Of a stretch of DNA of 64,000 nucleotides, positions 1 to 64,000 are shown in pieces. The position numbers were made by a program, and so were the translations under genes. Below the pieces are notes generated by a model. That model had not been told where the DNA came from. It worked only from the letters and a program-made list of their open reading frames with translations, and ran no database searches. The DNA comes from a virus (lineage: Duplodnaviria; Caudoviricetes), in the IMG/VR virus record IMGVR_UViG_3300037847_005729, positions 638 through 64,637 of that record. One strand, 5' to 3'. The stretch's first letter is position 1. Every line of letters starts with the position of its first letter.

Positions 1-978
1 GTTTACGGAACCAGACCAGAATTTTTAAAAGTCAAACCTATATTATTAGCTGATAAAAATATAGATAGTTTATTTGTAAAACAACATACAGACATTATAG
101 ATTTTGGTAATAGTAAACATTCTATTGATGTTGAATCTACAACAGGAGATAGATTAAACGATATTTTTCAACAAATATTTTTAAAAGCATCTAAGATTAT
201 AAAACAATATGATAATATTGTAATTCAAGGTGATACAGCCACAGTTGCAGGTATTGCGATATCAGCTTTTAATTTAAAGAAAAAAATATTTTATGTTGAA
301 TCTGGTTTAAGAAGCTATGATTTACAAAACCCATATCCAGAGGAGGGTTATAGACAGATGGTTTCAAGAATAGCTGATGTAAATTTTTGTCCTACTGAAC
401 TTTCTGCGCAAAATTTAGAAAAAGAACAAGCTTTAGGTAAAATTTTTGTAGTTGGAAATACAGTTTTAGATAATATACTAGAAGAAAAACAAAAATGTGT
501 TTATGGTTGGAAGGTTTTAGTTACCTTGCACAGATCAGAAAATTTATCTATTCTAGATAAGTGGCTACACGAAATAGAAAACTTAGCTAAAAGAAATAAA
601 GAATTAGAATTTATTCTACCAGTTCACCCAAACCCTAAAATAAAAGAGATTACAAAAAATCTCAAATATATTAAATGTATAGACCCTTTAGAACACCACG
701 ATTTAATAAATATTTTAAAACAATGCCTTTTAGTTATTACAGATTCTGGTGGCATACAAGAGGAAAGTTGTTTCTTTAACAAAAAAACTATAGTCTGTAG
801 AAAAGTTACAGAAAGACCGGAGGGTATAGAAACTGGTCATATTCATTTATGTGAAGATCCAAAAGATTTATCTACTATATTTGAATTACAAAGAAAAAAT
901 TTTATAATAGATGCAGAGTGCCCTTATGGGGATGGAAAATCAGCAAATCGAATAGTTAAAATTATAAATGAAACCTAA
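1..978 (+). CDS. wecB: UDP-N-acetylglucosamine 2-epimerase (5' truncated by window edge)
   Basis: Frame 1 is open from base 1 (VYGTRPEFLK, later QGDT, ESGLRS, YPEE, TDSGGIQEE, PYGDG); the ORF-track start at 358 is internal. Confidence 0.93.
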   Translation, partial: VYGTRPEFLKVKPILLADKNIDSLFVKQHTDIIDFGNSKHSIDVESTTGDRLNDIFQQIFLKASKIIKQYDNIVIQGDTATVAGIAISAFNLKKKIFYVESGLRSYDLQNPYPEEGYRQMVSRIADVNFCPTELSAQNLEKEQALGKIFVVGNTVLDNILEEKQKCVYGWKVLVTLHRSENLSILDKWLHEIENLAKRNKELEFILPVHPNPKIKEITKNLKYIKCIDPLEHHDLINILKQCLLVITDSGGIQEESCFFNKKTIVCRKVTERPEGIETGHIHLCEDPKDLSTIFELQRKNFIIDAECPYGDGKSANRIVKIINET

Positions 979-1936
979 AGATGTCATAGCAATCGTAGCT
1001 TACAATAAGCCAGATCTATTGTATTTATATTTAGAGCAAATTTTTTCAGAGCCTACAATATTAGACTATGAAATACAGATACATACAGAGGAGGGTTATG
1101 ATAAAGAACAAGATGAAGTTATAGCTAAATACTCTAAAAAATATCCTAAAGCTAGGATTAGACAAATTGTAAAAGAAAAACTAAAAGATTGTCCTTTGCC
1201 AGGTTTTTACAATATTTTGTCAACATATTTGATGGCTTCTCAAAACTTAGGTGACGATAATTTTGTAATTGTTGGAGAAGAAGATATTTTACCAACAAAA
1301 GACTACATTAGATACAATAAATACATTTACGATAATTTTTTAAAAAAGTATCCTAGAATTTTAGGAGCGGCCCATAAAAGAAGACCAGAAGCTGAAAAAG
1401 ATGGAGATGGAGAGATCTTAATAGGTGACTACCAATGCACGTCTTTGTCTGTTGTTTCTGTCAGAGCTATTAATAAATATTTTGAAAAGTGGTTATCAGA
1501 CTACGATTTATACTTAAATCCCGTAGAGTATTACAATAAACATTTTTTTGAGTCTAGAATATCTCCTACTGACCATACTCATCATGATGGGACAATAGAA
1601 AGAATCATGGATATCAATAAACTTTTTGTTTTAAAACCAGATCAAGCTAGATCTATGCATGTTGGATTATCTGGAGTTTTTTGTAAAGGTGAGCCACCAA
1701 AAGGTACTTTTGAAGAAAGAATAGCTCAGTGGAGAGAGTTAATTAAAGATGGAGACAAACTAAGATCGTTGTCTAATTTACCAGAAGACTTGGTTGTGAC
1801 AGATCCAGAAGGTCCAGAATGGGACAAATTAGAATTAGATTTAGATCGCACTAAAGCGAAGGCAAGCAGTTGGTGGTACGATCACAATAATGAGTTTGAT
1901 GAATATATTAGATGGTTAGATTTGGGTAAAAAATGA
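968..1936 (+). CDS. Putative GT-A fold glycosyltransferase
   Basis: N-terminal IAIVAYNKP strand and GEEDI acidic motif; operon context. Confidence 0.55.
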   Translation: MKPKDVIAIVAYNKPDLLYLYLEQIFSEPTILDYEIQIHTEEGYDKEQDEVIAKYSKKYPKARIRQIVKEKLKDCPLPGFYNILSTYLMASQNLGDDNFVIVGEEDILPTKDYIRYNKYIYDNFLKKYPRILGAAHKRRPEAEKDGDGEILIGDYQCTSLSVVSVRAINKYFEKWLSDYDLYLNPVEYYNKHFFESRISPTDHTHHDGTIERIMDINKLFVLKPDQARSMHVGLSGVFCKGEPPKGTFEERIAQWRELIKDGDKLRSLSNLPEDLVVTDPEGPEWDKLELDLDRTKAKASSWWYDHNNEFDEYIRWLDLGKK

Positions 1937-2784
1937 GTAAAAGAATTATAGTTACAGGTGGTGCTGGATTTATTGGATATAACTTATGTAAAAAGCTATC
2001 CGAAGATAAATCTAATTTTATTATATCCTTAGATAATTATAGCACAGGCGATGTCTCTAATCACGTAGATGGTGTTTCATACATGGATATAGATGTTTCT
2101 AAAGATAGAATAAAATCTTTAATAGAGGGCGCAGACGTTGTTTTTCATTTAGCGGCTTTAGCTAGAATACAACCATCTTTTAGAATACCAAAAGAATATT
2201 TTTACAACAATGTTTTATCGACACTTAATTTAGTAGAAGCTTGTGTGGAATATGATATTCCAATGATATTTTCTGGATCTTCTTCGCATCACAGCGGTAA
2301 ATACAAAAATCCATATACATTTTCAAAAGAAATAGGAGAAGAAATATTAGTTTTATATTCAAAAATATTTGATTTAAGACAATCAACTGCTAGATTTTAT
2401 AATGTTTATGGTCCTCGTCAATTAGAAACAGGCGGATATGAAACAGTCATAGGTAAATGGGATAAAGCCAGAAGAGATAATACAGATATTGTGATTTATG
2501 GCGATGGTTCCAAGGAAAGAGATTTCACACATGTTTTCGATATAGTAGATGGTTTAATTAAAATATGGGAAAAAAGTGCTTATGGCCACACATTTGAATT
2601 AGGTAGAGGTCAAAAATTTTCTTTAAAACAGGTTGCAGAAATGTATAATAAACCAGATAAAGTTAAATATGAAGATGATAAACCAGGAGAAGCTCAAATG
2701 ACTCTTTGTGATAGTAGTTTAGCACAAGAAGTTTTGGGTTGGACTCCAAAATTAAATTTAGAAGATTGGATAAAAAATGGGTAA
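1933..2784 (+). CDS. NAD-dependent sugar epimerase/dehydratase (extended SDR)
   Basis: TGGAGFIG, HLAA, YxxxK (YTFSK), RFYNVYGP, RDFTHV. Confidence 0.92.
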   Translation: MSKRIIVTGGAGFIGYNLCKKLSEDKSNFIISLDNYSTGDVSNHVDGVSYMDIDVSKDRIKSLIEGADVVFHLAALARIQPSFRIPKEYFYNNVLSTLNLVEACVEYDIPMIFSGSSSHHSGKYKNPYTFSKEIGEEILVLYSKIFDLRQSTARFYNVYGPRQLETGGYETVIGKWDKARRDNTDIVIYGDGSKERDFTHVFDIVDGLIKIWEKSAYGHTFELGRGQKFSLKQVAEMYNKPDKVKYEDDKPGEAQMTLCDSSLAQEVLGWTPKLNLEDWIKNG

Positions 2785-3790
2785 AAAAGTTATATTAACA
2801 GGCGCGAATGGTTTTGTAGGCCATCATATTTTAGAACATTTTCTTAAATATACAGATTGGGAAATTTATTGTCTCGATAAGCTTAGTTATGCTAGTGCTG
2901 GACACGATAGAATTAGAGACATCGATGCTTTTGATGATAAAAGAGTAAAAATTTTTACAACAGATTTATCTAGAAAATTTGAAGAAGGACTAATTCAAGA
3001 ATTGGGAGACATAAATTACATTTTTCACGTAGCTGCCGACTCTCATGTAGATAATTCTATTTTAGACCCAGTGCCTTTTATCAAAAACAATGTAATGTCT
3101 ACGGTAAATATTTTAGAATACGCTAAAAAATTAAAGAATCTTGAAAAATTTATTTACTTTTCAACAGATGAAGTTTATGGTTCTGCACCTGTTGGTAAAA
3201 ACTACAAAGAGGGTGAAAGATTTAACTGTGGTAACCCATATTCAGCTTCTAAAGGTGCTGCAGAATGCGTTTGTCAATCATATGCAAATACATATCAAAT
3301 GCCTATTATAGTTACAAATACAATGAATGTAATAGGAGAAAGACAACATCCAGAAAAATTTGTTCCAAAAGTAATTAGAAAAGTTTTGGCTGGAGAACCA
3401 ATCACAATACATAGTAATAAACAAAAAACTAAAGCTGGTAGCAGATTTTATATCCATGCACGAAATATCGCTGATGCTTTGCTACATATTATAAATAATT
3501 GTGATGAAACTTTAGATAATTATGACTCGTCTATGGGTAGGTTTAATATTGTTGGAGAAGAAGAAACAGATAATTTAGAGTTAGCACAAATGATAGCCGA
3601 CATTTTAGGTAAAGAATTAAAATATGAAATGGTAGATTTTCATAGTCAAAGACCAGGTCATGATTTGAGATATGCTTTAGACGGAGAAAAAATGAAGTCA
3701 TTAGGATGGAAACACCCAGTTGAGTTTAGAGATTCTTTAAAGAAAACAATTGAATGGACACTGGAAAACGAAAAATGGCTGAAAATTTAA
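2777..3790 (+). CDS. rfbB: dTDP-glucose 4,6-dehydratase
   Basis: TGANGFVG, DKLSYA, SHVDNSI, STDEVYG, PYSASK, QHPEKF, RPGHDLRYA. Confidence 0.9.
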   Translation: MGKKVILTGANGFVGHHILEHFLKYTDWEIYCLDKLSYASAGHDRIRDIDAFDDKRVKIFTTDLSRKFEEGLIQELGDINYIFHVAADSHVDNSILDPVPFIKNNVMSTVNILEYAKKLKNLEKFIYFSTDEVYGSAPVGKNYKEGERFNCGNPYSASKGAAECVCQSYANTYQMPIIVTNTMNVIGERQHPEKFVPKVIRKVLAGEPITIHSNKQKTKAGSRFYIHARNIADALLHIINNCDETLDNYDSSMGRFNIVGEEETDNLELAQMIADILGKELKYEMVDFHSQRPGHDLRYALDGEKMKSLGWKHPVEFRDSLKKTIEWTLENEKWLKI

Positions 3791-4491
3791 CAAAAGATTT
3801 TACAGAAGAAATTTATAAACTTTTTGATAAGTTTCAAAACAACGATACTTTTTGTTTTTCTAAATTTGCCGATGGTGAATGGGCTGCTATGCTTAATGAA
3901 AATTTAAACAATAGTGAATTTGAGAATACACCTAATACACCCCAATCTTACAGAAATGAATTAATCAATGCGATAAGATTTAAGGATCCAGATTATTACA
4001 TAGGCACTTGTTGTCACTGTTGTAATGGTGATAGAGCAGATAAAATGAGACAATTTTGTGGTCAAGATTTTGATCACATGACATTTGCTAATGTTTTTGT
4101 TAATGCTAATTACGACATATACAAAGAAACATTTTTAAAAGAATACTCTAACCATGATGTTCATATAGTAGCTAATGAAAGATCTACTTTTGATGATCTG
4201 CCATTTAAACCAGAAAAAATTTATCCGATAGGTTTTAGTGCTTGGGTTAACAATCATAATTTAATTGATGAAATTAAACAAGCGAACTTGTCTAATAAAT
4301 TATTTTTATTTTGTGCTGGCCCCTTTGGCAATCTTTTAGCTCATCAACTGTTTGAAGCTAACAAAAACAATAAATACATTGATGCAGGCTCTACATTAAA
4401 TCCGTGGTTAAAATCAGAGGGATTTAGGAGAGATTACTATATCGAAGGTTACCAATCTAAATTTACCAACTTAACTTGCACATGGGAGTAG
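3775..4491 (+). CDS. Putative GT-D-like glycan biosynthesis protein
   Basis: FSKFADGE near N-terminus, LFCAGPFG and IDAGS near C-terminus; ATG at 3775 overlaps previous gene. Confidence 0.5.
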   Translation: MAENLTKDFTEEIYKLFDKFQNNDTFCFSKFADGEWAAMLNENLNNSEFENTPNTPQSYRNELINAIRFKDPDYYIGTCCHCCNGDRADKMRQFCGQDFDHMTFANVFVNANYDIYKETFLKEYSNHDVHIVANERSTFDDLPFKPEKIYPIGFSAWVNNHNLIDEIKQANLSNKLFLFCAGPFGNLLAHQLFEANKNNKYIDAGSTLNPWLKSEGFRRDYYIEGYQSKFTNLTCTWE

Positions 4492-5171
4492 CAAACATAG
4501 TTTATACACACTCTGATTATTTTGATGTTTTAGAAGTTTTTTTAGAACAACAAAAAACGTTTGGAATAGATAACATTACAATTTTTTCAGACAAAAATTT
4601 TAACAAAACTCACAAACATATTATCTATGATTCTGATTTAAGCTACACAGAAAAATTAAAAAGCTGTTTAGAGCAATTAGATGAAGAATTTGTTTTATAT
4701 CAACATGAAGATATGTTTTTGTACAGCAAACCTAACTTTAAAAAAATTGCAGAGTATTTAAATATCCTACAAAAAGATAATTTTGATTTTGTTAGACTTT
4801 CCAGAACTGGTAATTGTATTTTAACACAATCAGATTCGTCATTCTGTTTATGGGAGATAGACCCAGAATCAGAGGATTTTTTTGCTGTTCAGCCAAGCAT
4901 TTGGAAGCGTGAAAGTTTAATTAAATTTTTAGAAGAATCTGGAAATTCAACAATCTGGGATTTAGAACTTAACTCTGGAAAAATAAATTCATCTATTAGG
5001 GGTTTATTACATTATGACGCAGAGCCACCTAGAGGCGGACACTTTGATTCTTTTGTTTGGCCATACGTTGCGACAGCTATTGTTAAAGGAAAATGGAATT
5101 TTAAAGAATATGCTTTAGAATTAGGTGATATAGATAAAGTAAAACAATCAAAGAGAGGTCAATTTTTATGA
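4482..5171 (+). CDS. Putative glycosyltransferase-like protein
   Basis: YQHEDMFL acidic motif, QPSIWK..L, IWDLE, AIVKGKW pattern seen in polysaccharide-locus proteins. Confidence 0.45.
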   Translation: MGVANIVYTHSDYFDVLEVFLEQQKTFGIDNITIFSDKNFNKTHKHIIYDSDLSYTEKLKSCLEQLDEEFVLYQHEDMFLYSKPNFKKIAEYLNILQKDNFDFVRLSRTGNCILTQSDSSFCLWEIDPESEDFFAVQPSIWKRESLIKFLEESGNSTIWDLELNSGKINSSIRGLLHYDAEPPRGGHFDSFVWPYVATAIVKGKWNFKEYALELGDIDKVKQSKRGQFL

Positions 5172-6730
5172 AAATAGTAGGATTAGCTTGCGGTGCACAT
5201 GATACAGCTTATTGCATATTTGAAGATGGTAAAACAGTCATACATGAAGAATATGAAAGATTTTCCAGAATAAAAGAAGAACAAGGTGACGTTTTAAAAT
5301 TTGTTTTTGACAGAAACCCAGATTTAAAAGATGTTGATTATTTCACACATTTCTTTATGAGATGGAGAGGTGGATTAAACAATATGTACAGAGAAAGTTT
5401 TGCTAAAATGTCTTCTACTGGAGCTAAATATTTAGAAATATCACACCACAAGGCGCATGCAGCTAATGCTTTCTTTTCATCAAATTTTAAAGATGCTTTT
5501 ATAATATCTATTGATGGTGGTGGAGAGGAATGCGATGATTGGCAAAGCAAAACACACGAGACAGCTTTAGCTTTTTACTCTGGTAAAGATAATAAAGTAG
5601 AAAAAATAGAGGATAATTTTTATAACGTAAATGTTGGTCACGCATGGTCAATGATGACAAAAGAAGTTTTTGGTTTGTCCTCTGGGCCTCCGATTGGTAA
5701 TCAATGTGGTACTGTTATGGCTATGGGTGCAGTTGCTAAAAATCCAAATAGATTTATTAAAGAAATGAGGGAATATTTAATGTTCCGACACACAAATAAT
5801 TTTGCATATTATTCAACTTTAACAGAAGAAGAAAAATTTGATCTAGCAGGTTCTTTACAAAAAGCTACAGAAGAGTATGTTTTAGATTTAATAGGTCAAT
5901 ATATGCCAGAATCAACAGAAAATGTTTGTGTTGTGGGCGGTGTAGCTCTTAATGGTTTACTTAATCAAGCTATATTAAATAAATTTGATAATGTAAAAAA
6001 TATTTATATACCTCCAGTTCCTTATGACGCTGGTCTTGCCATGGGTTGCTGTCAATATATTTATTATCATATGCACGATAATCCTAGAAAAATTACAGGC
6101 AAAAACGAAAGTCCTTATTTAGGTTGTGAATATAAAATTAAAGATGTAAAATCAGCGATAGAAAAAGAAGAAAGAGTTGAAAGTAGAGTAATTGAAGATG
6201 AAGATGAGGTAATAAATTTACTTTTAGATCAAAAAATTATATCTATATTTAATCGTGCATCAGAGTCCGGTAGACGAGCATTAGGAAACCGTAGCATTTT
6301 GGCAGATCCAAGATCTGAGGATATGAAAGATATCATAAATGAAAAAGTTAAACATAGGCAGTGGTTTAGACCTTTTGCTCCAGTGATACTTAAAGATTAC
6401 ATATCCGATTGGTTTGAAACTAATGTTGAATCTCCATACATGAATATTATTTCACCATTTAAAGAAAATAAAAAAAGCAAAGTTCCAGCTGTTGTTCATC
6501 ACGATGGAACAGGTAGATTTCAATCTGTAAGAAAATCAGATAATTCTTGGTTGCATAGTTTTTTAACAAAGTGGAATGAAGCATCTGGAGTGCCTATTTT
6601 ACTTAATACTAGCTTTAATGATAGGGAGCCTATAGTAGAAACACCAGAACACGCAATCAATTGTTTTTTGAAAACAGATATTGACTTTTTATATTTTCCA
6701 CAGTATAAAATTTTAGTACAAAAAAAATGA
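5168..6730 (+). CDS. O-carbamoyltransferase (NodU/CmcH family)
   Basis: HD near N-terminus, EERFSRIK-like, HHKAHA, IDGGG, GGVALN, RALGNRSILADPR, RPFAP, LLNTSFN. Confidence 0.93.
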   Translation: MKIVGLACGAHDTAYCIFEDGKTVIHEEYERFSRIKEEQGDVLKFVFDRNPDLKDVDYFTHFFMRWRGGLNNMYRESFAKMSSTGAKYLEISHHKAHAANAFFSSNFKDAFIISIDGGGEECDDWQSKTHETALAFYSGKDNKVEKIEDNFYNVNVGHAWSMMTKEVFGLSSGPPIGNQCGTVMAMGAVAKNPNRFIKEMREYLMFRHTNNFAYYSTLTEEEKFDLAGSLQKATEEYVLDLIGQYMPESTENVCVVGGVALNGLLNQAILNKFDNVKNIYIPPVPYDAGLAMGCCQYIYYHMHDNPRKITGKNESPYLGCEYKIKDVKSAIEKEERVESRVIEDEDEVINLLLDQKIISIFNRASESGRRALGNRSILADPRSEDMKDIINEKVKHRQWFRPFAPVILKDYISDWFETNVESPYMNIISPFKENKKSKVPAVVHHDGTGRFQSVRKSDNSWLHSFLTKWNEASGVPILLNTSFNDREPIVETPEHAINCFLKTDIDFLYFPQYKILVQKK

Positions 6731-7362
6731 AAAATTGCGTAGTTATTCAAGGTCCAGTTTTTGATAATGATAGAATGGAAAAATCTTGGGAGGGTTTTGA
6801 CATTATACATTCTACTTGGGAAGACGAAAAAATAAATTCTAATCACGAGGTTTTATACAATCAAAAACCTAAAGATGCTGGTTTTAGAAATGTTAATTAT
6901 CAAGTTACAAGCAGTTTAGCTGGACTAAAAAAAGCCAAAGAAAAAGGATTTGATTTTTGCTTAAAATGGAGATCTGATTATGTACCCTCTAACGCAGATA
7001 ACCTTTTTAAAATGTTTAATAAGGAAGCTTTAAATTTTATTGCTTGGAGTGACCATGATGGCGGTTACTTAATTGATTATTTTTTTGCTGGTAAAACCGA
7101 CTATTTGATAGAAATTTTTGAAACTATGCAAGAATTAGAAGAAACATGCAAACGCTATTTTCCGGAGCAAAAACTAACAATAGCTACAAGACAGCTAGTT
7201 GAAGAAAAATGTTTAAAAGCAAATTATATTTTAAATAAATTTGACGACAGCAATGATTGTATGTTTATTAGACCAGGAGATGATTATAATACATCTAATA
7301 CAGTTTGGCAGAACGACAAGCACTGGCAAAATGATTTAACAAAACAAAACAGATGGGCATGA
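6727..7362 (+). CDS. WavE-like polysaccharide synthesis protein
   Basis: VVIQGP, STW, N.NYQ..S..GL, KWRSD, DYFFAG. Confidence 0.6.
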   Translation: MKNCVVIQGPVFDNDRMEKSWEGFDIIHSTWEDEKINSNHEVLYNQKPKDAGFRNVNYQVTSSLAGLKKAKEKGFDFCLKWRSDYVPSNADNLFKMFNKEALNFIAWSDHDGGYLIDYFFAGKTDYLIEIFETMQELEETCKRYFPEQKLTIATRQLVEEKCLKANYILNKFDDSNDCMFIRPGDDYNTSNTVWQNDKHWQNDLTKQNRWA

Positions 7363-9512
7363 ATTTAATTTTTCCAGTAGCTGGTGAGGCCATTAGATTT
7401 GGCGGTACATTTAAACCATTTTTAAAAATTGGTGATATAAGTTTTATTGAAAGTACGATAAATACATCTTTCAAAAAATGGATAGACAGTGGGGATATTA
7501 CTAAAATATATTTTATATGCACCAAAGCTCAAGAAAAAGAATACGATGTTACAAAAAACATAAACGATTTCTTTCCGCTTTACAACCCACAAGTAATCGT
7601 TATAGATGAAAAAACAGATGGCCCATATCAAACCCTTAAATTAGGTATTGAAAAAGCTAAAATTACGGGCAAATCAATCGTTTGTGATTGCGACCATGCT
7701 TTGGATGTAGATCACATACTTAATACCGACAAAAAAGATATTGACTGTATTATACCCACCTGGGATATACACAAAGACGAATGGATGAATTGGTCTAAAA
7801 TTATTTTAGATAAAAATAAACCCAAGATGATTTGCGAAAAAGAAAGGATCGATAGTGAGGATTATGATGTTAAGGGTATTATTGGTTGCATTTACTTTAA
7901 ACAGATAGAAAAACAATTTAAATCTAAAGAAAAATTGTATGTCTCGGAGTCTTTACAAGATTTAATTTACTCTAATAGTAAAATTGAAACATATAACCCT
8001 AAGTGGGCAGATTTTTATGGCGATGAAAAAATGTTAGAAAATCACGTCAATAATTTAAGAAAAAAAATGTCTATCTTTTGTGATATAGACGGCGTGTTAT
8101 TAAAACACAATCCTCATTCTACTTCAAACATAGAGGACAACGAAACAATTTTCGGTTTTGAAAAGTTACGAGAGTGGAAAAACGATGGTCATAAAATAAT
8201 TATAACGACAGCAAGAAATAAAAAATATATAAAGGAAACCAAAAAACTTTTAGATCATTATGATATACCATATGATGATATAGTTACAAGTTTAACAGCA
8301 GGGCCAAGAGTTTTAATTAATGATAGCAAACCATCCAAACCATTTACAAATCAAGTGGTTCCTATAGAACTACAAAGAGATTTAGGTTTAAAGGATGCAA
8401 ATCTAGACTTTGTTTTTCATAACTATGATTCAAAAATACAAAAAGAATTTGAAGGTGGGTCTTTTGCTAAAATATACTTATTAGAAAATAATGTTGTAAG
8501 AAAAGTAGCGATTAAAGACCAGTTTTTACCGCCTATCGCAGGACCTATGGTTGGTGCAAATGTTTTAGCTTGGTCAGATAGGACTTGGGAAGTAAATGTT
8601 AGTAATATGACAAAAGTTTCATATCAAGATAGAATGGCTAGACAAAGACAAGACATGTTACGTTTTAACTTCTTATGGCCAGGTTCAGCACCACAGGTTA
8701 TTAGTTATAAAGATAGTGCTTCTAGTTACAGTTATGATATGGAATACTTAGATGGTTACCAAACATTATCCTCAATAACTGATCAAAATGAACTAAAAAA
8801 AGCAGTTGGTTATGTTTTAAAAGGTATGAAAGAAAACATATATTGTGTATCTAAAGAAATCAACGGATCTACCTGGATACAAGATTGGATTAGTAGAAAA
8901 TTATATACTAAATTTAATCAATTTTTGTTTGTTAATAATAACGGCTTCCACTTCCTTAAATCTTGGCACCCATTAATACAATCTGACATTGTTACTATTA
9001 ACAATAAAAAATATTTTGGATTAAAAACCGCTATTCACAAAATAGATAAACGTTTAATTATGCCAAAATCTATTAGACCAATACATGGAGATTTTACATA
9101 TCAAAATATAATGTGGAATGGTACTCAAACTAAACTTATAGACCCAGATGGCTCAGATATTTTCGATTGTGCCGAGCAAGATTTAGCTAAAATGTGCCAA
9201 TTTGCTTTTGCGCGTTTTGATGAATGGAAAGATGATGTTTACGCTACCGTAAACAAAGATGGAACTTATAGTTGCACAGAAGAATTTTTTAACATAGATT
9301 TAGAAAATGATGTTACTAAACATATAATAAAACAATGGTCATTAATTCTAAATGATGACGAATCTACAGTAGTAAACAAAGGTATATTTTACCTAGCTGC
9401 TTATTTCCTTAGATTTACTCCATTTAGAGCGGGTTTAGGTCATAATCATGCACTTTTTGCTTTAATAATGTCCGTTGTATACTTTAATAAATTAATAAAA
9501 AATGAAAACTAA
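7353..9512 (+). CDS. Three-domain fusion: nucleotidyltransferase + HAD phosphatase + APH-like kinase
   Basis: PVAGEAIRF..KP (NTP transferase); FCDIDGVL and TTAR (HAD); GGS, HGDFTYQN, IDP, QDLAK (kinase). Confidence 0.8.
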   Translation: MGMNLIFPVAGEAIRFGGTFKPFLKIGDISFIESTINTSFKKWIDSGDITKIYFICTKAQEKEYDVTKNINDFFPLYNPQVIVIDEKTDGPYQTLKLGIEKAKITGKSIVCDCDHALDVDHILNTDKKDIDCIIPTWDIHKDEWMNWSKIILDKNKPKMICEKERIDSEDYDVKGIIGCIYFKQIEKQFKSKEKLYVSESLQDLIYSNSKIETYNPKWADFYGDEKMLENHVNNLRKKMSIFCDIDGVLLKHNPHSTSNIEDNETIFGFEKLREWKNDGHKIIITTARNKKYIKETKKLLDHYDIPYDDIVTSLTAGPRVLINDSKPSKPFTNQVVPIELQRDLGLKDANLDFVFHNYDSKIQKEFEGGSFAKIYLLENNVVRKVAIKDQFLPPIAGPMVGANVLAWSDRTWEVNVSNMTKVSYQDRMARQRQDMLRFNFLWPGSAPQVISYKDSASSYSYDMEYLDGYQTLSSITDQNELKKAVGYVLKGMKENIYCVSKEINGSTWIQDWISRKLYTKFNQFLFVNNNGFHFLKSWHPLIQSDIVTINNKKYFGLKTAIHKIDKRLIMPKSIRPIHGDFTYQNIMWNGTQTKLIDPDGSDIFDCAEQDLAKMCQFAFARFDEWKDDVYATVNKDGTYSCTEEFFNIDLENDVTKHIIKQWSLILNDDESTVVNKGIFYLAAYFLRFTPFRAGLGHNHALFALIMSVVYFNKLIKNEN

Positions 9513-10188
9513 AATATATTACGATGGAGTAAACATTAAAGAATTTATAGACCAAGTTGATGGAGTAACAACTAACACTTCTTATATTGCATCAGCTGGT
9601 ATTACTAACTATAATAAATTTATTGATGAATCTGTAGAAGCTGCAAAAGGTAAGCCAATATCTTTTCAAGTTACAGAGACAGATATGCATTCGATAGTTA
9701 ATCAAGCTAAACATATTGCCACAAAAGGAGAAAATGTTTATGTAAAAATACCTATTGTCTTACCAAATGGTGAGTCAACTAAAGAGCTTATAAGAGATTT
9801 GCATATTTCTGGCATAAAAGTAAATATCACTTGTATTCATACCGTTCAACAAACAATTGATGCTTGTGCTGCCGTTATATACAACAAAACACCATCAATT
9901 ATATCTTTGTTTGCTGGCGGTGTTTTTGATTCTGGAAACGATCCTAAAAAAATGTTTGATCTTGCTTACGATTTAATTGGTCATCATGAAAACATAGAAA
10001 TCTTATATGCTGGTTGTCAAAGAGTTTACTCTATTCCAGAAGCAAATAATTGGAAATCTGATATAATTACCGTGCCAGACGCTGTAATGAAAAAATTAAA
10101 CAGAATGGAATATAATGAGCTAGAAACATCTATTAAAAAATCAATGTTGTTTTTTGAAGATGGGTCTAAATTAGATTTTATATTATGA
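9502..10188 (+). CDS. Transaldolase / fructose-6-phosphate aldolase family
   Basis: GVTTN, ISFQV, Schiff-base VYVKIP, KVNIT, SLFAG. Confidence 0.85.
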   Translation: MKTKIYYDGVNIKEFIDQVDGVTTNTSYIASAGITNYNKFIDESVEAAKGKPISFQVTETDMHSIVNQAKHIATKGENVYVKIPIVLPNGESTKELIRDLHISGIKVNITCIHTVQQTIDACAAVIYNKTPSIISLFAGGVFDSGNDPKKMFDLAYDLIGHHENIEILYAGCQRVYSIPEANNWKSDIITVPDAVMKKLNRMEYNELETSIKKSMLFFEDGSKLDFIL

Positions 10189-10997
10189 GAACTGCTGTAT
10201 GCTTGCATGGTTTAGTCAAAAGTGTTAATGTAGCATCAAATGGCGCCTATGACGAAAAATTTGCCACTCTTTTGAGCAAAATTAAAGATTGTGATATTTT
10301 TATACACAGTTGGGATTGGGAAATTATGGATGAGCTGATCGATATTTTTAAACCAATCAAATATCAATTTCAACCTCAGTATAAATTTACAAAAGAAACT
10401 TACAAGTTAAAGGATAAAAACTTTGGAGCTACTCATTCAGCGGCTCAAGGAGATTTATTTAAAACACTAAGTTTTCTTAAATCTAGGCAAATATCAATAG
10501 ATTTAAAATCTAAATACGAAGAAGAAAACAACTTTAAATACGATTGTGTTTTAGTATGTAGATTTGACGTAGGTCACCATAAGTCTGGACTAAATAAAAC
10601 AAGTCATTTACATTTTGACCCAAATCAAGATATGAGTCGTATGTATCAAGCTTATTGGGATCAAACTAACGCTGGAGCCTCAGATCATTGGTTTTATAGT
10701 AACTCAGATAACATAAATAATCTTGCTACCTTATACGATAATGTTTTAGATTATCTTTCAGAAGATAGTGAATATACAGATTGGTGCAAAAATGGTTGGC
10801 CATTAAGTGATGCTTACAACGAGTTTTCTGGCGAGCTTTTTAAATTTACATCTAATAGAAGTGAAAATTTAATGAAATATGTTAAGGACGATGTTATTTT
10901 AGTAAACAACCACTGTCTCTACAAATATCATCTTATGAAAAATGATATGTGGGAAGATGGAAACTCAGTATTTGTAAACAAACAGCTTTGGGTATGA
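10185..10997 (+). CDS. Hypothetical polysaccharide-locus protein
   Basis: AVCLHG, DIFIHSW, YDCVLVCRFD, SDHWFY; operon context. Confidence 0.5.
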   Translation: MRTAVCLHGLVKSVNVASNGAYDEKFATLLSKIKDCDIFIHSWDWEIMDELIDIFKPIKYQFQPQYKFTKETYKLKDKNFGATHSAAQGDLFKTLSFLKSRQISIDLKSKYEEENNFKYDCVLVCRFDVGHHKSGLNKTSHLHFDPNQDMSRMYQAYWDQTNAGASDHWFYSNSDNINNLATLYDNVLDYLSEDSEYTDWCKNGWPLSDAYNEFSGELFKFTSNRSENLMKYVKDDVILVNNHCLYKYHLMKNDMWEDGNSVFVNKQLWV

Positions 10998-12349
10998 GAA
11001 AACTTGTAATATTTGATTTAGATGGCGTTTTAATCAGCGCAAAAGATATACATTACGAGGCTTTAAATACTGCTATCAGAGAAGTTGGTGAAGAGTATGT
11101 TATTACAAAAAATGAACACTTAAATTTTTATGATGGACTAAAAACAACTAGTAAATTAGAAAAATTAACACAAGATAAAGGTTTACCAATACAAAGTCAT
11201 CAAAAAATATGGAAACAAAAACAAAAAATTACCCAAGAGAAACTTGAAGAGTTAAAACCAAGCAACAACCTAACCGAAACATTTAAATATATAAAATCTA
11301 AAGGTTGCAAAATAGCCTGTTGTTCTAATTCTATTAGACGAACAATATATACAGCTTTATCTAAAATAGGAGCTATGGAATTTTTTGATCTCGTTATTTC
11401 AAATGAAGACGTAAAAAACCAAAAACCACATCCAGAGATGTATTGGGACGCAATGTCTTCCCTATCTTTTACGCCAGAGGAAACGGTTATCGTTGAAGAC
11501 TCTCCACATGGTCTTTTAGCAGCACAAAGATGTGGATGCGATTGTTTAAGGGTCAAAAGTCCAGACGAAGTTACTGTAGAAAAAATGTCATCACTTTTAA
11601 CAAAAGAATCTTTTATAATGAATACAAAATGGCAAGATAAAAACTTAAACGTTCTAATCCCTATGGCTGGGGCAGGAAGTAGATTTGAAAAAGCTGGATA
11701 CACATTTCCTAAACCTTTGATTGAAGTAAATGGAGAACCTATGATTCAAGTTGTTGTAAACAATTTAGATATGGAGGCTAATCATATATTTATTGCTCAA
11801 AAAGCGCACAAAGAAAAATATAATCTAGATTCCATGTTGAACTTAGTTTCTCCAGGCTGTGACATAGTAGAAGTTGATGGCCTTACAGAGGGTGCTGCCT
11901 GCACAACACTGTTAGCTAAAGAATTAATTAACAACGACAATCCTTTAATTATAGCAAACTCAGATCAATTTGTAGAGTGGAATACGAGCGAGTTTATGTA
12001 TAAAATGCAAGAACAAAACGCAGACGCTGGTATTCTTACGTTTAAATCAACACACCCAAAATGGTCATTTGCTAAAGTAAATGAAGATGGTGATGTTATT
12101 GAAGTTGCAGAAAAAAATCCTATATCAGACGTTGCTACTGTTGGTATTTATTATTGGAAAAGAGGTTCTGATTATGTAAAGTATGCAGAACAAATGATTG
12201 CAAAAAACATAAGACACAACAATGAATTTTATGTTTGTCCAGTATTTAATCAAGCTATCGAAGATGGTTTAAAAGTTAAAACATTTGATATTGAAAAAAT
12301 GTGGGGTTTAGGTACTCCAGAAGATTTAAAAACATTTTTAGAAAGATGA
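10994..12349 (+). CDS. HAD phosphatase fused to nucleotidyltransferase
   Basis: FDLDGVL, KPHP, VEDSPHG; then PMAGAGSRF..PKPLI, ANSDQ, GLGTPEDL; ATG at 10994 overlaps previous stop. Confidence 0.88.
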   Translation: MRKLVIFDLDGVLISAKDIHYEALNTAIREVGEEYVITKNEHLNFYDGLKTTSKLEKLTQDKGLPIQSHQKIWKQKQKITQEKLEELKPSNNLTETFKYIKSKGCKIACCSNSIRRTIYTALSKIGAMEFFDLVISNEDVKNQKPHPEMYWDAMSSLSFTPEETVIVEDSPHGLLAAQRCGCDCLRVKSPDEVTVEKMSSLLTKESFIMNTKWQDKNLNVLIPMAGAGSRFEKAGYTFPKPLIEVNGEPMIQVVVNNLDMEANHIFIAQKAHKEKYNLDSMLNLVSPGCDIVEVDGLTEGAACTTLLAKELINNDNPLIIANSDQFVEWNTSEFMYKMQEQNADAGILTFKSTHPKWSFAKVNEDGDVIEVAEKNPISDVATVGIYYWKRGSDYVKYAEQMIAKNIRHNNEFYVCPVFNQAIEDGLKVKTFDIEKMWGLGTPEDLKTFLER

Positions 12350-12765
12350 AAATAATATCGCACAGAGGTAATCTAATGGGTAAATCTGATTACGAAAATG
12401 ACCCAAAACAAATTAAAGCCTGTTTAAGTTTAGGTATAGATTGTGAAATTGATTTGTGGGTAAAAGATAATAAATATTGGCTTGGTCACGATGAGCCTAA
12501 GTATGAAATTAAAAGAAGTTTCTTACAACAACCAGGTTTATGGATTCATTGTAAAAACTTAGAGGCGCTGGAAAAAGCTCCACCAAAAACAAATTATTTT
12601 TGGCATCAAACAGACGATTTTACGTTGACATCTAAAGGTTATATTTGGACTTTTCCAGGAAAAAATGTTGGAAAAAAATCTGTCATAGTTGATAATAGTG
12701 AAGATTGGGATACGAATAGTTACAATTGTTTTGCTATTTGTACAGATTATGTTTTAAAGAAATGA
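12346..12765 (+). CDS. Glycerophosphodiester phosphodiesterase-like (PLC-like) protein
   Basis: ISHRGN, EN, EIDLW, LGHD, WIHCKN, ICTD. Confidence 0.75.
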   Translation: MKIISHRGNLMGKSDYENDPKQIKACLSLGIDCEIDLWVKDNKYWLGHDEPKYEIKRSFLQQPGLWIHCKNLEALEKAPPKTNYFWHQTDDFTLTSKGYIWTFPGKNVGKKSVIVDNSEDWDTNSYNCFAICTDYVLKK

Positions 12766-13811
12766 AAAAAGCGATAGTTACAGGTGTTACGGGTCAAGTC
12801 GGTTCTTACATGGCCGAGTTTTTATTAAAATTTACAGATGTAGAAGTGTATGGTGCAATTCGCAGGTTGAGCGTACCAAATCACAAACATATAGAACATT
12901 TAAAACTAGATCCTAAGTTTCATTTGATTGAAATGGATTTAGGAGACGAGCATAGTATCAATGCTTGTATTGAAGAAATTAAACCAGACTATTTTATGAA
13001 CTTTGCTGCAAATTCTTTTGTTGGCTTAAGTTGGAAGATGCCGGTTAATCATTTTCAAAATAACACAATGGGAGTGTTGCATCAATTAGAAGCTATTAGA
13101 AAACATTGTCCTCACTGTCGTTATTACAATGCAGGTTCTTCAGAAGAGTTTGGTGATGTAATTTATAGCCCACAAGATCTTAAACACCCATCTAGACCTC
13201 GAAGCCCTTATGGCGCTTCTAAAGTAGCTGCAAGACAAATTGTTAAAGTGTGGCGTGATTCTTATAATTTATTTGCTATTCAAGGTTATTTATTTAATCA
13301 CGAATCAGAGCGTCGTGGTGAAGAGTTTGTTACAAGAAAAATCACAATGAATGTGGCTAGAATTAAAAAGCAGTTAGATAACAATAAAAAGCCAGACTTT
13401 TTTGAATTAGGTAACCTAGAGGCTAAAAGAGATTGGAGTCACTCAGAAGATTTTGTTAGAGCTGTTTGGTTAATGTTAAAACAAGATAAACCCAAAGATT
13501 ATTTGTTAGCATCTGGAGAAACGCATTCTGTGAGAGAATTTGTTGAAAAATCTTTTGAATACGCTGGTATAGAAACCAGATGGCATGATGAAGATAACCC
13601 AATGGATACCAAACTTATGTGTTCAAAAACTGGAGCTATTTTGTTAAAAATCAATAGAGATTTTTACCGTCCAGCAGAAGTAGAATTATTATTAGGTGAC
13701 GCTTCTGAAGCCGAAAAAGATTTAAATTGGGAAAAACATGTTGACTTTTCTACATTAGTACGTAGAATGGTAGATAATGATATTAAAGAATCGTCAAGAT
13801 GTAATAGCTAG
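12762..13811 (+). CDS. gmd: GDP-mannose 4,6-dehydratase
   Basis: TGVTGQVGSY, PRSPYGASK, LFNHES.RRGEEFVTRKI, LGNL.AKRDW, RPAEV.LLLGD. Confidence 0.94.
   Translation: MKKAIVTGVTGQVGSYMAEFLLKFTDVEVYGAIRRLSVPNHKHIEHLKLDPKFHLIEMDLGDEHSINACIEEIKPDYFMNFAANSFVGLSWKMPVNHFQNNTMGVLHQLEAIRKHCPHCRYYNAGSSEEFGDVIYSPQDLKHPSRPRSPYGASKVAARQIVKVWRDSYNLFAIQGYLFNHESERRGEEFVTRKITMNVARIKKQLDNNKKPDFFELGNLEAKRDWSHSEDFVRAVWLMLKQDKPKDYLLASGETHSVREFVEKSFEYAGIETRWHDEDNPMDTKLMCSKTGAILLKINRDFYRPAEVELLLGDASEAEKDLNWEKHVDFSTLVRRMVDNDIKESSRCNS
13741..13768 (+). promoter_or_regulatory. sigma70-type promoter
   Basis: TTGACT-N16-TAGAAT, ATG 8 nt downstream (13777). Confidence 0.55.
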
Positions 13812-14121
13812 ATTGATTGAAGTACCAGATAAAGGTACTAGAGCTTTTTGGAAAAAGGAAATGGCCTTGTTAAAAAAGCTAGAATCTAGATATTCGTTAG
13901 ATTTTTTAAAAAACTTGACTTTTCATACAAAGTATGACAGTCTTGCTGTTCTTGCTTCAAAAGCATTAAAAGAAACATTAGACAGAAAATGGCAATATTT
14001 CAATTATCAACCAAAAAAAGACCCATTTGATCAATTTATGGATCAAGGCAAAAAGTTCGGTGATGATTATCAGAAAGAAGCTAATAAATTTAAAAATACA
14101 AAAAAATTCCTAAATGAGTGA
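13777..14121 (+). CDS. Hypothetical protein
   Basis: 114-aa ORF overlapping both neighbours, with promoter. Confidence 0.7.
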   Translation: MILKNRQDVIARLIEVPDKGTRAFWKKEMALLKKLESRYSLDFLKNLTFHTKYDSLAVLASKALKETLDRKWQYFNYQPKKDPFDQFMDQGKKFGDDYQKEANKFKNTKKFLNE

Positions 14122-15226
14122 TATAGATTCAGAAATATTAGACAAGTTTCTCAAAGCTAAAAAAGACGATCATTACAATTTTGAGAAATCAATTGATTAC
14201 AAAGCATCAAGTGGCTCACTGCAACTTGATTTAAACCTAAATGGTGGATTCGGACCAGGCCTACACAGATTTGTAGGAATGAATGAAGGTGGTAAAACTA
14301 GTGCCGCTTTAGAGGTAATGAAAAACATGCTTAATACACAAAAAGAAGCAAAAGGTTTTTATATTAAAGCTGAAGGTCGTTTATCTAACGAAATGGTAGC
14401 TAGATCTGGCGTTAAGTTTGTATACGACGCAAAAGAATGGAAAACTGGCACTTGCTTCGTGTTTGAAAGTAATATTTACGAGGTTGTCGTGGACGCAATT
14501 AAGACTTTGGTAGAACAAAATGAAGACGAACATCAGTATTGTTTTATTTTAGATTCGGTAGATGGTTTAATTTCTAAACAAGATATAGATAAATCTTTCT
14601 ACGATTCTAATAAAGTTGCAGGTGGCGCTGTAATTGCAGCTAACTTTATGAAAAGAATGTCCATATCTCTTGCAAAAAGGGGTCATATGGCCATTTTTAT
14701 TAGTCAAGTGAGGGCAGACATCAAACTAGACCCATACACAAAAGCTCCGATACGTCAGACGTCAGCAACGGGTGGTAATGCATTATTGCACTTCGCCAAC
14801 TACATTATAGAGTTTGAGCCAAGGTTTAAATCAGACCTAATTTTACAAAATCCATCAATTAAACAGCCAGATCCTAAAACAAACCCTATTATTGGTCATT
14901 GGGCTAAGGCTACTATCAAAAAATCACCCAACGAAAAGACAAACAACACTATTTCATACCCAATTAGATATGGTAGAGTTGGTGGAAAATCAGTTTGGGT
15001 AGAGAAAGAATTAGTAGATTTGCTTTATATGTGGGAATTTGTTACCAAAAAAGGCGCTTGGATCACAATTGAAGAAGAATTTAGAGAATTGGTAGCTGAA
15101 TCAGCTTCAGACCTACCAGAAAAGATACAAGGAGAAGCTAATTTATTCAAATTAATTGAAGAAAATGAAGCTTTGTGTGCTTTCTTGATCAATTATTTCA
15201 AAACAAACATAGCCGAACTAGTGTAA
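14114..15226 (+). CDS. RecA/UvsX-like recombinase
   Basis: SGSLQLD..L.GG, Walker A GMNEGGKT, Walker B FILDSV, FISQVR, TGGNAL.HFA. Confidence 0.88.
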   Translation: MSDIDSEILDKFLKAKKDDHYNFEKSIDYKASSGSLQLDLNLNGGFGPGLHRFVGMNEGGKTSAALEVMKNMLNTQKEAKGFYIKAEGRLSNEMVARSGVKFVYDAKEWKTGTCFVFESNIYEVVVDAIKTLVEQNEDEHQYCFILDSVDGLISKQDIDKSFYDSNKVAGGAVIAANFMKRMSISLAKRGHMAIFISQVRADIKLDPYTKAPIRQTSATGGNALLHFANYIIEFEPRFKSDLILQNPSIKQPDPKTNPIIGHWAKATIKKSPNEKTNNTISYPIRYGRVGGKSVWVEKELVDLLYMWEFVTKKGAWITIEEEFRELVAESASDLPEKIQGEANLFKLIEENEALCAFLINYFKTNIAELV

Positions 15227-15262
15227 AGGCTATCTAGCCCTCAGTAGGGGTTGATTTAAGTT

Positions 15263-15973
15263 ATGGAAATACTAAAGAAAAATAAGATTAAAGTAGGACT
15301 TGTTGTCGCAGCTATTGCGGCTTTTTTCCTTTTCGGGGGCAAAGCAGAAGCACAAGACCTAGAACAAACGGTAAAGTCTTGGGACATTGACGTAGAAGTA
15401 GGTAACTACGAAAAACGTATTGATGGCGGACTTTACGGATCTGCAGACGTTGAATATGTAAAGGCGTCTTCAGAGCTAGGAGTAATTGGTGGTTTATCAC
15501 TTATTGGTTCAATTGAGCAAGTAAAAGCTGATGAAGAGGAGTTATATGGTACTATTGGTACTAACCTTTCTACATTTATCGGTGATATTGCTACAGAACT
15601 ATACATTACTTCTATTGATGATGTAAATGCTTATGAGTTAGTTAGTTCTTATGCGGTAAACTTGTTTGGTATTGATTCACTTGTTTCTGTTACAACAGAG
15701 GAAGGTGGTCAATATACAGCAGATATTGCAGTAGGAACAGACCTAGATATCACTGAGCATTTTGCTATCGCAGTTGGATTAGAGTACGGTCAGTCATTTC
15801 AATATGAAACAGACTACAGCTATACTTTAGCTACAATTGGTGTTCAAACAACACTAGATCAGCTTGCAGTGTTCGCTAATTTAAATTATCTAAACAATGA
15901 TTTAAATACAGCTCAAGGCACTAACGGAGAGTGGGAATCAACCGCCGACTTTGGGGTCGCTTTCAACTTTTAA
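15263..15973 (+). CDS. Putative outer-membrane beta-barrel (porin-like) protein
   Basis: Signal peptide ending AEA, alternating amphipathic strands, very acidic, C-terminal GVAFNF. Confidence 0.7.
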   Translation: MEILKKNKIKVGLVVAAIAAFFLFGGKAEAQDLEQTVKSWDIDVEVGNYEKRIDGGLYGSADVEYVKASSELGVIGGLSLIGSIEQVKADEEELYGTIGTNLSTFIGDIATELYITSIDDVNAYELVSSYAVNLFGIDSLVSVTTEEGGQYTADIAVGTDLDITEHFAIAVGLEYGQSFQYETDYSYTLATIGVQTTLDQLAVFANLNYLNNDLNTAQGTNGEWESTADFGVAFNF

Positions 15974-15987
15974 CTTGAAAATAACCG

Positions 15988-16018
15988 AGCCCTCTCTATA
16001 ATAGGAGAGGGCTTTTTT
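15988..16018 (+). terminator. Rho-independent terminator
   Basis: AGCCCTCTC...GAGAGGGCT stem followed by T-run. Confidence 0.8.
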
Positions 16019-16426
16019 ATGAATTTTTTAACTTTATACGGCAAAGAAAAACCTATTAGAAATCCACATAGGTATAAAATTAAGTGGAATGGTAAATCTA
16101 GGAGTAAATTCCAAAGAAATGTTAAAAAATATCTGTATAAACATTGGAGATATCACGCCGTATATGAAGAATTTAAAGTAGCAGGAACACAACTTACTTT
16201 AGATTTTTACAATCATACAGAAAAAATAGCGATAGAGGTGCAGGGCGCACAACATTTACAGTTTGTTAAGCATTTTCATAAAACTAGAGCTAATTTTTTA
16301 AGACAAATACGCAGAGATGACAAAAAAATGGATTTTTGCGAAATAAATGGTATAAAACTGATACAAATTTACCCAGATGATGAATTATCAGAAGAATATT
16401 TTGATAACCTATTGATATCAGTGTAA
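16019..16426 (+). CDS. Putative endonuclease (Vsr/DUF559-like)
   Basis: YEEF, LDFY, IAIEVQG.QH, RDDKK..C..NGI.L. Confidence 0.65.
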   Translation: MNFLTLYGKEKPIRNPHRYKIKWNGKSRSKFQRNVKKYLYKHWRYHAVYEEFKVAGTQLTLDFYNHTEKIAIEVQGAQHLQFVKHFHKTRANFLRQIRRDDKKMDFCEINGIKLIQIYPDDELSEEYFDNLLISV

Positions 16427-16434
16427 ATATACTT

Positions 16435-16677
16435 ATGAGTTCAGATCCCATATTCAAAAAATACGAGGTTCCGACAAAAATAGTTAATGATTTGTACGAA
16501 TCCTCTGGCAAATCTGGTGCTTATAAGGGTATAATAGTTGCATATTGTACAGAAAGTGGCGAACCAGTTGTTTTTTCTAGGTGTGATAGCAAAATTACAG
16601 AAATGGGTTTAAAAAAGTGTCTTGAAGAGTTTTTGGCACCTTTAGAAATCACAGACGAAATAGCAGATCAAGAATAA
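16435..16677 (+). CDS. Hypothetical protein
   Basis: 80-aa ORF preceded by GTGTAA-N8-ATG motif. Confidence 0.65.
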   Translation: MSSDPIFKKYEVPTKIVNDLYESSGKSGAYKGIIVAYCTESGEPVVFSRCDSKITEMGLKKCLEEFLAPLEITDEIADQE

Positions 16678-16700
16678 TAATTAAATTTGCCGTAAAACAC

Positions 16701-16728
16701 TTGACTTTTTAAATAAGCCACGTAGTAT
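16701..16728 (+). promoter_or_regulatory. sigma70-type promoter, leaderless geometry
   Basis: TTGACT-N16-TAGTAT-N6-ATG(16735). Confidence 0.6.
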
Positions 16729-16734
16729 GGCGTG

Positions 16735-18249
16735 ATGATGTATAGTTATGAGATTGAAAAACAGGTATTAGCCGCACTCATACAAAAACCTAAAGATTTT
16801 ATAGATTATTTTACATTCTTAAAGTCTGATGATTTTTATGATAAAAACTCCCTTTTAAACAAAACTATTTTCCTATCCTTAAAAAACGCTGTAGTAAAAG
16901 GGGAAAGCATAGATGAAGTTATTCTATGTCAAAGATTACAAGACTTGGGGATAAGTTTTGAAGACGATATTAATTTATCAGATTACATACAATCACTTTC
17001 TATAAGAAAAATACAATCACAATCTAAGATAGAAAGCTTAATAAGAGAGTTAAGAAAACTCACTGTTAGGAGAGAAATATCGGCCACAGCTGACACGATA
17101 TCTAAAAAAATGAAGTCTATGTCTGCTGAAAAATCTTATAATGAAATTGTAGACACGGCTGATAAACTTTACAACTCTCAAATAAATTTATTTGAAAATG
17201 GTGTTGATACGCCATCTAATATCTATGATGAAATGGAAGATTTCATAGAGGAACGTGGCAATAATCCGATTGAGGAATTTGGCTTTATGGGGCCTCACGA
17301 AAAAATTAATGACATATATGGTTCTTTATTAAGGCCTGGAAATATCACTGTCATAGTAGCTAGATCTGGTGTAGGTAAAACACAGTTTTGTATGGATTAT
17401 GCTACTAAAACCGCAGCCAAATACGATGTTCCAGTTTTACATTTTGATAATGGAGAAATGAGTAAAGAAGAGCTTGTTATTAGGCAGTGTGCTGCTTTGT
17501 CTGGTGTACCTGCTCATTTATTAGAAAGTGGCAAATGGAGACAAGCTGGAGATGATACAGTTGCTAGAGTTAGAAGTGTTTGGGCTAAAGTTAAAAAATT
17601 AAAATTTTACTACTATAATGTTGGTGGGTTAGAAGTTGATAATATAATTAACACACTAAAAAGATTTTACTATTCAAAAGTTGGAAGAGGCAACAAGATG
17701 ATTTTTTCTTTTGATTATATCAAAACTTCATCTGAAAAATCTAATAAAAACGAGTGGCAAGTTGTAGGTGAGATGGTTGATAAATTTAAAAAATGTATTC
17801 AAAAAGAGATATTAGAGGACGGCAATCCAGTCATACCAATGATTACATCTGTTCAAAGTAATAGATATGGAATCACAAACAATAGAAACGCACAAAATAT
17901 AATTGATGATGAATCTGTTGTCTCTTTGTCGGACAGAATAGTACATTTTTGTTCTCATATGTTTATACTTAGGAGCAAATCAAATGATGAAATTATAGAT
18001 GAGCATGATTCTTTTGGCACACATAAACTAATTAATATTAAGTCAAGACACTTAGGTAAAGATATAGCTGGTGCGGTAGAGCCAGTTAGAGTTGGAGATA
18101 ATCTTCGTAAAAACTTTATCAACTTAGAGTTTAAAAACTTTTGCATAACAGAAAAAGGTGACCTTAGAGATATAGTTAATTTTACAGAAAATCAAGAAAA
18201 CTTAGAATTAACAGATCCACAAGATATTCCAAATTTTGATTCACTATGA
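16735..18249 (+). CDS. dnaB: Replicative DNA helicase, DnaB family
   Basis: E..VL..L N-terminal domain, Walker A ARSGVGKT, GEM, FDYI, QSNR. Confidence 0.88.
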   Translation: MMYSYEIEKQVLAALIQKPKDFIDYFTFLKSDDFYDKNSLLNKTIFLSLKNAVVKGESIDEVILCQRLQDLGISFEDDINLSDYIQSLSIRKIQSQSKIESLIRELRKLTVRREISATADTISKKMKSMSAEKSYNEIVDTADKLYNSQINLFENGVDTPSNIYDEMEDFIEERGNNPIEEFGFMGPHEKINDIYGSLLRPGNITVIVARSGVGKTQFCMDYATKTAAKYDVPVLHFDNGEMSKEELVIRQCAALSGVPAHLLESGKWRQAGDDTVARVRSVWAKVKKLKFYYYNVGGLEVDNIINTLKRFYYSKVGRGNKMIFSFDYIKTSSEKSNKNEWQVVGEMVDKFKKCIQKEILEDGNPVIPMITSVQSNRYGITNNRNAQNIIDDESVVSLSDRIVHFCSHMFILRSKSNDEIIDEHDSFGTHKLINIKSRHLGKDIAGAVEPVRVGDNLRKNFINLEFKNFCITEKGDLRDIVNFTENQENLELTDPQDIPNFDSL

Positions 18250-19283
18250 AATACAGAGATTCTTTAGAAAAATTAGGTTATGTATTAAAAGACCACGGCA
18301 ATCATTGGCGAACTAGTGCTGTTTATAGAAATGGAAAAACTAGTACATCTGTTATAATATATAAAAACACTGGTGTATGGAGAGATTTTGGTATAGACTC
18401 TACTCCATTACCATTTAAAGTTTTAGTAGAAAAAACGCTTAATACAAAAGACCCTAAAATATTAAAACAATATGTTTCAGATTCAGCAGTTGATACAGAA
18501 ACATATCAACCTAAAGAAGAAAAAATACAGATGGAAAAAATATACCCCAAATCATATTTAGAAAAACTTTTACCTATAAGAAATTTTTATCAAAAGAAAA
18601 ATATCTCAACAGAGACTCAAGAATTATTTATGTGCGGATATGCTGGAAATGGTAAAATGTATCGTCGTATTGTTTTTCCAATTTTTAATTTAGATAATCA
18701 AATACATGGTTTTTCTGGTCGCACTGTCGTAGAGGGAGATAATATACCGAAATGGAAACATTTGGGTAGAAAAACAGATTGGGTTTATCCACATCACCTT
18801 GCTCACGACCACATTGATAAGCAAGGAGAAGTTATTTTAGTAGAAAGTATTGGCGACTGTATGGCTCTTTATGAAGCTGGATTTAAAAATGTTTTGATGC
18901 TCGCTGGTTTAGATATCTCATCTAAAGTAATGTCGTATCTTAATACTTTTAATTTAGATAAAATCATTGTAGCAATGAACAATGATAAAAACAAAGAAAC
19001 TAACTCTGGTGGTATAGCTTCAGTTAAAACCGTTGCAAAATTATCTCAAATATATGATTTAAATGTCATATCCATTAATCCACCATTACTTAATGACTTT
19101 GGAGATATGTTACATGGTGATCCTCCTAATACTGATATATTTTCAAGTTGGTACGCAAGAAAAGATAAATGGAACTTAGGAGATGAAAAAACACAAGATT
19201 GGATAAAATCTAAAATAGAAAACAACGAATCATTAAATAAAAACGGTTCTTGTAAAAAATTAATTAAAATTTTAAATTCGTGA
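18246..19283 (+). CDS. DNA primase (TOPRIM)
   Basis: RIVFPI, GFSGR, PKWK, LVESIGD, AMNND, NDFGD; follows DnaB. Confidence 0.85.
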   Translation: MKYRDSLEKLGYVLKDHGNHWRTSAVYRNGKTSTSVIIYKNTGVWRDFGIDSTPLPFKVLVEKTLNTKDPKILKQYVSDSAVDTETYQPKEEKIQMEKIYPKSYLEKLLPIRNFYQKKNISTETQELFMCGYAGNGKMYRRIVFPIFNLDNQIHGFSGRTVVEGDNIPKWKHLGRKTDWVYPHHLAHDHIDKQGEVILVESIGDCMALYEAGFKNVLMLAGLDISSKVMSYLNTFNLDKIIVAMNNDKNKETNSGGIASVKTVAKLSQIYDLNVISINPPLLNDFGDMLHGDPPNTDIFSSWYARKDKWNLGDEKTQDWIKSKIENNESLNKNGSCKKLIKILNS

Positions 19284-19447
19284 AAAAGGTAGTAATATGG
19301 AGAGTTCTCTCAATAGTTCTTTGTACCCTAATGGCCAGACTCTGGTTTGGGGATTGGCATGTTACCCTTTTTGGTATTTTCATTTCGTTTGTTATGACTA
19401 TAGTTCATTATTATTTCGAAAAAATTTGGGACATTTATGGAAGTTAA
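19280..19447 (+). CDS. Small membrane protein (DUF2061-like), not in ORF track
   Basis: GTG start overlapping primase stop; 55 aa, KVVIWRVLS...HYYFEKIW. Confidence 0.6.
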   Translation: MKKVVIWRVLSIVLCTLMARLWFGDWHVTLFGIFISFVMTIVHYYFEKIWDIYGS

Positions 19448-20426
19448 ATTATCAGCGAGCCGTATAAAAACCGCACAATCTTGTAGTTGGTTATACTGGT
19501 CTAAATATATTCAACATTTACCAGACACCAACAATGATGGTGCAAGACGTGGTAGTATATGTCATAATGTTTTTGAACACTTAGCAAAGCAAAACACCAA
19601 AAAAGCTTTTAACAAAATAGTTAAAGAACAAGATCCATTTGCAGACAAAACTGTTAAAGATATGATGTTGTCTGAAGCATCTGCAGAAGGGATAGATGAC
19701 GATTCAAATATGACACTTATGAAAGAAATGATTCTAAATGGTTTAGATTGTAACTTTCATGGTGAAGATTTAGGTATACCAACAGAAAGTTATGCAGAGC
19801 TAGAATTTGATATAGAAAAAAATGGTTACCGTATTAGGGGTTACATTGATCAACTTTTCTTATACAAAGAAAAAAAAGTAGCCTTAGTAAGAGATTTTAA
19901 AACATCTAAAAAAATATTTGAAGGCAAAGAAAAAGAAGATAATTTACAAGACTACATTTATTGTTTGGCTGTAAAACATTTATTTCCAGAGTATGTAAAT
20001 AGAAATGCAGAGTTTCTTTTCCTTAAATTTAATTTAAAGAAAGAGGGTTTGTTAAAAATGAAGCCTTTAGACGAAGATGACTTAGAAGGTTTTGAATTAC
20101 AATTAGCTAACATACAAGAATATTTAGAAAACTTTGATGAAGTAGATGCACATTCTAATTTTGCACATGACAGAGGTTTCCCAGATGATGGTTCTTTTGG
20201 TGGTAGATTACAGTGTGGTTTTGCAAAAGAAAAAGGTCAGTTAAAAAAGGATGGGTCTGTAATGTGGCATTGTCCATACAAATTTGATTTTTGGTATGTC
20301 ACGATTTTAAACAAAGAAGGAGAGTTTCATGCTTCATGCTTCCAAGATGAGTTTGACAAAAGCATGGTTCCCGAAGGAGGCAGTCACTCAATAAAATACT
20401 ACAAAGGTTGTCCAAAACATTTATGA
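19437..20426 (+). CDS. PD-(D/E)XK exonuclease (RecB/Cas4-like)
   Basis: LSASRI...C, RGS.CH..E, RGYID, RDFKTS, Q..Y, C-terminal Cys residues. Confidence 0.82.
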   Translation: MEVKLSASRIKTAQSCSWLYWSKYIQHLPDTNNDGARRGSICHNVFEHLAKQNTKKAFNKIVKEQDPFADKTVKDMMLSEASAEGIDDDSNMTLMKEMILNGLDCNFHGEDLGIPTESYAELEFDIEKNGYRIRGYIDQLFLYKEKKVALVRDFKTSKKIFEGKEKEDNLQDYIYCLAVKHLFPEYVNRNAEFLFLKFNLKKEGLLKMKPLDEDDLEGFELQLANIQEYLENFDEVDAHSNFAHDRGFPDDGSFGGRLQCGFAKEKGQLKKDGSVMWHCPYKFDFWYVTILNKEGEFHASCFQDEFDKSMVPEGGSHSIKYYKGCPKHL

Positions 20427-20899
20427 AAAAATTTAAAGTTACAAAAGACCAACTAGATAGAGCTAAAAAACTTTTTGATTTCAAAGAGTTAAATAACAGC
20501 ATTACGAAGGGTGAGGGTAATCTTGCTGGAGCGGTCGGTGAAATTATTGTTAAAGACGTCTATAAAGGTAAAGGTGAAAACACTTATGATTATGACACTA
20601 TAATTAAAGACTATAAGATAGATATAAAAACTAAAAAATTTTCAGATCAATTTCACCCAAATGAAAACTGGAACTTAAATGTTTCTGATTACAATACTAA
20701 ACAAAAATGCGATGCTTATTGTTTTGTGGGTGTTAACGAATCTAATACTGTGGCCTATGTTTACGGCTTCATGAAAAAGAAAGAGTTTTATGAGAAAGCT
20801 GTGTTTGGCAAAAAAGGTCAGATAGACCCCAGAGGCAATGGCAAATGGAGGTTTAAATCAGACTGTTATAATATTTTAATTAAAGAATTAAAGATATAG
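20423..20899 (+). CDS. Putative restriction-fold nuclease / hypothetical protein
   Basis: G..GE, YD, IDIKTK motif. Confidence 0.5.
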   Translation: MKKFKVTKDQLDRAKKLFDFKELNNSITKGEGNLAGAVGEIIVKDVYKGKGENTYDYDTIIKDYKIDIKTKKFSDQFHPNENWNLNVSDYNTKQKCDAYCFVGVNESNTVAYVYGFMKKKEFYEKAVFGKKGQIDPRGNGKWRFKSDCYNILIKELKI

Positions 20900-20901
20900 T
20901 A

Positions 20902-20929
20902 TTGACAAATCGACATTACCATCTATATT
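20902..20929 (+). promoter_or_regulatory. sigma70-type promoter, leaderless geometry
   Basis: TTGACA-N16-TATATT-N6-ATG(20936). Confidence 0.7.
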
Positions 20930-20935
20930 GGTGAT

Positions 20936-21631
20936 ATGATTCCATTATTTAAGACACATTCGTCTATAGGCAAAAGCATTTTACGAGTAGATGATGTACA
21001 CGAGTTAACAAAGGACTTCGAAGAGGTTCACTTTGTTGAAGACAGTATGACGGGTTTTCCAGAAGCCTTTAGAAAGTTTGAAGATAGGTTACGTTTTGGT
21101 TTGCGTTTCTCTGTGTATAATGACGACCAAAGCGAAGAATCAGAAAGTAAAATGATTGCTTTCGCAAATGGTGATGCTGGTGCAAAAGAATTATATAATC
21201 TTTACACCCAACAATCGGACACAAAGATCACAAGGCCTTGGGACTCTACAAAAAATTTACAGTATGTTGTACCCTTTTACGATTCTTTCTTACATAAAAA
21301 TTTAACAACTTTTTCTAACTGTGTTGTCGATTTACCTCGAGATATACCTTTTATTATAGAAGATAACAATCTCCCTTTTGATTGTTTGATTGAAGATAAA
21401 ATATTAAATTACTGCAAGAATCATTTAAACGAAAACTTTAATGCAAAGTCAATATATTATAAAGACAAAGAAGATGTTTTGGCTTTTCAAACTTATAAAT
21501 TAATTTGTAACCGCAGGATAGGTAGAACTTATGATCTATCGAACCCTGGACTAGATCACTTTGGTAGTGACGAATTTTGTTTCGCATCATGGAAGAATTA
21601 CTTAGGTACAACTTTAAACAACGCTATATAG
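20936..21631 (+). CDS. DNA polymerase III alpha, separately encoded PHP domain
   Basis: PLFKTHSSIGKSIL, VEDSMTGF, FGLR, FA.G..G...L, IYY...ED....L.C resemble the DnaE PHP domain; sits upstream of a PHP-less DnaE. Confidence 0.7.
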   Translation: MIPLFKTHSSIGKSILRVDDVHELTKDFEEVHFVEDSMTGFPEAFRKFEDRLRFGLRFSVYNDDQSEESESKMIAFANGDAGAKELYNLYTQQSDTKITRPWDSTKNLQYVVPFYDSFLHKNLTTFSNCVVDLPRDIPFIIEDNNLPFDCLIEDKILNYCKNHLNENFNAKSIYYKDKEDVLAFQTYKLICNRRIGRTYDLSNPGLDHFGSDEFCFASWKNYLGTTLNNAI

Positions 21632-22218
21632 TTTTTGATACCGAGACAGAGGGATTAAACTTAATTACCTCTAAACCTTGGCAGATAGCTTGGATTGAAT
21701 GCGAGGGCAAAAAGGTTATCAAGAAACACAATCGCTTTATCAAATGGAAAGATTTAAATGTATCTCCAGATGCGGCTCGTGTTACTGGTTTTAATAAAAA
21801 ACACTATGATAAAGTTGCAGAAGATCCAATGGTTGTTTGGAAAGACTTTGAAAAAGCTTTGTATGGCAATAACATTGTTCTTGGTCACAATATTCTTGGT
21901 TATGACATTTATATCTTAGGCGTTTGGCTTAGAAAGATGGGCGTAAGAATTAGTTATGAAAATTTTATTAGTGAACTTTTAGATACAAATATTTTAGCAA
22001 AAGCTATAGCAAAGGGAGATAAAAATCCAGGTAATGAATTACTTGCTTGGCAAATGAGATACCTTCACTTTAGAGAACGTGGTTTAAAAACAAATCAGAA
22101 ACATCTATTACAGCATTATAATATTGACTTTGATGAAACAAAGCTACATGATGCTTTATACGATATAGAAAAGAACTTCGAAATATTTCAGAAACAAATA
22201 TGGGAATTAGAAATTTAG
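21589..22218 (+). CDS. DnaQ-like 3'-5' exonuclease (DEDDh)
   Basis: FDTETEG, GHN...YD, DT, HDALYD. Confidence 0.88.
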   Translation: MEELLRYNFKQRYIVFDTETEGLNLITSKPWQIAWIECEGKKVIKKHNRFIKWKDLNVSPDAARVTGFNKKHYDKVAEDPMVVWKDFEKALYGNNIVLGHNILGYDIYILGVWLRKMGVRISYENFISELLDTNILAKAIAKGDKNPGNELLAWQMRYLHFRERGLKTNQKHLLQHYNIDFDETKLHDALYDIEKNFEIFQKQIWELEI

Positions 22219-24776
22219 AACCATTTAATCAACCTATGCCAGTTGGCGTAAGACTACCAGAGATTGAGGTGGAGCAAAGATTTTACGATGAGTTGGGTAT
22301 TTCTAACACATCATCTAATTACGACCTGCTTCGTGAGCTGTGCTTAAAAGGTGTTAAGGAAAGAGGTATTGATAAATTAGAAAACAAACAAGAATATTAC
22401 GATAGAGTTAAGATGGAGTTGTCCGTTTTGCAAGAGCTTGGGTTTGTGGATTATATACTTTTGAATTGGGATATTTTGAATTTTTGTCATGAGAATCATA
22501 TACCAACTGGGCCAGGTCGCGGTTCTGCGGCCGGCTCGTTGGTATTATATTTACTAAAGGTAACAAATATTGATCCAATTCAGTACGATTTGTTTTTTGA
22601 GCGATTTGTATCTAGAAGCAGAGCTAAAAAGACTATTGTTGACGATATAACGTACCTAGACGGCTCTTTGTTAGCCGATGTGGATAATGACATCAGTTAC
22701 AATAGAAGAGCAGAGGTAATCAAATATATTGAAGATAAGCACAAAGGTAAAACTTGTAAAATTTTAACTCTAAACACATTGAGCAGTAAATTATGTGTAA
22801 AGGAGTGCGGTAAGATTGTCGGTGGGTATTCAGAACAAAAAGTAAATGATATAAGTTCTCTAATACCTAAACAGTTCGGAAAGGTATTTAAGTTAGACAA
22901 AGCTTATGATGAAAGCGAAAAACTTAGACAATTTTGTGACGACAATCCATTAGTATTTAAGATAGCCAGAAAACTAGAAGGATTAAATAAGAATACTGGC
23001 GTTCATCCATCTGGGATTGCTATTAGTTTCTATAACATAGAACAAGTCATGCCTATGCAGAAAACTAATGATGGTAATTATGTCTCTGGATACGACATGA
23101 ATGATGTAGCATCTCTAATGGTTAAGTTCGACATCTTAGGTTTAAGAACATTATCTGTTGTTCACGATACATTAAAACAATTAGATATGGATATTGAAAC
23201 TATAGATGTTGAGTCAAACAACATATATGAAAACTTCAAATTCATTGAGGCACCAAAGGGTCTCTTCCAGATTGAGGCGGATACAAACTTCAAGGCAGCT
23301 AAGAAAATTGCTCCTCGTAATCTTGAAGAGTTATCTGCCGTGGTTGCTATTGCCCGTCCTGGTGCTCTTGATTATCTAGATACATACACAAGCTATGTAA
23401 AGACTAGCGTGTTCAATTCTGTTCACGAATTTTTTGATGATATACTTTCATATACTGGGGGTATTCCTTTGTATCAAGAACAGTTGATGCAAATGGCTGT
23501 AAAGGTTGGTTTTACTCTTGACGAAGCGGAACAACTTAGACGAATTGTTGGTAAGAAAAAAGTAGATCAAATGCCAGCATGGAAAGCTAAAATTGAAGAG
23601 AAGATAAGTGAGAATAAATTACAAAAGCAAATTGGCGATGTTTTGTGGAAAGTAGCAGAAGACTCTGCAAATTATTCTTTTAACAAATCACACTCTATCA
23701 GTTATGCTACTTTAGCCGCAATCACTACATACTTAAAATTTGAACACCCTCAAGAGTTTTTCTTAAGTTTGTTAAAAATGGCTAAACATGAGCCAGATTC
23801 TCATAATGAAATATCTCTTATAAACCAAGAGTTATATCAATTTAATATGAAACTTTTGGCGCCAGATTTAGCTAAATCAGAGTTAGATTTTTCCATAGAG
23901 GGTAGAAATATAAGGTATGGTTTAAATAGTATTAAAGGTGTATCAGAAAAGACTTTAGAAAATATTATAGAGTTTAGAAAAACAAATGGGTCTTTTGAAA
24001 ACAAATATGATTTGTTTAATTCAGCGAAACAAGCTGGTATAAATATAGGTGTTTTATCTGGCTTAATACAAGGTGGTTTAGTAGATTCTTATTGTGAAGA
24101 AATATCTGGTCATCCTAACAGATGTCGTTTAGTTTTAGAATCTCAATCATTTAATTTATTGACTGACAGAGAAAAAAGAAATTATGAACTAATCGGTCAT
24201 AAATATAATTTTGACATATTGAAATCAATACAAGATTGCGTATCTAATCAACTAGTTGGCGATGATAACAAACCAATCATGAAAAAAAGTAGATTTAATA
24301 CTTTCAAGTCTAAATACGATTCTTATAGAGAAATTTACGATAGAAATAAGAATCACCTTAAGTTTTCAAATTGGTATTTTGAAAGGAAATATTTAGGCTA
24401 TAGTCATTCTTGTGATATTAAAGATATATTTAAAGACGAGGGTAGATTAACAGATAGCATAGAGTTAAAATCAATTGAAAACAACTCCGCTGTAAAGTTT
24501 GTTGGGATAGTTGTTGATTCTATTAGTAGAACAAGCTCTAGTGGTAATAAATACCTAAGAATCGAGGCTCATGATGATAATGGTAAGGTAAACATTATGT
24601 TAATGAATAATAGACGTGCTGATAATTTAGATAGATACTATCAGTCTGGAGGTGTAAAACCTAAAGATGGACAAATTATTTTTGCTTTTGGTAATACTGC
24701 AGAAGATGTAATTTTTGCTAATAATTTAATGATTTTAGATGAAAAAATATATACAAGACTAGCCGATTTAAAATGA
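22200..24776 (+). CDS. dnaE: DNA polymerase III alpha catalytic subunit lacking most of the PHP domain
   Basis: GPGRGSAAGSLV, FERF, DVDND, HPSG, KFDILGL, YQEQ.M, YSFNKSH, C-terminal OB fold. Confidence 0.93.
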   Translation: MGIRNLEPFNQPMPVGVRLPEIEVEQRFYDELGISNTSSNYDLLRELCLKGVKERGIDKLENKQEYYDRVKMELSVLQELGFVDYILLNWDILNFCHENHIPTGPGRGSAAGSLVLYLLKVTNIDPIQYDLFFERFVSRSRAKKTIVDDITYLDGSLLADVDNDISYNRRAEVIKYIEDKHKGKTCKILTLNTLSSKLCVKECGKIVGGYSEQKVNDISSLIPKQFGKVFKLDKAYDESEKLRQFCDDNPLVFKIARKLEGLNKNTGVHPSGIAISFYNIEQVMPMQKTNDGNYVSGYDMNDVASLMVKFDILGLRTLSVVHDTLKQLDMDIETIDVESNNIYENFKFIEAPKGLFQIEADTNFKAAKKIAPRNLEELSAVVAIARPGALDYLDTYTSYVKTSVFNSVHEFFDDILSYTGGIPLYQEQLMQMAVKVGFTLDEAEQLRRIVGKKKVDQMPAWKAKIEEKISENKLQKQIGDVLWKVAEDSANYSFNKSHSISYATLAAITTYLKFEHPQEFFLSLLKMAKHEPDSHNEISLINQELYQFNMKLLAPDLAKSELDFSIEGRNIRYGLNSIKGVSEKTLENIIEFRKTNGSFENKYDLFNSAKQAGINIGVLSGLIQGGLVDSYCEEISGHPNRCRLVLESQSFNLLTDREKRNYELIGHKYNFDILKSIQDCVSNQLVGDDNKPIMKKSRFNTFKSKYDSYREIYDRNKNHLKFSNWYFERKYLGYSHSCDIKDIFKDEGRLTDSIELKSIENNSAVKFVGIVVDSISRTSSSGNKYLRIEAHDDNGKVNIMLMNNRRADNLDRYYQSGGVKPKDGQIIFAFGNTAEDVIFANNLMILDEKIYTRLADLK

Positions 24777-26275
24777 GTGATTTTTCCAAATATAATTTAA
24801 CACCAAGTGCTAAACAAGCCATAGTAGATGCACAAATATACGCAGACACAAAAGGTCATCTCAAAGTTATTGACTTGCACCTTTTTTATTGCTTATTAGA
24901 CCAAGAGAATATTAATATAGACCACTGCCTAGATGAATTTGGGATATCCAAGAGTGTTTTACAAGATACTTTAGATAAAATTTTAGATAGCTATAAAGAG
25001 CCTAGAAGAAAAAAGTTTATATTTGCTCCAGAAATATTTGATATACTTGATTTTTCAGTAAAAATTGCAAGATTGAGTGATCATGGCGGTGTAGGGGTAG
25101 ACCATATATTTCTATCAATATTGACTACAAGAGACCAAATAGTTGGTTTTTTAACTGCCTTACAGATAGATATTTTAACAATGGTTCCATTCTTTAAGGA
25201 TATTTTAAGAAATGGGGCAATAAAACAACCGACAGCTAACAAAGCAAAACCAAAATCATCTAACTCTGATGGTATAAATGAGTGGTGTGAAAATATAAAC
25301 GTTAATTTATCTAAAAGAAAAAGACCAGAAATATTCGGAAGAGACAAGGAGATAAGTAGGTGCTTTGAGATTTTATTAAAGAAAAACAAAAGTAATGTAA
25401 TACTAGTTGGTGACGCTGGCGTAGGTAAAACTGCGATAGTTGATGGTATAGCCGAAAAAATTATTTTTAGATCTTGCCCAGAGCTGTTGCTTGAAAAAGA
25501 AATAATATCTCTAAGTTTAACTAATTTAGTTGCTGGATCTATGTATAGAGGTCAAATGGAGGAAAAAATTAAAAAAGTTCTGTCATTTTTTACCAACAGT
25601 GATAAGTATGTTTTATTTATAGACGAAATACATACAATCATAGGAGCGGGTAGCTCTGAGGGTGGATTGGACGTTGCTAATATTTTAAAACCCGTTTTGT
25701 CTAGAGGGGATATTTCCGTGATAGGAGCTACAACTAAAGAAGAATATGATAGATATTTTGGCAAAGAGTCGGCACTTAAAAGAAGATTTGAAAAAGTTGA
25801 TGTTAAAGAGCCTACCAAAGAACAATGTGCTAGATTACTAAAAAATACCAAGTTTTCTTACGAAAAGTTTCATTCTGTTAAGTATTCCGACAAAATGATA
25901 GATTTAATTATCGATTTGTGCGACAAATACGAGCCCAAAAAAAGGTTTCCAGATAAAGCTTTTGATATTTTAGACGAATTAGGATGCAAAACAAAAATTA
26001 AAGAGTTTAAAAGACCAAAAGAGATAATAGAAATAGAGGATAAGCTAATAGAAGCAGAGATTAATAACAAAACAAAAGAGCCAGAATACAAAAAAAATGA
26101 AAAAAAGTTTAAAAATCTAGTTAAAAAGTGGGGCGAAGGCCTATCTAAAAAGGTTTTTGAGGTTGATTCAGAGTTAATTTACGAGATTTTTGCTGAGAAA
26201 ATAGGGGCTAATACTAATTCTATCAAGAATTTAGACAATGTTAGACTTGAGGGTGAAATAGGTTTTGGGGTGTAA
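24773..26275 (+). CDS. Truncated ClpA/ClpC-type ATPase (Clp N repeats + first AAA+ domain only)
   Basis: Two Clp-N repeats, GR..E, GDAGVGKT, YRG..E, FIDEIH, GATT..EY, AL.RRF, PDKA.D.LDE; no second AAA+ domain. Confidence 0.9.
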   Translation: MSDFSKYNLTPSAKQAIVDAQIYADTKGHLKVIDLHLFYCLLDQENINIDHCLDEFGISKSVLQDTLDKILDSYKEPRRKKFIFAPEIFDILDFSVKIARLSDHGGVGVDHIFLSILTTRDQIVGFLTALQIDILTMVPFFKDILRNGAIKQPTANKAKPKSSNSDGINEWCENINVNLSKRKRPEIFGRDKEISRCFEILLKKNKSNVILVGDAGVGKTAIVDGIAEKIIFRSCPELLLEKEIISLSLTNLVAGSMYRGQMEEKIKKVLSFFTNSDKYVLFIDEIHTIIGAGSSEGGLDVANILKPVLSRGDISVIGATTKEEYDRYFGKESALKRRFEKVDVKEPTKEQCARLLKNTKFSYEKFHSVKYSDKMIDLIIDLCDKYEPKKRFPDKAFDILDELGCKTKIKEFKRPKEIIEIEDKLIEAEINNKTKEPEYKKNEKKFKNLVKKWGEGLSKKVFEVDSELIYEIFAEKIGANTNSIKNLDNVRLEGEIGFGV

Positions 26276-26293
26276 TTTAGTGTAAAATATATA

Positions 26294-27424
26294 ATGGCAA
26301 GTAGAGGTACAAATAATTTTAAAATAGATAATTATTTAAAAGACAATGTTTTTTTGGATCAGTCGTCTTCATCATTAGAAAACGACACCTTTTCTAAAAA
26401 ATACGTTCTTTCATTACTAGCTTCTTGTGACGAATTTAAAAATAAGTTTCTCAATTATTTAAATATATCTCAAACACTTAAACTTATTGATTCGAATTAT
26501 CAGTATGATTTATACTCTTTTACAGACCAAACCAAAAAATATTTCTTAAAGGTTGCGACCTATACTGACGACAACCCATTAAAAAATGAGTATGATAAGT
26601 TAATAGAAATACATGGTAAAATATCTGTTATAGCACCTTATCCGGTATTATATAAAAAATTAGATGATAGTAACAAAACTTGCATATTAATTTTGTCAGC
26701 TGAGAACAGTTTTTCTTTCACGGACTTTTGTGATACTGATTTTTACCACAATATAAAAACAATAGCTAACACATTTTCAATCCTTCACGAAAAAACAGAA
26801 AAAAGTGTTTCACAAGAAAAAACAAAATTATTAGAAAAAGCCACAAACATTTGTGATTTTGAAAACAATTTGTCTTTTGAAGATTACGATTTCTTAATGG
26901 TGAAAAAGTTTTACAATGATTTAATGTCATTTACGCAAACTTTAAAATCAGATCTTGAAACAGGTTTAAATTCTTTAAACGAAAACAAGGTTTGTATTTG
27001 TCATTGTGACATGTCAAGATCTAGAATATTGTACCGTAATCAGTTTGTTAAATTTATAAATTTTCAAGACAGCCTTTATTTAGATCTATATTTTGATGTA
27101 GCTTTATTTATTTTAAATATTGGTTTATACGATACTGATGTGGCAGATACTTTCTTAGAGCAATATCATACTTCTCATTCAAGTATTGATGTTGATTTAT
27201 CAACCTTCAAAACAAAAGTTAATAATTACTGCCTTGTTTTATATAAATTTATTCTGCTTAAAAACATATCTTTGCACATATATGAATATATTGTATTCGC
27301 TAACACTAGACCAAGTAAATATATTAGATTTGATAAAGTCTATGAATCTATTAGATGTTTAGTATCTAATGATTACCCAGATCTACTTACAACTTGTGAT
27401 GATTTATTTATATGCCATACTTAA
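26294..27424 (+). CDS. APH/choline-kinase-fold protein, catalytic motifs degenerate
   Basis: YFLKV, NEY, ICHCD, FINFQ, FDVA. Confidence 0.55.
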   Translation: MASRGTNNFKIDNYLKDNVFLDQSSSSLENDTFSKKYVLSLLASCDEFKNKFLNYLNISQTLKLIDSNYQYDLYSFTDQTKKYFLKVATYTDDNPLKNEYDKLIEIHGKISVIAPYPVLYKKLDDSNKTCILILSAENSFSFTDFCDTDFYHNIKTIANTFSILHEKTEKSVSQEKTKLLEKATNICDFENNLSFEDYDFLMVKKFYNDLMSFTQTLKSDLETGLNSLNENKVCICHCDMSRSRILYRNQFVKFINFQDSLYLDLYFDVALFILNIGLYDTDVADTFLEQYHTSHSSIDVDLSTFKTKVNNYCLVLYKFILLKNISLHIYEYIVFANTRPSKYIRFDKVYESIRCLVSNDYPDLLTTCDDLFICHT

Positions 27425-28068
27425 CACATAACTTACCAACGTTTACTTGTTATATTAGAAACGAGTACTTATTTAATCACGAAAAAGGGTACGGGGATTA
27501 TACCTTGTGTGACGTTCACTCCGTAACATCTATAGAGAAAAGAGTACCCTTATTTGAATGTTACTTAGATAATGGAGTAAATTGGACAAGACGACCAATT
27601 ACAGCACTATGTTGGAAAAAGTGTGATCCAGTGCCACTAGAAGAAGCTATGTATTGGGATTGCTTTTCTCCTTATGTAGATGTAGGTATCAGATCTAGAT
27701 TAAAAGGTCTAAGGGCGATACTTATAACACCTTCAAACAAAAGAGAGTGGGGTGAGTATATGTTTACTATAGATTGGGGTTGGGAAAACAAATCTATATT
27801 AGATACAAATTTTTCAGAACACCCAGAACATAAATGTGCACATATGTTTAAAATGGAAAATGGAAACTTTTATGCTTATCCAAACAATCGAATCATATGG
27901 CACGACGATGCTTGGGTAGAGAAACCGCTAACTAAAAACCCCGGATATCAAATAGATCAAAATTTTTATAGTGTAGAAAACAAAAGAATCAAATATACAG
28001 ATAATTCTTTTATGACTGAGTTCACCGACTTACATTATACAGAAAAAGAATCAAAGAATGAATCATAA
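27412..28068 (+). CDS. Hypothetical phage protein
   Basis: 218-aa ORF, WDCFS, Y.FTIDW, EHKC.H, PNNRI.W. Confidence 0.75.
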   Translation: MPYLTHNLPTFTCYIRNEYLFNHEKGYGDYTLCDVHSVTSIEKRVPLFECYLDNGVNWTRRPITALCWKKCDPVPLEEAMYWDCFSPYVDVGIRSRLKGLRAILITPSNKREWGEYMFTIDWGWENKSILDTNFSEHPEHKCAHMFKMENGNFYAYPNNRIIWHDDAWVEKPLTKNPGYQIDQNFYSVENKRIKYTDNSFMTEFTDLHYTEKESKNES

Positions 28069-28799
28069 GAATTATTTAATTCGCTTACAGATTCTATTTT
28101 CTCATCTTGATCTAATAAGTCGAAATATTTTGATTCATCATCGCACCATTTTCTGCCTGTCCAAAACTCAAATCCTTGAAATGAGCTTTTGTATTTTGCA
28201 TGAGTTTCATAACTTGGCCCTAAGTATAGATATTTTAAACCCATTTTTTCTGTTAAATTAATTTCTTCGTAAGTAGAATATCTACCTAGACCTAGAACAG
28301 GATTTTTATAGTCCCAACAAAACTGATGAGAAATTAAACTTTCTCCGACTGGCTCAACAACACTAAACGCACAATCATCGTACAATATAAAAAAATCTGT
28401 GTCGTTATCATAACTTTCCATAAACTCTTTTTCCGACATCATATCTGAAAAATTTTTGTGATTTATATAATTTAAATAAATTTTATATAATTTTTTAAAA
28501 TCTGGATTTTGAGTTATATTTATTTTTACATTGTTTTTAGTTATTTTCTTCCTAGCTTTTTTTTCTGTGCTTGTAATAGAGTATTTACTTAAATTTATTC
28601 TAGATTGTCTACTTTGATACCAGACGATTTTGTTGTCCCTCATAAAATCTGTGTCTTGTTTGTACCATATGTTTGATGGGCACCAACCATTATCTAATGC
28701 CTCTTGTTCTTCGCCTTTATCAACCGTGGCGCTTACTAACATATGTATGAAATCTGTGTCTGCCTGCTTGCCACAAATATGGTCAAAAAATAACTTCAT
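28035..28799 (-). CDS. Aminoacyl-tRNA--protein transferase (ATE1/Bpt-like)
   Basis: AL..GW, SRINL, WDY....LG.YS...EI, YLYLG.SY...KYK..F.G.EFWTG. Confidence 0.75.
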   Translation of the reverse strand: MKLFFDHICGKQADTDFIHMLVSATVDKGEEQEALDNGWCPSNIWYKQDTDFMRDNKIVWYQSRQSRINLSKYSITSTEKKARKKITKNNVKINITQNPDFKKLYKIYLNYINHKNFSDMMSEKEFMESYDNDTDFFILYDDCAFSVVEPVGESLISHQFCWDYKNPVLGLGRYSTYEEINLTEKMGLKYLYLGPSYETHAKYKSSFQGFEFWTGRKWCDDESKYFDLLDQDEKIESVSELNNSYDSFFDSFSV

Positions 28800-28837
28800 T
28801 GTTTAGAATTTTACACTTTATATAGTATAATAAATCA

Positions 28838-29296
28838 ATGCAATACAATTTATACAAACCAAATAGTTATAACTCTGGATGTGCTTTTTCTTTCAAAATC
28901 ATATCTAAAGATAAGGAGGGTAATGAAACAAAACCAAGTTTCTTAATTCAAGGGATAAAGCAAGCATCTTGGGACAACAATAAAAAAACTGGATCTTTTA
29001 GTGCTAATGCAAAAGACCCAGAAAAAAATATTTATATTAAGTTAAATGAACATGAGGTGGGTTCTTTAATATATTCTATAGAAAAATATATAGAATTTAA
29101 AGCTTTTCACTCTTACAAAGACGATAAAACACAAATATCTTTCAAACCTTACGAAAAAAAGAATGGTGGCAATGCTTTTTCTTTTTCAATAGTTAAAAAT
29201 GGCAGTTTAAAATTTGGTTTGGGTATAGAGTTAGGCGAGGCTAGAGCTTTAGTCGTGCTACTACAAATGTTCTTAACTCAGTTTTTTAAATACTAA
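28838..29296 (+). CDS. Putative ssDNA-binding (PC4/Whirly-like) protein
   Basis: Beta-rich repeats each ending in a helix; TATAAT-N6-ATG upstream. Confidence 0.4.
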   Translation: MQYNLYKPNSYNSGCAFSFKIISKDKEGNETKPSFLIQGIKQASWDNNKKTGSFSANAKDPEKNIYIKLNEHEVGSLIYSIEKYIEFKAFHSYKDDKTQISFKPYEKKNGGNAFSFSIVKNGSLKFGLGIELGEARALVVLLQMFLTQFFKY

Positions 29297-29298
29297 TT

Positions 29299-30990
29299 GT
29301 GAAAACAGTATTATTTCATTCAAATAGCTCAAAAGCTTTTACTGGATTTGGTAAAAATGCTAAAAATATTTTAAGATATTTATATAAAACCAAGAAATAT
29401 AAAATCGTAGAATTTGCAAATGGCGCAACCTGGGATCACCCAGCGTTACAAAATAGACCTTGGGAAACACAAGGCACTTTACCTAGTAATCCAGCTATAT
29501 TAGAGCAATTACAGCACAATCCAGAAGCTCAAAGGGACGCTAGTTATGGAGGTATGACAATAGACCAAGCCATATCAAAATATAAACCAGATGTTTATAT
29601 TGGTGTTGAAGACATTTGGGGTTTTAATGGATACTGGAAAAGAAAATGGTGGAATAAAACAAACTGTATGATATGGACAACTTTAGATAGTTTACCAATC
29701 TTGCCAACTGCGATAGAGGCGGCGCCAGATATAAAAAATTATTATGTTTGGGCTTCTTTTGCAGAAAAAGAAATGCACAAATTAGGCCATAAAAATGTTA
29801 AAACCTTACCAGGTGCTTTAGATACTTCAACATTTTTTAGATTAAGTGATGATGATAGAGTACGTTTAAGAGCACAAAACAATTTATCTAATGAGTTTAT
29901 TATAGGTTTTGTTTTTAGAAACCAACTAAGAAAAAGCGTTCCAAACTTACTAGATGGGTTTCAAATATTTAAAAAAGAAAATCCAGAATCTAAAGCAAAA
30001 TTACTTTTGCATACTCACTGGTCTGAAGGATGGGATATACCTAGATTATTAAAAGAAAAAAATATCAATCCAAATGACATCTTAACCACTTATGTTTGTA
30101 AAGATTGTAAAAACTACGAGGTAAAACCTTTTGTTGGCGAGAGTCAAGATTGTAAATTTTGTGGTTCTAAAAAATCAGTTAATACAACTAATATATCTTG
30201 TGGTGTTGATGAAAGTCAGCTAAACGAAGTTTATAATTTAATGGATGTTTATTGTCACCCATTTACTAGTGGCGGTATGGAAATACCTATTTTTGAAGCT
30301 AAGTTAACAGAACTACCCACTCTAGTTACTAATTACTCTTGTGGAGAAGATTCATGTACTCCAGAAAGTGGTGGCTTTGAATTAGACTGGGCAGAGTATA
30401 GAGAGCCTGGCACTCAATTTATTAAAGCATCTACCTCTGCGAACAGCATAGCTAGACAACTAAAAAAGGTTTATAAATTAAAAAAAGATAAACTTAAATT
30501 AATTGGATCAAAAGCTAGAGAATTTACCATTAAAAATTATTCAATAGAATCTGTTGGCAAAAGATTAGAAAAAATTATAGATGATATGCCAGATGTAAAC
30601 TGGGATTTTAAGTTTGAAGATGATGGTCAAAAACTAAAAAGTTTAGAGGACTTACTAGACCCAGGTGACAGGATTGCAATTGTTATACCTCAATCAGACA
30701 CTGATGTTTTGTTTATCAATAGCATGATTGACAATTTAAAAAGCTTGTATCCAAAACACGACATATATATGTTTGTGGATGATAAATTTACATCATATGC
30801 AGATGATCACCCATCAGTTCACAAGGTTTTACCATATAAACCAGAACTAGATAACTTATTATTTTTAGAGGGAAGATTCGAACACAAAGGTTACTTTGAT
30901 TGTGCTTTTGTGCCACATGTTGGAACTCAAAAATTTCATAACTACCAACACAATGGTAAAGATAAAACACAATTTAAATTATACACATGA
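29299..30990 (+). CDS. GT-B (GT4-like) glycosyltransferase with CxxC..CxxC insert
   Basis: TGFG, RNQ.RK, LLLHT, YN.MD.Y, GGMEIP.FEA; CKDC and CKFC. Confidence 0.8.
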   Translation: MKTVLFHSNSSKAFTGFGKNAKNILRYLYKTKKYKIVEFANGATWDHPALQNRPWETQGTLPSNPAILEQLQHNPEAQRDASYGGMTIDQAISKYKPDVYIGVEDIWGFNGYWKRKWWNKTNCMIWTTLDSLPILPTAIEAAPDIKNYYVWASFAEKEMHKLGHKNVKTLPGALDTSTFFRLSDDDRVRLRAQNNLSNEFIIGFVFRNQLRKSVPNLLDGFQIFKKENPESKAKLLLHTHWSEGWDIPRLLKEKNINPNDILTTYVCKDCKNYEVKPFVGESQDCKFCGSKKSVNTTNISCGVDESQLNEVYNLMDVYCHPFTSGGMEIPIFEAKLTELPTLVTNYSCGEDSCTPESGGFELDWAEYREPGTQFIKASTSANSIARQLKKVYKLKKDKLKLIGSKAREFTIKNYSIESVGKRLEKIIDDMPDVNWDFKFEDDGQKLKSLEDLLDPGDRIAIVIPQSDTDVLFINSMIDNLKSLYPKHDIYMFVDDKFTSYADDHPSVHKVLPYKPELDNLLFLEGRFEHKGYFDCAFVPHVGTQKFHNYQHNGKDKTQFKLYT

Positions 30991-32120
30991 GTCACGTAGC
31001 AGAAGTATATGCAAAAGATTTGGGCGTACAAATCGGCAAACCAAAAATAACAAATCATTTTTATCCAGTTCAAAGCGAAAAATATATAGTTTTTCAAGGT
31101 GGAACAGAAATGCAATGCAAGCAATATTATTATTGGGATATAGTGTTTAGTTTAATTAAACCACACTTGTCTAAAAACAATATTAAAATTGTAGAAATTA
31201 GCAACAATCATATTTTAAATACAAAAGGGGTGGATGAAATAATTTCACCTGCCACTAACAGACACAATAATTATATCATATCTAATTCTATTCTTTACAT
31301 AGGTTTAGATGAGATTTATATGCATGTGGCAAGTCATTATGATAAACCAATTGTAGCGCTGTTTTCTAATAATTATAAGGAAAATACAAAACCACTGTGG
31401 AACAAAGAATCAAAAACTAGTTTGTTAGAGCCAGACTTTAAGGAATTAAAACCTTCTTTTGCCACGCAAGAAAACATAGTTAGGATTAATGAAATAAAGC
31501 CAGAGAAAGTTGCTCAAAAAATTCTCGACCTATTAAATATAAAAGAAAAAATTGAGTTTAAAACCGTGTATGCTGGTCAAACTTTTCACCTTCCCAAAGT
31601 AGAAATAGTTCCTAATTTTTTTGCACACTCTCCAGAACTTCAAGATCAAGAGATTATTTTAAGAGGGGATTTAAATTTTGATGAACAAAAAATTTACGAA
31701 TGGTCTACGCAATCTATTTTAACACTACATTTAAAAGATAAAATTAGTGATAATTTACTGCACGCTATATCCAAGAGAACCAAACACATTATTTTTAAAT
31801 TAAATGATTTGGATTTAAATTATAATAAATTTTTTAAAAAAATTACTTCGTATAAAATTTCTTTAATTGTTATAGTAGATAATAAAGAAATCATTAACGA
31901 TTTAAGAGAAAAATATTTTGATTTTGAGGTTGTAGAAAGACCACAAACAAAGAAATTAGACAAAAAAGACAACTTAAAATATATTTCTAAGAAAAAATTT
32001 ATATCAGACGGTAAAATTTATTTCTCAGAATTTTCTTCTAAAATTGTTGACAAAACAGATTTATTTGTTAATAATAGCGATTCACAAAAAGAAATAGAAG
32101 ATTTTTATATATATGAGTAG
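30987..32120 (+). CDS. GT9 (heptosyltransferase)-like protein
   Basis: K.Y.YW, YIGLD...MHVA...KP.VALF, INEI.PE.V. Confidence 0.6.
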   Translation: MSHVAEVYAKDLGVQIGKPKITNHFYPVQSEKYIVFQGGTEMQCKQYYYWDIVFSLIKPHLSKNNIKIVEISNNHILNTKGVDEIISPATNRHNNYIISNSILYIGLDEIYMHVASHYDKPIVALFSNNYKENTKPLWNKESKTSLLEPDFKELKPSFATQENIVRINEIKPEKVAQKILDLLNIKEKIEFKTVYAGQTFHLPKVEIVPNFFAHSPELQDQEIILRGDLNFDEQKIYEWSTQSILTLHLKDKISDNLLHAISKRTKHIIFKLNDLDLNYNKFFKKITSYKISLIVIVDNKEIINDLREKYFDFEVVERPQTKKLDKKDNLKYISKKKFISDGKIYFSEFSSKIVDKTDLFVNNSDSQKEIEDFYIYE

Positions 32121-32853
32121 TCCAGATAAATACAAAAGAAACGAACATGGTCTCCTAGAATCAGTTGATTATGTTTTTAATGAAGATGGCTCCGTTAACT
32201 GGCGTGCCATGATTAAATCAGAGCATTTATACCCAAACAAAGATTGGTTTGAGTACAGAAAGATGCCTGTTCCAGAATCTGTAGAAGGTTTAAATGATAA
32301 TCAATTACTTATCAAGCTAAGTGGTATCAAAGAGCTAGCTAGACTTCGTGGTTTTCACAATGTTACATATGACATTTCTGAGTCATCTGATAGTCGTGTT
32401 GTAGTTCAATGCATGGTTAATTGGATAGAAAACTATGAAAGCAATGGCACACAGACTTTTGCTTCCATCGCAAACGCCACGACAAACAATACCAATGGTT
32501 TTGCGGCTAAATTTTTAGAGTGTATCGCAGAAAATCGTGCTTTTGTCCGTTGCGTTCGTAACTTTCTTAACATTCATATTGTTGGTGGTGATGAAATAGA
32601 TAGCTCTAAAGATAAAAACAAACCAATAGATTTATCTAGCAACTCAAAATCGACCGATATTAGCCCTCAAGGCATCTTAGCTAAGAACTTGAATGATAAG
32701 GTAGGTGTAAGCACCTTCGATGGATTTAAAGACTGGTTGCGTGCTTTATATAAAGATGGTAAATATGATGGCGATACTGAACAAGTTAAGACTTGGAACA
32801 GCTTCAAAGACATTCCAGCTAAAGATTGCAGAAAATTACTTAAATTAATTTAA
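32113..32853 (+). CDS. Hypothetical protein, possibly a single-strand annealing protein
   Basis: 246-aa ORF; IAENRA..R..RNFL.I...G.DE resembles SSAP C-terminal motifs. Confidence 0.4.
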   Translation: MSSPDKYKRNEHGLLESVDYVFNEDGSVNWRAMIKSEHLYPNKDWFEYRKMPVPESVEGLNDNQLLIKLSGIKELARLRGFHNVTYDISESSDSRVVVQCMVNWIENYESNGTQTFASIANATTNNTNGFAAKFLECIAENRAFVRCVRNFLNIHIVGGDEIDSSKDKNKPIDLSSNSKSTDISPQGILAKNLNDKVGVSTFDGFKDWLRALYKDGKYDGDTEQVKTWNSFKDIPAKDCRKLLKLI

Positions 32854-35800
32854 TCCAGTATTTTTTATCGCAAATGATCCAGTAAGTTTATAAGGCGATT
32901 CTGGGTTTTGTATAGCTGTAATCGCTACTTTGTAAGTGCCAACAGCGCTTAAATTGTAAATGTTGAATGGTGTAACTGGGGGATCGCTACTCTGATCTTT
33001 AATAAATTCTTTGAATATATATCTTTGATTTGGAGTCGTTAGGGAAACCCTATATCTATCCTCCGTTCCATCACTTTGCCCTGTTATTTGTCCAGTAAAT
33101 TGGATTGAACCGTCTGGAAGAAAACCTGTTCCAGTAATAAATCCTTGTGGCGGTGTAGGAACATTTAATTCAAAAGTTGGTGTTCCTATATTAAACCCAT
33201 AACCAGTGTCCACAAAGTTTAATTCTTCTATTTTTGTAAATTTACCTGTGTTAAATTCTACAGCGTCTATTTGGTATTGATTTACCTCTCTTTCACTTAT
33301 AGAGGTTACTCTATAAAATTTTTGATCTCTGTTAGTTAAACTTACATTGAAAGAACTACCAGTTTGAACTCCTGTTATAAATTCAAAATCATTTTGTTTT
33401 GGATCTAATAAAACTTTTGTTAAATGTTCTCCGCTTGCTTTGAAACCAGTTATGTCAAATTCACTTAATTGTCTTCTATCTAAATTTTCTATGGCTCTTA
33501 AAGGAATATGTTCACTAAATACATCATTATCTGGTCCAACTAAACCTGTTTTAAATGGATCGTGAGCTATGTCATATAATTTTTGATAATCTGTTTGTTG
33601 TAATGTTGTGAATAATTGAATACCCTTTCCAGTATCTATAATACCAGTTTTTACGTCAGAGCTAATCAAAACAAAATGTGAATCTCCACCAATATCTGGG
33701 AAAGTTCCAAGTGGTGCTCCAGTTCCGGTTTGCAGTCCTAAAACTTTTCCATAACTGAGTTCAAAATTCATTAATTCATCTTCTATTTGTATTATATCAC
33801 CAGGACTTACAACTAAAGCTTCTTGACCAGCTGTGAATCTAACACTTTCAGTTTCTACTGTATTTCCGAATAATATATATCTAGCAAGTCTTTGGGCTTG
33901 TCCTCTTGATGTACAACCAAATCCTTCTACTTCGTTTGTAACTAAACCAAATTTTTTGATTCTATCTTCGTCTTCAGCGTACTCAGTTTTTACCATAAAC
34001 TTGTCATCTTTATCTTGGTAAGATACAGCTACTCTTGAGTACCTAGACGATCTTAAAGAATCAGAGTAGTTAAATTGTCCATCTAAAACATTTTGATTGT
34101 TAAATATTGCAGTTGGTTTTTTGGGTTGATCAACTGTAAAGTTAAATGAAGACCCACCCCAATAAGGTATAGCTCTAAATGAAGATGCTAAAGTTCCTAT
34201 TAATTCAAATGCATTAGTTTCATTTGATATGAGTGCGTTAGTAGAAAATCTTGGCTCTAAACCACCTTTGCCATCTGATATACCAGAAAAGCCACCATCT
34301 TTATCAACACCATCACAGTATCTTCCTAAAGAATAAAGTTTAAATATATCTATGTCTTGTAAGTCATCTAGTTGCCCTCCAGCTCCGTAAACAGGATTTA
34401 TCATCATATCATACAAAATCCAAGCTGGATTATCAGACCAACCAGTTTTAAGAGAACCATTGAATTCTCCTTCGTATACATTAATCAATTTCTTAGAGCA
34501 AAATCCACTCTCATCAATAACTACATTTTTACTAGGGCTATTTGGATTCGTATCAACTGTTACAACATCCGTATATTGAGTTCCGCTTTTATCACTTAGT
34601 TCAAAGAGGGCTGAAGCACTAACACTAGCATCTAAATTTCCACCATGTTCATTTGGTCCAAAAAATATAATTTTACTGTGTGCGGGAGAAGTTCCAGTGC
34701 CCTCTATAGCCAATATTCTATGCAAGCCATTAACCTTGTTACTAGGTGTGCTTGAGCCTAAAACGGAAGCACCCGTTCCAGCTGCGGAGCCCCCACCATT
34801 TACACCGTCTACTCGTATAAAAGCACGAGGTCTTAAAATATCTGTAAGTAGTAGATCTCTATCAAAAGTTACTTCTAAAGCGTGTCCACCACTAAATGCA
34901 ACTCTTTGTATAGATGGTTTAGATCCATCAGCGTTTAAATAATCTCCAGTAGGTATACCTATCTCACTAATAAATGGTACAGGATTACTTAAAACTAACC
35001 CAGTTGACGCAACAACAGGTATAAATGGAACAACAGATCTCCTATCACCCGCTGTGTAACCCACAGTTGGTTTAGTTTCACGAACATTAGTAACCCCTAT
35101 AAATTGTCCAGTGTTGCCTCCACCATAAAAATAACCAGATAAAGGATCACTATCAACGTGATGTATTAATGCACCATTTCTTCTTATTTTAAGTTCAGAA
35201 AAATAAGCTCCTTCACTTCCTTTCTTTAATAATCCAGTAGCGTTGTGACCAGTTCCAAAAGCTCCTACTATAAATTTTCCATTTTCAAAAACCATATCTG
35301 GTCTATTTTGTAAACTAAACACCTCCCTATAATCATGACCAGTAATATTCAATCGCATTTCAACTTTTGTTCCAACAACATTGATTGCACCTCTTAATGT
35401 TTTTCCATTTCCATCGTGGAAATTTATTGTACCTACTTGATTTCCAGCTCCAGTTATTTCTTCAATTATTGATGGTGTTGCATGCCCTTCTCCATTCGAA
35501 GCTCTTCCAGAAAAACTACCAGTTGAAAAACACAATCTATTACCTGTAACATAACAAAACATATTAGTGTTACTTTCAATTGCTTGACCAGTGATTCCCG
35601 TTGCTATTGTAGAAAATATAAATTGTCCACTTTGAGTTGTGTTGTGTGGTTCAATCTGCCTATAGTAGCCCGTTCTTGTAGATGAAAACGATAAATCATT
35701 TAACTCTCCATCAGTTTTTACTGCGATAACATCTTCTGTTCCACCAGCGTTATTTGGTTCTGCATCAGCCCAAACTTCGTACCTTCTTCCATTGATTACT

Positions 35801-38800
35801 GTATTACTTAATCTTCCCTCAGAATCAGTGTGTCCGGTTAACCCCGTTGATAGTCTATTAGTTTGACCACCATCATTTATAAAGAAAAATCCAGTCCTTC
35901 TTCCATCTGCTATTGATACAGTATTAGACTCAACACCAGAATCTGCTAAACCTATCCAACCTGCTTGAAAATGTCCAGTAAACTGATCATGCCACTGAGC
36001 GTATTCTTGATCATTATCCCAAATAAGTAAACTAGCACCAGGCACCTCTGTTATTCCAGTGTGAAATCTAGCTTCGTTAAAGGTTAAGTTTCCTCCTTCG
36101 TGTTTGCCAACATAATCATATGTTTTACTGGGGTTATCAGATACCCCTAATCTTACTTCAAATTCTATTTCAAAATTGTCTGTACCTTTTAGAAAAATTG
36201 TATCTAAATTAGTTAGCGCAAATTTTTCATCTGGTCTTAAAAGTTTTCTTTGACCATAAGATTTTTCGTCGTTTATAAATCTTTTATCTATACCATTTGT
36301 GTCTAAAGGAAAATAATTGCTAGGTATAAGAATTTTTTTCAACCTCATATCGTAAGTTCTCGCTGGTATATCCGAAAACTGTCTTGCATCTATAGTATTT
36401 CCAAAAAGAGATGATAAAGGATATGTAAAATCAGATGCTATATATTCAGTAAAATATGAAAGCGCAACATCTCTACTTATTAAAATAGACTCAGTTTCAA
36501 ATTCTTTTTTTCTAACCCTTACAAATCTTTTAACATCTTTCCAAGAATCTTCTGGGAACAGTAAATCCCCACCACTTATATTAAATCTAGTTAAAATTGA
36601 TTCTGTAACACCAGTAATATCTGTGGCTTTTATATTTTTTAATTGTCTAGGATTAGGTAAATCTTCTATTTGCAAAGTGTTCAAATAAGGTCTTGTGACA
36701 ATCCCATTAAATGAAAACTCTTGAGCTCTATTAAAAGTTGATAAGGCTATATCTTGTAATGAAGCTCCTTTCGTTAAAGCTGTATCAACTTCTTGTTCAG
36801 ATAAACCAGCCGATCCAGATTGATTTACTAAATCAAAACCACCGACAGCTGCTGTTACTCCTAATGTATTTCTATTTAATCCAAAAACTTGATTGTTAAG
36901 GGTAAATGGGCCCGTAAAAGCACCACCAGCAAAACAACCTACACCTTTATAATCACTACCCTCATACAATGGGGAACCAGATCCACCAGCTCCTGTTGGG
37001 GCTCCACTATGAATTGCAAAAAATTTATTGCCGTGTGTGCCTGCGTTTGTTCTATGAGTGCCATGAGGAGGTGGTACAACTGCTCTATCTAAAACTCCTG
37101 TTCTAACAAAGGCTTCATTAAATCGAGTTCTTGTGTTACCATTTAAAAGGACTTCTAGTACAGGTCTTGCAACAAATCCACTACCAGCGGAATATTCTAA
37201 ATTTCCACCAGCTGCAGCAGCAGAATCCAAATGACCAAAACTACCAGTTCTTATTCCACTCTCTAACTCTGCATCAATTACTTCGTGTCCACCCTCAAAT
37301 GAAAAATTAAAAAGTTCTCTTGGGTCTTTACCAGTAACATGACGCCCAAATTCAACCACTACAGAGGATCTAATATCTATATCATTTGTCGGATCATAAA
37401 CAAAAGGTGCTACAAAATCATAAGTAGCGCCAACTTGTTTAGTATAAAATATTCCAGAACCACTGTTTAATGTTGATGCTTCACCATGCTTCCTAGAATC
37501 ATTAAGAATTATATCTCCATCAGCGTTTTTAAAAACTAGAGTTTTTCCAGTAAGAGGTAATAAACCTGTTATAGTGTCGTGATCTTGATGAACTTCAAAA
37601 TTATTTATTGTATAAAACATTTGACCCAAATGATCAGTTGTAAAACCGAACTGTCTCATATCAACAAGTTTTGGTTCATGACCAGCCTTAAATATATTAC
37701 TTTGATCAGTGTTAGATGCAAAATTTCCTCCTGTACAAGCATCAAAAGCACTTAGATAATGTAGCTGTCCAGTTTTTTGACCCTCTGAATTTGTGCCAGT
37801 TCCTCTAAGTATTACCCCAGATCCAGATACAACTTCTTGTAAGAAAACTCCACTAGTGCTAATTTGAAAAACTGAAAGATCATGCAGTCCAGTTAATGCT
37901 GGAAGAGCTCTACCTTTAGTCAATTGTTTAAATTCATTACCGTCTCCTTGGAAAGGTGGAGGAATTGACATTTCAGTAGCAGTTTCAAACCCGTACTCTA
38001 CTATCATAGTTAAATTAGCCGGGGCACTTGTGCCAGCGTTCTCTCCCTCAGCTATCGTGTCTTCAAGTTTATCAATTTTTATAGTTGGTGTACATTTCGT
38101 TACTTCCTTTTGTTGAATTATATGTGTGTGAGAAAATTCTTCTGAGTCCACTGGTAGATTTCCTTGCCAACCAGCGAAATCTTTTTCATGTCTAATGTCA
38201 GCATTTCCTAAACCAGCTTGGGCGCTTCCTGGTGCATCAGTAGAAAACGCCCCTAAGATTTGCCTATTTACATAATACTCTCTACTACCAGATGAATAAT
38301 CTGATAATTTATTTTGATATTCACTTCCATTTGTGAATTGTACGTTTACGTTTTCATAATTATACTTTTCTAGTTTGTCGCTAGTGAAAGAAAATTTAAT
38401 ATTATTTTTAGTAAATTCATTCGGATCTCCTAGTTGATAATAACTAGGATTTGTTAAATATAATTTAAATCTATCGTATGCTACGGTAAATCTTTCAAAT
38501 TCCATGTATCCAGTGTTATAACCAGCAGACAAATCTTCTATTGACATAGGGTTACCTTCAGTACCACTATGGTTTAAGAAAAATTTACCAGTTTCAAATT
38601 GTCCATTTGATCCAGTAATTTCTGCATTACCAACATAAAAAAACATTAATGTTTCCCCAAGTAAACTTGTTTCTGTTCCATTTCCAAAATAACCCAAAAA
38701 ACTATAATTTTCTGGACTTTCGTATATTTCTAAAGTTCTTGGATCTTGAAAAGATCTTTTAAACGACCTATCATTTACTGATAATAAACTTTTTGTTTGG

Positions 38801-40017
38801 TTGATCACTCGACCACTACCATTTATATTTTCCGTTCTAGGAAAAGCTTGTAAAACAGCTTCACCACTTGTTCCGAGATCTGCTTGAACTCTAAATCTAG
38901 CTAAACAAAATTTCGATAAATAGCTGTCATCGTACAAATTTTCAACCTCTGTTTTTAGAGAGTTAATATATCTTGTGGCATAGTGCGAATCCGTTGCTTT
39001 AAACGAACCGAATCCAGCTACCCCCTCTTCAATAGTCATTAGGTCACTTATAAAATCAGAGGAGCTTCCCTCTCTTACATCAAACACCCCCTTATTTCTT
39101 AACGTGGCGCTAACAAGTTGACCATTTGCATTAGTTCCAAAATCTACGTATGCTTCTATAGTTCTATCACTAATTCTAATACTAGCGTTGTTATTTGTGT
39201 ATCTAAAATCGTATGATTCGCCATCGAGTCCTATTACCGTGCCCCTATCTGAATCTAACTCTGACGGCTTGTAATTATTGATTCGTTTAACTATATCTTG
39301 ATAGCTCGGTGTAAAACGAACTACCGGTCCAAATAGATGTCCTGCTCCTATAGGTGAGCCAAAAATAACTCCATTAGTTGTAACAGTTATGTTATCAGCG
39401 GCATCGTCGGAATCACTAGCTCTTATAACAACGCCCGTTATTTCAAGCATATCAACTGTCTTGTGTCTATTTCCGTAATCAAAACTTGAGGTCGCATTAT
39501 GACTATTTGGATCTATAAAAACGTCCTGTTGTATAGTAGCAGTGGCTACTGATATTACATCAAAACCATTTTCTGCCACTGGATTAGCAACATCTCCCAT
39601 GGCTATTCCATTAGCCGTATCAATGAGATTAGATATAGATTCAAGTTCAGCAACTATACCAGTTACGGTAGCTCTTCCTATGCTCTCTATACGGGCAAAA
39701 TCTACATCAAGTTTTTGAAGAACTTTAGAACTAGAAGTTTTTATGGGGGTATCTGTGTAATGGACAGCTGATAAAATTTCATAACCATCAGCTTTACTTC
39801 CATCTGCTTGAACCGGTCCCTCTACAGGGCCCTCTGAAACCAAATCTAAAACTTGAGCCACAGACGTACTTTGGAAAACATTTGTTCCCTCATCTGGTGG
39901 AATTAATTTAGCAGTACCTCCAGACTTTGCACTACCTCCACCACCTTTAGATCCAACAATACCCCCTAGTTTTTTATCTAAGTATTTTTTGTAACTGTTC
40001 TGTATTTTTTTTGCCAT
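32845..40017 (-). CDS. Tail tip / host-specificity protein J with large insertions
   Basis: DLVSEGPVEG, IDARQF..IP.R.YD, WSDNPAWILYD, YCD..EPRF, GCTSRGQA.R, PGDII. Confidence 0.9.
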   Translation of the reverse strand: MAKKIQNSYKKYLDKKLGGIVGSKGGGGSAKSGGTAKLIPPDEGTNVFQSTSVAQVLDLVSEGPVEGPVQADGSKADGYEILSAVHYTDTPIKTSSSKVLQKLDVDFARIESIGRATVTGIVAELESISNLIDTANGIAMGDVANPVAENGFDVISVATATIQQDVFIDPNSHNATSSFDYGNRHKTVDMLEITGVVIRASDSDDAADNITVTTNGVIFGSPIGAGHLFGPVVRFTPSYQDIVKRINNYKPSELDSDRGTVIGLDGESYDFRYTNNNASIRISDRTIEAYVDFGTNANGQLVSATLRNKGVFDVREGSSSDFISDLMTIEEGVAGFGSFKATDSHYATRYINSLKTEVENLYDDSYLSKFCLARFRVQADLGTSGEAVLQAFPRTENINGSGRVINQTKSLLSVNDRSFKRSFQDPRTLEIYESPENYSFLGYFGNGTETSLLGETLMFFYVGNAEITGSNGQFETGKFFLNHSGTEGNPMSIEDLSAGYNTGYMEFERFTVAYDRFKLYLTNPSYYQLGDPNEFTKNNIKFSFTSDKLEKYNYENVNVQFTNGSEYQNKLSDYSSGSREYYVNRQILGAFSTDAPGSAQAGLGNADIRHEKDFAGWQGNLPVDSEEFSHTHIIQQKEVTKCTPTIKIDKLEDTIAEGENAGTSAPANLTMIVEYGFETATEMSIPPPFQGDGNEFKQLTKGRALPALTGLHDLSVFQISTSGVFLQEVVSGSGVILRGTGTNSEGQKTGQLHYLSAFDACTGGNFASNTDQSNIFKAGHEPKLVDMRQFGFTTDHLGQMFYTINNFEVHQDHDTITGLLPLTGKTLVFKNADGDIILNDSRKHGEASTLNSGSGIFYTKQVGATYDFVAPFVYDPTNDIDIRSSVVVEFGRHVTGKDPRELFNFSFEGGHEVIDAELESGIRTGSFGHLDSAAAAGGNLEYSAGSGFVARPVLEVLLNGNTRTRFNEAFVRTGVLDRAVVPPPHGTHRTNAGTHGNKFFAIHSGAPTGAGGSGSPLYEGSDYKGVGCFAGGAFTGPFTLNNQVFGLNRNTLGVTAAVGGFDLVNQSGSAGLSEQEVDTALTKGASLQDIALSTFNRAQEFSFNGIVTRPYLNTLQIEDLPNPRQLKNIKATDITGVTESILTRFNISGGDLLFPEDSWKDVKRFVRVRKKEFETESILISRDVALSYFTEYIASDFTYPLSSLFGNTIDARQFSDIPARTYDMRLKKILIPSNYFPLDTNGIDKRFINDEKSYGQRKLLRPDEKFALTNLDTIFLKGTDNFEIEFEVRLGVSDNPSKTYDYVGKHEGGNLTFNEARFHTGITEVPGASLLIWDNDQEYAQWHDQFTGHFQAGWIGLADSGVESNTVSIADGRRTGFFFINDGGQTNRLSTGLTGHTDSEGRLSNTVINGRRYEVWADAEPNNAGGTEDVIAVKTDGELNDLSFSSTRTGYYRQIEPHNTTQSGQFIFSTIATGITGQAIESNTNMFCYVTGNRLCFSTGSFSGRASNGEGHATPSIIEEITGAGNQVGTINFHDGNGKTLRGAINVVGTKVEMRLNITGHDYREVFSLQNRPDMVFENGKFIVGAFGTGHNATGLLKKGSEGAYFSELKIRRNGALIHHVDSDPLSGYFYGGGNTGQFIGVTNVRETKPTVGYTAGDRRSVVPFIPVVASTGLVLSNPVPFISEIGIPTGDYLNADGSKPSIQRVAFSGGHALEVTFDRDLLLTDILRPRAFIRVDGVNGGGSAAGTGASVLGSSTPSNKVNGLHRILAIEGTGTSPAHSKIIFFGPNEHGGNLDASVSASALFELSDKSGTQYTDVVTVDTNPNSPSKNVVIDESGFCSKKLINVYEGEFNGSLKTGWSDNPAWILYDMMINPVYGAGGQLDDLQDIDIFKLYSLGRYCDGVDKDGGFSGISDGKGGLEPRFSTNALISNETNAFELIGTLASSFRAIPYWGGSSFNFTVDQPKKPTAIFNNQNVLDGQFNYSDSLRSSRYSRVAVSYQDKDDKFMVKTEYAEDEDRIKKFGLVTNEVEGFGCTSRGQAQRLARYILFGNTVETESVRFTAGQEALVVSPGDIIQIEDELMNFELSYGKVLGLQTGTGAPLGTFPDIGGDSHFVLISSDVKTGIIDTGKGIQLFTTLQQTDYQKLYDIAHDPFKTGLVGPDNDVFSEHIPLRAIENLDRRQLSEFDITGFKASGEHLTKVLLDPKQNDFEFITGVQTGSSFNVSLTNRDQKFYRVTSISEREVNQYQIDAVEFNTGKFTKIEELNFVDTGYGFNIGTPTFELNVPTPPQGFITGTGFLPDGSIQFTGQITGQSDGTEDRYRVSLTTPNQRYIFKEFIKDQSSDPPVTPFNIYNLSAVGTYKVAITAIQNPESPYKLTGSFAIKNTGLN

Positions 40018-40026
40018 TGAATTTAA

Positions 40027-40593
40027 TTACACTCCTGCGCTACCTCCATATCCTTGAGGATTTTGACCCAAATTAGAATCAACAGAATCTTTATCAATTT
40101 GTTTGGTGATTGTTTGAATTACTTGAGAACCTACTCTCAATCTTCCATAACCAACTTGAACTGGGCTACCTTGATTAGTTGTATTTAATTGTGTTCCGAA
40201 AACAAAACTTGTGCTCTCAGCTCTAGCTACCACATCTTGAACATTGTATTGAGGTTTTGGTGATAATATATAAGCTACACCAGCAGCAACAAAAGCAGAA
40301 ACAACTGCATATATAATAAAATCCACACCATGACCAGCGATACTTGGAACCAAATCTATTGTTTTCATTTTTTGATATTCAAATGCACCATCTACATCAT
40401 TAATTAATTCATCATTAACAACCATTTCATAATCCATACCATTGAAATGTTGTGTTTTTATTTCATCTAAAAAGTTTGAATATTTGGTAGACATCGCAGA
40501 CAAAAAATCAGTCGGCTTGTTTAAATTCACAAATTCAAACTCTTGACCAAATTTTGTGGCTAACAAACCATGTAGTCTAATCTTGGTTCTCAT
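40027..40593 (-). CDS. Tail assembly protein I-like
   Basis: I.LHG.L..KFG, DLVP.IAG, hydrophobic stretch, N...QG.PV.VGYGRLRVGSQVI. Confidence 0.85.
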   Translation of the reverse strand: MRTKIRLHGLLATKFGQEFEFVNLNKPTDFLSAMSTKYSNFLDEIKTQHFNGMDYEMVVNDELINDVDGAFEYQKMKTIDLVPSIAGHGVDFIIYAVVSAFVAAGVAYILSPKPQYNVQDVVARAESTSFVFGTQLNTTNQGSPVQVGYGRLRVGSQVIQTITKQIDKDSVDSNLGQNPQGYGGSAGV

Positions 40594-40945
40594 ATAATAT
40601 ATTTTTTAATTTACTTATGTCTTTACAATTTTCTGGTTCATAAATGAAAAATTTTCTAGTTTCCTTTGAAAATATTATAAATGGTAAACATGAAACTTCA
40701 GAACTTTTTTTATCTCTTGTTGATGGTTGCTCAGATCCTTTGGGGTGAGAATGGTAAATTGCTATCGGATCATATTTGTTTTTAACATATAGATAATCGT
40801 TTGCTGATATTTGAAAAGTATCGCCTTTGTTCTTAGCAATATTTTTGACAGGAACTATATCAAAATCCTCCTCTCCAAAAACGAAACCACAAACTTCTTC
40901 TTCGCTTTTGCAACACTCTTTAATAATCTCTTGTTTAATAGCCAT
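40577..40945 (-). CDS. Tail assembly protein K-like (JAB/MPN domain only)
   Basis: EVCG, YHSHP, PS..D; ATG at 40945 overlaps the L stop. Confidence 0.85.
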   Translation of the reverse strand: MAIKQEIIKECCKSEEEVCGFVFGEEDFDIVPVKNIAKNKGDTFQISANDYLYVKNKYDPIAIYHSHPKGSEQPSTRDKKSSEVSCLPFIIFSKETRKFFIYEPENCKDISKLKNILYENQD

Positions 40946-42038
40946 AAGTTTCCGTTCCAGGGAATCCTCCAAATGGTAAATCCTTTCCGTCGTTAATTCC
41001 GTCGTCAAATTCGTCACTATCAAACCTTAACTTACACCCACCCAACCTTTTGGAGCAAACATCTTGAATCCATAAATCTTGTCTTTTTTCTGGTTTGAAG
41101 TCTTCATTGGTTGGAACGTGAGTTTTTTTACACACATAATATGTATAATTAGAAGCAAGAGGGCTGTAGTTTAACGCTTGAGCTTTAGCGATTCTATCAC
41201 TTACTTTGAATATATAATCTCCAGCGTGATAAGTATGACTTCCACTATACCACATACCACTATTAATAATCACAGCTGATTCATTTCCAGGATCTGCGCC
41301 CAACCTAACACCGTGTATTGCATTTTTGCCCGGTTTAGCCGCTTCTGGTGGAAATATACCAGAATTTAAAAAATATTTACCAGCAGAGGTGCCTGTTACA
41401 AAATAACTATCATTTGTATCTCCAACAGGTCTATCTAAACCATCTGAGAGAGTGCTTGATTTATGTCCATACCTACACCCTGCGCCTCTATAAATCCAAC
41501 TACAATATCTAGACGCAACTTTTCTATTCGGCACGCTAACATTTTCAAGTTCAAAACTAGATACTAATTCTAGTTCTACAAATAATTTGTTTTCCGATAC
41601 TTTTCTGGACACAAAATATTTTTCTTTTGGCAATTTTGCGTTTGGGTTAGCGGCTCCAAATGGATTCCCAGCAGGAAAATTAACATCATCTAAAAATTTA
41701 ACAAAAGTTCTGGTTCTCTCAAACTTAGCGTTATTTAAATTTTCATACTTTCTTAATATAGAGGACATATACATTCCAGCATTAGATATCCTCACTTTAG
41801 GTCTAGGCAATCTTTGATTACCTAAAACTTCAAAACCTTCAGCCTCTATTGGTATTGGCAAATATTCTTGTCCATTGTAAACTATTTTTTGATTTACTCC
41901 ATTAGTTCCTGGGTGAAAGTGAATTACTGCTTGACTATCGTTATGATAATCGTAGTATAAAGAAAACAATTCAACCATTGCGGTTGGCTCAATTTCAAAA
42001 ATATGCCTAACAAGATCGTTATCTAAACCCTTTGCCAT
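40935..42038 (-). CDS. Minor tail protein L-like
   Basis: Y.P.PIEAEGFE, LPRP, RT..KFLD..NF, C.W.YR...C.Y, D.CSK...C..RF, PFGGFPG. Confidence 0.9.
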   Translation of the reverse strand: MAKGLDNDLVRHIFEIEPTAMVELFSLYYDYHNDSQAVIHFHPGTNGVNQKIVYNGQEYLPIPIEAEGFEVLGNQRLPRPKVRISNAGMYMSSILRKYENLNNAKFERTRTFVKFLDDVNFPAGNPFGAANPNAKLPKEKYFVSRKVSENKLFVELELVSSFELENVSVPNRKVASRYCSWIYRGAGCRYGHKSSTLSDGLDRPVGDTNDSYFVTGTSAGKYFLNSGIFPPEAAKPGKNAIHGVRLGADPGNESAVIINSGMWYSGSHTYHAGDYIFKVSDRIAKAQALNYSPLASNYTYYVCKKTHVPTNEDFKPEKRQDLWIQDVCSKRLGGCKLRFDSDEFDDGINDGKDLPFGGFPGTETYGY

Positions 42039-42058
42039 AAAATATATTACACAAAAAT

Positions 42059-42523
42059 ATGTACTCCTTTAGACTATATAATAAAACAGACTTTGAAAAA
42101 ATTTTAAATATTTTTTTTAAATTTCAAATGTCTGCTAAAATTAAATCAATGTATGGCGATTATACCCACAAATCACCAATGATGATGTACTCTTACTTGA
42201 GGGATAAACTTTCCTTACTAATTAAAGAATCTAATGATATTTATGTGGGAACAATAGATGATGAGCCTTTTGGAATCGTGTTTTTTAAGGGCGATGTGTT
42301 AACTTTAGTGTTTAAAAAGGTTGATTTACCCTTTAACACCAACGTAAAAAAGGTTTTATTAGGTATAATATCAGATTATAAGAGCAAAACAGGGTCAAAA
42401 GTCTACGCTTACCTAACAAAAAGAGAAAAATTTGATAAATATATTGAATTTATGAAAAAAAAGTTTGACATTTCCGTAAAAGGGGTAGATAATTTTGGTA
42501 AAGTAATAATAGAATTTTTATAA
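42059..42523 (+). CDS. Hypothetical protein (possible GNAT-like fold)
   Basis: 154-aa ORF divergent from L. Confidence 0.5.
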   Translation: MYSFRLYNKTDFEKILNIFFKFQMSAKIKSMYGDYTHKSPMMMYSYLRDKLSLLIKESNDIYVGTIDDEPFGIVFFKGDVLTLVFKKVDLPFNTNVKKVLLGIISDYKSKTGSKVYAYLTKREKFDKYIEFMKKKFDISVKGVDNFGKVIIEFL

Positions 42524-42524
42524 T

Positions 42525-42725
42525 ATGTCAGATAAATGGGAAGGTAGTCAGTGGACAAAGAATCAAAAAGGTGCAATTTGGGCAAAACAATCCAAAAATG
42601 GTAAATTTATGTCTGGATATATCAAAATTGGAGATACAGAACACAAAATTGTTATATTCCCAAACAAATATAAAAAAAGTAAAGATCAGCCAGAATTTAT
42701 TGTGTACGAACCATTCAAAAATTAG
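42525..42725 (+). CDS. Small basic protein (DUF736-like)
   Basis: GAIW, FMSG.I, PNK.K....P; TTGACA-N17-GATAAT upstream at 42465. Confidence 0.55.
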   Translation: MSDKWEGSQWTKNQKGAIWAKQSKNGKFMSGYIKIGDTEHKIVIFPNKYKKSKDQPEFIVYEPFKN

Positions 42726-42739
42726 TGTAAATAACACTA

Positions 42740-44539
42740 ATGGCAGAAAATCCACACGCATTAGAGAAGGATATTAAAGGAACTTTTGATAAAGACTTAC
42801 TTACGGGTAAATTTTTCAATAGTCTTTCGGATAGAATTGTACAGTTGACGGGCTCGTTTTCGACAACCGATCACGCTACATTACCAATTTACGAAAAAAT
42901 AGTACAACAGTATTACAAAAAACTAGAGTCTTTAGGGCTTACTGGGTTTCAAGTTGATACAAATATAAATGCTGGATTTAGACCTATTGGTATTACTGGA
43001 TTTTTAGACCAAGTAGAAAACGAGCTGTTGTTTAACTTCTTTGGTGGTGAGAATAATGCTTATATTTACTCTACAACACTGGTTAATTTAGATTATACTG
43101 GTTATGCGATGAGATTGCAAAGAGAGTATGATTACTGCCAAGTAGATGTAAAATATGATGCCAATGGTAAAGTCAGTTTAAATTCAGAGTGTGTTCAAGT
43201 ACCAAGTGGAGGTATGATGGGAGGCTTTGGGTTCGGCACTGGTATTATTGCAGGGGCTAGTGATACACTAAGCGGGTTTATTGGTATTGCTGAAGTTTTA
43301 GACAATCCCATGGTTTCTCCTGGAAATACAACACATGACATAAATCCAGCACAATATGATGTAGCTATTGTTAGATGGTATGATCAAGGTGGCACAGTTA
43401 CAGATGGAAGCAGTGATTTAACTGGTACTGTTTGGTCTGGCACAACAGATCTTCAATTAAGTAATTTTGCTGGAGGCGCTTATGATAATTATTTAGAAAC
43501 AGTCAATCAAACTAACCCTTGGGAAATTATTTATGGACAAACAGGTGCCACTAGTACCAATGTAATATACCCAGTTTATTATAGAGAAGATTCTGATACC
43601 CATTCATTTTTTAAACAAAATATTATAGCACCAAGGCAATTTGGAGCCAATTCTCCTTTTGGTCTTCGTTGGTGTTTTTTAAATGCAGGCAGTATATCTG
43701 ATGCTAAAAGTTGGCATATAGGTAAAGGCGCTTCTGACATAAAATATCAAGGAAATTCTAATGACGTTATTACAACTGGCACAACTAACAAACCTATGGG
43801 CGTGGCAAACTGGCGAATTAAAAAAACTGGTCCAGGAAACAATGGTCCTTTTGATAGTTCTGTAGATGCAAGCTGGTTTAATCAACAAATAGAAGATAGA
43901 CCTTTAATTAGGGTTGGTAACGAAAAAACAGGTGCTTTTGTAGATGGAACTTATTTACCCAGTGCTTTAAATGATTCTGAGTTAGTTGGTTTTGAACAAG
44001 ACGGAAATGGCAGTAAACTTAAGTCTGTTGCAAGCATACCATTTAAAGGCCAAGGAACAATATCTATTGCTTATAAATTAGATTCTATTCCTTTGGGTGC
44101 CGAAACTATTTTTACTATTGGTAATAGTCCAGAGAGTTACCAAGCCAGTGTTCTAAGTAATCCTACATTTGCAGTATTTGGGTCAATTGCACCAGGAGCA
44201 GATCAAAGCACCGTTATTCATTTTAGTGGCGATGCGACCAATACAATTATAGGCGATGATTTCACACGCACTACAGGTTTTCAACATCTCGTTATGACTG
44301 CTGATGCCGATGGCACTAGTTATTACATTGCGTCTGGTGATTCTATTGCATTTGATAATACTGGATTTTTAGGGACAGGAGTTTTAAATGTTGGTTTTGG
44401 CACAAATACTACTAATGCTTCAGATTATCAAGGATTTATACCAGAAATAATGATTTTTGATTCAGACCCAAAGAGTGATGATAATGAAAAGATAAGATTT
44501 ACTGGAGGCGTTCACGAAAGATTCAATACATTAGATTAA
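42740..44539 (+). CDS. Putative virion protein with concanavalin/LamG-like domain
   Basis: Gly/Thr-rich, RWYDQ.G, W.NQ....PL, G.I.EI.IF; preceded by GTGTAA motif. Confidence 0.6.
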   Translation: MAENPHALEKDIKGTFDKDLLTGKFFNSLSDRIVQLTGSFSTTDHATLPIYEKIVQQYYKKLESLGLTGFQVDTNINAGFRPIGITGFLDQVENELLFNFFGGENNAYIYSTTLVNLDYTGYAMRLQREYDYCQVDVKYDANGKVSLNSECVQVPSGGMMGGFGFGTGIIAGASDTLSGFIGIAEVLDNPMVSPGNTTHDINPAQYDVAIVRWYDQGGTVTDGSSDLTGTVWSGTTDLQLSNFAGGAYDNYLETVNQTNPWEIIYGQTGATSTNVIYPVYYREDSDTHSFFKQNIIAPRQFGANSPFGLRWCFLNAGSISDAKSWHIGKGASDIKYQGNSNDVITTGTTNKPMGVANWRIKKTGPGNNGPFDSSVDASWFNQQIEDRPLIRVGNEKTGAFVDGTYLPSALNDSELVGFEQDGNGSKLKSVASIPFKGQGTISIAYKLDSIPLGAETIFTIGNSPESYQASVLSNPTFAVFGSIAPGADQSTVIHFSGDATNTIIGDDFTRTTGFQHLVMTADADGTSYYIASGDSIAFDNTGFLGTGVLNVGFGTNTTNASDYQGFIPEIMIFDSDPKSDDNEKIRFTGGVHERFNTLD

Positions 44540-44541
44540 TT

Positions 44542-45618
44542 ATGAAACTAGAAAATAAATTTGTTATACTGACTTCATTTTATAATTGTGAAGATTACGT
44601 AGCTACCTGTATAGATGGTACTTTAAATCAGACATATACTGACTTAGGGGTTATATTTATCAACGATGCTTCGGAGGATTCTTCAGAGGATGTTTTATTT
44701 GCTAAAATAACTGGCTTAACAGAAACAAGTGCTAATTTTTTCTCTGGTCAACAAAATGGAAAAGATATTTTCTACATTAGAAATCAAGAAAGAGTTCAAT
44801 CTCCAGCAGTAAATCAAAAAAATGCTGTCGATAATTATATAAAAGACACTGGTACAATTTGTGGTATTGTTGACGGAGACGACCACTTACATAGCCCAAA
44901 AGCAGTTTCATACGTTATGGAAAATATGCAACCACAGCACTTGATGTATCAATCAACACAAAAGTTTGCGTACGCAGATGGAGGAGCTAAATGTTATAGG
45001 ATTAGTAACAAACCACGAGGTCCAGAGCATTTTAACCAACCAATTGTTATAGATGGAGTTACATACACTACAAATATGAGAGTGCCAGAATTAAGAGAGC
45101 AAGGTTGGCATATGAACCACTTTAGAGCTTTTAGAAAAATACTTTCTGATAACGTTAATACAGGTAGAAGTTTTTATAATCCAACAGGCGAGTTAATTAA
45201 ACCAGGAAATGATGTTGCCTATTTTATGCCAATGCAAGATATGGCTGGAGCAGACAGAGTTGTTACAACTGAAGCTTGCCATTACAGTTATAATTGGGAT
45301 ATCCCACACAACGACCACTATATATATAAAGATAAGCAAGCAAGAGAGGCTGAGTATGTCACACGTGCACTTTCTGGAGTTAAATATGCAAAAGGAACTG
45401 GAGAACTTGATAGCATACTTGATTGGGCTAACGATGCTACAGGGATGAGAAAAATCTACGAAGGTCAAGGTAAATATTTTTACTTTACAGGTACAGAGCA
45501 ATTTGTTTCTGGGGTTAGAGAAGATGGTAAAACAGGTTACTTAATGTTTTATGAAACATCTAGATATCCAGATGGTTCTACTGGTTGCTCTACACCATAT
45601 GATAGATTAGAAATATAA
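44542..45618 (+). CDS. GT2-like glycosyltransferase
   Basis: SFYNCEDY, NQTY, INDASED, VDGDD, HFRAFR. Confidence 0.75.
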   Translation: MKLENKFVILTSFYNCEDYVATCIDGTLNQTYTDLGVIFINDASEDSSEDVLFAKITGLTETSANFFSGQQNGKDIFYIRNQERVQSPAVNQKNAVDNYIKDTGTICGIVDGDDHLHSPKAVSYVMENMQPQHLMYQSTQKFAYADGGAKCYRISNKPRGPEHFNQPIVIDGVTYTTNMRVPELREQGWHMNHFRAFRKILSDNVNTGRSFYNPTGELIKPGNDVAYFMPMQDMAGADRVVTTEACHYSYNWDIPHNDHYIYKDKQAREAEYVTRALSGVKYAKGTGELDSILDWANDATGMRKIYEGQGKYFYFTGTEQFVSGVREDGKTGYLMFYETSRYPDGSTGCSTPYDRLEI

Positions 45619-45623
45619 TAATT

Positions 45624-46181
45624 TTGAATAGTTTAGCCGTTTTTATAGCCAAAAATAATTTAAATATCATTGAAGGCAAAATTTATTCTGAGCAAAAAAG
45701 AAAGATATCAGAATTATTAAAAAATAATAAAAAAATTAATAATATCTTAGAGATCGGCTTTAATGCAGGTCACTCAGCTGATTTTTTTCTTTCGCAAAGA
45801 GATGATATCAAGGTAACATCTGTTGATATAAACAAACATAACTATGTAATTCCTTGCTCAAACTATATTTCTACCAAGTATCCAGATAGACATAATTTAA
45901 TTTTAGGTGATTCCAGAGAGGTTTTGCCCCAAATAAAAGAAAAGTTTGATTTTATTTTTATAGATGGTGGTCACGACGACGATATTCCAGAAAAAGATAT
46001 AATAAATTGTAGAAAATTGTCAAAAAAACATACAATAGTTATGTTAGATGATTATGAATGTTATCACGGTGCAAATGTTGTTAAAGCTTTTGATAAACTT
46101 GTTAAAGAAGATTTTGTTATAGAATCAGAAATACCATTTCGTTACGGAACGAGAGGTTGGGTTTTGTATAAATATGTGTAA
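45624..46181 (+). CDS. SAM-dependent methyltransferase (Methyltransf_24-like)
   Basis: LEIGFNAGHS, GDS, FDFIFIDGGH, DD. Confidence 0.85.
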   Translation: MNSLAVFIAKNNLNIIEGKIYSEQKRKISELLKNNKKINNILEIGFNAGHSADFFLSQRDDIKVTSVDINKHNYVIPCSNYISTKYPDRHNLILGDSREVLPQIKEKFDFIFIDGGHDDDIPEKDIINCRKLSKKHTIVMLDDYECYHGANVVKAFDKLVKEDFVIESEIPFRYGTRGWVLYKYV

Positions 46182-46189
46182 AATTAATT

Positions 46190-46432
46190 ATGAAAGGGAA
46201 TATAAAGGTAGTTGGAACAAATAAAGGCATGAATAGATTAGCTAAATTGTCTGGAGAAGCCGAAATAACTCACAAATTCCACCAACTTTACCTAATAAAG
46301 TTCCAAAACGAAGTTTTTAACGCAGAAATAAACAAATTTATTATTGGAGACGACTGCATGGAGTTTGAAGCTTGGATTGGTGGAGAAGATAAAAATTACG
46401 GTAAAATAGCTTTTCAGTTCACACCAAATTGA
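46190..46432 (+). CDS. Hypothetical protein
   Basis: 80 aa, preceded by GTGTAA-N8-ATG. Confidence 0.65.
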   Translation: MKGNIKVVGTNKGMNRLAKLSGEAEITHKFHQLYLIKFQNEVFNAEINKFIIGDDCMEFEAWIGGEDKNYGKIAFQFTPN

Positions 46433-46471
46433 AAAATTTCCAAATAAACTTAGTATAGTGTAAATGAAATT

Positions 46472-46957
46472 ATGTTTGGACTTGTCACGATGCTATTATC
46501 GACACTTGGGGCGACTGGGATGGGCAGTATGCTTAAGATTCTTGGTGGCGCTTTTCAAGGCATTTCAGAGTCTAGAGCTGCGAAAGAACGTCGTGAGCTT
46601 ATTAGAGACATGCAAATCCGTGGAATGGACATCGAGTTTCAAAAAATGCTCATTGGTGAAACTGACAAAGATACTGGCATGTTTACTCGTGCTACTCGTC
46701 GTCTTATCGCTTTTATGGGGATGCTCAACTTTGCAATCATCTCGATACTCTGCACCCTCTACCCTGGAGTCACTCTCGTCACCTTCACCCCCCCAGAAAA
46801 TAAAGAGCCAACCGAAATCCTCTGGGGACTCATTACTTTCCCGAGTGGAGCAGATATTACCACCAGTATTACGACGGGACACATCTCTCTTGTTGCAATC
46901 ACCACTTTGGGGGCAATCATTGGATTCTATTTCACACCAGGAGGACGCAAAGGATGA
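46472..46957 (+). CDS. Membrane protein (holin-like)
   Basis: Two to three hydrophobic helices, coiled linker, basic C-terminus; GTGTAA-N8-ATG. Confidence 0.55.
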   Translation: MFGLVTMLLSTLGATGMGSMLKILGGAFQGISESRAAKERRELIRDMQIRGMDIEFQKMLIGETDKDTGMFTRATRRLIAFMGMLNFAIISILCTLYPGVTLVTFTPPENKEPTEILWGLITFPSGADITTSITTGHISLVAITTLGAIIGFYFTPGGRKG

Positions 46958-47046
46958 CAACAACAGTAATTAATGAGGAAACTATGCAAAAGCTCCGTGA
47001 AAAAGCAGAAGAGCTCGCCAAAAAATATGAAGCCAAATAAAACATT

Positions 47047-47331
47047 ATGATAGGAGATATACTAAACTTTGTAGAACAAATAGGGATTCCAATTGCAAGT
47101 GCATTAGCAGTTGGTTGGTTTTTGTTTATTATACTTAAATTTTTATTAGCACAAGTGACAGATAGAATTGATGGCATTTCAAAATCTTTATTGTCGCTTG
47201 AAAATAAAGTAGATGTAATGAACAACGATATTGTTAAGATTGATGCACAATTTTCGTGTGCGTTCGGTTGCGAGCCAAATATAGATAGAATTGCGGCAAG
47301 CGAAGGTAAAGAAGACGCCCGTGACGATTAA
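47047..47331 (+). CDS. Single-TM coiled-coil membrane protein (paralog of 48321)
   Basis: IGIPIA..GWFLF then heptad region ending NDIVKI. Confidence 0.65.
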   Translation: MIGDILNFVEQIGIPIASALAVGWFLFIILKFLLAQVTDRIDGISKSLLSLENKVDVMNNDIVKIDAQFSCAFGCEPNIDRIAASEGKEDARDD

Positions 47332-48070
47332 TTTTGACATTTCTAAATTCGATGAATTAGGTTATGTTGTTGTTAAGGATTTTCTTGATACCGATGACTA
47401 TAATAGTTTATTAGAAGTCGCTAATAAATATTATCAACAATCATTAGATTTAACCGAAGACCAAGAGGTTGTAGGAGACAGAGGCAAAGGTTTGTTTAGA
47501 CTCAATTCTCCAAGAAATATGAATAAAATAGAAGGTGCTTGCAACTTTTCTAAAGATTTTTTTAATCTCAGTAATAATCGCACTTTAACACAAACTGCTA
47601 GAAAAATAATGGATACTGATGATAATATAGATGTATACATTTCTAAATTTTTTCCAATGATACCTAATGTAGGCATATCAACTTTAATGCACCAAGATAA
47701 TTTTTATTTCAAAGGTGACCAAAAACAATGCGTAAGTTGTGCTATCTATCTACAAGACACAAATAAAGAAAATGGTTGTTTGAGGGTTGTGCCAAGTTCA
47801 CACAAAAAAGGTATAAAGGCACACACTATAAAATCCGATATTAAAGGTTTACATTGGATTGACGAATCTAAGATAAGGGGAGAAATACTAGATTTAGAGT
47901 TAGATGCTCCTTACGCTGTATTTTTCAATATAAATTTGATACACGGGTGCTACGAAAATAAATCTAATAGAACTAGATTTAGTTTAGCGTGGGAATACAT
48001 AAAAAGCAAATATACAAATGTACCTAGCAACGAGGGTATTTGGTGCGACAGAAACACATGCCTTACTTAA
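47321..48070 (+). CDS. Phytanoyl-CoA dioxygenase (PhyH) family 2OG-Fe(II) oxygenase
   Basis: F...GYVV, HQD, ENGCL.VVP.SH, IHG..N.S..R; likely GTG start at 47321. Confidence 0.88.
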   Translation: MTINFDISKFDELGYVVVKDFLDTDDYNSLLEVANKYYQQSLDLTEDQEVVGDRGKGLFRLNSPRNMNKIEGACNFSKDFFNLSNNRTLTQTARKIMDTDDNIDVYISKFFPMIPNVGISTLMHQDNFYFKGDQKQCVSCAIYLQDTNKENGCLRVVPSSHKKGIKAHTIKSDIKGLHWIDESKIRGEILDLELDAPYAVFFNINLIHGCYENKSNRTRFSLAWEYIKSKYTNVPSNEGIWCDRNTCLT

Positions 48071-48141
48071 CATACAAATTTGTCACCGAATACTTTGAGA
48101 CCAAATAAGGTTATTTAACGATTGAATAGTGTAATTTATAT

Positions 48142-48312
48142 ATGGACGAACAATGGCAATTTAATCGCATTTGGGAAAAAATGCAGAAGCGAGTAGATGA
48201 TTTAGAGCGAAAAGTCTATTGGTTAGAGAAATTTAAACAAGAAACAGAAAAAAAAGAGTATATAAGAGCAAATAAAGAAAATATTTTAGAAAAAAAACAA
48301 AATAAATTATAA
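48142..48312 (+). CDS. Small coiled-coil protein, not in ORF track
   Basis: 56-aa ORF MDEQWQFNRIW... preceded by GTGTAA-N7-ATG. Confidence 0.6.
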   Translation: MDEQWQFNRIWEKMQKRVDDLERKVYWLEKFKQETEKKEYIRANKENILEKKQNKL

Positions 48313-48320
48313 TAAATAAT

Positions 48321-48599
48321 ATGAGTGGATATGAATTTCAACATTGGGCAGATGTAATTGCCAAGTTCGGATTCTCGCTAATAGCGTTAATCGGTCTAGG
48401 ATTCTTTGTGTGGCACATTTGGAAATGGGTTACAACAAAAGTAAATCCTGCTTTGGGTGATGTGGGTGCTTCATTGGGAAAGCTAAAGAAGCAAATACAA
48501 TCATTAGATAATGATATGATAAGACTGAATATGAAACTTAAGATTCTTATTCAAGAGCGTCACATTACCGACAAACATAAAGACTCAGATGAAGTCTAA
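48321..48599 (+). CDS. Single-TM coiled-coil membrane protein (paralog of 47047)
   Basis: FGFSLIA..GFFVW then heptad region ending NDMIRL. Confidence 0.65.
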   Translation: MSGYEFQHWADVIAKFGFSLIALIGLGFFVWHIWKWVTTKVNPALGDVGASLGKLKKQIQSLDNDMIRLNMKLKILIQERHITDKHKDSDEV

Positions 48600-48641
48600 A
48601 AATCGCTCACAAATAAATAAAATCGCAAATAAGTATATACA

Positions 48642-48923
48642 ATGGAATTATTAACAAACCCACTAACTTGGCTCGTAGTTGCAATCATTGGTGTTGCAAT
48701 CTATGAAACCAAAAAGAGCAAAAATTGCTCAACGAAGTCGTGTGATGCAAATAAGACATCATACACGAATAAGCCGACTTATGCAAATTCGGGCTTACCG
48801 AAGCAAAAAACTGCTTCTACACCAAAGAAGAAAGCAACTAAAAAGACTGCCAAGAAAAAGGTAGCTAAGAAAAGGGTTGCCAAGAAAACGACTACTAAAA
48901 AGAGTAGTGCTACAAAAAATTAA
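48642..48923 (+). CDS. Membrane-anchored protein with histone H1-like Lys/Ala/Thr tail
   Basis: N-terminal TM, then KKKATKKTAKKKVAKKRVAKKTTTKK. Confidence 0.65.
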   Translation: MELLTNPLTWLVVAIIGVAIYETKKSKNCSTKSCDANKTSYTNKPTYANSGLPKQKTASTPKKKATKKTAKKKVAKKRVAKKTTTKKSSATKN

Positions 48924-48938
48924 AAAATTTTAAAAAAA

Positions 48939-49052
48939 ATGGATATTATCAGTTTTTTAATCGTATTCTTTGTTGGATATTTTGTTGGTAAGAAATGTTG
49001 TCTTTTAAGTAAAGCACAAGGTCTTATCAGTAAAATTATCGGAAAAAAGTAA
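48939..49052 (+). CDS. Small membrane protein, not in ORF track
   Basis: 37 aa MDIISFLIVFFVGYFVGKKCC... Confidence 0.5.
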   Translation: MDIISFLIVFFVGYFVGKKCCLLSKAQGLISKIIGKK

Positions 49053-49068
49053 AAAAAAATTTTTCATA

Positions 49069-49093
49069 TAAGTTGTTTGTTTTCAACTACTTA
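49069..49093. repeat. Solitary 25-bp palindromic element (IHF-like)
   Basis: TAAGTTGTTT-GTTTT-CAACTACTTA; matches the repeat family at 58.8-63.9 kb. Confidence 0.65.
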
Positions 49094-49095
49094 CG

Positions 49096-49126
49096 AAATC
49101 GTCTCTGAAAAGAGGCGATTTTTTTT
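49096..49126 (+). terminator. Rho-independent terminator
   Basis: AAATCGTCTCT-GAAA-AGAGGCGATTT plus T-run. Confidence 0.85.
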
Positions 49127-49137
49127 GTGTTTTCGGT

Positions 49138-49166
49138 TTGACATATCAGAATTTTATGTATCTAAT
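49138..49166 (+). promoter_or_regulatory. sigma70-type early promoter, leaderless geometry
   Basis: TTGACA-N17-TCTAAT-N7-ATG(49174). Confidence 0.65.
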
Positions 49167-49173
49167 CGGCACT

Positions 49174-51318
49174 ATGATTATTAAATCCAATAACAAAAAC
49201 ATTACCAAATCAGCAGACTTTAAAGAAAAGTCTTGTTCGATTGACCAAGAGGATATGCGATATATCGCTTCTCTTTTACGGAACAATTATTCTAATCCGT
49301 TGTTAGCTACCATTCGTGAGATTATTGCAAATGCACTTGATGTTACTAAAAGCGAAAAGGTAGATATTCAATTACCAACCCAAATTGAACCAAACTTTAT
49401 AGTACGAGATTTTGGGTGTGGTTTGAGTGAGGAAGATATGCTTGGTCTTTATACTAAGTATGGCAAGTCAACCAAGCGTGACTCCAACGAATCAATCGGT
49501 GGTTTCGGCATTGGGCGATTCGCACCTTTATCGTACACAGATTCTTTTATTGTAAGGTCAGTACACCAAGGTCACAAACATTCCTATATTATAAGAGTGG
49601 ACGAACAAGACGATACTATTGTTTCACAGATTGAAAGTCAGCCAACTAAAGAAGCTGATGGAATCTATGTGCAAGTAGGAATCAAAAAAGATGACATTGA
49701 AGAATTTTTTAAAATTTTTAAAAAAACTTGGTGGTATCGTAAAGATGATATTAAACTACTCAATGAAGATTGGGGCGATTTAACATTAGGCGAAGCACAA
49801 GAATCCAATGATGTATTTGATTTGTATAAAGAGAATAGTTATTGGCAAGATGTTGCTCACTATGGAGACGAGCCTTATGTTCTTATGGGTGGTATTCCAT
49901 ACAAAGTAAACCAAGATGACGAATGGTTTATGTTTAAAAAAGGTCTTGTTTACAAAGCAGAGATTGGCGAGTTCAAGTTGCACCATAGTCGTGAGACATT
50001 GGAGTACAACCCACAAGTCAAACAAGCTCTCAAGAAAGCATCAGATAAGATATTCGCCAAGCTCGCTGAAACATTGGGCAGTCAAATGGACAAAGCCAAT
50101 ACTTTCTATGAAGCTAGTGAGATTATGTATAAAGCTATGGAAACTTACAGACAGAGATTTGGTGCAAAGCTCAAAATTTCTTCTAAGAAGTTTAAAGATG
50201 TAAATGGTGTTTTGTTTCCTAAAGATTGGATTGCCAAAGAAACCCACATTACCACTAGAGAAAATGGTAACTTGAGTTTTTCTCATTCAAGATATACCTA
50301 CAATGAAAACGAACCAAGAGAAGATACAATCTATATTGTTGATGATTATCCAAGTCCTCGCTCTCCAAAGTCAAGATGTTTATTCCTGCACCTTTGGGAA
50401 AAAGAAAATCTTAAAGATGGTAACAAAGGTAAGATTATCCTTATCAATTCAGAGGGTATGAAAGCCGATAGTATTGATGGCACATACGATACCCAAGCGT
50501 TGTGTGTTCAGCGAGTCAAAGATTGTAACCACCCAAATGTCAAACTGCTATCAGAGTGCGAGCGAATCATTGCACCACAGAGAGCTAGGAAGAAAGGTAA
50601 TGTTAAATCTTTATCAGCTATGGATATTCTAAAGTTTGATTATAGAAACACCCATCACGAGTGGGCAAACCTAGACACCTATTGGGGAATAGACAAAGAT
50701 GAAGATTTTGATGACGATAGTAAGACATTCTATTATGTTAATTACTATGCGAACAAAATTACTTTTGAGCCTTACAGAAAATACCTTGGTGCAGATGGCG
50801 AAGTTGAAATTAATCCTTATATGTTCCATAAGAATTTTTTACAAAACATTCCTAGTTTCAAAGAAAACATTTGGGGTGTTCGTAAAAACCTAAAGAGTCG
50901 AATCGAGAAAAGGGATAATTGGATTTGCTTAGATGATGTCTATGAAGATTTGGTCAAGCAAGACGAGGGTGTTCAAAACTATGTTAAGTGGTACGAAGAG
51001 CGAGAGCTTTTTGATGGGTACGACAAAACCTTGATGGAAGATATTGCTAAGTTTCCAAAAGATAACCTTAATGAAATTTTAAAAAATTTATTAAAAAATT
51101 ATAATGCTTGGAGAACAAAACAATCAAAAGTCTACAATCAAAATTATAATCACGACTATGTGATGGAAAGACTCAAGCCACAGAAGTTAAGTGGCGAATC
51201 ATTAGCGAGGAAGCGAGCTTTCGACAAAGCGTTTCCTATGGCAAAGTATTGCCTTGAGGGTTGCAGTAGTGACAAAGCAACAAGTATTTCTGATGTGTTA
51301 GCGTATATCGGAGAGTAG
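49174..51318 (+). CDS. rIIA: rIIA-like protein (GHKL ATPase N-terminus)
   Basis: YSN...IREI.ANALD, RDFG.GL, YGKSTK..SN..IGGFGIG, SRE.L.Y; rIIB-like gene downstream. Confidence 0.8.
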   Translation: MIIKSNNKNITKSADFKEKSCSIDQEDMRYIASLLRNNYSNPLLATIREIIANALDVTKSEKVDIQLPTQIEPNFIVRDFGCGLSEEDMLGLYTKYGKSTKRDSNESIGGFGIGRFAPLSYTDSFIVRSVHQGHKHSYIIRVDEQDDTIVSQIESQPTKEADGIYVQVGIKKDDIEEFFKIFKKTWWYRKDDIKLLNEDWGDLTLGEAQESNDVFDLYKENSYWQDVAHYGDEPYVLMGGIPYKVNQDDEWFMFKKGLVYKAEIGEFKLHHSRETLEYNPQVKQALKKASDKIFAKLAETLGSQMDKANTFYEASEIMYKAMETYRQRFGAKLKISSKKFKDVNGVLFPKDWIAKETHITTRENGNLSFSHSRYTYNENEPREDTIYIVDDYPSPRSPKSRCLFLHLWEKENLKDGNKGKIILINSEGMKADSIDGTYDTQALCVQRVKDCNHPNVKLLSECERIIAPQRARKKGNVKSLSAMDILKFDYRNTHHEWANLDTYWGIDKDEDFDDDSKTFYYVNYYANKITFEPYRKYLGADGEVEINPYMFHKNFLQNIPSFKENIWGVRKNLKSRIEKRDNWICLDDVYEDLVKQDEGVQNYVKWYEERELFDGYDKTLMEDIAKFPKDNLNEILKNLLKNYNAWRTKQSKVYNQNYNHDYVMERLKPQKLSGESLARKRAFDKAFPMAKYCLEGCSSDKATSISDVLAYIGE

Positions 51319-51326
51319 TAATCATA

Positions 51327-51358
51327 GTCGGCTAGGAGTGTGGTAGTTCCTAGCCGAC
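51327..51358 (+). other. Intergenic hairpin (11-bp perfect stem)
   Basis: GTCGGCTAGGA-N10-TCCTAGCCGAC. Confidence 0.7.
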
Positions 51359-51374
51359 ACAATTTTTAAACATT

Positions 51375-52136
51375 ATGCAATTAGATTTTTTATCCTATAC
51401 AGAAAGTAAACCCACAGAACAATTATCATTCCTAGATGAAAAGAATAGAGTACATATTAAGAAACATAACAAGGCAGATGTCGAAAAGTTCTTCGCTTCA
51501 ATTACAGAGGACGAAGTTATTGACCATAGTGTTGTATGGGAAAGACTCAAACCCACAAATGATGTTGATGTATTTCAGAGGTGGTTGTTTGCCTTTTGTT
51601 CAGTCCATACCTCCTACGAGTCCAATATGCGAGGTTATCTTGCGATTAAGGACTTTACAGAATGGTTTAACAAAGACGAAGTTCTCTTTGACAAACTTAA
51701 AGATAGTGGTGTTGGACTATACAACAACCGAACCAAGTTCATTAGTGAGTTTGCCACAAAATATTGGCAGAACCCAAATTTATTTAAATTTAAAAAAAAT
51801 GAGAAGTGGTCAAAATTCAGAGATGGTCTTGTCAAAGACATTTTAGGATTAGGTCTAGCAAAAGTATCTTTCGCATTAGAGATGATATACACCTTTGATG
51901 TAAAAGTATTTTGTTGCGACACACATTTATTCCAAGCGTATGGTTACGACCAATCACTACACTTACCAAAGTATCGTGAGTTGGAAAACCATTGGATAGA
52001 ATTTTCGGCAATGTATAATGTTCCTAGTGCTATTGCTAGGGCGATATATTGGAACAGAAAAAAAGGCGAGAAAGATTGTTCGTATTGGGCTGATGTCCTT
52101 GACAACGACAAGAATTCTTTTAGTATCAAAGTATAA
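51375..52136 (+). CDS. HhH-type DNA glycosylase-like protein (Ogg-like)
   Basis: G.GLYNNR.KFI, HhH-like GLGLAKVSF, DTHL, Y.ELE. Confidence 0.6.
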   Translation: MQLDFLSYTESKPTEQLSFLDEKNRVHIKKHNKADVEKFFASITEDEVIDHSVVWERLKPTNDVDVFQRWLFAFCSVHTSYESNMRGYLAIKDFTEWFNKDEVLFDKLKDSGVGLYNNRTKFISEFATKYWQNPNLFKFKKNEKWSKFRDGLVKDILGLGLAKVSFALEMIYTFDVKVFCCDTHLFQAYGYDQSLHLPKYRELENHWIEFSAMYNVPSAIARAIYWNRKKGEKDCSYWADVLDNDKNSFSIKV

Positions 52137-52166
52137 ATTATTAACTAACAAAACAAAAAAATTCTT

Positions 52167-53030
52167 ATGGCAAATTATCCATATATAGTATCAGAGTCAA
52201 CTGCGACTCTATTGTATGAGGGCAAACCTTATACTATCGAATCCTCACAACCAAACTTTGAACCTTTTAAAAAGGCATTGATGAGTGGGGATTTTGAAAC
52301 TGCGATAGACTACCTAGATATTCGTAAGCAAGTCGAAGCATTTGCTGATGGAGAGTTGGTAGTGGACAAAGGTGCAGTTTACTTTCACGGACAGAGACTA
52401 CACGGAAAAGTTATCGACAAGTTGTTAGACTTGCTTGGTAGTGGATTAGATGTTGGCTCTGCTTTCGTTAAGTTTGTAAAAAACCTTTTACAGAATCCAA
52501 GTAACAATTCTGTTGAAGAGTTGTACGACTTTCTTTCCTATAAACAATTACCGATTGATGATGACGGATATGTTATCGGATACAAGGGAGTTTGTAATGA
52601 CTATTGGAGTCAAAGTGGAAACAAGCACACTATTGTTTTACAAGGTCAAACCAATGAGCGTGGTCAAATCAAAAATGTTGTTGGGTCAACTATTGAGGTA
52701 GCTAGAAATTGTGTTGATGACAATCGTGAAAATGGTTGCTCTCACGGATTGCACATTGGCTCGTTTGATTATGCAAATGAGTGGGCGAGTGGTGGCAAGC
52801 TATTGCTTGTTCGTTTCAACCCAAGAGATGCAGTAAGCGTGCCTAGCGATTGCTCTTGTCAGAAGTTGCGAGTATGCAAGTATGAGATTCTTGAGGAAGT
52901 TGCTAGAGACGAATCAGAAATTGAAGCACCTTATTATAGTGTTTATACAAATGGCGAGACTCGTGAAGAGGACGAAAACGATTATAATTCAGAAGATAAT
53001 GATGAGGAATATTATGAAGAAGAAGAATAA
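52167..53030 (+). CDS. rIIB: rIIB-like protein
   Basis: NL..NPS...ELYDFL...LPI..DG..IGYKGV, CSHGLHIG, P.D.VSVP.D...KLRVC.YE. Confidence 0.82.
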   Translation: MANYPYIVSESTATLLYEGKPYTIESSQPNFEPFKKALMSGDFETAIDYLDIRKQVEAFADGELVVDKGAVYFHGQRLHGKVIDKLLDLLGSGLDVGSAFVKFVKNLLQNPSNNSVEELYDFLSYKQLPIDDDGYVIGYKGVCNDYWSQSGNKHTIVLQGQTNERGQIKNVVGSTIEVARNCVDDNRENGCSHGLHIGSFDYANEWASGGKLLLVRFNPRDAVSVPSDCSCQKLRVCKYEILEEVARDESEIEAPYYSVYTNGETREEDENDYNSEDNDEEYYEEEE

Positions 53031-53105
53031 GATTGATAGACGGATTTTTCACTTGGTGGGTAATGTCTGTGATTTTTATTTGGTGTCTTTATTACTATTG
53101 TAGAG

Positions 53106-53300
53106 ATGATATTTAAGTTTTCCGTAAAAGACGAATACGATAAACCTATTTATAAAGGACAAAAAACCTTTGAAAAAAATAGCGAGGTAGATGAGCGTAA
53201 ATGCTTGGATACTTTTGAGGACATTCATTCAGTAGTGTTCGGAACAGATTTTACTGATAAGAGTATTGAGATAGATGAAGCTATCGACTTATCAGATTAG
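53106..53300 (+). CDS. Hypothetical protein
   Basis: 64-aa ORF in the early gene run. Confidence 0.55.
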   Translation: MIFKFSVKDEYDKPIYKGQKTFEKNSEVDERKCLDTFEDIHSVVFGTDFTDKSIEIDEAIDLSD

Positions 53301-53307
53301 TTTTACC

Positions 53308-53340
53308 TTTGGTGGCTTGACGATTCGAGCCACCAAAAAA
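53308..53340. terminator. Intergenic hairpin / possible terminator
   Basis: TTTGGTGGCTTGA-CGAT-TCGAGCCACCAAA followed by A-run. Confidence 0.6.
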
Positions 53341-53376
53341 CTAACCCCCAACAAATTTAAAAAAATTTTAAAAAAA

Positions 53377-53595
53377 ATGCAAAATGCAAATTATATTGTG
53401 CGAGACTGCCAATCAAAAAAAGTAGTCAACTTTTATTCAACTAAACTGCCTAAGGCATCAATTATGGCTCACGAGTGTCGTAGAGATATGAAAGCTCTAA
53501 GTGGTAGAGAACACGAAGTTCTTATTAAGGTTGAGGGACAAGATTATATATTAACAGAGGAGGAATACAATGGATTGGCTAACACAGAAAATTAA
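53377..53595 (+). CDS. Hypothetical protein
   Basis: ATG at 53377 after hairpin and A-tract; the track start at 53275 reads through the hairpin. Confidence 0.55.
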   Translation: MQNANYIVRDCQSKKVVNFYSTKLPKASIMAHECRRDMKALSGREHEVLIKVEGQDYILTEEEYNGLANTEN

Positions 53596-53785
53596 AGAAA
53601 CAGAAAAGTGGTTGAGTCAAAACCAACGACAAGCGTCTTTACCTACAATGGAGATTGAAGATGCTTTGCATAAACAAGAGGTATCTCACAAAAGAGAAAT
53701 TTTAAGTCTGTTACATCAATTCAGACACCACCCATTATCTACTAACCCAAAACCAAAGGAGAAAATTGAGCAAAAACATTTCTAG
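53570..53785 (+). CDS. Hypothetical protein
   Basis: 71-aa ORF overlapping previous gene. Confidence 0.55.
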   Translation: MDWLTQKIKETEKWLSQNQRQASLPTMEIEDALHKQEVSHKREILSLLHQFRHHPLSTNPKPKEKIEQKHF

Positions 53786-53904
53786 TGTTGACAAGTCTGT
53801 CGAAAACGAGTCGTATGGTAAAAAACAAAACGACTTTCTAAATTGGCTTCAAGCAAAACTTGAAGAAGAAACACAAAAAGAATCATATAAAAATTACTAC
53901 AAAA

Positions 53905-54198
53905 ATGAGCAAACAAACAGAAAACGGATACCTCGAAGATGAGGACGACAATCAAGCACCAAGCGAGTTGCTAGAGTACCTAGCAGAAGATTGTTTAAAA
54001 TTAGACGGACTCAACGAGGCAATCGTTGGAGTAACATCACAAGGATACCTAGTTTACGACTACGAGAAAATCATAGGAGTATTTATGAAACAAGGAATGG
54101 AAAATGACGAAGCTATTGAGTTCTTCGACTACAATGTTCTAGGTCTTGAGGGTAATGGTAATTGGGTTATAATGAAAAGCAGAGAATATTATGTATAA
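53905..54198 (+). CDS. Acidic hypothetical phage protein
   Basis: DGLNEAIVG, VYD..K, EAIEFFDYN. Confidence 0.65.
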   Translation: MSKQTENGYLEDEDDNQAPSELLEYLAEDCLKLDGLNEAIVGVTSQGYLVYDYEKIIGVFMKQGMENDEAIEFFDYNVLGLEGNGNWVIMKSREYYV

Positions 54199-54649
54199 GT
54201 TAGAAAAAATTGTCCAAGTTATTGTCCTTATCGCATTTGTTTTGGTGTGTGTTAGGGCTTGCACATCTCAAGTGTTCGGTAGCGTTGATGTTATTGATGT
54301 TATCGTAGCTATCGAAAAGGTAGAATCGAACAACAATCCTTATGCTATAAACATAAAAGAAAATGCTATCGGCTCGTTGCAGATTCGAGAGATTATGATT
54401 GCTGATTATAACAGAATCACAAATCAAAACCTGCCACACAATGTTGCATACAATCGTGCTATGGCTTACATTATAGCATCAGAAATCTTTTCCTATTATA
54501 TGCAGTTCATTGACAAGCCAAATGCGAAGCACCTAGCTTTCATTTGGAATGGTGGTGGCTCTGCTTGGAAACGAGTGGATAATCCAAAGAATGACCAAAA
54601 GCAAAAAAACCTTGACTTGTATTGGGAGAAAGTCAAACTACACCTATGA
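54191..54649 (+). CDS. Lysozyme-fold / transglycosylase-like protein with N-terminal anchor
   Basis: Hydrophobic N-terminus, AI..VES, G.LQI, WNGG, YW.KV. Confidence 0.65.
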   Translation: MYKLEKIVQVIVLIAFVLVCVRACTSQVFGSVDVIDVIVAIEKVESNNNPYAINIKENAIGSLQIREIMIADYNRITNQNLPHNVAYNRAMAYIIASEIFSYYMQFIDKPNAKHLAFIWNGGGSAWKRVDNPKNDQKQKNLDLYWEKVKLHL

Positions 54650-55164
54650 ATATATTTTGTTTAGACCAAGACCCAATACAATCAGCCAAGTGGTTGTGCG
54701 ACCAACATTGTAACAAGATGGTGTTAGAGTCAGCACAGATGGTTGCCAACTGCTTTACATTGGAAACACTTGAGTCAGCACCTAAGACACAAAAAGGTAC
54801 TGCTCGCAAACATTCTTACTACAAGCACCCTTGCTCTATATGGGCAAGGGAAACTATGGGTAATCTTGTTTGGCTTCTTAATCATTCTCTTGCTATGGAG
54901 ATTGAGAGATTAGACAGAGGATTCAAGCCACACTTTTCGGCAGAGTTCTTGCATTGGGCTTTCAATAATTGGCAATCAGCAGATAATATGAAGTTCCATA
55001 CAACTCACACCACACCTTTTGCAATCGCCATCAGCGACAATATGACTTGCAGACAAGACCCAACATTCGATTCCGTTGACGAAGTCGGCAAGTATCGCTT
55101 GTATTATAAACACGACAAACCATTTGCCACTTGGAAGAAAAACAAACCTATGTGGATAATTTAA
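54646..55164 (+). CDS. Pyrimidine-dimer glycosylase-like protein
   Basis: MNIF.LD.DP..SA...CD.H..KM.LESAQM, HPC..W, YR.YY...K. Confidence 0.75.
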   Translation: MNIFCLDQDPIQSAKWLCDQHCNKMVLESAQMVANCFTLETLESAPKTQKGTARKHSYYKHPCSIWARETMGNLVWLLNHSLAMEIERLDRGFKPHFSAEFLHWAFNNWQSADNMKFHTTHTTPFAIAISDNMTCRQDPTFDSVDEVGKYRLYYKHDKPFATWKKNKPMWII

Positions 55165-55182
55165 AAAAATTTAAAAAAATTT

Positions 55183-55467
55183 ATGAGTATAGAAATTACA
55201 AAATCAGCAGAAGAAACTTACAGAAGAGTATTGCACTCGCTAAATGTTAAGTACAAAGGTCAAGAAATCCTAGTTGTTATTGATGATGATGACAATGGTG
55301 GTAGCGTGAACTTTTATGATATGGAACGAAACGAATTATCTGATTCGGCAGTCGTTGAGGTTTTACAAGAGTTTTTCTCAGAGTATCGTGAGCCAAGCGA
55401 GTTGACTGAGAATAAAAAGTGGTTTTTTGACAAAGAAGATGGATATTGGTGGGAAGATGTGGATTGA
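55183..55467 (+). CDS. Hypothetical acidic protein
   Basis: 94-aa ORF. Confidence 0.65.
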   Translation: MSIEITKSAEETYRRVLHSLNVKYKGQEILVVIDDDDNGGSVNFYDMERNELSDSAVVEVLQEFFSEYREPSELTENKKWFFDKEDGYWWEDVD

Positions 55468-55496
55468 AAAACTAATCCTACCCTTTATTATAGGGT

Positions 55497-55706
55497 ATGA
55501 TTCCTCAAGAAGTATATGGTGTTATGTTTTTTATAGTAGCAGTTATTATATTTAGTCTAGGTTGTTGGTATCTATGTTGGTGGGTTGACAAAGAGAAAGA
55601 CTTTGTCGCTCGCAAATGTAGGCAAAAAACTAGACAATATGCTAGACAAGAGAGGAGATACAAGAGACATTTGAAAGCAAGAAAAGACTTAGGTAAACTA
55701 TTATGA
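55497..55706 (+). CDS. Small membrane protein
   Basis: TM helix plus basic tail. Confidence 0.55.
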   Translation: MIPQEVYGVMFFIVAVIIFSLGCWYLCWWVDKEKDFVARKCRQKTRQYARQERRYKRHLKARKDLGKLL

Positions 55707-55796
55707 TTTGGGGTATTTTGATTATTTTTGGGGTTTTGACCTTATTATATATATCAATCATTAGATGGCTAGATGCTCTAGGAAAGGAAACAGAAG

Positions 55797-56000
55797 ATGA
55801 GTAATTATGTTTCGTTAAAGTCTGTCGGTTGTTTGTATTTTTTTGATACAGAGACCACTTATCCTCTTGACAATCGTAACAGAGTATGTTTTACTGAGGG
55901 TGTTCACTTGAAAGATGTTGATACATATTGGGTAAAAAAATTAAGTAAAGCAGACAAAAAACTAATTCAGAAAGATTTAAAAAAATTTAAAAAAATTTGA
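55797..56000 (+). CDS. Hypothetical protein
   Basis: 67-aa ORF. Confidence 0.55.
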   Translation: MSNYVSLKSVGCLYFFDTETTYPLDNRNRVCFTEGVHLKDVDTYWVKKLSKADKKLIQKDLKKFKKI

Positions 56001-56087
56001 TGAACATTCCAAACTCACTAAACAATCACTTTGAATCGGTATTCTTAAATGCCAAAACACCAAACAAAAATTACAAATTAAACTTAT

Positions 56088-56549
56088 ATGAAACCACCAC
56101 CAAGAAAAACAGAAGAAGAAATGACAATGAAAGAGTTGCGAGAGCATAAAAAACTCAAAGAAGCAGAAGCTGAAGCTGACAGAATAGAAGAAGAAGAAAG
56201 AGAAAAAGCTATTGTTGGTACTACTGATGTACAGAATTGTCTAATTACAGAAGCCGAACGAGATATTAGAATCGTTAAGAGTAAGATTGATGATATGAAA
56301 GAAAGATATTATGCTTATGATTCAGAGTATGGATATGTAAACAAACTAGAAAATCTATACGCTGAGTTGGCAACTGCCGAGCATAAGCTACAAATGATTC
56401 GATTATATCCGTTCAATGCACCGATAACCACCGATACATCAAATCGTAATCACGATTGGCATAAAGAAATGTATCACGAAGCCACAAGTCAGTATGAGAA
56501 TCTGTCTGACTTACCTCAATCAGAGGATTGGACACACGATTATAATTAA
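56088..56549 (+). CDS. Hypothetical coiled-coil protein
   Basis: 153-aa Glu/Lys-rich ORF. Confidence 0.65.
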   Translation: MKPPPRKTEEEMTMKELREHKKLKEAEAEADRIEEEEREKAIVGTTDVQNCLITEAERDIRIVKSKIDDMKERYYAYDSEYGYVNKLENLYAELATAEHKLQMIRLYPFNAPITTDTSNRNHDWHKEMYHEATSQYENLSDLPQSEDWTHDYN

Positions 56550-56703
56550 TTTAAAAAAGTTTATTATAATTTAAAAAAAATTTAATTACAAATTACTATA
56601 CAGATATATAAGAGAAAACATTATAAAAAAAAGAAAATGGTTGGAAATGGGTTAAAATGGGTAATTATATACCTCGCCCTTACCTAACTATAAAATATGT
56701 GCT

Positions 56704-56922
56704 ATGAAAAATGATTTAGAATACTATGTTGGATACGCTTGTTGTATCGTTGTTGGATTATTATTGGTTATTCCTTATGCTATTATAAGGGGTTTGTTGG
56801 AGTCTGTTGTGTTAATACCTAACATATTAAAGCACTACAAACAGAATCAATATGAAAGAAAGATAAAGAACCAAGTAGATGATATAATGAGAGAAGATGA
56901 GCCACAAAGACCAATCTTTTAA
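56704..56922 (+). CDS. Small membrane protein
   Basis: 72 aa with long hydrophobic N-terminus. Confidence 0.55.
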   Translation: MKNDLEYYVGYACCIVVGLLLVIPYAIIRGLLESVVLIPNILKHYKQNQYERKIKNQVDDIMREDEPQRPIF

Positions 56923-57057
56923 AACACGAATTTAAAAAAATTTATTTAAATTTATTAAAATTTTGGGGCATTTTGGGCAATTTTAAAAACTCTTGACGAA
57001 TGAAAAAAAATCCAAATATCGCTTGACAAAGCACACAAATCCAAATATCGTGTTAGT

Positions 57058-57129
57058 ATGATGAGTTTAATATATCTATTGATTGGTGTTCTGTGGGTCT
57101 TATATAGAGAATGGAAAGCAGAAATTTAA
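57058..57129 (+). CDS. 23-aa hydrophobic mini-protein, not in ORF track
   Basis: MMSLIYLLIGVLWVLYREWKAEI directly after TTGACA-N17-TATCGT-N6 (57023-57051). Confidence 0.4.
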   Translation: MMSLIYLLIGVLWVLYREWKAEI

Positions 57130-57366
57130 AAAAATTTAAAAAAAATTTAGTCGCCAAATTGAAATGTCGCCAAATATTGACTTGGACAAATATGGCAGTC
57201 GGTTGTCTTGTCGCATCAATTATCTTGTTCTTTTGTGGTATGGTATCGCACGGAATATTCTTTGCCGTAGTGTCAAACTCTATGATGAACCTAGCCAAAC
57301 TAAAAAAAACATAAGACAACAAATTTAAAAAAATTTAAAAAAACTTTTAAAAATTTAAAAAAAAAG

Positions 57367-57394
57367 TTGACATACATAAAACATAGTCTATATT
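57367..57394 (+). promoter_or_regulatory. sigma70-type early promoter with A-tract UP element
   Basis: TTGACA-N16-TATATT-N7-ATG(57402). Confidence 0.75.
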
Positions 57395-57401
57395 GGGTAC
57401 T

Positions 57402-57668
57402 ATGAAAACATTAAACAAAGATGGCACACCTAGAAAAGTAGGTAGTGGCAGAAAGAAAGGGGCAAACTCATTTGCCAATGTAACACTAGAGGACTTACAA
57501 CAATTTTGTGGGTCAGCTACCCTTATTCCAATCAGTCGTGTATGGCTTGAGAAGATGGGGGCAAACATATCATCAGCACCTACTAACATTACAACACAAG
57601 AAAAAGAGTTAGATAAGGTTGAAGAAAAAATCTCATTTAAAGTTCACAATTTTGTTGACAACAACTAA
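57402..57668 (+). CDS. Small putative DNA-binding protein
   Basis: Basic PRKVGSGRKKG segment, AT-hook-like. Confidence 0.55.
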   Translation: MKTLNKDGTPRKVGSGRKKGANSFANVTLEDLQQFCGSATLIPISRVWLEKMGANISSAPTNITTQEKELDKVEEKISFKVHNFVDNN

Positions 57669-57682
57669 TCATCTGTCATTAT
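57655..57682 (+). promoter_or_regulatory. sigma70-type promoter, leaderless geometry
   Basis: TTGACA-N16-CATTAT-N7-ATG(57690). Confidence 0.6.
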
Positions 57683-57689
57683 CCGTATT

Positions 57690-58619
57690 ATGAAAACTAC
57701 CACATATAAAAATCTCGTTGGTCAGAACGAAGTAAAAAAACAACTGACATTCTATTCAGAAGCACAAAACAAAAGTGGCGTTGCACCATTCTTAATGTTG
57801 AGTGGGGCAAAGGGCTTGGGTAAAACTGAGTTCGCCAAGCGTTATGCTTCTAGTCTCAAGAACCAAGACGGCACTACTCGTGCTTTCCTAGAGATTAACT
57901 GCTCTACTATCAAGAACGCTAATTCATTCTTTGAGCAGATATTTCTACCTATCGTGATGCACAATGAGATTACTATCTTGTTTGATGAAGCTCATATGCT
58001 TCCCAAGGACTTGGTAAATGCTTTCCTTACTATATTCAATACAGAAAAGGGAACATACAAAGAATTTCATCACGCAGAACAAATTTTTCAGTTTGATTTC
58101 AAGAAGCAATGTTTCATCTTTGCTACTACTGAGATGGACAAACTCTTCCCTCCGTTCAAGGACAGATTGACAATCGTGGATTTCCGTCCGTATGCAGTCG
58201 AAGAGTTGGGGCAAATCATTGGTCTTATCGCATCAGAGATTAAGTTCGGTGAGGGTGTTTTGGACGAAGTCGCAGAGACCACTCGTGGCAATGCTCGTTC
58301 AGCAGTTATGAGAACCAAAGAGATTATGTTGTATTGTGAGAGAGCCAATCAGAATACATATGACCTAAAGGATTGGAAAAAGATGTGTGGTATCCTAGAC
58401 ATCAAACCTCTTGGATTGTCCAACCTAGAAGTCGAGCTTCTCAAGATTCTCCAAGAGCGAGGTAATTGTTCGTTACAGATGCTATCAGCAGTAACAGGTA
58501 TGAGCAGAACTGCAATCCAAAAGGAAGCCGAACTTTATCTACTGAAGCGTGGGCTAATGAAGATAAATGGTCAGCGTGAGATAAGTGGCAAGGGAATGAA
58601 TGTCCTAGAGAAGATTTAA
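57690..58619 (+). CDS. RuvB-like AAA+ ATPase
   Basis: VGQ..VK..L, GAKGLGKT, LFDEAH, ATT, DRL, RG.AR.A, C-terminal winged helix (E.YLL..GL). Confidence 0.82.
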   Translation: MKTTTYKNLVGQNEVKKQLTFYSEAQNKSGVAPFLMLSGAKGLGKTEFAKRYASSLKNQDGTTRAFLEINCSTIKNANSFFEQIFLPIVMHNEITILFDEAHMLPKDLVNAFLTIFNTEKGTYKEFHHAEQIFQFDFKKQCFIFATTEMDKLFPPFKDRLTIVDFRPYAVEELGQIIGLIASEIKFGEGVLDEVAETTRGNARSAVMRTKEIMLYCERANQNTYDLKDWKKMCGILDIKPLGLSNLEVELLKILQERGNCSLQMLSAVTGMSRTAIQKEAELYLLKRGLMKINGQREISGKGMNVLEKI

Positions 58620-58654
58620 TGTATGTGTAGTATGTTGTTGTCATAATAAAAATT

Positions 58655-58711
58655 AGGTTCGGCAGGGTGCGAGCGAATTCATCTCAAACAATACCTGCCG
58701 AATCTTTTTTT
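58655..58711 (+). terminator. Terminator hairpin ending the + strand early block
   Basis: TTCGGCAGG...CCTGCCGAA followed by T-run. Confidence 0.65.
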
Positions 58712-58838
58712 GTGCAAATATAGTCGACAAACCACACCAAACCAAATAAAGCACCAAAATGGCACCAAATCAAATAAAGGCTTAATAAGACACATAACCA
58801 CATATAACATATTATAAAGTTCTGGAAGTAAAAAGTCG

Positions 58839-58912
58839 TAAGTTGTTGATTATCAAGGAGTTGCAAAACGCGCCCGGTCGGCCGCCGCAAGTCGTTGATT
58901 ACCAAGCACTTA
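58839..58912. repeat. Paired 25-bp palindromes with 24-bp GC-rich spacer (copy 1)
   Basis: TAAGTTGTTG-ATTAT-CAAGGAGTTG / spacer / CAAGTCGTTG-ATTAC-CAAGCACTTA. Confidence 0.9.
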
Positions 58913-58942
58913 TGAATGTCAAGCAAAAATTTAAAAAAATTT

Positions 58943-58981
58943 AAAAAAAAACTCGCCCCTCAGTTTTTTTGAGAGGCGAGT
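58943..58981 (-). terminator. Rho-independent terminator of the DUF932 gene
   Basis: ACTCGCC.CTCA...TGAG.GGCGAGT with A-run on the + strand. Confidence 0.75.
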
Positions 58982-58994
58982 CGTAAAGCGTTGG

Positions 58995-59783
58995 CTAGGA
59001 GGCGTTTATGACCTCTGCCACCTTTGGCTTGCGAGAGTTCGCATAGGTGTCAAGCACAGAGTGAAGCGAGCTTGAACGCTTTGCCGTGTTCGTGAGGTTG
59101 CCACGATACACATTTGTGAAAGCGTTTGAAAGCGACCACAAGTCACGACCCTCAAAGTCCTCGTGTTGAGGTGCGTGCCATTGGTTGACAATGTCAGTCA
59201 CTTGAGTTTTGGAACAAGCCCCATTACGAAAACCACGCACGATTAAGTCGTGTGCGATTCTGTCGTCAATCTCGGTTTCCTTGTAGGAATCGATACGCTT
59301 CTCGGAAGTGACCCAAGACTCGCAAAGCTGACCGATAGCACGACCAAGCAAAGACGGCAAGTCACGCATGATGTGCGTAGTGTGCTTGCGACCCAACACG
59401 ATTTCATTGTTGAAAATCATATTGGTGCAAACGAAAGGTGCATCGCCTGCACAGACCATCGCACGAGACGATTTATCGTGTGAGTTGCGAAGCCCAAAGA
59501 TTGTACCGACCTCGGCATCGTGCTTGCGAGCGATACCCTTGACTTGGAACAAGCCGAAGTAGCGTTGCCCATAACGATGCAAGGTGTGATGCTCTTGAAC
59601 GATGTCAAGATTTGGTGTGTTAGCGATAGCCTCACGAAAATCTTTTACAAGACCATCGTGTGAAACAGGTTGCCATTGTTCGGTAGCCTGTGGTGTTGCA
59701 ACTTTCTCGACATCTGAGAAGTCGCTTGCCTCGCCTGCACAGACACGCAGGTCGAGTAGTTTTGGATTTAGTATGTTAACCAT
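58995..59783 (-). CDS. DUF932 family protein
   Basis: P..T..W.PV.H, GLRNSHDKS, FVC.NM.F, RKHT, LWSL.NAFT; ATG at 59783 fits the promoter. Confidence 0.75.
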   Translation of the reverse strand: MVNILNPKLLDLRVCAGEASDFSDVEKVATPQATEQWQPVSHDGLVKDFREAIANTPNLDIVQEHHTLHRYGQRYFGLFQVKGIARKHDAEVGTIFGLRNSHDKSSRAMVCAGDAPFVCTNMIFNNEIVLGRKHTTHIMRDLPSLLGRAIGQLCESWVTSEKRIDSYKETEIDDRIAHDLIVRGFRNGACSKTQVTDIVNQWHAPQHEDFEGRDLWSLSNAFTNVYRGNLTNTAKRSSSLHSVLDTYANSRKPKVAEVINAS

Positions 59784-59790
59784 ACATAAG

Positions 59791-59818
59791 AACATAGACT
59801 ATTTGATGTGATTGTCAA
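59791..59818 (-). promoter_or_regulatory. sigma70-type early promoter, leaderless geometry
   Basis: TTGACA-N16-TATGTT-N7-ATG, T-tract upstream. Confidence 0.75.
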
Positions 59819-59858
59819 CTAAAAAAACAAAAAAAAGTAAAAAAACTTTGCTGTAAAG

Positions 59859-59875
59859 TTGGCACGCTTCTTGTA
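59859..59875 (+). promoter_or_regulatory. sigma54 -24/-12-like motif
   Basis: TTGGCACGCTTCTTGTA; repeated at 61907. Confidence 0.45.
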
Positions 59876-59897
59876 TAAAAACAGCCTTAGAATTACG

Positions 59898-59972
59898 TAA
59901 GTCGTTGATTATCAACGAGTTGCGGCGGCGCCCCCGCCCGCGCGTCGCAAGTCACTGATTATTAGTAACTTA
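59898..59972. repeat. Paired 25-bp palindromes with 25-bp GC-rich spacer (copy 2)
   Basis: TAAGTCGTTG-ATTAT-CAACGAGTTG / spacer / CAAGTCACTG-ATTAT-TAGTAACTTA. Confidence 0.9.
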
Positions 59973-59988
59973 CGACACGAAAAAAGTT

Positions 59989-60210
59989 TTACTTTTGGCT
60001 TGACATATAGTCATTGATGGTTTTTTGGTCGTTCTCTCTAAACAAGAACCAATCACTAGAGCCATAAAAACACCAACCCTCTTTATATTTTCTTATGTAT
60101 TCAGAAAATGGATTTGTAGAACCTTTTAAAACAAAAGTCATTTCATAAGATTCATCGTGCCAACGACTATGAGTTTTTCTTATATGTTTTATTTCTTTAA
60201 TTGATTGCAT
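59989..60210 (-). CDS. Hypothetical protein
   Basis: 73-aa ORF in the minus-strand operon. Confidence 0.6.
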   Translation of the reverse strand: MQSIKEIKHIRKTHSRWHDESYEMTFVLKGSTNPFSEYIRKYKEGWCFYGSSDWFLFRENDQKTINDYMSSQK

Positions 60211-60211
60211 T

Positions 60212-60400
60212 TTATTCCCCTTCTATTATTAAGTGTGGTCTGCATTTGTACCAACCTCTAAGCATTGCCGAACTCCAGTTTTTCGGCTCACTGTCGACCC
60301 AAGACCTTGGCTTCTTTTCGTAAAGCTCTATCTCATTTGCGACACGAATTTTTTTCTCTTGTAAGGTTTCTTTTTTAAATGGTAGTTTATTTTTTTTCAT
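60212..60400 (-). CDS. Hypothetical protein
   Basis: 62-aa ORF abutting its neighbour. Confidence 0.6.
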   Translation of the reverse strand: MKKNKLPFKKETLQEKKIRVANEIELYEKKPRSWVDSEPKNWSSAMLRGWYKCRPHLIIEGE

Positions 60401-60442
60401 TGTTATATATTAGTAGTAAGATTATTATTGTAGTTAAAAGGA

Positions 60443-61144
60443 TTAAGAGCATTCTAAAACAAAACCACTTTCATCTTTTTTTGCAAGCCCTTTTTCAACC
60501 AAGCCTACAATTTTGTTTTGTCCGTCTAAGAATCTCAAGTCAGTTTCGTCTCCGTCAATCACTTCACGACCTTGCCAAGTTTTTGGAAGTCCGTTGCGAA
60601 AAACACAAGCGACATTTGCCCCTAATGAAAGCAATTTTTTTGTTTCGTTGTCGTTGCATTCGCTCCTTGAAAATGTTAAGTGATAGTTGCTAGGAAGTTT
60701 TCCGTCTAAGTATTTCTCAACTCGCTTTACTGATTTAGTGTAGTCATAGAATTGAACATCAGAAAACCAATCCATCAGTTTAAGTCCGTTATACTTTTGA
60801 GATTCCCAAGCTATATCGCTAGTTAAGTTAAGTCTAAAGCAAGGCGTCATTCCTTTTTTTGTCGCTAACTTTACTGCGTTAGAAATTTCTCTAACAAGTT
60901 GACGCATAAAATTTTCTTTGTCGTTAAAGAATCTTTTTGTCTTTGCTATTCGAGATTTTTGAACATTAGAGAATTTACCACGACCTGCAGTATTTAAGCA
61001 AGCCTCAGCACAACCTTTAGAAGCCCAAGCACAAGCATTATGCCCACTCAAGTTAAAAGGTGCAAGGTGTAAGCCAAAAGTGATAAAGCCTAGCTTTTCC
61101 CCTTTGATTGTTTTAGCGTTTCCGTTATTAAGTAGTTTAGTCAT
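60443..61144 (-). CDS. gp88-like protein (Cys-rich, radical-SAM-like fold)
   Basis: C..AS.GC...CL...GRG, RLN.TSDI.W, FYDYTK, NYHLTFS, DGD..DLRF. Confidence 0.7.
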   Translation of the reverse strand: MTKLLNNGNAKTIKGEKLGFITFGLHLAPFNLSGHNACAWASKGCAEACLNTAGRGKFSNVQKSRIAKTKRFFNDKENFMRQLVREISNAVKLATKKGMTPCFRLNLTSDIAWESQKYNGLKLMDWFSDVQFYDYTKSVKRVEKYLDGKLPSNYHLTFSRSECNDNETKKLLSLGANVACVFRNGLPKTWQGREVIDGDETDLRFLDGQNKIVGLVEKGLAKKDESGFVLECS

Positions 61145-61151
61145 AGTTTAT

Positions 61152-61180
61152 ATAATGGTAGAAAAGTTAAGCCTTGTCAA
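61152..61180 (-). promoter_or_regulatory. sigma70-type early promoter, leaderless geometry
   Basis: TTGACA-N17-CATTAT-N7-ATG(61144). Confidence 0.75.
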
Positions 61181-61241
61181 ACCAAAAACCCAAAGAAAGA
61201 AAAGAATTTTCGATTCGACAAGGCGACTACGATAACAACAA

Positions 61242-61487
61242 TTAAATTAATTTAAAGTCTCTAATTCTAGACTTGTAGAAAGAGCGAACACCACCATCTT
61301 TGAAGCTAGAAGCAAAAGAGTAAGTGTTGAACATATCGCCAAAGTCCTCAATGAAATTCATATCTATATAGTAAGTACCTAACTCACCATCAGAAGTTTT
61401 CTTTGAGTAGACAATTTTTGCCATATTTTTACGCTCGAAAGCCCTACGAAATGCAAGGCGAATTTTTTGGAATATATTTAGTTTCAT
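61242..61487 (-). CDS. Hypothetical protein (WYL-like C-terminal motif)
   Basis: ATG at 61487; ends GVRSFYKSRI; promoter TTGACA-N17-TATCTT at 61554-61526. Confidence 0.6.
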   Translation of the reverse strand: MKLNIFQKIRLAFRRAFERKNMAKIVYSKKTSDGELGTYYIDMNFIEDFGDMFNTYSFASSFKDGGVRSFYKSRIRDFKLI

Positions 61488-61533
61488 AATTTTTTCTCTG
61501 TTAAGATTTTCAATTTTAGATTTATAAGATAGC

Positions 61534-61776
61534 TTATTTCTCAATGATTGTCAAGCCCTTATTTAAATTTCTCAAGATTTCCTCGCCAACAATTTCGCAA
61601 GCTCTTCTTTGGCTTTTTGTTAAGCCACGCTTATCAAATCCGTTTTGTTGTTCGATAACATCAGCTAGACGCTCGATAGTCCAAACAGCATCATTTAAAT
61701 GTGCTGGATTTATTTGTTTTGGCTTATAAGAAAAAGCCTTATCAATAATTTTGTCTTTAAGAATTTTAATTGTCAT
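61534..61776 (-). CDS. Hypothetical protein (paralog of 63057-63293)
   Basis: ATG at 61776 after TTGACT-N16-TATAGT-N7; shares KAFS, IN, GLTK.Q..ACE..G, LNK.LT. Confidence 0.75.
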   Translation of the reverse strand: MTIKILKDKIIDKAFSYKPKQINPAHLNDAVWTIERLADVIEQQNGFDKRGLTKSQRRACEIVGEEILRNLNKGLTIIEK

Positions 61777-61848
61777 AGTATCTACTATATACCATCGCCA
61801 AATAAAGTCAAGCCCTAATACAGAAAAAAAACAAAAAAAAATGTGTGG

Positions 61849-61873
61849 TAAACAGCTGATAATCAAATAGTTA
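61849..61873. repeat. Solitary 25-bp palindromic element
   Basis: TAAACAGCTG-ATAAT-CAAATAGTTA; both halves fit WATCARNNNNTTR. Confidence 0.65.
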
Positions 61874-61906
61874 CGTAATAGGGCGAAATAAAATTAAAAA
61901 AAAATG

Positions 61907-61923
61907 TTGGCACGCTTCTTGAA
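61907..61923 (+). promoter_or_regulatory. sigma54 -24/-12-like motif
   Basis: TTGGCACGCTTCTTGAA, starts 39 bp before a palindrome pair, as at 59859. Confidence 0.45.
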
Positions 61924-61945
61924 TCTTACAGCATCAGATTTTTCG

Positions 61946-62020
61946 TAAGTTGTTGTTATTCAAAGAGTTGCGGCGCGCCCCGGGGTGCGAACCTGCAAGT
62001 CGTTGACCTGCAGGCACTTA
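61946..62020. repeat. Paired 25-bp palindromes with 25-bp GC-rich spacer (copy 3)
   Basis: TAAGTTGTTG-TTATT-CAAAGAGTTG / spacer / CAAGTCGTTG-ACCTG-CAGGCACTTA. Confidence 0.88.
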
Positions 62021-62025
62021 CGTGA

Positions 62026-62223
62026 TTAGTAACCACACACACCGCGATAGGGTTCGTCCACCCACGTACACTCTTCGAGGCGAGCGAGGTTGACGTCCAC
62101 GCCACCCTCACGCTCGGCGTATGCTTCAGCCATAGCGTCAAGTTCAGCGTCAGAATGATTTGCCCAAGGGTCGAAAGAAGCAACAGCCTCTTGATTGTCG
62201 TTAGTATTATTAATGTTAGCCAT
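62026..62223 (-). CDS. Small acidic protein bracketed by two repeat pairs
   Basis: 65 aa; promoter TTGACA-N16-CATACT-N6-ATG at 62257-62230. Confidence 0.7.
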   Translation of the reverse strand: MANINNTNDNQEAVASFDPWANHSDAELDAMAEAYAEREGGVDVNLARLEECTWVDEPYRGVCGY

Positions 62224-62287
62224 GATTACAGTATGGATTATTTGATTTCATTGTCAAGGGTTTTTTTAAAAAAAGTTTATTTTTTTT

Positions 62288-62361
62288 TAAGTTGTTGCGT
62301 GTCAAGTACTTGCGATTTTGATGGGCCCGCGAGTCGCAAGTCCCTAACAACCAAGGACTTA
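62288..62361. repeat. Paired 25-bp palindromes with 24-bp spacer (copy 4)
   Basis: TAAGTTGTTG-CGTGT-CAAGTACTTG / spacer / CAAGTCCCTA-ACAAC-CAAGGACTTA. Confidence 0.85.
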
Positions 62362-62403
62362 CGACTTGAGTTAGCTCAGACTAACTCGGCTATGACAACA
62401 ACA

Positions 62404-62517
62404 TTAAAACATATATGAGACAACTGCTTGGATAATGTCAAACTTATTTATTGCAATGCCCGTGACTGTGGTTATGCATAGGGCAACGATTGTGAATCTG
62501 TCAATAATTAATTTCAT
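62404..62517 (-). CDS. Small hydrophobic protein, not in ORF track
   Basis: 37 aa MKLIIDRFTIVALCITTVTG... Confidence 0.45.
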   Translation of the reverse strand: MKLIIDRFTIVALCITTVTGIAINKFDIIQAVVSYMF

Positions 62518-62522
62518 TTTTT

Positions 62523-62675
62523 TTATTCTCCGATTGGGTAGCCTTGGTCTTTCCAAGATTGTGTCTGTAATTTTTCTCGCTCGATTTCTCGGTCGAGTCC
62601 TATCATTAAGCAGGCGTAGCCTACTGCAAGCATTACTAGTGCTGAAAGAATGTAAATTTTTGTTTCGTTAGTCAT
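62523..62675 (-). CDS. Small membrane protein, not in ORF track
   Basis: 50 aa MTNETKIYILSALVMLAVGYACLMIG..., starts 4 nt after previous stop. Confidence 0.55.
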   Translation of the reverse strand: MTNETKIYILSALVMLAVGYACLMIGLDREIEREKLQTQSWKDQGYPIGE

Positions 62676-62679
62676 AGTC

Positions 62680-63036
62680 TTAGTCTCTCATTGAGTAAGC
62701 GATTGCCTCGCTTGTTTTGGTTTGGTTTTCGATGTAGTCGTTGATGACTGCAATGTCTGTAACTTTGCAACGAGCGATTGCGTCAAGTGTTTCGCCCTCG
62801 CAAAGTCTTGTGCCGTTTTTGATGCAACGCTCTTGCAACCAATCTGCCATTTTACCGAACGCTTTATCCTCTGCTTCTAGAGAATTGTAACGCTCAAGAG
62901 TGTGAGTCGTTCCTCTCCAAGACTCGAAAGAATATTTTGTTGTGTCCTCGTCTGCTCGGAAGCCTACGAACTTCATTACTTCACCCTTTACAGGGTAGAA
63001 GCAACCGATTTCTAGAGTATTATTTGATGTTGTCAT
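62680..63036 (-). CDS. Hypothetical protein
   Basis: 118 aa; promoter TTGACA-N16-TATTCT-N7-ATG at 63071-63044. Confidence 0.75.
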   Translation of the reverse strand: MTTSNNTLEIGCFYPVKGEVMKFVGFRADEDTTKYSFESWRGTTHTLERYNSLEAEDKAFGKMADWLQERCIKNGTRLCEGETLDAIARCKVTDIAVINDYIENQTKTSEAIAYSMRD

Positions 63037-63056
63037 AGTTTATAGAATAGGAATTT

Positions 63057-63293
63057 TTATGCTTTTGTCAAACTTTTATTTAACTTTTCTAAAAGTTTTT
63101 TTCCAATTTCTTCGCAAGCTTTTGTCTGTGCTTTTGTTAAGCCTTGGTCGCCTAAAGTAAGTTGACCTTCGATTAGCGTTGCAAGATGTCCGAGATTGTA
63201 AGCAACTGATGAAAGGTTGCCGTTGATTCTGTGAGGTTCAAAAGAGAATGCTTTCTCTGTGATTTCGTCTTGAGTTTGTTTAATTGTTATCAT
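63057..63293 (-). CDS. Hypothetical protein (paralog of 61534-61776)
   Basis: Full-length similarity to the 61776 gene product. Confidence 0.75.
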   Translation of the reverse strand: MITIKQTQDEITEKAFSFEPHRINGNLSSVAYNLGHLATLIEGQLTLGDQGLTKAQTKACEEIGKKLLEKLNKSLTKA

Positions 63294-63294
63294 A

Positions 63295-63612
63295 CTAACA
63301 CTCTAAAGGATTTCTAAATTCTGTCAAGTCATTTTGAGAAAGTTTTGCAATTTTTTTTAAAACATTTCTCGCTCTGCAAGGTGTTAGTCCACCGATTACG
63401 TCCATTGTAATTTTAGGGTGATAGACTAAGTTGCCGTCATAAAGCAAGGCAAGCTCGAAGCCGTAAGACATATCGTGATTGACTATTGAAGCACCGAAGC
63501 CGTTCGGAAACTTGAAAATCTTTTGCCACCCATTGAGGTGTGCCACTCTGCCAAAATTGGTTTCGTGGTCACCATCAAAAGTGATTTTATTAAAAGTGTC
63601 TATTATATACAT
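63295..63612 (-). CDS. Hypothetical phage protein
   Basis: FPNGFGASIV...SYG.ELA.L, DV.G.LT. Confidence 0.7.
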   Translation of the reverse strand: MYIIDTFNKITFDGDHETNFGRVAHLNGWQKIFKFPNGFGASIVNHDMSYGFELALLYDGNLVYHPKITMDVIGGLTPCRARNVLKKIAKLSQNDLTEFRNPLEC

Positions 63613-63845
63613 AGTGTGTTAAAGTCTCCGTCTACTTGGTTAGGGTCGAAGGTGTCGGAAGAGTCAACAACTTCTGCTTGAAAGTAAATTGTCCAATCGA
63701 GTGGCTGACTCAACGCATACTTGTAAGCGTCATTTAAGCCTTGGCGATTCTTAGGAAAGAACTCGACATAGTAACGGCTCTCGCCTTGTTCGTTGTCGAC
63801 CTCTGTTATAACTGAGTATTGTGGTTTATTATTTGATGTTGTCAT
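63603..63845 (-). CDS. Hypothetical protein
   Basis: ATG at 63845 after TTGACA-N16-TATGTT-N7 (63880-63853). Confidence 0.7.
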   Translation of the reverse strand: MTTSNNKPQYSVITEVDNEQGESRYYVEFFPKNRQGLNDAYKYALSQPLDWTIYFQAEVVDSSDTFDPNQVDGDFNTLCI

Positions 63846-63917
63846 ACTATAAAACATAAGAATTTGTTCGGCTATGTCAACACCTAAATGAAAAAAAGTT
63901 TATTTTTTTTTGTGTCG

Positions 63918-63942
63918 TAAGTACCCTACCCCCAACAACTTA
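63918..63942. repeat. Solitary 25-bp palindromic element
   Basis: (TCG)TAAGTACCCT-ACCCC-CAACAACTTA(CGA). Confidence 0.7.
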
Positions 63943-64000
63943 CGAACCCCCCCGTTTTTTAAACTTTTGCACCTAACAAAAACACAGACACGGCGGGGGG

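What the first reader, a model, noticed from the sequence alone, without database searches (positions are those of the whole stretch)
58839..63942. Family of paired double-IHF-like palindromes clamping GC-rich spacers between early transcription units
Seen: eleven 25-bp imperfect palindromes, half-site (CG)YAASTnnYTG with a 5-bp centre, at 49069, 58839, 58888, 59898, 59948, 61849, 61946, 61996, 62288, 62337 and 63918. Eight form four pairs starting 49-50 bp apart around a 24-25 bp spacer that differs in each copy and is far more GC-rich than its surroundings. Outer half-sites begin TAAG and inner ones CAA, so each 74-75 bp unit is itself symmetric. All are intergenic, and one pair sits where the + and - strand early blocks converge. 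Established: the IHF consensus is WATCARNNNNTTR (13 bp); two inverted copies overlapping by 1 bp give exactly 25 bp. Copies 58839, 59898 and 61849 match it on both strands (e.g. AATCAACGACTTA and TATCAACGAGTTG). Inference: the variable positions mostly do not co-vary, which favours protein-binding sites over RNA hairpins. Two sharp bends about 5 helical turns apart would build a defined nucleoprotein structure on the early DNA, serving entry/compaction, insulation or cassette recombination. I know of no named system with this layout.
Basis: partly seen in the sequence, partly recalled or inferred. Interest (0 to 1): 0.85.

Follow-up and report, generated by a model that had tools for sequence, protein, structure and literature searches.

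The report
Paired IHF-type palindromes between phage early genes
Between the early genes of this uncultured marine phage sit repeated 78-79-base DNA modules, each made of two mirror-symmetric sites that read like docking sites for the DNA-bending protein IHF around a GC-rich core; they are real and shared by many related phages, but their binding protein and function are still inferred.

Summary
All 11 palindromes exist at the stated places. A matrix built only from relatives recovers all 11 plus one more (58982-59010), and 11 of these 12 sites lie in 58.8-63.9 kb. Four pairs start 49-50 bp apart around GC-rich spacers.

The same module occurs as 92 pairs in the window plus 14 IMG/VR loci, always confined to a 3-9 kb stretch of the four virus records that I could search whole. 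Pair spacing is fixed within a lineage but differs between lineages (41, 42, 49, 50 bp). A fixed "five turns" geometry is therefore not a family property.

Support for hairpins is weak, and the long-hairpin fold and a spacer dyad have none. This points to protein-bound DNA.

The 29-mer is nearly identical to the inverted repeat next to IR2/nic in IncW plasmid oriT. A paper states that IHF binds IR3 there.

No HU/IHF, integrase or Y1 transposase gene was found in the four records, which are only 48-83% complete.

Units sit after stop codons and upstream of strong sigma-70 early promoters. In relatives they bound cassettes whose order is swapped.

This scan has already noted the same family in at least eight other genomes. 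Binding and function remain untested.

The parts
58837..58914 (.). Unit 1: 29-mer, 20-nt GC-rich spacer, 29-mer. It lies at the junction of the + and - strand blocks, just downstream of the only clear intrinsic terminator. A TTGACA hexamer (58922-58917, - strand) lies 2 nt from its edge.
   Evidence: the orthologous unit is present in L128 and L132
59896..59974 (.). Unit 2: 29-mer, 21-nt spacer (GC 0.95), 29-mer. It starts 14 nt after the stop of the - strand gene 59989-60210. It lies 77 nt upstream of the -35 hexamer of the promoter at 59818.
61944..62022 (.). Unit 3: 29-mer, 21-nt spacer, 29-mer. It starts 3 nt after the stop of the - strand gene 62026-62223.
62286..62363 (.). Unit 4: a degenerate left 29-mer, a 20-nt spacer and a 29-mer. 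It lies 28 nt upstream of the -35 hexamer of the promoter at 62257.
63916..63944 (.). Single 29-mer with intact CGTAAGT/ACTTACG flanks and a C-rich interior that does not read like IHF. It lies 35 nt upstream of the -35 hexamer of the first early promoter (63880).
61847..61875 (.). Single 29-mer that matches the IHF consensus on both strands. It lies 35 nt upstream of the -35 hexamer of the promoter at 61811.
49067..49095 (.). Outlying single copy, intergenic, upstream of the rIIA-like gene (49138-51318).
58982..59010 (.). It overlaps the terminator stem and the 3' end of the DUF932 gene, and is conserved in L128 and L132.
59860..59874 (+). Sigma-54-like box TGGCACG-N4-TTGT. It lies 21 nt from unit 2, points into the unit and is antisense to the genes.
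   Evidence: identical in L128 although the 12 nt beside it have diverged
61908..61922 (+). Second sigma-54-like box TGGCACG-N4-TTGA, at the same 21-nt distance from unit 3.
59791..59818 (-). Strong sigma-70-type early promoter (TTGACA, 16 nt, TATGTT) downstream of unit 2. It is one of eight such promoters on the - strand; the others are at 63880, 63327, 63071, 62257, 61811, 61554 and 61180.
58950..58982 (-). Intrinsic terminator (13-pair stem followed by a T run) that ends the - strand early block.

Best explanation
The units are double-stranded, protein-bound architectural DNA modules. Each has two mirror-symmetric 29-bp sites of the IHF type (family consensus CGTAAGTCSTTGATAWTCAACGACTTACG) around a GC-rich core of 20-21 bp that resists melting.

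They sit at the boundaries of early transcription units, directly after a stop codon and upstream of the next strong sigma-70 early promoter with its A-tract UP element.

I infer that the host's IHF, or an IHF-like bending protein, occupies both sites as soon as the DNA enters the cell. The two sharp bends would then shape the DNA upstream of the next promoter and/or isolate neighbouring, heavily transcribed units from one another.

Because the same ~79 bp recurs between cassettes, the units also serve as homology patches at which relatives reshuffle early genes.

Shown: anatomy, restriction to the early region, conservation, weak or absent support for RNA folds, and near-identity to an oriT repeat that is stated to bind IHF.

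Inferred: who binds the sites, and what that binding does.
For: 1. Non-chance and restricted.
- 15 strand-matches against 0.06 expected.
- 11 of 12 matrix hits lie in 58.8-63.9 kb.
- In G001 all sites lie in 85.1-93.7 kb of 112.8 kb. In G002 they lie in 91.8-100.4 of 104.7 kb, and in G003 in 139.7-142.7 of 143.7 kb.

2. Family.
- 92 paired units in the window plus 14 loci, with spacing of 50 bp in 79 and 49 bp in 11.
- Orthologous units are kept in the close relatives L128 and L132.

3. DNA rather than RNA.
- Watson-Crick counts per pair are about what independent columns would give.
- Local hairpins: 80.0% paired against 78.5 +/- 0.4 in shuffles, with pairs 8-22 and 9-21 unpaired in 26-60 of 85 rows.
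- Long hairpin: 76.2 against 76.1, reached by 225 of 500 shuffles.
- Spacer dyad: mean 4.72 against 4.70 when shuffled.
- No Rfam family, and no unit was flagged as a terminator.

4. IHF type.
- 74 of 115 flank-detected 29-mers match WATCAR-N4-TTR on at least one strand, and 20 on both.
- The invariant columns A4, A5, T11, A19, T25 and T26 are the CA and TT positions of the two mirrored consensus sites.
- R388 carries GGAAGTCATTGTAAATCAATGACTTACG directly 5' of IR2/nic. A Bordetella plasmid carries the perfect 29-mer.
- PMC4814116, Fig 5 legend: 'IHF binds IR3'.

5. Position.
- Units 2 and 3 begin 14 and 3 nt after stop codons.
- 4 of the 8 strong - strand promoters have an element ending 28, 35, 35 or 77 nt upstream of the -35 hexamer.
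- In relatives the stop codon abuts the unit.

6. Cassette boundaries.
- Two cassettes lie in the order X-Y in L014 and L069 but Y-X in L120, and the similarity blocks start or end at unit edges.
Against: - No binding experiment exists for any copy.
- Six of the window's 11 copies match the IHF consensus on neither strand, yet they keep the CGTAAGT/ACTTACG flanks. IHF's consensus does not require those flanks.
- Local hairpins do show a small excess of double changes, 53 against 33.1 +/- 4.3 with 0 of 500 shuffles reaching it, mostly at pair 6-24. Some symmetry-keeping selection therefore exists. A palindromic protein site predicts this too.
- The host is unknown, so I cannot say that it has IHF.
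- That R388 IR3 is the palindrome I matched is my inference from the order of the four inverted repeats. The figure that would show it (S8 Fig of PMC4814116) is a supplement that I could not open.
- Distances to the next promoter vary (28-132 nt), so no single activation geometry holds.
- The enrichment of block endpoints at units (47 of 169 against 14.0 expected) is inflated, because the units are themselves conserved islands.
Confidence: 0.55

Rival explanations
1. The 29-mers are operators for a sequence-specific dimeric protein of the phage itself, for example an early-gene shut-off or timing regulator, and not for host IHF. The resemblance to IHF sites would then be partial and incidental.
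For: - The best-kept feature in the window is the CGTAAGT-N15-ACTTACG flank, two half-sites about two helical turns apart. It survives in copies whose interior is not IHF-like (63916, 62335).
- In a recurrent subtype a TTGACA hexamer lies 2 nt from the unit, so the 29-mer covers the place of the -10 hexamer like an operator. This is seen at window unit 1, L128, L132, L014 4570, L069 3580 and 8920, L089 693 and 6699, and L120 756 and 4383.
- Half-site variants AAGT/ACTT and AACT/AGTT change together (pair 6-24).
Against: - No DNA-binding family was found in the window's early proteins. Pfam matched 2 of 10 (DUF932 and GP88) plus AAA/RuvB-type families in the neighbouring AAA+ ATPase; PHROGs matched 2 of 10, both of unknown function.
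- The same palindrome occurs in IncW-type plasmids that share no such protein with the phage.
- Both half-site variants coexist within one unit of one genome, L049 1834. One specific protein explains that poorly.
Confidence: 0.2
2. The units act as RNA: a 3'-UTR stabiliser or processing site, a weak bidirectional terminator, or a small RNA of about 80 nt transcribed from promoters that face into the unit.
For: - They lie directly after stop codons.
- In L035, L049, L091 and L121 a T run follows 3-4 nt after the unit, and promoter-like hexamers place a start at the unit edge. An example is L091 3375, with TTGACA-N16-TATGGG-N9 on one side and TTGACA-N16-TATGAA-N8 on the other.
- Sigma-54-like boxes point into the unit at a fixed 12 nt in 14 units.
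- There is a small excess of double changes.
Against: - Stems are AT-rich and carry systematic mismatches at pairs 8-22 and 9-21.
- The window copies have only 5-10 of 12 pairs.
- The GC-rich core has no dyad beyond what its composition gives.
- No unit passes the terminator scan.
- Under a strict promoter definition only 5 of 170 unit sides have an inward-facing promoter.
- The orientation of the spacer's C-rich strand relative to the genes is not fixed.
- There is no Rfam match.
Confidence: 0.15
3. The units are mobile or recombinogenic elements. They could be REP/REPIN-like repeats, sites of a site-specific recombinase, or oriT-like nicking sites in which an IHF site sits beside a GC-rich enzyme target, and that activity moves the gene cassettes.
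For: - The cassette order is swapped between relatives, with the breakpoints at units.
- An RNA-library contig (X15) from a related strain skips 59983-60233, the gene next to unit 2.
- The layout resembles IncW oriT, where the same palindrome abuts the GC-rich relaxase hairpin IR2.
Against: - No Y1 transposase, tyrosine recombinase or HU/IHF gene was found in four records that are 48-83% complete.
- The copies are confined to one region of 3-9 kb and are not dispersed.
- Only 2 hits were found in 185,579 species genomes, both on MAG contigs; one of them (L124) carries further paired sites like the phage loci.
- Homologous recombination between repeats explains the shuffling without any dedicated enzyme.
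Confidence: 0.08

Closest known systems
IHF-binding inverted repeat IR3 ('ibs') of the IncW plasmid R388 oriT and its relatives (R7K, Bordetella plasmid BPP5P1)
   Same: The palindrome is nearly identical. R388 has GGAAGTCATTGTAAATCAATGACTTACG, R7K has GGAAGTCGTTGAAAATCAACGACTTACG, and BPP5P1 has the perfect CGTAAGTCGTTGAAAATCAACGACTTACG. In both settings it lies next to a GC-rich segment. IHF is stated to bind IR3 (PMC4814116, Fig 5 legend).
   Different: In oriT there is a single copy beside a relaxase hairpin and nic site. The phage has two copies flanking a core with no dyad, many units per genome, and no relaxase gene was looked for beyond Y1_Tnp. That IR3 is this palindrome is my inference from the repeat order.
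PeSLs (promoter-early stem-loops) of T4-type phages (Arbiol et al. 2010, PMC2839356; abstract read)
   Same: Both are small repeated intergenic cassettes in regions rich in non-essential early genes. Both sit next to strong sigma-70-like early promoters. Recombination between copies shuffles gene modules.
   Different: The PeSL stem-loop is an effective RNA terminator. Here the repeat shows weak or absent support for RNA folds, fails the terminator scan and reads as paired protein sites around a GC core. Mini-circles were not tested here.
RIB / BIME-1 elements of E. coli: an IHF site in the linker between two inverted REPs (PMC3333891, passages read; Boccard & Prentki 1993 seen only as a title in its reference list)
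   Same: Both are repeated extragenic mosaics that combine IHF sites with GC-rich palindromic DNA. Both lie at the 3' ends of transcription units. The same paper cites REPs as topological insulators and gyrase sites.
   Different: The order is inverted, IHF-GC-IHF instead of REP-IHF-REP. The GC core is not a palindrome. The elements are in a phage, and no RAYT gene was found.
IHF sites upstream of sigma-70 promoters, such as lambda PL (Giladi et al. 1998, seen only as a title in the reference list of PMC1784095; mechanism recalled)
   Same: An IHF-type site lies upstream of a strong promoter that has an UP element. In the window the two single copies end 35 nt upstream of the -35 hexamer.
   Different: The sites are paired, the distance to the promoter varies (28-132 nt), and half of the window's strong early promoters have none.

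Membership tests
IHF binding site | Match to the core consensus WATCAR-N4-TTR | tested here: inconclusive
   Family: 74 of 115 unique flank-detected 29-mers match on at least one strand, and 20 on both. Window: 3 of 11 match on both strands, 2 on one strand and 6 on neither.
IHF binding site | Binding and bending by IHF, shown by EMSA, footprinting or bending assay | not testable with these tools
   Only an indirect link exists. A near-identical palindrome lies in R388 oriT, and PMC4814116 says IHF binds IR3.
IHF binding site | IHF is available in the infected cell, from the host or the phage | tested here: inconclusive
   No PF00216 gene in 4 virus records that are 48-83% complete. The host is unknown.
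PeSL-type regulatory cassette | Repeat placed beside strong early sigma-70 promoters in a region of small accessory genes | tested here: met
   Eight strong - strand promoters lie in 59.8-63.9 kb, and four of them have an element 28-77 nt upstream. Most genes there match no family.
PeSL-type regulatory cassette | The stem-loop works as a transcription terminator | tested here: not met
   No unit passes the terminator scan. Stems are weak and mismatched. No T run directly follows the window's units 2-4.
PeSL-type regulatory cassette | Modular shuffling between copies | tested here: met
   The cassette order X-Y in L014 and L069 is Y-X in L120, with blocks ending at unit edges. This was shown in relatives, not in the window's own lineage.
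REP / REPIN / BIME | Dispersed high-copy extragenic palindromes with an associated Y1 (RAYT) transposase | tested here: not met
   Copies are confined to one region of 3-9 kb. No PF01797 match in 4 records.
CRISPR mini-array (repeat-spacer-repeat) | Identical direct repeats around unrelated, acquired spacers, with the repeat matching a host CRISPR array | tested here: not met
   The two 29-mers of a unit differ from each other. Spacers are 20-21 nt, always GC-rich and nearly identical across the copies of some genomes, such as L116, L062 and L119. A strict 26-letter pattern hit only 2 MAG contigs in 185,579 species genomes. No CRISPR repeat library was available.
Known RNA family (Rfam 15) | Covariance-model match | tested here: not met
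   No match at E <= 1 over units in 6 sources. Only a tRNA and a tmRNA-like hit elsewhere in L091, and one chance hit.
Tyrosine-recombinase core site (att/lox/dif type) | A cognate recombinase gene is present in the element | tested here: not met
   No PF00589 match in 4 records, while the control genomes all match. The records are incomplete.
Sigma-54 promoter (the box beside the units) | GG-N10-GC at -24/-12, and an enhancer-binding AAA+ activator | tested here: inconclusive
   Several relatives have TGGCACG-N4-YTGC, but the window's two boxes end in TTGT and TTGA. PF00158 gives only sub-threshold AAA+ hits of about 16 bits against a cut-off of 20.2.

The most novel reading that the evidence does not exclude
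The IHF-GC-IHF unit is a dedicated boundary device of a large clade of abundant uncultured marine and freshwater phages. Two IHF-induced U-turns would clamp a short GC-rich core that resists melting, forming a topological and transcriptional insulator between very strong, closely packed early promoters. Alternatively the unit works like oriT and presents the core to a nicking or gyrase-type enzyme. The same device would then make the early genes exchangeable cassettes.
Probability: 0.15. Interest if true: 0.8.

Novelty: new variant of a known kind. Interest (0 to 1): 0.6.

Why it matters
If host IHF loads onto these units on entry, a whole clade of abundant uncultured phages uses a host architectural protein to organise its host-takeover region. 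This phage's stretch is held by marine metagenome runs of several studies.

The fixed two-site, GC-core design would be a compact natural boundary or insulator element. It could be tested directly with purified IHF and reporter constructs.

The units also give a concrete handle on how early ORFan genes are gained, lost and reordered in phages that cannot yet be cultured.

My four relevant paper searches found no description of the module.

Tried and rejected
- Cultured relatives. Megablast of 58700-64000 against 50,697 phage records gave no match. A unit used as a blastn query also gave no match. The DnaE-like polymerase reaches at most 32.7% identity among the 25 records listed.
- E. coli genomes. 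The 33-nt palindrome query found no match at E <= 10.
- Rfam. Nothing matched at the units.
- Long-hairpin fold. Rejected.
- GC-core hairpin. Rejected: the best dyad averages 4.72 against 4.70 when shuffled, over 81 spacers.
- Inward-facing promoters. A loose look gave TTGAC[AT] hexamers 28-39 nt from many unit edges. Under a strict definition only 5 of 170 sides qualify. I keep this as a lead only.
- Helical phasing of the unit-to-promoter distance. The values cluster at 24-28, 34-37, 45-46, 76-77 and 89-90 nt. Many come from orthologous positions, so I draw no conclusion.
- RNA evidence. The runs were laid as contigs only, and they show no starts, ends or strand. Depth over the region is patchy in X15, X20 and X16, so there is no verdict on transcription of the units.
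- Linkage to the DUF932 gene. Rejected: five loci with homologues of 31-50% identity carry no 29-mers within 6 kb.
- Phage-encoded HU/IHF, integrase, Y1 transposase and sigma-54 activator. None found, or only sub-threshold hits, in records that are 48-83% complete.
- Papers. PMC413762 (Boccard & Prentki 1993) is not held. I did not ask for it.

Full report
WHAT THE WINDOW IS.
- The window is bases 638-64637 of a 64,637-base IMG/VR virus record that CheckV rates 48% complete.
- GC is 0.29-0.44 in 2-kb windows.
- It encodes a DnaE-like polymerase, an rIIA-like protein and a 2,390-aa J-type tail fibre.
- No cultured phage is close.
- Its last 6.4 kb is held by marine metagenome runs from several studies.

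THE OBSERVATION.
- The four pairs start 49, 50, 50 and 49 bp apart. Their spacers have GC 0.79, 0.96, 0.84 and 0.62.
- The conserved element is 29 bp long, CGYAAGT-N15-ASTTRCG. With at most one mismatch it gives 15 strand-matches (8 sites), all in 58837-63944, against 0.06 expected.
Eleven of these 12 lie in 58.8-63.9 kb.

THE FAMILY.
- A 16-letter pattern scan of IMG/VR returned 118 stretches. Most were single chance hits, but 20 foreign loci carried the full 29-mer pattern.
- Chaining sites gave 92 paired units in the window plus 14 loci. Start-to-start spacing was 50 bp in 79 and 49 bp in 11.
- Most apparent singles have a degenerate partner beside them.
- Spacing is fixed within a genome but not across the family: 41 bp in L073 (7 of 7 neighbour distances), 42 in L096 (5), 49 in L070 and 50 elsewhere. 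Forty-one and fifty bp differ by most of a helical turn, so a conserved 'five turns' geometry is not a family property.
- In the three larger related records, every site lies in one block of 3-9 kb.
- The close relatives L128 and L132 (98% and 95% protein identity in the DUF932 gene) keep units 1 and 2 and the extra site at orthologous places.
- Five loci with DUF932 homologues of 31-50% identity have no such sites.

DNA OR RNA?
- For the local-hairpin model, 80.0% of cells pair against 78.5 +/- 0.4 in shuffles.
- Double changes are somewhat enriched (53 against 33.1), mostly at pair 6-24, where AAGT/ACTT alternates with AACT/AGTT.
- Pairs 8-22 and 9-21 are unpaired in 26-60 of 85 rows. My own per-pair counts agree.
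- The alternative fold, in which the first 29-mer pairs with the second, shows no excess (76.2 against 76.1).
- The GC core has no more dyad symmetry than its composition gives (4.72 against 4.70).
- Rfam has nothing at the units, and the terminator scan flags none of them.
- High sequence conservation together with tolerated stem mismatches fits a symmetric protein site on duplex DNA better than a selected RNA helix.
- The small symmetric co-variation is expected of either model.

WHOSE SITE?
- The family consensus is two inverted IHF consensus sites sharing their centre.
- Among 115 unique 29-mers found by their flanks alone, 74 match WATCAR-N4-TTR on at least one strand and 20 on both.
- The invariant columns of the 85-unit alignment (A4, A5, T11, A19, T25, T26) are the CA and TT positions of the two mirrored sites.
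- A note from an earlier agent of this scan pointed to R388. I tested this.
  - A 33-nt query hit R7K, an uncultured IncW-like plasmid and a Bordetella plasmid.
  - In R7K, R388 and BPP5P1 the palindrome lies directly 5' of the GC-rich hairpin IR2 and the nic site. BPP5P1 carries the perfect phage-type 29-mer.
  - PMC4814116 (Fig 5 legend) says that R388 oriT has four inverted repeats, that TrwC binds IR2, TrwA binds IR4 and IHF binds IR3.
  - The order of repeats that I read makes the matched palindrome IR3. This is my inference, because the figure that shows it is a closed supplement.
- Against a pure IHF reading:
  - Six of the window's 11 copies fail the consensus on both strands but keep the CGTAAGT/ACTTACG flanks.
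  - The host is unknown.
  - The four records encode no HU/IHF.

CONTEXT IN THE WINDOW.
- The - strand block 59.8-63.9 kb has eight strong sigma-70-type promoters (10 of 12 matches each) and a single clear intrinsic terminator at 58982-58950.
- Units 2 and 3 start 14 and 3 nt after stop codons.
- Four of the eight promoters have an element ending 35, 28, 35 and 77 nt upstream of the -35 hexamer. These are the single at 63916, unit 4, the single at 61847 and unit 2. The other four promoters have none.
- Unit 1 follows the terminator, and a TTGACA hexamer lies 2 nt from its edge. This subtype recurs in L128, L132 and seven units of L014, L069, L089 and L120. I cannot explain it.
- A sigma-54-like box points into units 2 and 3 from 21 nt away, antisense to the genes.
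- In relatives the same box sits 12 nt from 14 units, 22 nt from 3, and 14-16 nt from units in L070. Overall 27 boxes point inward and 4 outward by my count from the table.
- No sigma-54 activator gene was found.

CASSETTES.
- Between L014/L069 and L120, two cassettes of about 1.1 kb lie in opposite order. The similarity blocks start or end exactly at unit edges.
- Block endpoints fall within 25 nt of a unit 47 times out of 169, against 14.0 expected. That figure is inflated, because the units are conserved islands. L089 was left out of this count as a near-duplicate of L014.
- An RNA-library contig of a related strain skips 59983-60233, the gene beside unit 2. This was laid at 90% likeness, so it is only a weak hint.
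- No integrase or Y1 transposase gene was found. Ordinary homologous recombination between the repeats is sufficient.

THE SPACER.
- In the window all four spacers differ.
- Between the window and L128/L132 the region is about 92% identical overall. Even so, the orthologous spacers differ at many positions while staying GC-rich.
- In L116, L062, L119 and L059 the spacers are nearly identical across copies and share a CCCCGCC-type core. The strand of that core is not fixed relative to the genes.
- Composition is thus the common constraint. Sequence is conserved only within some lineages.

VERDICT.
- The units are paired IHF-type protein sites around a GC core. They mark the boundaries of early transcription units and are shared by a broad uncultured phage clade.
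- The rigid five-turn device, and the proposed roles in entry or compaction, are not supported.
- The same family has already been recorded by this scan in at least eight other genomes, with the same general reading. Those are unchecked AI notes and I do not count them as evidence.
- Closest known things: the IHF site of IncW oriT, PeSL cassettes (PMC2839356, abstract read), RIB/BIME-1 elements (PMC3333891, passages read), and IHF-assisted sigma-70 promoters.
- My four relevant paper searches found no description of this module.

Noticed in passing
window 59791-63880, - strand: Seven of the eight strong early promoters have an ATG 6-7 nt after the -10 hexamer. The genes start at 63845, 63293, 63036, 62223, 61776, 61144 and 59783. 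The early mRNAs therefore look leaderless, with no Shine-Dalgarno sequence. The ORF list starts two of these genes at an ATG inside the -10 hexamer (63857, 59795), which is probably wrong. The same -10 plus 6 nt plus ATG layout is seen in L069 and L119.
   Followed up: partly
window 59860-59874 and 61908-61922 (+ strand); L059, L062, L116, L119, L070, L014, L089, L120: A sigma-54-like box (TGGCAYG-N4-YTGM) points into the units and is antisense to the flanking genes. It lies at lineage-fixed distances of 12, 14-16, 21 or 22 nt. In L128 the box and the 14 nt behind it are identical to the window, while the 12 nt between box and unit have diverged. Its function is unknown, and no activator gene was found.
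   Followed up: partly
window 58736-58780; L014 after 6486; L120 after 4461: Iteron-like direct repeats lie next to the last unit of the early block. They read TTATTTGGTTTGGT on the - strand of the window and occur in two to three copies. In the window they also lie beside a RuvB-like AAA+/winged-helix gene (57690-58619). This may be a replication origin.
   Followed up: no
window 58866-58885 and 59925-59945, compared with L128 and L132: Orthologous GC-rich spacers differ at many positions between strains that are about 92% identical overall. The flanking 29-mers are nearly unchanged. Possible causes are conversion between units or relaxed sequence constraint, but I did not test either.
   Followed up: partly
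window 58917-58922 (- strand), and seven units in L014, L069, L089 and L120: A TTGACA hexamer sits 2 nt from the unit edge, preceded by an intrinsic terminator and a T-rich tract. The 29-mer therefore occupies the place where a -10 hexamer would be. This is unexplained.
   Followed up: partly
window 59821/61844 and 59983/60233: Contigs of RNA library X15, from related strains and laid at 90% likeness, join 61844 to 59821 with 19 other letters between, and skip 59983-60233. Both junctions lie in A-rich promoter-upstream tracts or beside unit 2. This hints at cassette variants in nature.
   Followed up: no
L124 (MAG contig labelled Flavobacteriaceae) and L123 (MAG labelled Chitinispirillia): These were the only two genome-collection hits of the strict 26-letter pattern. 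L124 carries 5 sites, including two pairs 50 bp apart, so it looks like a phage contig binned into a MAG. It is not evidence for the host.
   Followed up: partly
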